From: a virus
Taxonomy: Duplodnaviria; Heunggongvirae; Uroviricota; Caudoviricetes
Length of the DNA stretch: 9,136 bases
Reading direction: 5' to 3' (one strand)
Virus record (IMG/VR): IMGVR_UViG_2698536549_000013
Part shown: in pieces, positions 1 to 9,136 of the stretch
Layout: every line of letters starts with the position of its first letter
How positions within the stretch are numbered: position 1 is the first letter of the stretch
Notes under the pieces: model-generated
Seen by the model: the letters and a program-made list of their open reading frames with translations, nothing else
Told to the model about the DNA's origin: nothing
Databases searched by the model: none
Position numbers and translations under genes: made by a program

Positions 1-1
1 T

Positions 2-571
2 GATGTGCGTCCGATGATTGAGCAGATGGTGAAGGAGGCGGTAAGCCATATTCCTGTTCCGCGTGATGGTCGTGACTACGATCCGGAAGTACTGCAGAAG
101 GCGGTTCTGGATGCGGTGAGTGCCCTGCCGGCTCCGCAGGACGGGCGTGATGCCACGGCACTGGAAATACACCCCGCCATTGACGATCAAAAATCCTTTC
201 CCCGGGGCACGTATGCCACACACCAGGGCGGACTCTGGCGGGCGTATGAAAAAACGCACGGGATGCGGGGATGGGAATGCCTGGTTGACGGGGTGGCGGA
301 TATTGACGTCAGCATGACGGGTGAACGGTTGTTCTCTGTGGTGGTCCGGCAGAGCAGTGGCCAGCGTACGGAAAAAACATTTTCCCTGCCGGTGATGCTC
401 TACCGCGGTGTGTTCAGAGCCGGTGAAACCTACCACCCCGGCGATACGGTGACATGGGGGGGCTCGCTGTGGCACTGCAACAGTATGACCGGTGATAAAC
501 CCGGAGAAGCTCATTCATTAGCCTGGACCCTGGCTGCAAAACGTGGGCGGGATGCTGGAGGCGGAAAATGA
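2..571 (+). CDS. Hypothetical phage head-proximal protein, 3' portion (reading frame open to the window edge; true start probably upstream)
   Basis: Frame-2 ORF with no stop back to position 2, ending at TGA 569-571, which overlaps the ATG of the next gene (ATGA). Codon usage and GC look like the neighbouring phage genes. Contains two copies of a short P-x-P-(R/Q)-DGRD motif. No family recognised. Confidence 0.45.
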   Translation, partial: DVRPMIEQMVKEAVSHIPVPRDGRDYDPEVLQKAVLDAVSALPAPQDGRDATALEIHPAIDDQKSFPRGTYATHQGGLWRAYEKTHGMRGWECLVDGVADIDVSMTGERLFSVVVRQSSGQRTEKTFSLPVMLYRGVFRAGETYHPGDTVTWGGSLWHCNSMTGDKPGEAHSLAWTLAAKRGRDAGGGK

Positions 572-894
572 CGGCATTACTGACACTGGAAGAGATCAAG
601 GCACATCTGCGTGTCGACCATGACGCGGATGATGACATGCTGATGGACAAGGTTCGTCAGGCTACCGCCGTGCTGCTGGCCTACATTCAGGGCAGCCGGG
701 ATAAGGTGATTCGTGAGGACGGTGAACTGATCCCGGGCGAGGCATTAACCCGGATGAAGGGGGCTGCCATGCGACTGACCGGGATGCTGTACCGGAATCC
801 GGATCTTGCGGAGCGGGAAGAACTGCTTCAGGGGGAGCTGCCGTTTTCTGTTTCCGTGCTGATTTACGATTTGCGTTGTCCGACGGTGTTATGA
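568..894 (+). CDS. Head-tail connector/adaptor protein (HK97 gp6-like family)
   Basis: 108-aa ORF; N-terminal 'LTLEEIKAHLRVDHDADDDML...' resembles the gp6-like head-tail connector signature. GGAGG-like RBS at 557-564. Start overlaps the upstream stop; sits immediately before a head-closure-like gene. Confidence 0.7.
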   Translation: MTALLTLEEIKAHLRVDHDADDDMLMDKVRQATAVLLAYIQGSRDKVIREDGELIPGEALTRMKGAAMRLTGMLYRNPDLAEREELLQGELPFSVSVLIYDLRCPTVL

Positions 895-903
895 GGAGGG
901 GGA

Positions 904-1254
904 ATGGCAATATCTGCAGGTCGTCTGACACAGATGATAAGTGTTCTGAACCCGGTGTTAACCCGTAATGCTGCCGGAGAAATGACGGAAGAATGGGTGT
1001 CATGCGGGAAAATTCATGCGGATATCCGTGGCAGGAGCAGCCGGGAGCGGATGCAGTCCGGTGCGGAAATGGCGCAGGCGGAAATCCGCATCTGGGTGCG
1101 CGGTCAGTCCGGTCGGGAAATCACGGCAGCGTCACGACTTCATGTGCTGAGTGGTCCATGGCGTGACCGGATCCTGAACGTTGTCGGGCTGCCCGTGCCG
1201 GATGCGACCGGCGGACGTCTGGAAATTCTCTGTCGGCTGGGAGGGGAAAAATGA
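904..1254 (+). CDS. Head closure / head-tail joining protein
   Basis: 116-aa ORF with strong RBS GAGGAGGGGG (894-902) before ATG 904. Size, N-terminal 'SAGRL' motif and position after the gp6-like gene fit phage head-tail joining proteins. Stop overlaps the next start (ATGA at 1251-1254). Confidence 0.7.
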   Translation: MAISAGRLTQMISVLNPVLTRNAAGEMTEEWVSCGKIHADIRGRSSRERMQSGAEMAQAEIRIWVRGQSGREITAASRLHVLSGPWRDRILNVVGLPVPDATGGRLEILCRLGGEK

Positions 1255-1697
1255 TCGAAACCCTGCTGGATTTTTCGGGGCTGGAGGACATCAGCCGCGA
1301 TTTGCAGCTTCTGAGTGGTACGGAAAACAACCGGGTGCTGCGTGAGGCAACCCGTGCGGGTGCGAATGTGCTGAAAGAAGAAGTGGTGTCACGGGCACCG
1401 GTGCGCAGGGGAAAACTGCGCCGCAATGTGGTGGTCCTTTCCCGGCGCTCCCGCGATGGCGGGATGGAATCCGGTGTCCATATCCGTGGTGTTAATCCGG
1501 ACACCGGTAACAGCGATAACACCATGAAGGTGGATAACCCGCGCAATGCTTTCTACTGGCGGTTTGTGGAAATGGGGACCGTGAATATGCCACCGCACCC
1601 GTTTGTGCGCCCGGCGTTTGATGTGCGCAGTGAACAGGCAGCGCAGGTGGCGATTGCTCGGATGAACCGGGCCATTGATGAGGTACTGAGACGATGA
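1251..1697 (+). CDS. Tail/neck component, HK97 gp10 family
   Basis: 148-aa ORF; RBS GGAGGGG at 1240-1246; translationally coupled at both ends (ATGA overlaps). Size and sequence character ('...PPHPFVRPAFD...') fit HK97 gp10-family proteins. Confidence 0.65.
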   Translation: MIETLLDFSGLEDISRDLQLLSGTENNRVLREATRAGANVLKEEVVSRAPVRRGKLRRNVVVLSRRSRDGGMESGVHIRGVNPDTGNSDNTMKVDNPRNAFYWRFVEMGTVNMPPHPFVRPAFDVRSEQAAQVAIARMNRAIDEVLRR

Positions 1698-2038
1698 CGG
1701 AGGCGGATTTGTATCCTCATCTGGCGCATCTTGCCGGCGGGCAGGTGTACCCGTATGTGGTCCCCCTGCTGGATGGCAGGCCGTCGGTAGCGCTTCCGTG
1801 GGTGGTTTTCAGCCTGATTTCATCGGTGTCTGCGGACGTGATGGGCGGGCAGGCGGAGTCCTCAGTGGCGGTGCAGATAGACGTTTATGCCGGGACTGTG
1901 ACGCAGGCGCGTCAGATACGTCAGGACGCCCGTGAAGCCATAATGCTGCTGGCCCCGGGATCCGTCAGTGAAATGCAGGACTATATTCCGGAAAACCGCT
2001 GTTACCGTGCAACCCTGGAGTTTCAGGTCACGGTGTGA
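1694..2038 (+). CDS. Tail terminator / tail completion protein (DUF3168-like)
   Basis: 114-aa ORF immediately upstream of the major tail protein gene; start ATG 1694 overlaps the upstream stop (ATGA). Small size and position are typical of siphovirus tail terminator proteins. Confidence 0.6.
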   Translation: MTEADLYPHLAHLAGGQVYPYVVPLLDGRPSVALPWVVFSLISSVSADVMGGQAESSVAVQIDVYAGTVTQARQIRQDAREAIMLLAPGSVSEMQDYIPENRCYRATLEFQVTV

Positions 2039-2066
2039 CTTTTTCTTTTTTCTACAAAACCCATAC

Positions 2067-2087
2067 CCCGCCGCGTGCGGGTTTTTT
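2067..2087 (+). terminator. Short GC hairpin followed by T6 (possible attenuator or weak intrinsic terminator) upstream of the major tail gene
   Basis: CCCGC (2067-2071) pairs with GCGGG (2077-2081), loop CGCGT, followed by TTTTTT (2082-2087). Stem is only 5 bp. Confidence 0.3.
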
Positions 2088-2103
2088 ATTATCAGGAGGC
2101 AGA

Positions 2104-2820
2104 ATGTCTGCTTTGTATGAACGCTCACAGCTGACGCAGGTGATGATTTCATCTGCCCCGGCGACTGCTGAAACTATGGATAAGGCGGAATATCTGCGCC
2201 TGGACTGCACCATCAAGGAAGTCCAGTTCACCGCCGGTCAGAAACAGGATATTGATGTGACCACGCTCTGCTCCACAGAGCAGGAGAATATCAACGGTCT
2301 GGGGGCGTCGTCTGAGATTTCCATGTCGGGTAATTTTTATCTGAATCAGGCCCAGAACGCCCTGCGTGATGCCTATGACAATGACGCGTTGTATGCGTTT
2401 AAGGTGCTGTTTCCGTCCGGTAAGGGCTTTAAATTCCTGGCGGAAGTGCGCCAGCACACCTGGTCATCCGGTACCAACGGCGTGGTGGCTGCAACGTTCT
2501 CACTGCGTCTGAAAGGCAAACCGGTGTCCTTTGTGGTACCGCTGGCGTTTGTGAAAAATCTGGATAAGACACTTACCGTGAATACCGGTGCGCTGCTGAC
2601 AATGTCAGTCAGTGCCAACGGGGGAACGCCGCCGTATAAATACGCCTGGAAGAAGGATGGTCAGCCGGTTGACGGGCAGACGACAGACACCTTCAGTAAG
2701 CCAGGTGCGCAGTCCGCCGATGCGGGGAAATATACCTGCGTGGTGACCGATTCGGCAGAGAAAGCACAGAGTGTGACGTCTGTTGAATGCACCGTGACAG
2801 TGAGCGCAGCCGCCGGATAA
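2104..2820 (+). CDS. Major tail (tube) protein with C-terminal Ig-like (Big_2-type) domain
   Basis: 238-aa ORF from ATG 2104, preceded by AGGAGG (2094-2099); the 2035 start in the ORF track lacks an RBS and would overlap the hairpin. C-terminal ~80 aa ('TLTVNTGALLTMSVSANGGTPPYKYAWKKDGQPVDG...AGKYTCVVTDSAEK...') has the Y-x-C pattern of Ig-like domains also found at the C-terminus of lambda gpV. Sits immediately upstream of the chaperone/tape-measure genes. Confidence 0.8.
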   Translation: MSALYERSQLTQVMISSAPATAETMDKAEYLRLDCTIKEVQFTAGQKQDIDVTTLCSTEQENINGLGASSEISMSGNFYLNQAQNALRDAYDNDALYAFKVLFPSGKGFKFLAEVRQHTWSSGTNGVVAATFSLRLKGKPVSFVVPLAFVKNLDKTLTVNTGALLTMSVSANGGTPPYKYAWKKDGQPVDGQTTDTFSKPGAQSADAGKYTCVVTDSAEKAQSVTSVECTVTVSAAAG

Positions 2821-2834
2821 GGGGATGGGTCATC

Positions 2835-3209
2835 ATGAAAAAGGATCTGAAAACGCTGGCGCTGGCCAGACTGTCAGGGTTTCGTCATAAAACGGTGAAG
2901 GTGCCGGAATGGGGTAATGTCAGCGTGGTGCTGCGGGAGCCTTCGGCAGAGGCCTGGTATCTGTGGCAGGACGTGCTCAATGGTGATGGAGAGGATGACG
3001 ATACTCTGTCGGTGGTGGCGAAAACCCGCCGTAACCTGGAAGCGGATGTGACGCTGTTCTGCGATGTCCTGTGTGATACGGATCTGCAACGGGTGTTCAC
3101 TCCGGACGACCGTGAGCAGGTGCTGGCCGTCTATGGTCCGGTACATGCCCGCTTGCTGCGTCAGGCACTGGAACTGATCGCTGATGCAGAGTCGGTCAGA
3201 AAAAAGTAG
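2835..3209 (+). CDS. Tail assembly chaperone (G-like)
   Basis: 124-aa ORF from ATG 2835 with a GGGGA RBS-like purine run upstream, lying between the major tail and tape measure genes. Ends ...RKK-stop, with the slippery heptamer A_AAA_AAG (3200-3206) just before stop TAG 3207-3209. Confidence 0.75.
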   Translation: MKKDLKTLALARLSGFRHKTVKVPEWGNVSVVLREPSAEAWYLWQDVLNGDGEDDDTLSVVAKTRRNLEADVTLFCDVLCDTDLQRVFTPDDREQVLAVYGPVHARLLRQALELIADAESVRKK

Positions 3210-3514
3210 CCCGCCCGGAAATTCGCTTTCTGATGCGACTTGCGCTCCGTCTGGGGCGCACCTTATCCGAACTGCGGCACAGCCTGAGTGCGAGCGAGGC
3301 GATGATGTGGATGGAGTTCGACAGGATATCCCCGCTGGGTGATGAGCGCGGGGATATCCGTAATGCACAGATCGTGAAAGCGGTTTTCGGGGCACAGGGG
3401 ATGAATGTTGCACTGAAGGACGCCATGCTCTGCTGGGGCGAGGATGAGGATAAGCCGGAGGTGGATCCGTTTGCGGCGCTGGAAGACGCGCTGAGCCTTG
3501 CAGCACAGTCATGA
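2835..3514 (+). CDS. Tail assembly chaperone G-T fusion, produced by programmed -1 ribosomal frameshift
   Basis: The -1 frame relative to G is open from stop 3182-3184 through the slippery site to TGA 3512-3514 (includes ORF 3233-3514). A -1 slip at A_AAA_AAG joins ...VRKK to VARPEIRFLMRLALRL... The T-like extension has no convincing independent start or RBS. Confidence 0.65.
3200..3206 (+). other. Slippery heptamer A_AAA_AAG for -1 programmed frameshift (G to G-T)
   Basis: X_XXY_YYZ heptamer in the G frame (AAA 3201-3203, AAG 3204-3206), three nt before the G stop; the downstream -1 frame is open. Confidence 0.65.
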
Positions 3515-3522
3515 ATGATGAG

Positions 3523-3543
3523 AACCGCTGAGGCGGTTTTTTT
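3523..3543 (+). terminator. Intrinsic-terminator-like hairpin between the G-T and tape measure genes
   Basis: AACCGC (3523-3528) pairs with GCGGTT (3533-3538), loop TGAG, followed by a T-run through 3543. Located 9 nt after the T stop and just upstream of the tape measure RBS. Confidence 0.4.
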
Positions 3544-3561
3544 ACGCCAGGAGAAAGGTGA

Positions 3562-6500
3562 ATGGCGACGTTACGTGAACTGATTATCAAAATTTCGGCA
3601 AATTCACAGTCATTCCAGTCGGAGATCCAGCGGGCGTCCCGTATGGGCAGTGAATATTACCGGACCCTGCAGAATGGCGGACGTCAGGCTGCTGCGGCAG
3701 CCAGGGAGCAGTGCCGGGCTCTGGCTGAGCTGAACAGCCAGTTGACGGAAATCCGCGCTTCGGCTGTCGGAATGACCAGTGCGTTTGCCGGTGCCTTTGC
3801 CACCGGACACCTGATTTCGCTGGCAGATGAATGGAGCTCCGTGAATGCCCGTCTGAAACAGGCGTCGCAGTCATCGGATGAATTTGCGTTATCACAGAAA
3901 GTGCTGATGGACATCAGCCAGCGGACAGGCACCGCATTTTCGGATAATGCGACCCTGTTTGCCCGTTCGGCTGCCTCGATGCGTGAATATGGTTACAGTG
4001 CTGATGATGTGCTGAAGGTGACGGAGGCCATTTCGACAGGGCTGAAAATTTCCGGTGCCAGTGCGGCAGAGGCGGGTTCGGTGATCACCCAGTTCAGCCA
4101 GGCGCTGGCACAGGGGGTGTTGCGCGGCGAGGAATTTAATTCGGTCAATGAAAGTGGGGACCGGATCATTCGCGCACTGGCTGCAGGCATGGGCGTGGCC
4201 CGTAAGGATCTGAAGGCGATGGCGGACGATGGTCAACTGACGGCGGATAAAGTCGTTCCCGCGTTAATCAGCCAGCTGGGGATATTGCGTGATGAATATG
4301 CAGCCATGCCGGAAACGGTGTCTGACGGGATCACGAAGGTGGAAAACGCCTTTATGGCCTGGGTGGGCGGCGCGAATGAGGCCAGCGGAGCGACGAAAAC
4401 GCTCTCCGGCGCACTGAACGGTGTGGCCGGAAATATTGATACCGTGGCAACAGCTGCGGGTGTGCTGGTTGCTGTCGGGGTGGCCCGGTACTTTGGTAAT
4501 CTGGCTTCCGGAGCGATGTCTGCCACGGCAGGACTTGTGACCGCTGCACGTAATGAAGTGGCACTGGCTGAGGCCCAGTTAAGGGGAACGCAGATTGCCA
4601 CGGCGCGGGCAAGGGCAGCCGTGTACCGGGCTCAGCAGGCTGTGGCGGCAGCCCGCGGGACTGAGATGCAGATTGCGGCAGAGGCCCGTCTGGCGGTCAC
4701 ACAGGAACGCCTGAACAGAAATATTGCTGCCAGAACCGCCGCCCAGAATGCGCTGAACAGTACAACGGCGGTGGGCTCACGTCTGATGAGCGGTGCGCTG
4801 GGACTGGTTGGAGGCGTACCCGGACTGGTGATGCTGGGAGCTGCCGCATGGTACACGCTGTACCAGAATCAGGAGCAGGCCAGGGAGTCTGCGCGCCAGT
4901 ATGCACTGACGATTGATGAAATCGCGCATAAAACGCCATCAATGTCTCTGCCTGAAGCCTCAGATAATGAAGGGCGAACACGGGAGGCGCTGACAGAGCA
5001 GAACCGGCTGATTGATGAGCAGGCCAGCCGGGTGAAATCCCTGCAGGAAAAAATCGCCGGGTATCAGTATGTGCTGGCTAATCCGGGCTGGACGACCGGT
5101 AACGGCTTCATGATAAACCATCTGACATCGGTGAAAACTGTAACGGAAGAGCTTGCTCAGGCAACAGAGCAGTTTGCTGTTGAGCAGTCCCGTCTGGCAC
5201 AGATGCAGGAAAAAGCGCAGTCCATTCAGGATGTGCTTGCCGGACTGGAAGAGCGCCGTGTTGTGTTAATTCGTCAGCAGGCAGCAGAGCAGAATAAAGC
5301 GTATCAGTCACTGCTGGTCATGAACGGTCAGCATACGGAATTCAACCGCCTGCTGGGGCTGGGTAATGAACTGCTGCAACAGCGTCAGGGACTGGCGAGT
5401 GTACCGCTGCGACTGCCACAGGCCACTCTGGATGATAAACAGCAGAGCGCCCTGAATAACACAGAGCGTCAACTGGCCCTGTCCCGGCTGAAAGGGGAAG
5501 AAAAAGAGCGTGCCCGGCTGGGGTATGCGGCGGATGACCTTGGTCTGGTGGGGGATACGTATCAGGAGGCGAGGCAGCGTTACATCCGTAATTCGATGGA
5601 AGCCTGGCGCAATAATGAGGCGAATAAACCCAAATCCCGGGCCGGAAAATCAGGGGCGGAAAAAGCGGAAGACAGTTTTTCCCGTCTGCTGAAGCAGCAG
5701 AAGGAACAACTGGCACTGGCCGGGAAGAATACAGAACTGGCAAAACTGAAATACCAGACCTCGCAGGGCGAGCTGAAAACCCTGACGGAGATACAGAAGC
5801 AGGAGCTGCTGCGCAATGCTGCCCTGATTGACCAGAAGAAAATCCGGGAGCAGTTACGGGCCCGGGAGGAGACCCTGAAAAATGATAATGCAGACGCAAG
5901 GGCATCAAATGACGCTGAGCTGCTGGGGTACGGGCAGGGTGAGCGGGTCCGTGAACGGATGCGGGAGCTGCAGCAGATTCGTGACGGCTACCGCCAGAAG
6001 GATGCGGACCTGCAGTCTCAGTATCAGACAGGGGATATCAGTGAGGATTTTTACAGACAGGCGCTGGCGCAGAATGCGCAGTATCTGAGTGAACGCCTTA
6101 AAGACCAGGAGGCTTTTTATGCCGAATCGGATGCGCAGCGTGCTGACTGGCAGAAAGGGCTGCAGGAAGGGCTAAGTAACTGGGTGGACAGCGCATCAGA
6201 TTACGCTTCACAGGCAGCACAGCTTGCGACAGACGGTATCTCAGGGATGGTGAATAACATCACGGAGATGCTGAACGGAAATAAAGTGGAATGGCGCAGC
6301 TGGGCTGCATCAATCCTGCAGGAAATATCAAAAGTTCTTATGAATGCGGCCATTGTCAACGGCATTAAGATGGCGGCAAACAGTATGTCCGGTGCAGGAG
6401 GATTTTTCGGCAGTATAGGCAACTGGCTGGGTGGCGCGGTGGCAAATGCAAAAGGCGGCGTTTATACCTCGGCAAACCTGAGTGCATACAGTAACAGTAT

Positions 6501-6804
6501 TGTGGACACGCCCACGTACTTTGCCTTTGCAAAAGGGGCAGGGCTGATGGGGGAGGCCGGACCTGAAGCCATCATGCCCCTGACCCGGGCAGCGGATGGT
6601 TCACTCGGCGTGCGTGCGGTGGGCAGTATGAACGGCAGTGCGGGTCTGGTGTATTCCCCGGTGTACCACATCGCCATTCAGAATGACGGCGCTAACGGGC
6701 AGATAGGGCCGGAAGCGGCGGGCACCCTTGTGCAACTGATTGACCAGCGGGTACAGGCGGTGATGTTATCCATGCGTCGTGACGGAGGAATGCTGAGTGG
6801 ATGA
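3562..6804 (+). CDS. Tail tape measure protein (lambda H-like role)
   Basis: 1080-aa ORF with RBS AGGAGAAAGG (3549-3558). Position after the frameshifted chaperones is diagnostic. Long Ala/Gln/Glu/Arg-rich predicted coiled-coil centre, two hydrophobic Gly/Ala-rich segments (~4430-4550 and ~4780-4860) and a Gly-rich C-terminus are typical of tape measure proteins. Confidence 0.9.
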   Translation: MATLRELIIKISANSQSFQSEIQRASRMGSEYYRTLQNGGRQAAAAAREQCRALAELNSQLTEIRASAVGMTSAFAGAFATGHLISLADEWSSVNARLKQASQSSDEFALSQKVLMDISQRTGTAFSDNATLFARSAASMREYGYSADDVLKVTEAISTGLKISGASAAEAGSVITQFSQALAQGVLRGEEFNSVNESGDRIIRALAAGMGVARKDLKAMADDGQLTADKVVPALISQLGILRDEYAAMPETVSDGITKVENAFMAWVGGANEASGATKTLSGALNGVAGNIDTVATAAGVLVAVGVARYFGNLASGAMSATAGLVTAARNEVALAEAQLRGTQIATARARAAVYRAQQAVAAARGTEMQIAAEARLAVTQERLNRNIAARTAAQNALNSTTAVGSRLMSGALGLVGGVPGLVMLGAAAWYTLYQNQEQARESARQYALTIDEIAHKTPSMSLPEASDNEGRTREALTEQNRLIDEQASRVKSLQEKIAGYQYVLANPGWTTGNGFMINHLTSVKTVTEELAQATEQFAVEQSRLAQMQEKAQSIQDVLAGLEERRVVLIRQQAAEQNKAYQSLLVMNGQHTEFNRLLGLGNELLQQRQGLASVPLRLPQATLDDKQQSALNNTERQLALSRLKGEEKERARLGYAADDLGLVGDTYQEARQRYIRNSMEAWRNNEANKPKSRAGKSGAEKAEDSFSRLLKQQKEQLALAGKNTELAKLKYQTSQGELKTLTEIQKQELLRNAALIDQKKIREQLRAREETLKNDNADARASNDAELLGYGQGERVRERMRELQQIRDGYRQKDADLQSQYQTGDISEDFYRQALAQNAQYLSERLKDQEAFYAESDAQRADWQKGLQEGLSNWVDSASDYASQAAQLATDGISGMVNNITEMLNGNKVEWRSWAASILQEISKVLMNAAIVNGIKMAANSMSGAGGFFGSIGNWLGGAVANAKGGVYTSANLSAYSNSIVDTPTYFAFAKGAGLMGEAGPEAIMPLTRAADGSLGVRAVGSMNGSAGLVYSPVYHIAIQNDGANGQIGPEAAGTLVQLIDQRVQAVMLSMRRDGGMLSG

Positions 6805-7138
6805 GATTAAGACTCTTCACTGGTGTCCCCGGGAAGGGATGCAGGTGACGGAGAAACCGTCGGTGATGACGGTGAAGTTTGGCGACGGTTATCAGCAGCG
6901 TCGTCCGGCAGGACTGAATGCGCAACTGAAGACCTTTCAGGTGGTTTTTCGGGTGACAACGGATGCTGAGCGGGAGGCACTGTCCGCGTTTCTGTCATGG
7001 CATGGTGGTTACCGGGCTTTTTTGTGGAAGCCCCCGAAACATAACCGGACGGTCAGGGTGGTGTGCCGGGAGTGGAGTATTACGGATAACGCCCGGTACA
7101 GTGATTTCAGTTGCACGATAGAGCAGGTAGTTAGATGA
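6797..7138 (+). CDS. M: Minor tail protein M (lambda gpM family)
   Basis: 113-aa ORF starting at GTG 6797 with GGAGG (6784-6788) upstream, overlapping the tape measure stop (6802-6804). Recalled lambda gpM shares motifs ('...KFGDGYQQR.PAGLNA.LKT...', '...HGG...FLW.PP...') and the position directly after the tape measure gene. Confidence 0.8.
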   Translation: MDEIKTLHWCPREGMQVTEKPSVMTVKFGDGYQQRRPAGLNAQLKTFQVVFRVTTDAEREALSAFLSWHGGYRAFLWKPPKHNRTVRVVCREWSITDNARYSDFSCTIEQVVR

Positions 7139-7218
7139 GAATTATCCTATAAATCATTCTTTAGTGTTTAGTTGTTAATTATTTTTAATCTGTCTTGTCA
7201 GAAAGTGCGAAATCGATC

Positions 7219-7248
7219 TTGCATTTACATTTTGTTACATAATATAAA
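7219..7248 (+). promoter_or_regulatory. Candidate sigma70 promoter and OmpR-box-like element upstream of the porin gene
   Basis: TTGCAT (7219-7224) is a -35-like hexamer, with ATATAA/TATAAA (7242-7248) 17-18 bp downstream. Embedded ATTTACATTTTGTTACATAA (7223-7242) resembles the tandem 10-bp OmpR half-sites of ompC/ompF promoters as recalled. Lies in the AT-rich leader ~90-115 nt upstream of ATG 7337. Confidence 0.35.
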
Positions 7249-7336
7249 TTGAACTAAGAATTTGTATTAAAATATTTTAATTTTTGTTCATGACATCTGA
7301 ATGCATGAATAGTTCAGTTTAAATAAGGATTAAATC

Positions 7337-8491
7337 ATGAAAAAAATGACAGTGGCACTTTCTGCTGTAGCAGTGGCAGTGATGTTTGCTGCGGGGGCGC
7401 AGGCAGCAGAAGTTTATAATAAAGATGGTAATAAACTGGATCTTTACGGGCGTGCAACCGCTCTGCATTACTTCTCGGATGATAAAGGTAATGACGGAGA
7501 CCAGACTTATGCTCGTCTCGGCTTTAAAGGCGAAACGCAGATTAATGATCAACTGACCGGATTTGGTCAGTGGGAATACCAGTTCTCTGGTAATAAAACG
7601 GAATCTGAAGGTTCCGCGGGAAATAAAACCCGTCTGGCATTTGCAGGTCTGAGATTTGCAGATGTTGGTACCATTGATTACGGACGTAACTATGGTATTG
7701 CTTACGATGTCGGATCATATACTGACGTACTGCCTGAGTTTGGTGGTGATGGCTGGACGCAGACCGATAACTTTATGACGGCCCGAACTTCCGGTGTCCT
7801 GACTTACCGTAATACAGACTTCTTCGGACTGGTTGATGGTCTGAATTTTGCGGCGCAGTATCAGGGCAAAAATGAGCGTGATGACCTTCAGAAGGCTAAT
7901 GGCGACGGGTATGGTTTCTCGGCCAGCTATGAGTTTGATGGTTTTGGTTTTGTCGCTGCGTATACCAAGTCAGATCGTACTGATAAGCAGGTTCAGGGGT
8001 TGAATGGTACTGCAGATGTTCTTGATCCTGCATCAGGTAAAAAGGTTGGAGAAAAAGCAGTTGACTCAGGTAGTGTGGCAAAAGGTAAACATGCTGAATT
8101 CTGGGGAACTGGTCTTAAATATGATGCCAATAACCTGTATCTGGCAGCAGTGTATTCTGAAACCCAGAATATGACGACCTTTGGTGATCAAGGTGTTGCG
8201 GATAAAGCTCAGAATATCGAAGCCGTTGTTCAGTATCAGTTTGATTTTGGTCTGCGCCCGTCCCTTGCCTACCTTCAGTCCCGCGGACAGGATGTTATGG
8301 TTGGTGGTGTGAACCATGGCGATCAGGATCTGGTTAAATATATTGATGTCGGTGCGACTTATTACTTTAACAAGAATATGTCCACCTATGTTGATTATAA
8401 AATTAACCTGATTGATGAAAGTGAATTTACCCGGAAAGCCGGTGTTGCGACAGATAATATCGTTGCTGTGGGTATGACTTATCAGTTCTGA
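7337..8491 (+). CDS. General diffusion porin, OmpC/NmpC/OmpD/Lc family (phage-borne moron)
   Basis: 384-aa ORF with RBS AAGGA (7324-7328). Signal peptide [23 protein letters not shown] cleaved before [15 protein letters not shown], the mature N-terminus shared with enterobacterial OmpC/NmpC as recalled. Conserved PEFGGD constriction-loop motif and C-terminal ...VAVGMTYQF ending in Phe. Set in AT-rich DNA unlike the flanking tail genes. Confidence 0.9.
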
Positions 8492-8664
8492 TTATTGCTG
8501 ATAAGTTAATAAATACGGGCCGTCTGCCCTTACAGGCGGCCTGTATCAATGAAAACACAGTTTTCATTGGTCACTGCGATCAGCAATTGCCATCTGGCAT
8601 GTGCTGATTTAACTTTCTGTTATTACCTTTATTGGTTTTATTTTAAATTGGACTTTTATTGTTC

Positions 8665-8688
8665 GGGGCGCGTCTGCGCCCCTTTTTT
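8665..8688 (+). terminator. Rho-independent terminator at the 3' boundary of the porin moron
   Basis: GGGGCGC (8665-8671) pairs with GCGCCCC (8676-8682), loop GTCT, followed by TTTTTT (8683-8688). Lies 13 nt upstream of the L start. Confidence 0.6.
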
Positions 8689-8700
8689 ATGGGCGGATAT

Positions 8701-9136
8701 ATGCAGGATATTCACGAAGAAAGCCTGAACGAGTCGGTTAAGTCAGAGCAGTCACCGCGGGTGGTGCTCTGGGAAATCGACCTNNNNNNNNNNNNNNNNN
8801 NNNNNNNNNNNNNNNNNNNNNNNNNNNNNNNNNCCCGATTGAGGGCAGCGGCTTTGAGATGAACGGAAAGGGCAGCAGTGCCCGCCCGTCGCTGACGGTG
8901 TCCAATCTTTTCGGCCTTGTCACCGGGATGGCGGAGGATTTGCAGAGCCTGGTGGGTGCCACGGTGGTCCGCCGCCGGGTGTATGCGCGTTTTCTTGATG
9001 CGGTGAACTTTGTGGCGGGGAATCCGGAGGCAGACCCGGAGCAGGAGCTGACGGACCGGTGGGTGGTGGAGCAGTTATCAGCGCTGACGGCCATGACGGC
9101 CTCGTTTGTGCTGGCGACACCGACGGAGACGGACGG
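8701..9136 (+). CDS. L: Minor tail protein L (lambda gpL family), partial: interrupted by an assembly gap and running off the window end
   Basis: N-terminus MQDIHEESLNESVKSEQSPRVVLWEIDL closely matches recalled lambda gpL (MQDIRQETLNE...VVLWEIDL). After the N-run, a different frame encodes ...GSGFEMNGKG...RPSLTVSNLFGLVTGMAEDLQSLVG.TVVRR.VYARFLDAVNFV..., again matching gpL. No stop before the window end. Confidence 0.8.
8784..8833. other. Assembly gap (run of 50 N) inside the L gene
   Basis: Exactly 50 consecutive N. The L reading frame differs on the two sides (ATG 8701 versus CCC 8834), and lambda gpL has about 31 residues between the flanking motifs, so the true gap length is not 50 nt. 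Confidence 0.95.

Follow-up and report, generated by a model that had tools for sequence, protein, structure and literature searches.

The major tail gene of the window (the whole stretch of 9,136 nucleotides analysed here, IMG/VR record IMGVR_UViG_2698536549_000013) encodes what is, by its sequence, a major tail subunit of the HK97 gp12 type with an I-set-type immunoglobulin (Ig) domain at its C-terminus. This Ig domain is dispensable in nature and modularly exchanged, and as an accessory of the tail tube it probably serves in weak, multivalent adhesion to surface glycans. A tail tube protein bearing an I-set domain belongs to a long-described family and is already known. The gene is correctly labelled as a major tail subunit of this type whose C-terminus bears an I-set Ig domain, and not as one of the Big_2 or lambda V type. 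The finding adds nothing new and has little importance beyond correct annotation. What tail Ig domains bind is a general question, and the family is convenient for testing it because it is abundant in E. coli and includes natural variants that lack the Ig domain.

The gene occupies positions 2104 to 2820 on the forward strand, the strand of all its parts given below, and encodes 238 amino acids. It starts at the ATG at 2104, just downstream of an AGGAGG, and its stop codon is at 2818-2820. A mechanical list of open reading frames instead began the gene at a GTG at 2035, giving 261 amino acids, but this was dropped in favour of the ATG since all homologues begin with MSALYE and the AGGAGG precedes the ATG; the annotation of ORF64 of the Stx1-phage BP-4795 has a similarly over-long N-terminus. 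The 65-nt gap between the upstream gp17-like gene and the major tail gene contains a terminator-like hairpin, CCCGCCGCGTGCGGG, followed by a T-run (2067-2090). In HK97 the annotated putative terminator sits after gp12, whereas the hairpin of the window sits before the major tail gene.

The window covers the head-completion and tail region of a lambdoid E. coli prophage. A chromosomal locus of STEC1587 is 99.9% identical to it, and there the RefSeq annotation gives the order portal, head-tail connector, head closure, HK97-gp10-like, gp17 tail completion, major tail subunit, tail assembly chaperone and T, tape measure, minor tail protein, porin and minor tail protein L. The gene of interest is thus preceded by the head-completion and tail-terminator genes and followed by the chaperone pair with its frameshift and by the tape measure gene, and the gene order of the tail module is the same in HK97 and BP-4795. 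Immediately 5' of the TAG of the chaperone gene is a -1 slippery heptamer, A AAA AAG (3200-3206), and the -1 frame from the chaperone gene (ORF 2835-3209) continues into the 'T' ORF (3233-3514). This is the conserved G/GT-type programmed frameshift site, as annotated in HK97.

Comparison with known proteins places the window protein firmly in one family. It is 68% identical to HK97 gp12 (NP_037706) over the full length with no gaps and 90% identical to BP-4795 ORF64, and residues 1-237 match PHROG 158, 'major tail protein', with an E-value of 6.7e-117. By homology to HK97 gp12 it would be what the assembled tail tube mainly consists of. HK97 gp12, BP-4795 ORF64 and PY54 gp12 are given as I-set tail tube proteins in Table 3 of PMC9022992, and the section around that table cites Fraser et al. 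2006. The first two have the same two-domain layout as the window protein and the same neighbours (HK97-gp10-like, gp17-like, chaperone with -1 frameshift, and tape measure), and differ from it only allelically, mostly in the latter half of the Ig domain. At the DNA level the gene is 99% identical to that of Stx2a_WGPS6 and 98.9% identical to those of phage 2851 and YYZ-2008. Matches of at least 90% identity were found in 1245 of 5426 complete E. coli genomes, with up to eight matching places per genome. RefSeq names the product either 'immunoglobulin domain-containing protein' or 'major tail subunit'; no NCBIfam family matched the protein, and there is therefore no curated NCBI name beyond these.

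An Ig-like domain at the C-terminus of the major tail protein had been proposed in an earlier note from the sequence alone, at 2560-2817, and the domain is real. That interval is in frame with the major tail gene and spans residues 153-238, and the two motifs on which the proposal drew are both found in it, PPYKYAWKKDG at residues 176-186 and GKYTCVVTD at residues 208-216. When the whole protein was searched against Pfam, four Ig models scored above their curated gathering thresholds, the criterion used here for the I-set / Ig_3 type of the Ig superfamily (PF07679, PF13927, PF13895 and PF00047): Ig_3 with an E-value of 3.9e-09 (37.3 bits, cut-off 30), Ig_2 (35.7 bits, cut-off 27), I-set (33.1 bits, cut-off 23.7) and ig (22.8 bits, cut-off 21.8). 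These sequence scores are far above chance, and the 86-residue fragment by itself matched Ig_3 at 1.2e-09. Structure prediction with AlphaFold2 gave an all-beta domain at residues 148-234, with pLDDT between 86 and 97 (10-residue block means); it is a beta-sandwich of two sheets and can be superposed on I-set / C2 domains of known structure. While its C-terminal location stands, the domain begins some five to eight residues earlier than had been proposed, at about residue 146, since the first Ig strand is at 148-151 and the Ig-less variants described below stop just past K-G-K-P140. A better boundary for the Ig domain is therefore about 2539-2808; together with a three-residue tail after residue 235 or so, the C-terminal part occupies 2539-2817, in frame.

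Several hallmarks of the Ig superfamily can be placed within the domain, with strand labels C and F given by position among the predicted strands. The TGG codon for Trp182, the core tryptophan of strand C, is at 2647-2649; the residue falls within the predicted strand 179-184 and its column is at least 90% conserved in an alignment of 30 sequences. The D-x-G-x-Y-x-C motif of strand F is present as D-A-G-K-Y-T-C (residues 206-212, 2719-2739, codons GAT GCG GGG AAA TAT ACC TGC), where G208 is at least 90% conserved in the same alignment and residues 208-215 are predicted to form a strand. The only cysteines of the Ig domain are C212 and C229. Residues 146-205 are free of cysteine, which precludes the classical B-F disulfide; going by the distance from W182, the conserved V169 appears to occupy the strand-B position. 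The B-F intersheet disulfide is common in Ig domains but not obligatory, and many titin I-set domains lack it.

The class of the domain had been left between Big_2 and I-set. It is of the I-set / Ig_3 type, and Big_2 (PF02368, the type found in lambda gpV and T5 pb6) gave no Pfam match even at E ≤ 1. By sequence, the closest solved relatives are phage multi-Ig tail and 'Ig-like domain' proteins, 9ncf_S (E-value 2.5e-38 summed over four repeats) and 9c2d_S. The head decoration protein pb10 of T5 was matched as well, by its full-length chain (8zvi_a, 3.2e-19) and by its C-terminal Ig domain alone (5lxk_A, 2.1e-17). A BC-loop motif, G-G-x-x-P-Y-x-Y-x-W (residues 173-182, about 2620-2649), is near-invariant in the family and is common to T5 pb10. 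It may help to determine the fold or serve as a binding surface, and the same region gave a weak match to the Pfam SprB repeat (E-value 0.005).

The earlier note had further suggested a mosaic relative to lambda gpV, in which a different tube fold carried a similar accessory domain. This contrast is reversed: the tube fold is the same, and it is the class of the Ig domain that differs. A Foldseek search with the whole model returned full-length lambda gpV first (7t4f_A, E-value 4.3e-09, 254 aligned columns), bearing out a gpV-like architecture in which the tube domain comes first and an Ig domain forms the C-terminus, and the tube-only gpV chains 7t2e_A and 8k36_A were also matched, with TM-scores (normalised to target length) of about 0.5. 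The tube-forming domain (residues 1-145, 2104-2538) has the features of the canonical long-tail tube / Hcp fold, namely a bent beta-sandwich, one flanking helix and a long beta2-beta3 loop. Confidence in the model of this domain is only moderate; when residues 1-147 were modelled separately the mean pLDDT was 65.8, with most core strands at about 74-83 (block means). The low-confidence stretch at residues 45-68 lies where the long beta2-beta3 loop of gpV sits, and we infer from this position that it is the equivalent loop. In the gpV monomer the beta2-beta3 loop shows elevated dynamics, and in the tube it contacts the next ring (PMC8718954).

At the level of sequence the tube domain of gpV is only remotely related to that of the window protein (hhalign with the family profile, E-value 3e-04, probability 39%; 16-18% identity in the structural alignments). 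The 'lambda-like' Phage_TTP_11 model gave 23.8 bits for the window protein and 33.4 bits, above the model cut-off, for P0100, a relative of 147 amino acids, and Phage_TTP_12 matched the window protein with an E-value of 0.018. These remote signals agree with a shared tube fold. For the accessory domains the comparison found no detectable similarity: BLASTP of Ig residues 141-238 against gpV 151-246 gave a best E-value of 0.11, in out-of-register pieces. Lambda gpV (NC_001416) scores 235 bits against Phage_TTP_12 and 70.1 bits against Big_2, so that its Ig domain and the I-set / Ig_3 domain of the window protein have the Ig fold class in common but come from different sequence families.

The idea of a mosaic does hold for the Ig domain as a mobile module, which is absent from some close relatives and present on unrelated anchors. 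Homologues of 147 amino acids (P0100, P0111 and others) are about 77-79% identical to residues 1-147 of the window protein and terminate a few residues past the invariant K-G-K-P140, without an Ig domain. They are encoded in a cassette with the same neighbours as in the window (HK97-gp10-like, gp17-like, tube gene, chaperone). On these contigs only 9 nt separate the stop codon of the tube gene from the start of the chaperone gene, leaving no room for an Ig domain attached by frameshifting, and the domain is therefore truly absent. The match to Cronobacter phage ENT39118 is likewise confined to residues 1-139. Conversely, the Ig module is found at 45-57% identity on T5-like decoration proteins, 'tail' proteins and neck-whisker proteins, and also in Hoc-like proteins and PHROGs and in other tail protein families. 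Its copies on T5-like anchors resemble the Ig domain of the window protein about as closely as does that of the orthologue HK97 gp12, whose Ig domain is identical at 47 of 89 positions and whose tube domain is identical at 113 of 145. In T5 pb10 (PDB 5LXK) and in T4 and RB49 Hoc the Ig domain is joined to a helical domain that binds the capsid, and the site of display is the head instead of the tail tube.

Another parallel is SPP1 gp17.1*, a tail tube protein whose C-terminus likewise bears an Ig-fold accessory, one that neither assembly nor infection requires (PMC9022992; PMC8718954). There, however, the accessory is an FN3 domain attached via a +1 frameshift. Programmed frameshifting of this kind was ruled out for the window protein, as 2104-2820 is one continuous ORF; in the absence of recoding, every subunit carries the I-set domain.

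We propose that the host element is an HK97-like lambdoid E. coli prophage with a tail module as in long-tailed Stx-converting phages. Residues 1-145 would build the hexameric rings of the tube, for which the Ig domain would not be required, while residues 146-235 or so would hang outside the tube on every subunit. The tape measure protein encoded in the window has 1080 amino acids. In lambda a gpH of 853 amino acids goes with 32 hexameric rings, and scaling by length would give about 40 rings and roughly 240 outward-facing Ig domains per tail. The Ig domain would act as an adhesin of low affinity and high avidity for surface glycans, whether LPS or O-antigen, capsule, or gut mucus, and such adhesion would hold the virion near the cell surface and raise the adsorption rate. 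For ligand, copy number and surface exposure alike, the argument comes from published work on related domains. The tubes of lambda, T5, SPP1 and YSD1 have projecting Ig domains, tube formation in SPP1 or lambda needs no Ig domain, and carbohydrate adhesion by tail Ig domains has been proposed (PMC9022992; PMC8718954), although even for lambda and T5 this "remains to be experimentally verified" (PMC8718954).

The lambda tail also provides an argument for a different role, in which the Ig domain chiefly stabilises or assembles the tail through contacts with neighbouring subunits on the tube surface and has no part in adhesion. The lambda Ig domain is oriented parallel to the tube and makes contact with the beta1-beta2 loop of the neighbouring subunit, and gpV without its C-terminal domain is 100-fold less active, with tails still formed (PMC8718954). 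The tail Ig domains of T5 and YSD1 are instead flexibly tethered. Natural Ig-less variants of 147 amino acids in otherwise identical cassettes argue that the tube of this family does not need the domain. Moreover, across 27 full-length homologues divergence has been much faster in the Ig domain (mean identity to the window protein 50%) than in the tube domain (74%), and the Ig domain is common to head-decoration and whisker proteins with unrelated anchors; such a pattern would sooner be expected of a module facing outwards than of a lattice contact. Purifying selection on the Ig domain, suggested by one allele pair (below), speaks for a structural element, but overall we regard a mainly structural role as unlikely and favour surface adhesion.

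The allele pair in question is that with phage Lys8385Vzw; synonymous divergence from HK97 is saturated and therefore uninformative. For this single pair, dS is 0.081 over codons 1-145 and 0.588 over codons 146-238, and dN/dS is 0.15 for the tube domain and 0.20 for the Ig domain, which suggests purifying selection on both domains and leaves positive selection on the Ig domain unsupported at the whole-domain level. The differences bunch past about nt 567 of the gene (window 2643-2820, about codons 180-238), suggesting a recombination junction within the Ig-coding part. The seven-fold jump in synonymous divergence raises the speculative idea that tails of HK97-like and Stx prophages carry a specificity-bearing adhesin whose distal half is swapped by intragenic recombination, tuning binding to O-antigen or gut mucin glycans. 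We think that there is only a slim chance that this is so, but if it were, such swapping would influence where Stx phages persist and which strains are lysogenised.

The same values bear on whether the domain does anything for the phage at all. A robustly folding, nearly neutral passenger spread by recombination could account for its promiscuous distribution over unrelated structural proteins and for the occurrence of Ig-less variants, and in SPP1 deletion of the equivalent domain has no effect on infection (PMC8718954). Against this stand the low dN/dS across the Ig domain in the one allele pair, the conservation of core and BC-loop residues (G173, G174, P177, Y178, W182, G208 and D216) in at least 90% of homologues, and the retention of the domain in over a thousand E. 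coli prophages. Constraint, conservation and retention together argue for selection on function, and we consider it very improbable that the domain is a passenger that brings little benefit.

If the domain is an adhesin, its target might also lie on the animal host, with binding to mucins or other epithelial glycans retaining the phage in gut mucus rather than on bacterial surfaces. For T4 Hoc, and more recently for Ig adhesins of gut phages, adherence to mucus or epithelium has been proposed (PMC13370021). Likeness to Hoc at the level of the fold is uninformative on the ligand, however, and the Ig domain also occurs in prophages of the plant-associated Pectobacterium and Dickeya, where mucus is irrelevant. 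A role confined to the animal host is in our view doubtful, and glycan adhesion at surfaces more generally is the explanation we prefer.

The tail operon of the window also differs from that of BP-4795 by a porin gene. Between the minor tail genes M (6797-7138) and L (from about 8702) lies a segment (7139-8700) with a porin gene (7337-8491, forward strand, 384 amino acids), named 'porin OmpC' in RefSeq, whereas in BP-4795 gene L follows M directly with no intervening porin. Gene L itself contains 50 N (masked or unsequenced) at 8784-8833. The porin gene is too divergent from chromosomal ompC for a megablast match, and the porin segment was absent from all 50,697 phage records searched. Among the 5426 E. 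coli genomes it had matches in 126, of which 109 carry at least 80% of the segment, and the porin gene looks like a moron within the tail operon.

Follow-up and report, generated by a model that had tools for sequence, protein, structure and literature searches.

Frameshifting in tail chaperone genes has been described in phage λ, in which the genes are ordered V, G, T, H and a -1 shift near the 3' end of G leads to a G-T fusion (GT), with a G:GT ratio of 30:1 (Levin, Hendrix and Casjens 1993; Xu, Hendrix and Duda 2004, 2013, 2014, cited in PMC5009743). The arrangement can be recognised from two overlapping ORFs that separate the major tail gene from the tape measure gene (Xu, Hendrix and Duda 2004). 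In phage HK97, the genome record (NC_002167) contains a CDS with the note 'translated due to a -1 frameshift'. Besides phages, the E. coli dnaX gene (tau/gamma) frameshifts with an efficiency of about 50% on the heptamer A_AAA_AAG, which is among the most shift-prone heptamers in E. coli, the single tRNA-Lys pairing better with AAA than with AAG (PMC5009743). Finally, a cluster of 41 genes called 'phage tail assembly chaperone', similar to an HK97 protein, was predicted by Antonov et al. (2013, Nucleic Acids Res 41:6514; PMC3711429), and two cassettes of this Phage_TAC cluster were tested with a GST-MBP reporter in E. coli.

The stretch of DNA analysed here, hereafter the window, is 9,136 nucleotides long and covers the late tail-gene block of a lambdoid prophage from a Shiga-toxin-type E. 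coli. Its positions 2700-3700 are 100% identical to the chromosome of E. coli 2013C-3181. The G-T segment is 99% identical in Stx-converting phages such as 2851 and YYZ-2008, deposited as phage genomes, and about 2,900 copies of it are distributed over 1,246 of the 5,426 complete E. coli genomes, Stx-converting phages included. A first-pass annotation of the window had proposed a programmed -1 frameshift at the end of G that produces the G and G-T tail chaperones.

The genes located on the + strand 5' of the major tail gene encode the end of the portal protein, a head-tail adaptor, a head closure protein, an HK97-gp10-like protein and a gp17-like tail completion protein. They are followed by the major tail gene, G, the open T frame (3185-3514), the tape measure gene and an M-like minor tail gene (Table 1), so that two overlapping ORFs indeed stand between the major tail and tape measure genes. 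The major tail gene, which matches Pfam Ig_3 and I-set and, weakly, a tail tube family, lies directly 5' of G, in the position of λ V. The matches to three Pfam families listed in Table 1 bear out the proposal that the gene downstream of T encodes the tape measure protein. All tail ORFs of the window are intact and full length. The M-like gene begins at a GTG and shares its first 8 nt with the end of the tape measure gene (6797-6804), which suggests translational coupling of the two genes.

Table 1. Coordinates of the features of the window, with the matches or properties on which each assignment rests
Feature	Coordinates	Strand	Support
Two terminator-like hairpins with T-runs	2025-2081	+	
Major tail tube subunit, C-terminal Ig-like domain	2104..2820	+	phrog_158 (E 5.6e-116); RefSeq 'major tail subunit'
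G tail assembly chaperone, 124 aa, zero-frame product	2835..3209	+	PF06222 Phage_TAC_1 (E 3.4e-61); phrog_344
Predicted GT fusion, 226 aa	2835..3206 joined to 3206..3514	+	phrog_14766
Slippery heptamer A_AAA_AAG, -1 shift site	3200..3206	+	Sequence, phase, conservation, near-identical tested cassette
T part, -1 continuation, 102 codons + stop	3206..3514	+	PF06223 Phage_tail_T (E 2.5e-19); phrog_337
TAG stop of G, adjoining the heptamer	3207..3209	+	
'Phage tail assembly protein T' CDS, 93 aa	3233..3514	+	RefSeq annotation
8-bp GC-rich hairpin	3241-3260	+	-14.3 kcal/mol
Terminator-like hairpin	3520-3541	+	-10.8 kcal/mol, z = -1.98
Tape measure protein, 1080 aa	3562..6804	+	PF06120 (E 6.8e-89); PF20155 (E 8.9e-58); PF09718 (E 1.5e-18); phrog_339
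M-like minor tail protein	6797-7138	+	
AT-rich insert between M and L	7139-8700		
OmpC-type porin CDS, 384 aa	7337-8491	+	PF00267 (E 5.9e-144)
GC-rich T-tailed hairpin-like sequences	~8518-8540 and ~8666-8690		
Minor tail L	from 8701		
N's (about 49)	8785-8833		

The sequence AAAAAAG is directly followed by TAG on the + strand. Read from the ATG at 2835, the G frame ends GTC AGA AAA AAG TAG (V R K K stop), which phases the heptamer as A_AAA_AAG. In the -1 frame, no stop occurs between a TGA at 3182-3184 and the TGA at 3512-3514, so that this frame is open from 3185 onwards. After a -1 slip on the heptamer, the codons read would be GTA GCC CGC CCG GAA ATT CGC, giving the junction ...VRKK-VARPEIR.... 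The position and phase of the heptamer, the -1 frame open through to 3514 and the junction peptide were all as the first-pass annotation had given them; it had also placed the heptamer three nucleotides before the G stop codon, and this detail is incorrect, with zero bases separating the heptamer from TAG.

We then evaluated whether such a site could be expected by chance. A_AAA_AAG is the sole in-frame heptamer of the X_XXY_YYZ form in the whole G gene, and AAAAAAG has a single + strand occurrence in the 9136-base window (4 on both strands, against about 1 expected). It falls within the 22 nt (3185-3206) that would allow a -1 shift to connect G with T, and the probability of finding it there by chance was roughly estimated at 4e-4. 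The site thus exceeds the chance expectation.

The products of the two frames were identified by profile searches. The G protein scores 205.1 bits against PF06222 (cut-off 25), its residues 1-124 aligning on profile positions 1-124 out of 124. Its gene is preceded by a Shine-Dalgarno-like AAGGGGA (anti-SD duplex of -9.1 kcal/mol). The T-like domain announced in the -1 frame was recovered as PF06223 with 69.9 bits (cut-off 25.9), the λ T protein itself reaching 54.1 bits (E 2.1e-14) on the same profile. The sequence of the predicted fusion around the slip site is ...ESVRKK-VARPEIRF..., and a single family, phrog_14766 ('tail protein', 224 positions), spans both parts, with G at positions 2-121 and T at positions 125-224. 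No NCBIfam model matched either G or T.

Proteins in which G and T form a single ORF were also encountered in the protein database. One of them (P0003) runs straight through the slip site, another (P0001) lacks four junction residues and a third (P0002) follows the third frame for about 25 residues. Each is present on one contig and looks like an indel or a sequencing variant, and we discarded the three of them as evidence.

Judging from sequence, the true homologue of the window pair is the HK97 pair gp13/gp14, which combines the same two Pfam families, PF06222 and PF06223. The reconstructed HK97 fusion is 60% identical to the window fusion and colinear with it over the whole length, with one gap of a single residue. 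In HK97, too, the pair sits between the genes for the major tail and tape measure proteins, T is read in the -1 frame, and the slip site is 33 nt away from the LALRxGRT motif, the same distance as in the window. The two systems differ in the site itself. HK97 uses CGG_GAA_AAG, with five G codons remaining before the stop, whereas A_AAA_AAG adjoins the stop in the window.

A further difference with HK97 concerns the interval between T and the tape measure gene. In HK97 this interval contains gp15, a small gene noted as a moron product, together with a putative terminator, whereas in the window only a terminator-like hairpin (GAGAACCGC UGAG GCGGUUUUU, followed by further U's) separates the end of T (3514) from the first base of the tape measure gene (3562). 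This hairpin may represent the remnant of a moron-type insert or a landing site for one, or else a partial late-operon terminator. Two other terminator-like hairpins overlap the 3' end of the tail completion gene, a short distance before the major tail gene; the equivalent HK97 region is annotated as a putative terminator.

The resemblance to λ is of another kind. The gene order is the same, λ T and the window T belong to the same family (PF06223), and the λ A-site codon is A_AAG as in the window. With 144 aa in the -1 frame, the λ T part is the longer one, and GGGAAAG, which we found at the end of λ G in agreement with the G_GGA_AAG site quoted in the first-pass annotation, stands six codons before the stop, whereas the window heptamer abuts it. 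The G proteins are unrelated in sequence: λ G belongs to PF06894 (Phage_TAC_2), a family that the window G does not match, and BLASTP detected no similarity between the two. Pairwise BLAST is too weak a tool here, as BLASTP did not align the two T proteins either despite their shared PF06223 domain. The proposed likeness to the λ G/GT pair thus stands for the arrangement and for the T family but not for the G family, which is that of HK97 gp13. By analogy, the window G would work like λ G while lying outside its sequence family.

The heptamer is identical to that of dnaX, with the same single tRNA-Lys mechanism (PMC5009743). The dnaX site is helped by an upstream Shine-Dalgarno-like stimulator and a downstream hairpin, neither of which was found in the window, and its shifted product is the shorter one, whereas the shifted product of the window is the longer.

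Frameshifting has been measured on a sequence nearly identical to ours. Over positions 3180-3254 of the window, one of the two Phage_TAC cassettes (15618692) is identical at 74 of 75 bases; heptamer, stop and downstream sequence are all shared. The only mismatch is at 3196, two codons 5' of the heptamer, where the cassette has C (GCC, Ala) and the window T (GTC, Val). Ala is the common allele in E. coli, the corresponding protein cluster (P0004, ...ESARKK) representing 838 member sequences. In E. coli this cassette yielded 7% ± 0.79 of -1 frameshifting (PMC3711429, Table S2), a figure in which the reporter alone cannot separate ribosomal from transcriptional slippage. The second cassette, carrying G_GGA_AAG, yielded 6% (PMC3711429). 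The 7% value was obtained in a GST-MBP reporter, whereas the window site lies in its phage context; it is low, as is the frequency implied by the λ G:GT ratio, and well below that of dnaX.

To extend the comparison to distant relatives, the G homologues detected across Enterobacterales by protein search were used as follows. We aligned 28 of them and searched one-genome-per-species assemblies with the alignment, which retrieved 58 loci; a scan of genome contigs with the single GT protein as query retrieved no loci. The loci share 44-62% identity in G and belong, among other genera, to Enterobacter, Kosakonia, Klebsiella, Pectobacterium, Brenneria, Morganella, Proteus, Providencia, Xenorhabdus, Yersinia, Serratia, Pantoea and Erwinia. 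T was found in the -1 frame in 56 of the 58 loci, and an in-frame A_AAG was present within the G/T overlap in all 56. The G/GT arrangement, presented as conserved in the first-pass annotation, is indeed so. The identical heptamer A_AAA_AAG occurs in 40 of the 58 diverged loci, and since the flanking codons vary freely around it, it is kept at the nucleotide level in a diverged background.

Adding HK97 and the window to the 56 loci gives 58 sequences with T in the -1 frame. Among these, the site is A_AAA_AAG in 41 cases, GCA_AAG in 8, CGG_GAA_AAG (the HK97 type) in 7 and GAA_AAG in 2. The G stop abuts AAG in 37 of them.

The two exceptional loci both differ from the others by one A in the slip-site run (L049:1855-1870 and L053:1865-1880). 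In L049, from a Symbiopectobacterium symbiont, nine A's replace the eight of close relatives, resulting in a permanent in-frame G-T fusion; the same genome shows a second frame break elsewhere in G. In L053, from a Serratia, six A's replace the seven of relatives and T is in the +1 frame. These one-A changes indicate that the slip site is also a hotspot for mutation or sequencing error.

We next looked for elements that could stimulate the shift. A search for a downstream stimulatory structure had been recommended in the first-pass annotation, and it gave no conserved one. Folding of 3207-3296 revealed no structure at the canonical spacing of 5-9 nt downstream of the heptamer (z = -1.09), and the z-score was -1.21 for 3170-3270, neither value being significant. 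Upstream, no Shine-Dalgarno-like stimulator was evident in the window (anti-SD duplex of -4.2 kcal/mol). The dnaX combination of an SD-like element and a hairpin at 5-9 nt is consequently absent, and the heptamer alone appears sufficient.

A stable hairpin with an 8-bp GC-rich stem (UGCGCUCC GUCU GGGGCGCA) does form further downstream, within the T codons for LALRLGRT. It begins 34-35 nt 3' of the heptamer, which is too far for the canonical mechanism. Its codons GCG CTC ... GGG CGC are found in about half of the 58 diverged loci while neighbouring third positions vary, and sequences in which Lys takes the place of Arg lack the hairpin. When projected on 56 aligned relatives, 64.9% of the cells are paired but only 2 pairs change on both sides, and the covariation (0.064) does not exceed that of controls slid by -1, +2 and +3 columns (0.074, 0.142 and 0.122, respectively). 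With covariation no better than controls and presence in only half of the relatives, we rejected this hairpin as a conserved stimulator.

The only recurrent feature of the context is the abutting stop. The sequences that have it include all 10 with a non-slippery P-site codon (GCA_AAG and GAA_AAG). The adjacent stop may help frameshifting, and a specific form of this idea is that A_AAA_AAG_TAG acts as a 'shifty stop', the P-site tRNA-Lys slipping while the A site awaits the release factor; we consider this tentative and somewhat unlikely. As a weaker variant, the hairpin described above may act as a distal modulator in about half of the relatives.

Altogether, we consider it about 93% probable that the feature is a programmed -1 ribosomal frameshift of the G/GT kind, in the genes for a pair of HK97-type tail chaperones carried by a lambdoid prophage of E. 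coli. The domains, the gene order, the conservation, the HK97 homologue and the near-identical cassette all support the production of G and G-T by programmed -1 frameshifting, as first proposed. Most ribosomes would translate 2835-3206 and stop at the TAG at 3207, releasing the 124-aa G. A minority, of the order of 7% if the cassette that differs at one base is representative, would slip back by one base while tRNA-Lys decodes AAA and AAG (3201-3206), re-pairing on AAA AAA (3200-3205), and would then continue in the -1 frame with GTA GCC CGC... until the TGA at 3512-3514, yielding the 226-aa G-T.

The function of the two products can be proposed from λ. G and the G part of GT would coat the tape measure protein, while the T part would recruit the major tail subunit. 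The fixed frequency of slippage would set the G:GT ratio needed for correct tail assembly, and both proteins would be absent from the virion. Both would be required for tail assembly, judging by the λ work summarised in PMC5009743.

Three other explanations were weighed against programmed ribosomal frameshifting. The one that survives best, though quite unlikely, is that the site is a genuine G/GT signal preserved as an intact relic in a defective prophage and no longer expressed or used. The window is chromosomal prophage DNA, and a foreign porin gene has settled between the tail genes M and L, which speaks in favour of such a decay. Against it, the tail ORFs show no sign of disruption, and the 99% identity of the G-T region in phages 2851 and YYZ-2008 is found in genomes deposited as phages. 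In any case this alternative bears on the current use of the element and not on its identity.

The porin gene is carried by an AT-rich insert and is followed on its 3' side by two GC-rich T-tailed hairpin-like sequences. The insert looks like a moron within the tail operon. The full porin segment was found in 109 of the 5,426 complete E. coli genomes and in 0 records of the phage collection, and M directly adjoins L, without the insert, in most relatives. Beyond the insert, the start of the minor tail L gene contains a run of N's, either masked or unresolved.

A second alternative is that G and T are fused by transcriptional slippage, RNA polymerase adding one A in the A6 run. One added A does bring G and T in frame, and the nine A's of L049 constitute such a fusion in the DNA. 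The published reporter cannot tell transcriptional from ribosomal slippage, and the efficiency was seen to rise with poly-A length for another gene family (PMC3711429). However, the run of the window has six A's only. Efficient slippage of the E. coli RNA polymerase requires runs of about 8-9 A's or more. Moreover, 17 of the 58 -1-frame sequences (those with CGG_GAA_AAG, GCA_AAG or GAA_AAG) have no homopolymer at the site and yet display the same arrangement; such sites can only work via slippage of tRNA-Lys on A_AAG. A_AAA_AAG is also the established ribosomal shift site of dnaX (PMC5009743). Transcriptional slippage is therefore very improbable.

The last alternative follows the existing annotation. 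In the RefSeq E. coli genome and in the RefSeq record of phage 2851, T is a separate CDS starting at the ATG at 3233, which shares the -1 frame with the GT continuation. No Shine-Dalgarno sequence was found before this ATG, the anti-SD duplex over the preceding 20 nt amounting to -3.5 kcal/mol, whereas G has -9.1 and the tape measure gene -8.4. In four relatives (L032, L040, L061 and L063) there is no ATG at all between the slip site and the LALRxGxT motif. We also analyzed the stretch between the G stop and the ATG, which would be intergenic if T were a separate gene. From the slip site to LALR, 56 sequences have a constant spacing of 33 nt and two have one of 36 nt. Positions 3207-3238 show a -1-frame codon periodicity across relatives. 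At the fourth -1 codon, 42 of 43 unique sequences have Pro (column entropies 0, 0.16 and 2.00 bits); Phe is encoded throughout at the eighth, whose positions 1 and 2 are invariant. Over the whole segment, third positions have the highest entropy overall (1.34 bits versus 0.96 and 0.74). This so-called intergenic stretch is under -1-frame coding constraint.

That T is made alone as a 93-aa protein from the ATG at 3233, the heptamer being incidental, is scarcely credible: the ATG is in frame, is used in both RefSeq records and its Met is kept in 38 of 43 unique sequences, but it has no Shine-Dalgarno sequence, is missing in four relatives and is preceded by constrained codons of fixed length, independent genes do not need the -1 placement found in 56 of 58 loci with A_AAG always in the overlap, and the HK97 record describes the homologue as arising by frameshifting. 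The 93-aa T CDS is most likely not a separately initiated gene, and the advice of the first-pass annotation to describe it as part of a fusion is justified by the missing Shine-Dalgarno sequence, the four relatives without the ATG and the upstream -1 constraint.

The feature is a known and ordinary one, G/GT frameshifting being a textbook case, the HK97 homologue being so annotated and a near-identical cassette having been measured. Biologically it adds nothing new, and the gain is a corrected annotation: in these records, a ribosomal slippage join of 2835..3206 with 3206..3514 should replace the stand-alone T. The 226-aa fusion with its slippage join would describe the real product, which matters mainly for annotation. 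At the level of the family, the comparison illustrates that the A-site A_AAG is the sole universal element, and if the adjacent stop did prove to be a shifty stop, the G:GT ratio would respond to release-factor availability.

Follow-up and report, generated by a model that had tools for sequence, protein, structure and literature searches.

Hydrophilic antibiotics enter mainly through porins, which are also the docking sites of many phages and colicins, and dominant surface antigens. Some porins are carried by prophages, among them Lc (phage PA-2) and NmpC (DLP12). The RNA IpeX, released by cleavage of the Lc/NmpC porin transcript, acts in trans to repress ompC and ompF of the host, as established experimentally in the literature; according to a review, this action is not due to complementarity alone. 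The order Q-porin-holin was found in K-12 DLP12 and in phage ev017, and 50 NmpC-type contigs from IMG/VR likewise carried the porin between Q and the lysis genes, with M or L near the porin in none of the 50 loci. Other lambdoid morons, such as lambda lom and bor, are inserts separating genes that adjoin in relatives; they encode envelope proteins, deviate in composition and have their own terminator, and HK97 gp15 is reportedly a moron between T and H.

The locus described here lies in a window of 9,136 nt (the whole stretch of viral DNA that was analysed) and consists of a porin cassette lodged where tail gene M meets tail gene L. As in Lc/NmpC, a prophage porin is followed by a structured RNA that is matched by one covariance model (R1), with the same layout of hairpins, U-rich single strand and terminator. 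Lc/NmpC are located between Q and the holin gene on the opposite strand, whereas the cassette is located at M|L on the late-gene strand; the initial annotation had held this location to be unlike that of Lc/NmpC, and DLP12, ev017 and the 50 IMG/VR contigs bear it out. Moreover, loop L5 of the cassette porin is much longer and hypervariable compared with Lc/NmpC, an ompC-type OmpR C1 box is predicted upstream, unlike at nmpC, and the cassette, unlike Lc/NmpC, supplies the stop codon of M and the ribosome-binding spacer of L. The features shared with lom and bor are the envelope-protein insert, the deviating composition and the terminator, whereas the cargo, a 16-strand trimeric-type porin with a putative regulatory RNA, is unlike that of other lambdoid morons. 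In the empty-site relative described below (L011), a lipoprotein gene occupies the T/H slot.

No porin or other moron at M|L was described in the searchable full-text literature, and the cassette is apparently a second, undescribed lineage of the Lc/NmpC lysogenic-conversion module in a new place. The best explanation of the data, to which we assign a probability of roughly 0.6, is that the cassette is a "porin-swap" moron, i.e., a lysogenic-conversion cassette inserted into the late tail operon between M and L, with a porin predicted to be a functional general-diffusion porin and a 3′ RNA that is probably homologous to IpeX.

Structure and distribution of the cassette at the M/L junction

The features of the locus are listed in Table 1. 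Gene L runs past the end of the window and contains 50 N (8784-8833); it is intact in strain N51. The initial annotation had placed 1562 AT-rich bases with one intact 384-aa porin gene between the M stop (7138) and the L start (8701), which was confirmed; 7337-8491 is the sole long ORF between M and L.

Table 1. Features of the cassette and its flanking tail genes in the window.
Feature	Position	Strand	Basis or detail
Tail gene M, 113 aa	6797..7138	+	Pfam PF05939 (Phage_min_tail), E 3.2e-33
Cassette, 1572 nt, 41.9% G+C	7129..8700	+	BLASTN against L011 and L012, with comparison of the junctions
AT-rich upstream region, 23% G+C, putative regulatory	7139..7336	+	Composition; conserved blocks across alleles
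Predicted OmpR C1-type box	7218..7243	+	CTTGCATTTACATTTTG (7218-7234), 17 nt identical to ompC C1
13-nt inverted repeat, left arm AGTTCAGTTTAAA	7311..7323	+	Helix search; partner TTTAAATTGGACT at 8642-8654
Shine-Dalgarno AAGGA	7325..7329	+	7 nt 5′ of the porin ATG; conserved in allele alignments
Porin gene, 384 aa	7337..8491	+	Pfam Porin_1 PF00267, E 5.9e-144, positions 1-337 of 337
Coding region of hypervariable surface loop L5, aa 214-251	7976..8089	+	Allele alignment; borders from AlphaFold2 model
IpeX-like structured 3′ RNA, ~200 nt	8492..8692	+	Folding, covariation, covariance model R1
Predicted seed region	8609..8632	+	Helix search and shuffle test
Intrinsic terminator GGGGCGC-GTCT-GCGCCCC, then T6	8665..8688	+	7 G-C pairs
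Spacer before L, ATGGGCGGATAT	8689..8700	+	Cassette-supplied; ATGGGYGGA kept in most alleles
Tail gene L, 5′ part	8701..9136	+	Pfam PF05100 (Phage_tail_L), E 6.9e-41 over 8835-9134

The exact limits of the insert were read from a prophage of E. coli JNEC-KY202 (L011), which is 99.4% identical to positions 3523-7128 of the window and 100% identical to 8701-9136. Because M and L overlap as TGATG in this near-identical empty-site prophage, and the left homology stops at 7128, the insert can be set at 7129-8700. The right edge proposed in the initial annotation (8700) therefore stood, and the left edge moved from 7138/7139 to 7128/7129. The final 10 nt of M (7129-7138) are thus insert DNA, comprising the last base of one Val codon, a further Val codon, an Arg codon and the stop, so that the C-terminus of M reads VVN at the empty site and VVR with the cassette, each followed by the stop codon. 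The cassette replaced 9 nt of the M/L overlap, GGTGAACTG, and the right junction was identical across all diverged alleles. In a phage collection, M and L adjoined in 121 of the 121 matching records and none carried an insert, which agrees with the near-identical prophage and answers the question of M/L adjacency elsewhere in favor of an insertion.

Against the G+C content of the cassette, 57.2% was found for the tail genes to its left and 61.9% for L, as expected from the AT-rich insert that had been claimed; the content within the cassette was 23.2% in the 198-nt upstream spacer and 45.3% in the porin ORF. GC3 was 0.38 in the cassette vs 0.61-0.62 in the surrounding genes. The claimed intrinsic terminator was also found, and its stem was fully paired in 12 of the 12 aligned variants, with two compensatory pairs. 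The spacer that follows is a predicted substitute for the translational coupling of L to M. The indel in a near-identical tail module, the foreign composition and the cassette's own terminator support its classification as a moron, and the M/L overlap of lambda-like tails is thus a usable moron slot.

A survey of 5426 complete E. coli genomes found at least 80% of the cassette in 109 (~2%), and further alleles came from one Citrobacter and from 30 viral contigs of IMG/VR. Alleles were as low as 79% identical in nucleotide sequence, with dS >1. Every prophage allele examined was located between Phage_min_tail and Phage_tail_L, regardless of the type of tape-measure protein; among the IMG/VR contigs of this clade, L lay just downstream in 30/30 and M just upstream in 29/30, the remaining contig being cut off. 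Horizontal acquisition, as first proposed, was upheld by the indel and the foreign composition, whereas the notion of a recent or isolated event was not, given the diverged alleles in the same slot (dS >1). Copies on plasmids and islands retain decayed ends of M and L; the plasmid copies (P0018) were considered as the source of the cassette and were rejected because of these flanking remnants. Among GTDB species-representative genomes, no porin was more than 68% identical, and no chromosomal source was found.

The carrier prophages N51, RM9387 and 2013C-3181 showed a Q-tRNA-nanS-lysis layout, and an stx gene was absent from all three. The host element is read as an stx-negative, Stx-phage-like lambdoid prophage of E. 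coli. The C-terminus of J was uninformative as to the receptor: it shares 90% identity with long-tailed Stx2a phages, whose receptor is unassigned, and only ~49% with lambda (LamB) and h434 (OmpC).

The porin and its variation

Residues 1-23 of the porin form a signal peptide ending in AQA, and the protein ends in YQF (...TYQF). Solved OmpC structures matched it at E ~1e-131 (3upg OmpC, 2.7e-131), and sequence identity to these structures settles the predicted fold. The AlphaFold2 model, of moderate confidence (pLDDT 69.3, pTM 0.67), showed 16 long strands and a hairpin inside L5. Residues R39, R60, R99, R150, D130 and E134 aligned with the eyelet residues K16, R42, R82, R132, D113 and E117 of OmpF, and the PEFGGD motif of the eyelet loop L3 was retained.

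The porin ORF was intact in 12/12 sequence variants and in 30/30 viral contigs examined. At dS up to >1.5, dN/dS was 0.03-0.05 in the barrel and ~0 in L3; strong purifying selection on barrel and eyelet is shown by these substitution rates. In L5, indels of up to ~30 residues were found across alleles and dN/dS was 0.2-0.6. Between alleles A and B, ~45 of 71 differences were clustered in ~105 nt of the L5 region. A compensated frameshift was considered for this difference and rejected; the other frames are full of stops, and the difference simply reflects high divergence of the segment.

A tree of enterobacterial porins placed the cassette porin in a clade of its own, sister to NmpC/Lc/OmpD. 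Its identity was 72-73% to NmpC/Lc in alignment columns (69% by tblastn), 69-72% to OmpD and 64% to K-12 OmpC. The earlier assignment to the OmpC/NmpC family of general porins was thus borne out by Pfam, the OmpC structure matches and the phylogeny. Membership in the Lc/NmpC clade itself was rejected: identity was ~73%, the clade is separate and well populated, and the location is another one. The gene was labelled "porin OmpC" (PGAP) in every annotated record examined, and it is easily confused with the housekeeping gene under this label. Orthology with OmpC was nevertheless rejected, given the 64% identity, the branching with NmpC/OmpD and the position in a prophage tail operon. E. coli OmpC shares the fold, the eyelet residues and the 17-nt C1 identity with the cassette, but it is encoded at the chromosomal ompC-micF locus, whereas the cassette porin resides in a prophage without a micF neighbour. 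OmpD of Salmonella and Citrobacter, likewise a general porin and from the sister clade, is chromosomal and, unlike the cassette porin, has no tail genes downstream.

The 3′ RNA and its predicted targets

Downstream of the porin stop codon, three hairpins (8513-8546, 8547-8569 and 8578-8609) are followed by a U-rich single strand and the terminator. The minimum free energy of this RNA had a z-score of -9. Compensatory changes were found in 13 of 38 pairs vs 4.7 ± 1.5 in shuffles, none of 500 shuffles having as many, and slid controls gave 0-7 pairs; the compensatory evolution was spread over four RNA helices. The initial annotation had overlooked this conserved 3′ RNA.

Covariance model R1 was built from the cassette clade alone, without any NmpC-type sequence. 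It matched the 3′ region of K-12 nmpC (L003, 3353-3537) with 43.5 bits and E ~5e-8 under a rough calibration, and that of phage ev017 nmpC also at E ~5e-8; the ipeX region of DLP12 was taken as the 189 nt that separate nmpC from quuD. Among the IMG/VR loci, R1 matched right after the porin stop in 30/30 of the cassette clade and 50/50 of the NmpC type (80/80), and it gave no match near ompC, ompF, phoE or ompN. An Rfam search of 6900-8784 returned nothing credible (best E 0.33). The K-12 IpeX region had no Rfam match either, and therefore Rfam is without an IpeX model.

Pairing with host porin mRNAs was assessed by contiguous helices and shuffle controls; duplex-energy predictions (long, loop-rich duplexes) were set aside. 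The segment UUAACUUUCUGUUAU (8609-8623) can form 15 bp with positions -20 to -5 of ompC, including the Shine-Dalgarno sequence, and UUAUUACCUUUAU (8620-8632) can form 13 bp with positions -17 to -4 of ompF. Dinucleotide shuffles equalled this pairing in 2/300 cases for ompC and 7/300 for ompF, and the same test on phoE, ompN and nmpC was not significant. The seed complementarity is thus moderately significant, the RNA being AU-rich. The homologous segment of K-12 IpeX, AACCUUCUGUUAUAU, would form 15 bp with positions -22 to -7 of ompC. Both porin lineages share the motif AAC(C/U)UUCUGUUAU in the single strand; it is complementary to the Shine-Dalgarno region of ompC and was kept although the flanks diverged. 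Targeting of the ompF and ompC ribosome-binding regions, as predicted here, is known from the antisense sRNAs MicF/MicC; these have no sequence relationship to the 3′ RNA, which is a porin mRNA 3′ UTR and not a divergent gene.

The same evidence bears on another account, according to which the gene is a plain extra porin whose 3′ hairpins protect the mRNA from 3′ exonucleases and terminate it; no RNA would act in trans, OmpC/OmpF would not be repressed, and the benefit would be a change of permeability or antigenicity alone. Many mRNAs are stabilised by stable 3′ hairpins, and the modest significance of the seed fits this account. The cassette's own leader can form a comparably long helix with the RNA (13 bp; 5/300 shuffles), and the register of the ompC pairing is shifted or shortened in more diverged alleles. 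Against it stand the R1 match to the IpeX region, for which trans activity on ompC/ompF is experimental, the conservation of the AAC(C/U)UUCUGUUAU motif across two porin lineages, and the controls phoE, ompN and nmpC, which lack comparable helices. We consider the plain extra porin unlikely.

Control region and proposed action of the cassette

The predicted OmpR box was read against the K-12 ompC upstream sequence; the C1 oligonucleotide sequence of the ompC promoter is given in PMC2586830. By pattern search, its core TTTACAYYTTG was present in 8 of 11 scanned loci of the cassette-porin clade, and the box was also seen in the alignment; upstream of nmpC, the pattern search found no C1-type box. 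In the cassette, 113 nt separate the C1 box from the ATG, vs 177 nt at ompC. The initial annotation had named a candidate promoter in the leader; a sigma-70 consensus scan of 6900-8784 gave no plus-strand site and only minus-strand matches at chance level. Two promoter candidates were picked by eye, TTGTTC-18-AATAGT (7284-7313) and TTGCAT-18-TATAAA (7219-7248). The inverted repeat that joins the leader and the 3′ UTR was at least 12 bp long in 13 of 17 distinct leader/3′ UTR combinations, and one variant preserves the pairing despite changes on both sides.

Since a leader of 23% G+C is a typical H-NS target and no plus-strand sigma-70 site was found, the cassette gene could be silent in laboratory conditions. 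It could even be a silent passenger, that is, selfish or neutral cargo spread with tail modules by recombination, repressed (e.g., by H-NS) and of no benefit; besides the scan and the extremely AT-rich upstream region, this would fit the literature searched, in which published expression of the cassette was not found. However, the ORF is intact throughout with dN/dS of 0.03-0.05 at saturating dS, the eyelet is conserved, compensatory changes occurred in four RNA helices, and the OmpR box and the Shine-Dalgarno sequence are kept. Long-term selection on an expressed product is argued for by these features, and a passenger role seems very improbable.

According to the preferred porin-swap reading, the cassette would combine an AT-rich control region that bears a C1-type OmpR box, the porin, the IpeX-like RNA, and the terminator with the L spacer. 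In a lysogen, it would be transcribed autonomously, with transcription ending at 8665-8688; the porin would be inserted into the outer membrane, and the 3′ RNA would base-pair with the ompC and ompF mRNAs at their ribosome-binding regions. The major porins of the host would then give way to the phage-borne porin, which may alter phage and colicin docking, immune visibility and envelope permeability. In lytic growth, Q-modified RNA polymerase would pass the terminator, so that L-K-I-J could still be made. Autonomous transcription, OmpR control, RNA processing, OmpC/OmpF repression and the phenotype are what we infer from the sequence. The idea of OmpC displacement, known for Lc and raised in the initial annotation, would gain a concrete mechanism because an IpeX-like RNA lies downstream of the porin.

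Alternatively, the porin and its RNA could act in lytic growth from the Q-antiterminated late transcript and not in the lysogen, for instance by stopping progeny from adsorbing to debris or by conditioning the envelope before lysis. The cassette is co-oriented inside the late operon and would therefore necessarily be transcribed late, and the Q antiterminator is present in the cassette-bearing prophage. Yet the strong conserved terminator and the upstream OmpR-type box fit an independent transcription unit alone, and the unit was preserved complete in the plasmid and island copies, where a late promoter is lacking. Moreover, prophage expression is known for the relatives Lc/NmpC; in LF82 cultures, for example, NmpC of prophage Perceval was 10-fold above background (PMC9928086). 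A role confined to the late phase thus has a low probability.

A further reading, "porin serotype-conversion", is put forward tentatively. One transcript would provide both a replacement porin, with a long L5 diversifying in the manner of an antigenic or receptor-variation locus, and an antisense RNA that silences OmpC/OmpF, so that a porin chosen by the phage would take the place of the lysogen's own at the surface; the unit would have resided in the tail operon up to saturating synonymous divergence and seeded plasmids and islands, and the conserved pairing between leader (7311-7323) and 3′ region (8642-8654) might serve to spare or stabilise its own mRNA.

If the swap is true, the host range in phage therapy, colicin sensitivity and beta-lactam permeability would be affected, as would OmpC-based typing and vaccine ideas in carrier strains. 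Counting the cassette would double the number of examples known for the porin-plus-IpeX design, and the covarying helices and the shared seed provide comparative material on the action of IpeX. Many of the listed carrier strains are of human, bovine or food origin and bear Shiga-toxin E. coli (STEC) designations.

Insertion at the junction of tail genes M and L

The window was found to come from a lambdoid prophage and to span its head-tail joining and tail region, and the coordinates of its features were collected in the table together with those of related loci. The initial annotation had placed an AT-rich interval with an intact porin ORF and a terminator between the M stop and the L start, and both the boundaries and the description proved right. 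The G+C content was 57% in the tail genes and 62% in L versus 23–45% across the interval (the 198-nt spacer that follows M had 23%, the ORF 45% and the DNA past the ORF 41%).

An inserted gene had been proposed on these grounds, and the relatives agreed with it: M and L were side by side in 121/121 matching records of the phage collection, and none of these records contained the insert. When an artificial empty M/L junction was used as a query against complete E. coli genomes, a second prophage was found in strain JNEC-KY202, which was 99.4% identical to window positions 3523-7128 and 100% identical to 8701-9136, and in which the M stop and the L start overlapped as TGATG. The homology with this empty-site prophage ended at 7128/7129; therefore, the insert (the cassette) comprises 1572 nt, in place of GGTGAACTG. 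The last codons and the stop of M came from the insert (VVN-stop to VVR-stop), as did the 12-nt spacer before L (ATGGGCGGATAT), and L translation is uncoupled from that of M in cassette carriers. The cassette sits at the only point of the tail operon at which neighbouring genes share one base, and its own stop codon and ribosome-binding spacer mend the damage to M and L.

Several minor observations were made in the same operon. L was complete and intact in strain N51, unlike the N-masked copy in the window. The porin-free prophage of JNEC-KY202 carried another insert between T and H, a “putative periplasmic lipoprotein”, and only a short spacer was present at this position in the window; T/H is a second moron slot of the same operon. 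The major tail protein ended in an Ig-like domain (Pfam Ig_3, Ig_2 and I-set, E 5e-9 to 9e-8), which is ordinary in lambda-like tail tube proteins.

Coordinates of features in the window and in related loci (window positions unless a locus is named)
Feature	Position	Remark
Major tail protein	2035-2820	C-terminal Ig-like domain
Chaperone genes G and T		
Tape measure protein		1080 aa
T/H spacer	~3515-3561	
M	6797-7138	
Cassette	7129-8700	
C1-type box	7218-7234	17-mer
Inverted repeat, first arm	7311-7323	13 nt
Porin ORF	7337-8491	384 aa; sole long ORF between M and L
Hairpin 1	8513-8546	alignment of 12 distinct variants
Hairpin 2	8547-8569	same alignment
Hairpin 3	8578-8609	same alignment
Inverted repeat, second arm	8642-8654	13 nt
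Terminator	8665-8688	hairpin of seven pairs, all G-C, then T6
L	start 8701	
N run	8784-8833	50 N within L
L, E. coli N51 prophage	L001 21905-22603	
Cargo past J, N51 prophage	L001 28320-37482	
T/H insert, JNEC-KY202 prophage	L011 2589-3002	
Covariance-model match, K-12	L003 3353-3537	between nmpC and quuD
Plasmid-like porin copies	L021 and L022 (3740-5330)	
Distant porin	L017 4001-5137	
Distant porin	L020 3805-4938	

The porin and the spread of the cassette

The ORF product matched Pfam Porin_1 across the whole model (E 5.9e-144), and the solved structures of OmpC, OmpF and PhoE matched it with E down to 1e-131. Its assignment to the OmpC/NmpC family was upheld and refined by a neighbour-joining tree, in which the M/L porins formed their own clade, sister to NmpC/Lc/OmpD (72-73% identity). 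Because these porins branch apart from OmpC, with 62-64% identity to K-12 OmpC, OmpF, PhoE and OmpN, the name “porin OmpC”, found in every annotated record examined, is generic. A signal peptide and a C-terminal YQF were present, as were the PEFGGD loop, the basic cluster and the acidic counterparts of D113/E117. In an AlphaFold2 model (pLDDT 69, moderate confidence), 16 barrel strands were seen, with residues 214-251 forming a long loop L5. Between alleles, dN/dS was 0.03-0.05 in the barrel and ~0 in L3, with dS climbing above 1.5, and 0.2-0.6 in L5, where indels reached ~30 residues; the two commonest alleles showed 71 differences, ~45 of them within ~105 nt of L5. The pattern is that of a functional pore with a surface loop that either experiences diversifying pressure or often exchanges segments.

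At least 80% of the cassette was found in 109 of 5426 complete E. coli genomes, in allele groups of ~100, 95, 91, 86 and 79-80% nucleotide identity (non-coding parts counted), and the representatives of every group had a Phage_min_tail gene on one side and a Phage_tail_L gene on the other. The same position was held by four more alleles, which came from draft genomes and metagenomes and included one of Citrobacter farmeri. Carriers had M variants of either 330 or 342 nt and tape measure proteins of different families. The right junction (terminator, T-run, ATGGGYGGA, L start) was common to nearly all alleles compared. Among 30 IMG/VR viral contigs with M/L-clade porins, L was directly downstream in all and M directly upstream in 29, the remaining contig being cut off there; porin and M alleles reassorted in such contigs (M 100% with porin 86%; M 49% with porin 91%). 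The moron claim of the initial annotation stood as to insertion. The acquisition is not recent or a one-off event, given the diverged alleles at the same slot in about 2% of complete E. coli genomes, and the evidence points to an old M/L arrangement. The closest porin in species-representative genomes was 68% identical, so no chromosomal donor was visible.

Same-clade porins (82% identical) were also found outside any prophage, on contigs that resemble plasmids and carry Rop and IS66; degraded pieces of the M 3'-end and the L 5'-end lay beside these porins. Since these remnants flank them, the copies derive from the phage arrangement and not the reverse, which rules out plasmid-like copies as the origin of the phage cassette; the cassette has thus been exported to plasmids or islands. 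More distant porins, 67% (L017) and 75% (L020) identical, lay in non-phage contexts, with a sulfatase and a TonB-dependent receptor at one and a CdiI-like gene near the other; hairpin 1 of the 3' RNA and a terminator were kept at the L020 copy and neither at the L017 copy.

Control region and IpeX-like 3' RNA

The 17-mer CTTGCATTTACATTTTG upstream of the porin was identical to the OmpR C1 site of the ompC promoter, the oligonucleotide sequence of which was taken from PMC2586830. The core TTTACAYYTTG was present in 8 of 11 M/L-clade loci at a constant distance from the ATG, and no C1-type core was found upstream of nmpC. The box lies 113 nt from the ATG in the cassette versus 177 nt in ompC; an ompC-like promoter geometry would leave a leader of only ~17 nt, and a promoter overlapping the box would alternatively give ~80 nt. 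A consensus promoter scan yielded no + strand match for the cassette. The control region is probably OmpR-responsive. A 13-nt inverted repeat bracketed the ORF, its arms (AGTTCAGTTTAAA and TTTAAATTGGACT) immediately preceding the SD and the terminator, respectively. The repeat was at least 12 bp in 13 of 17 distinct leader/3'UTR combinations and missing from two lineages, and one variant pair retained the pairing through changes in both arms. The arms may pair the 5' and 3' parts of the mRNA, may let the 3' RNA bind its own mRNA, or may be a DNA-level relic; their role hinges on the transcription start site.

The 200 nt past the porin stop folded far more stably than shuffled sequences (z = -9). 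The 12-variant alignment backed three hairpins and the terminator (paired cells 96%), with 13 of 38 pairs altered on both sides versus 4.7 ± 1.5 in column shuffles (0/500 reached 13) and 0-7 in partner-slid controls. When a covariance model trained on M/L-clade sequences only was applied to the K-12 nmpC-quuD spacer, the DLP12 spacer in which IpeX is encoded, a match of 43.5 bits was obtained (E about 5e-8, by rough calibration), and the same was seen on phage ev017; no match was found near ompC, ompF, phoE or ompN. Matches lay directly 3' of the porin in 30/30 M/L-type and 50/50 NmpC-type viral contigs, and in a pairwise comparison the K-12 nmpC 3' flank had the terminator and the motif AAC(C/T)TTCTGTTAT in common with the cassette. 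By these comparisons, the sequence 3' of the porin encodes a conserved, structured RNA that is related to IpeX. An IpeX model is absent from Rfam 15, and IpeX is also missing from the RefSeq feature table for the K-12 nmpC region; because the RNA is known from the literature alone, database-driven annotation misses it.

The single-stranded stretch between hairpin 3 and the terminator was predicted to form a helix of 15 uninterrupted pairs (2 G-U) with ompC -20..-5, a segment that includes the SD, and one of 13 pairs with ompF -17..-4; a homologous 15-bp helix was predicted for K-12 IpeX with ompC -22..-7. Dinucleotide shuffles reached these lengths in 2/300 cases for ompC and 7/300 for ompF, and the helices with phoE, ompN and nmpC were at chance level in this test. 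In diverged alleles, the complementarity to the ompF SD was kept (11-14 bp), and that to ompC was shifted in register to around the start codon (9-12 bp). The pairing is suggestive of ompC/ompF targeting and falls short of proof, as the RNA is AU-rich and 10-bp chance helices are common.

Proposed function and carrier prophages

The cassette is most likely a complete Lc/NmpC-IpeX-type transcription unit, with a control region, a porin, an anti-porin RNA and a terminator. Beside the anatomy, recurrence, selection pattern and RNA homology observed here, transcription, OmpR control, RNA processing, host-porin repression and an exclusion or permeability phenotype would follow by analogy with Lc/IpeX. 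In a lysogen, a phage-borne porin whose L5 varies would take the place of OmpC/OmpF. In the lytic cycle, Q-modified polymerase would pass the terminator without stopping, and Q was present in the carrier prophage. Phage porins, IpeX and morons in lambdoid late operons are already known. The cassette differs in its M/L slot, its orientation on the same strand as the late genes, the separate clade of its porin, the hypervariable L5 and the ompC-type OmpR box, and in the evidence for an old arrangement that has exported copies to plasmids. No description of the M/L porin arrangement was found in the searchable full-text literature.

Three carrier prophages were inspected, those of N51 (at ompW), RM9387 and 2013C-3181. 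The layout was Stx-phage-like in all three (Q, tRNAs, a nanS-like esterase and lysis genes), and the stx gene was absent from each. A comparison of the J protein gave no receptor for the prophage. The cargo past J in N51 included a Hok/Gef toxin, tail-fibre genes and a YadA-C-terminal-domain protein, and a 3993-nt S6-family (SPATE-type) autotransporter peptidase was also found downstream of J.

Follow-up and report, generated by a model that had tools for sequence, protein, structure and literature searches.

Why should a porin gene stand among the tail genes of a prophage, and what would switch it on there? A preliminary description of the window analysed here, a stretch of 9,136 nucleotides from a tailed virus (Caudoviricetes; IMG/VR record IMGVR_UViG_2698536549_000013), had noticed in the porin leader a sequence that resembles the OmpR sites of ompC and ompF, and had proposed that the porin is wired into the EnvZ/OmpR circuit of the host. 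The answer that we somewhat favour is that this box serves a self-contained porin cargo gene as its operator, from which a regulator of the OmpR family, likely phosphorylated OmpR (OmpR-P), would activate transcription at a position like that of the C3 and F3 sites.

The window comes from a lambdoid prophage of E. coli, of which it is the tail region. It is 100% identical to a prophage of strain N51 and, among the matches listed, 99.2-99.9% identical to prophages of other strains, mostly STEC isolates. The genes follow one another in the order tape-measure, M-like, porin, L, and the region is laid out as follows.

3562-6804: tape-measure gene
6797-7138, + strand: gene for an M-like minor tail protein (PF05939, E 3e-33); its stop is the left edge of the insertion
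7139-7336, + strand: AT-rich porin leader of 198 nt, at the left end of the 1.56-kb insertion
7337-8491, + strand: porin gene, 384 amino acids, NmpC/OmpD/Lc clade (PF00267 over its full length, E 6e-144)
8492-8664, + strand: long 3' UTR, partly similar to the nmpC 3' region
8665-8690, + strand: intrinsic terminator, GGGGCGC-GUCU-GCGCCCC then UUUUUU, at the right end of the insertion (stem -16.4 kcal/mol)
8701: start of tail gene L, placed according to the annotation of the matching prophage

In the identical N51 prophage the M-like gene is labelled "phage tail protein". The L gene contains a run of 50 N (masked bases) at 8784-8833.

Is the porin gene an addition to this tail region? A query that fuses the last part of M to the first part of L finds the junction uninterrupted in at least 1198 E. 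coli genomes. Because M and L are contiguous there, the 1.56 kb that lie between them here are an insertion. In porin-free prophages the stop codon of M shares ATGA with the start codon of L (positions 457-462 of the porin-free locus L359), which suggests that the two genes are translationally coupled there. The porin insertion has broken this overlap, the M stop lying at 7136-7138 of the window and the L start at 8701. The base composition of the insertion also deviates, with a GC content of 23-26% in the leader and 39-50% in the porin gene, against 55-62% in the tail genes. These are two of the marks by which a moron is recognised, namely insertion between otherwise adjacent genes and a deviating composition; as for signals of its own, the terminator is clear and the promoter is predicted and conserved. 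The porin cassette is, with its predicted promoter and terminator, a self-contained moron of 1.56 kb in the classic layout. The terminator resembles that of nmpC, and L starts only 10 nt past its U-run, so that late transcription must read through it.

Of 5426 complete E. coli genomes, 93 carry the leader; it is invariably chromosomal and accompanied by the porin of this cassette. The cassette is counted in 93 to 126 of these genomes, about 2%, according to whether one searches with the leader or with the porin region. The E. coli plasmids match the porin region in 15 places and the leader in none; the related porin genes on plasmids thus have a different upstream region.

As for the porin itself, it is 68% identical to K-12 NmpC and to S. 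arizonae OmpD, 58% to OmpC and 55% to OmpF. By these identities it belongs to the NmpC/OmpD/Lc clade and is closer to NmpC and OmpD than to OmpC or OmpF; the NCBIfam "OmpC" subfamily model is barely passed (507.7 bits, with a cut-off of 484). Compared with NmpC, OmpC and OmpF, the protein has 18-23 additional residues (about 219-243, encoded at about 7990-8070 of the window), presumably in a surface loop.

What is written in the 198 nt before this gene? The elements of the leader, predicted or conserved, are given here from left to right.

7192-7207, + strand: conserved block GTCTTGTCAGAAAGTG, in which AAAGTG (7202-7207) is invariant in all five leader versions
7224-7243, + strand: predicted OmpR-type operator TTTACATTTTGTTACATAAT, with half-site a, TTTACATTTT, at 7224-7233 and half-site b, GTTACATAAT, at 7234-7243
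7249-7254, + strand: predicted -35 hexamer TTGAAC, 5 bp past the box; ATTGAA is invariant
7273-7278, + strand: predicted -10 hexamer TATTTT, after a spacer of 18 bp (16 bp in the leader version L100)
7284-7286, + strand: predicted transcription start, likeliest at G7286, 7 nt past the -10 hexamer
7286-7310, + strand: predicted stem-loop GUUCAUG...CAUGAAU at the 5' end of the mRNA
7325-7329, + strand: ribosome-binding site AAGGA, invariant, 7 nt before the ATG

The sequence ATTTACATTTTGTTACATAA sits exactly where it had been placed, at 7223-7242, in the spacer between the M-like stop (7138) and the porin ATG (7337). Its description as two tandem 10-bp OmpR half-sites also holds, in the register 7224-7243. 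The box reads TTTAC-ATTTT / GTTAC-ATAAT, that is, two direct 10-bp half-sites with (T/G)xxAC cores and a T-rich tract, oriented as the porin gene. Half-site a of TTTACATTTTGTTACATAAT agrees with K-12 C1a at 10 of 10 positions and half-site b with F1b at 9 of 10, while against whole K-12 sites the agreement is 15/20 for C1 and 17/20 for F1; these sites are the same 20-bp tandem of 10-bp half-sites with xxxAC cores, in the same orientation to the gene.

An OmpR matrix was built from the seven ompF and ompC sites of K-12, whose sequences were checked in K-12 DNA and whose boundaries we take to be those of Harlocker 1995 and Yoshida 2006. In the scan with this matrix, which the preliminary description had proposed as a check, no other match in the window, on either strand, scores as high as the box (23.5 bits; the next plus-strand match has 15.9), and the score of the box is reached by none of 2000 shuffles of the leader. 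With 21.1-23.5 bits it lies above the training sites, which score 5.5-20.2. The matrix is also specific: in 544 kb of sequence surrounding enterobacterial porin genes it finds ten matches of at least 17 bits, none of which comes up to the 21.1 of the box, and nine of the ten are on the coding strand of a porin gene, 160-200 nt before its ATG. The consensus of OmpR repeats obtained by ChIP-exo, GTTACATTTTGTTACAT (PMC5438342), has 1 mismatch in 17 positions to 7224-7240, where the chance expectation is 0.01 even with three mismatches allowed. At the level of sequence, the box is confirmed as a genuine, high-scoring and conserved tandem half-site of the OmpR type. The same matrix finds neither a contiguous array of three sites (of the F1-F2-F3 or C1-C2-C3 type), the neighbouring 20-mers of the leader scoring about 1 bit or less, nor an F4-like distal site in the leader, and the IHF consensus has no site there. 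For the further suggestion of the preliminary description, that the AT-rich leader may be an H-NS target, the analysis covered the base composition, with 23-26% GC.

Has evolution kept the box? Five leader versions were compared, taken from E. coli genomes, from IMG/VR and from one metagenome contig, with one representative each; their porins are 84-100% identical. Across these versions 47% of the leader columns are invariant, and the longest invariant runs are TTTACATT (7224-7231, in the box), ATTGAA (7248-7253, at the -35 hexamer) and AATATTTT (7271-7278, at the -10 hexamer); they are followed by ATGACA (7290-7295, in the hairpin), AGTTC (7311-7315, in the 5' UTR) and AAGGA (7325-7329). TTTACATT and AATATTTT are the two runs of eight bases, and two invariant runs of at least this length arise in 0.5% of column shuffles. 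Only 7% of the 15 columns directly upstream of the box are invariant. Half-site b varies as GTTAC, GAAAC, GTTGC and CTTAC, all of which occur in known OmpR sites or are one base off, and the box keeps 13-21 bits in every leader version. No version has an indel between the box and the -35 hexamer. A degenerate pattern of box plus -35 hexamer was also run against IMG/VR and metagenomes: nearly all its matches are chance hits in AT-rich DNA, and the three new porin loci that it found all have the L100 leader.

OmpR is not the only regulator of its family that could read such a sequence. At every specified position TACATTTTGTTACA (7226-7239) is an RstA box, TACATNTNGTTACA, again with a chance expectation of 0.01; this box, a tandem TACA with a 6-bp gap, derives from SELEX and tolerates imperfect repeats, and csgD provides a known case in which sites for RstA and OmpR overlap (PMC4117788). 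Other leader versions have TACA-N6-AACA, -TGCA or -TACG in place of the RstA box. The minus strand of the box, GTAAC-N5-GTAAA, agrees at 9 of 10 positions with CpxR, one mismatch away. We take the consensus used in this last comparison to be that of CpxR, a regulator that controls ompF and ompC. Since the RstA consensus fits the box perfectly and the CpxR consensus nearly so, the identity of its reader is something that we infer. Might it be read mainly by RstA, in the PhoQP-RstBA pathway that responds to low Mg2+ and acid, or by CpxR under envelope stress, with OmpR secondary or absent? We consider this unlikely. The commonest of the sampled leader versions has GAAACA as half-site b, which is a canonical OmpR half-site (C1b, F2b) but breaks the second TACA of RstA and leaves CpxR with only 7/10. 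The CpxR match, moreover, occurs by chance in 18% of shuffles, and in its orientation, and in the 5 bp that separate it from the -35 hexamer, the box reproduces the layout of the OmpR sites at ompC and ompF. Among the candidates of the OmpR family, OmpR itself is on this evidence the most likely to read the box.

The next question concerns the promoter. The box had been described as overlapping a plausible -35/-10 pair, and such overlapping pairs do exist: TTGCAT-15-TAATAT scores 6.0 bits and TTTACA-15-TAAATT 8.8 bits. As the main promoter they were rejected, being weaker than the downstream pair TTGAAC/TATTTT, with 15-bp spacers and a TTGCAT that is not conserved. A simple consensus scan had given no plus-strand match in the leader, and minus-strand matches at chance level; a weighted sigma-70 matrix was adopted after this. 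With the weighted matrix, TTGAA(C/T)-16/18-TATTTT is the top candidate in six of seven leaders. In the seventh, L100 (10.2 bits), a 2-bp deletion between the hexamers shortens the spacer from 18 to 16 bp, and an unrelated pair upstream beats it by 0.1 bit. TTGAAC/TATTTT is thereby the sole predicted promoter with invariant hexamers that stands at or near the top score in every leader version.

How far can such a scan be trusted? In control leaders the true ompC promoter came third, with 7.8 bits, and the true ompF promoter was missed, so that the scan is a guide and not a proof. For Salmonella ompD it returned the TTGAAC promoter, with a predicted start within 1 nt of the one implied by the reported leader of 69 nt (PMC3333887). 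The resemblance to ompD extends further: its TTGAAC, a predicted -35 hexamer, is the same as the one proposed here, its ribosome-binding region TAAGGATTA is similar, and its 5' UTR is structured. It differs in its longer leader and in that its locus (L014) has no OmpR-matrix match of at least 17 bits; the main known controls of ompD are CRP and four small RNAs that act in the coding region.

From the -10 hexamer, the porin mRNA most likely starts near G7286, the first G of the predicted hairpin, which in L100 also lies 7 nt from the -10 hexamer. All seven outer pairs of the stem-loop are kept in six sequences. The folding energy alone is not significant (z -1.1), and the support comes from one diverged lineage: in L100, four one-sided changes keep the pairing of the RNA through G-U pairs and break the palindrome of the DNA, which is modest evidence that the stretch is transcribed. 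MicF and MicC show no significant pairing with the predicted leader and the early coding region (z -1.8 and -0.2, where their true targets give -5.5 and -5.0).

These elements can be put together in a mechanism. A dimer of a host response regulator of the OmpR family, most probably phosphorylated OmpR, would bind the half-sites at 7224-7243 head-to-tail and recruit RNA polymerase to a weak sigma-70 promoter, with a start near G7286. With 5 bp between its end and the predicted -35 hexamer, the box would span about -62 to -43, where F3 and C3 lie. The likeness in geometry is close: ompC has C3, 5 bp, TTGGAT, 17 bp and GAGAAT, and ompF has F3, the same 5 bp, TAGCGA, 17 bp and AAAGAT, where the cassette has the box, 5 bp, the -35 hexamer, 18 bp and the -10 hexamer. 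The mRNA would carry a leader of about 51 nt that opens with the stem-loop, shorter than the 79-110 nt of ompF and ompC, and would end at the terminator at 8665-8690. In this way the porin would be transcribed from an otherwise silent prophage. Is this plausible for a repressed prophage? An inserted porin gene with a predicted promoter and terminator of its own may reasonably be expected to be expressed from a repressed prophage under host control, and in strain LF82 transcription of the NmpC porin of the Perceval prophage does exceed the background of that prophage 10-fold (PMC9928086).

The arrangement also makes a prediction about osmolarity. The ompF and ompC genes have three contiguous sites, the strongest being distal, whereas the cassette has one strong proximal site and no F4-like site. 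A single near-consensus site, with no weak neighbours and no distal site, would make the promoter dependent on OmpR and already on at low OmpR-P, without the shut-off of ompF at high osmolarity and with little dependence on osmolarity. Promoters of this kind have reportedly been met before: Maeda and Mizuno are said to have found in 1990 that a single suitably placed OmpR site can activate the ompC promoter, and Goh in 2004, in work cited by PMC5438342, that one OmpR dimer site by the promoter is enough for OmpR dependence at tppB/dtpA, tppB being reportedly OmpR-dependent but not osmoregulated. Those single-site promoters are chromosomal (tppB/dtpA) or engineered (ompC); here the same behaviour is predicted for the porin of a prophage.

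Would OmpR necessarily activate from this box? The most instructive comparison is with nmpC of prophage DLP12 and lc of phage PA-2, which are porins of the same clade, are carried as cargo by lambdoid prophages, and show an OmpR-like box some 90-113 nt ahead of the ATG. They share with the cassette the arrangement TGACATC-N10-AATAGTTCA as well as a related 3' UTR and terminator. Their insertion site differs, nmpC being flanked by the Q antiterminator gene and by the lysis genes, the present porin by M and L. Of greater weight, nmpC, the nearest characterised prophage porin, is bound and repressed by OmpR, and its ChIP-exo peak falls on an OmpR-like box that lies 43 nt downstream of the start adopted by the study (PMC5438342). 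After a shift of +777, calibrated on ompF, the peak is centred about 88 nt before the ATG, on GAAACCAAAACTTACATCTTGAAATAATCA. Under it, 71-100 nt before the ATG in the K-12 nmpC leader (locus L194, 4897-4926, minus strand), lies an element of three half-sites, GAAAC-N5-CTTAC-N5-GAAAT.

By analogy, the box of the cassette might be a repressor site, which overlaps a promoter (TTGCAT/TTTACA...TAATAT/TAAATT) or lies just downstream of a start near 7213, so that OmpR would lower the amount of porin. The 8.8 bits of TTTACA-15-TAAATT speak for this reading. So does the invariant AAAGTG at 7202-7207, which aligns with nmpC AAAAGT, about 12 nt before the nmpC start implied by PMC5438342; with this alignment, an upstream start that places the box inside the transcript, as a roadblock, is possible. 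We nevertheless hold repression to be improbable. As a sigma-70 -10 element the AAAGTG block scores 1.6 bits, TTGCAT is not conserved, the -10 of the TTTACA pair varies among the aligned leaders (TAAATT, AAAATT, TGAATT, AATATT), and spacers of 15 bp are poor. Repression would, in addition, give no reason why ATTGAA and AATATTTT are invariant and keep a fixed distance to the box. The nmpC box is weaker and stands downstream of the reported start, whereas the box of the cassette is close to the consensus and stands upstream of the predicted -35 hexamer, an arrangement that predicts activation.

A bolder idea suggests itself, which we put forward tentatively and would not expect to hold: an ancestral porin cassette may have been rewired in sign. 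In nmpC and lc the box inside or after the promoter would repress, and in the M/L cassette the box upstream of a re-spaced -35/-10 pair would give a minimal one-site activation. The porin would then be made whenever OmpR-P is present, largely insensitive to osmolarity and free of MicF and MicC.

Where did the leader come from? The alignment to the upstream regions of ompC, ompF and nmpC that had been suggested is fruitful in part. It brings out about 23 nt of the ompC type and the elements shared with nmpC, but extended similarity to chromosomal porins is absent both from 79 enterobacterial porin loci and from K-12 ompC and ompF. As only these 23 nt or so around the box match leaders of the ompC type, the leader is no mere copy of that of a chromosomal ompC. 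The closest protein relatives of the porin (66-68%) have unrelated leaders. One may then ask whether the box no longer functions and is left over from the promoter of an ancestral porin, or is a match by chance, in a leader that is 77% AT and whose likeness to ompC ends so close to the box. This is very unlikely: chance is excluded by the shuffles and by the specificity control, and in a relic the invariance of the box would be unexpected beside the 15 upstream columns at 7%. Still harder to credit is a gene-proximal promoter (TTGTTC at 7284-7289, 18 bp, AATAGT at 7308-7313, a start near 7320 and a leader of about 17 nt) with the box as a distal site of the C1/F1 kind, since, although the box would then lie at about -97 to -78 as C1 and F1 do, AATAGTTCA is common to the nmpC leader and AATAGT adjoins the Salmonella ompD start, the pair scores 6.3 bits, three leader versions no longer have its -35 hexamer (GCGTTC, TCGTTC, ATGTTT), the 40 bp between the box and TTGTTC contain no OmpR-like sites, and the hairpin kept by G-U pairs would stay untranscribed.

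What is new in all this? OmpR boxes before porin genes, porins as prophage cargo (Lc, NmpC) and the control of nmpC by OmpR are already established. The insertion site at the M/L junction, a leader confined to this prophage family, and a one-site architecture that predicts activation are new; no paper on a porin at the M/L junction, or on its accession numbers, was found in the literature.

If activation by OmpR from the C3/F3-like position is real, the consequences reach beyond the prophage. About 2% of complete E. coli genomes, many of them Shiga-toxin-producing, would gain an extra major porin, the level of which is set by the envelope-stress system of the host and not by the phage. Permeability to antibiotics and bile, recognition by other phages, and surface antigens could all change. 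For those who study regulation, the box would be a natural one-site OmpR promoter in which to learn how position decides between activation and repression, beside the repressed nmpC.

The other end of the transcript deserves attention as well. The porin 3' UTR, about 200 nt with the terminator (8492-8690), shares the block AACTTTCTGTTAT with the 3' UTR of K-12 nmpC in the alignment. That nmpC region we take to hold the porin-inhibiting RNA ipeX, as Castillo-Keller is said to have reported in 2006, in a paper that PMC8065619 cites. Given this likeness, the cassette may, through its ipeX-like 3' UTR, also lower the OmpC and OmpF of the host. Should the rewiring in sign be true, such a 3' UTR could lower the host porins while the new one is made, and the porins of the surface would be swapped; the swap would exclude other phages or alter permeability in Shiga-toxin-producing strains.

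An Rfam scan of the whole window found no family of the MicF, MicC or IpeX type and, as its sole match, one below threshold: a stretch at 3476-3543 on the plus strand weakly resembles isrK, a family of Hfq-binding small RNAs (23.7 bits against a gathering score of 50, E 0.087). This stretch lies just 5' of the tape-measure gene and has at its end a hairpin and a U-run that resemble a terminator.
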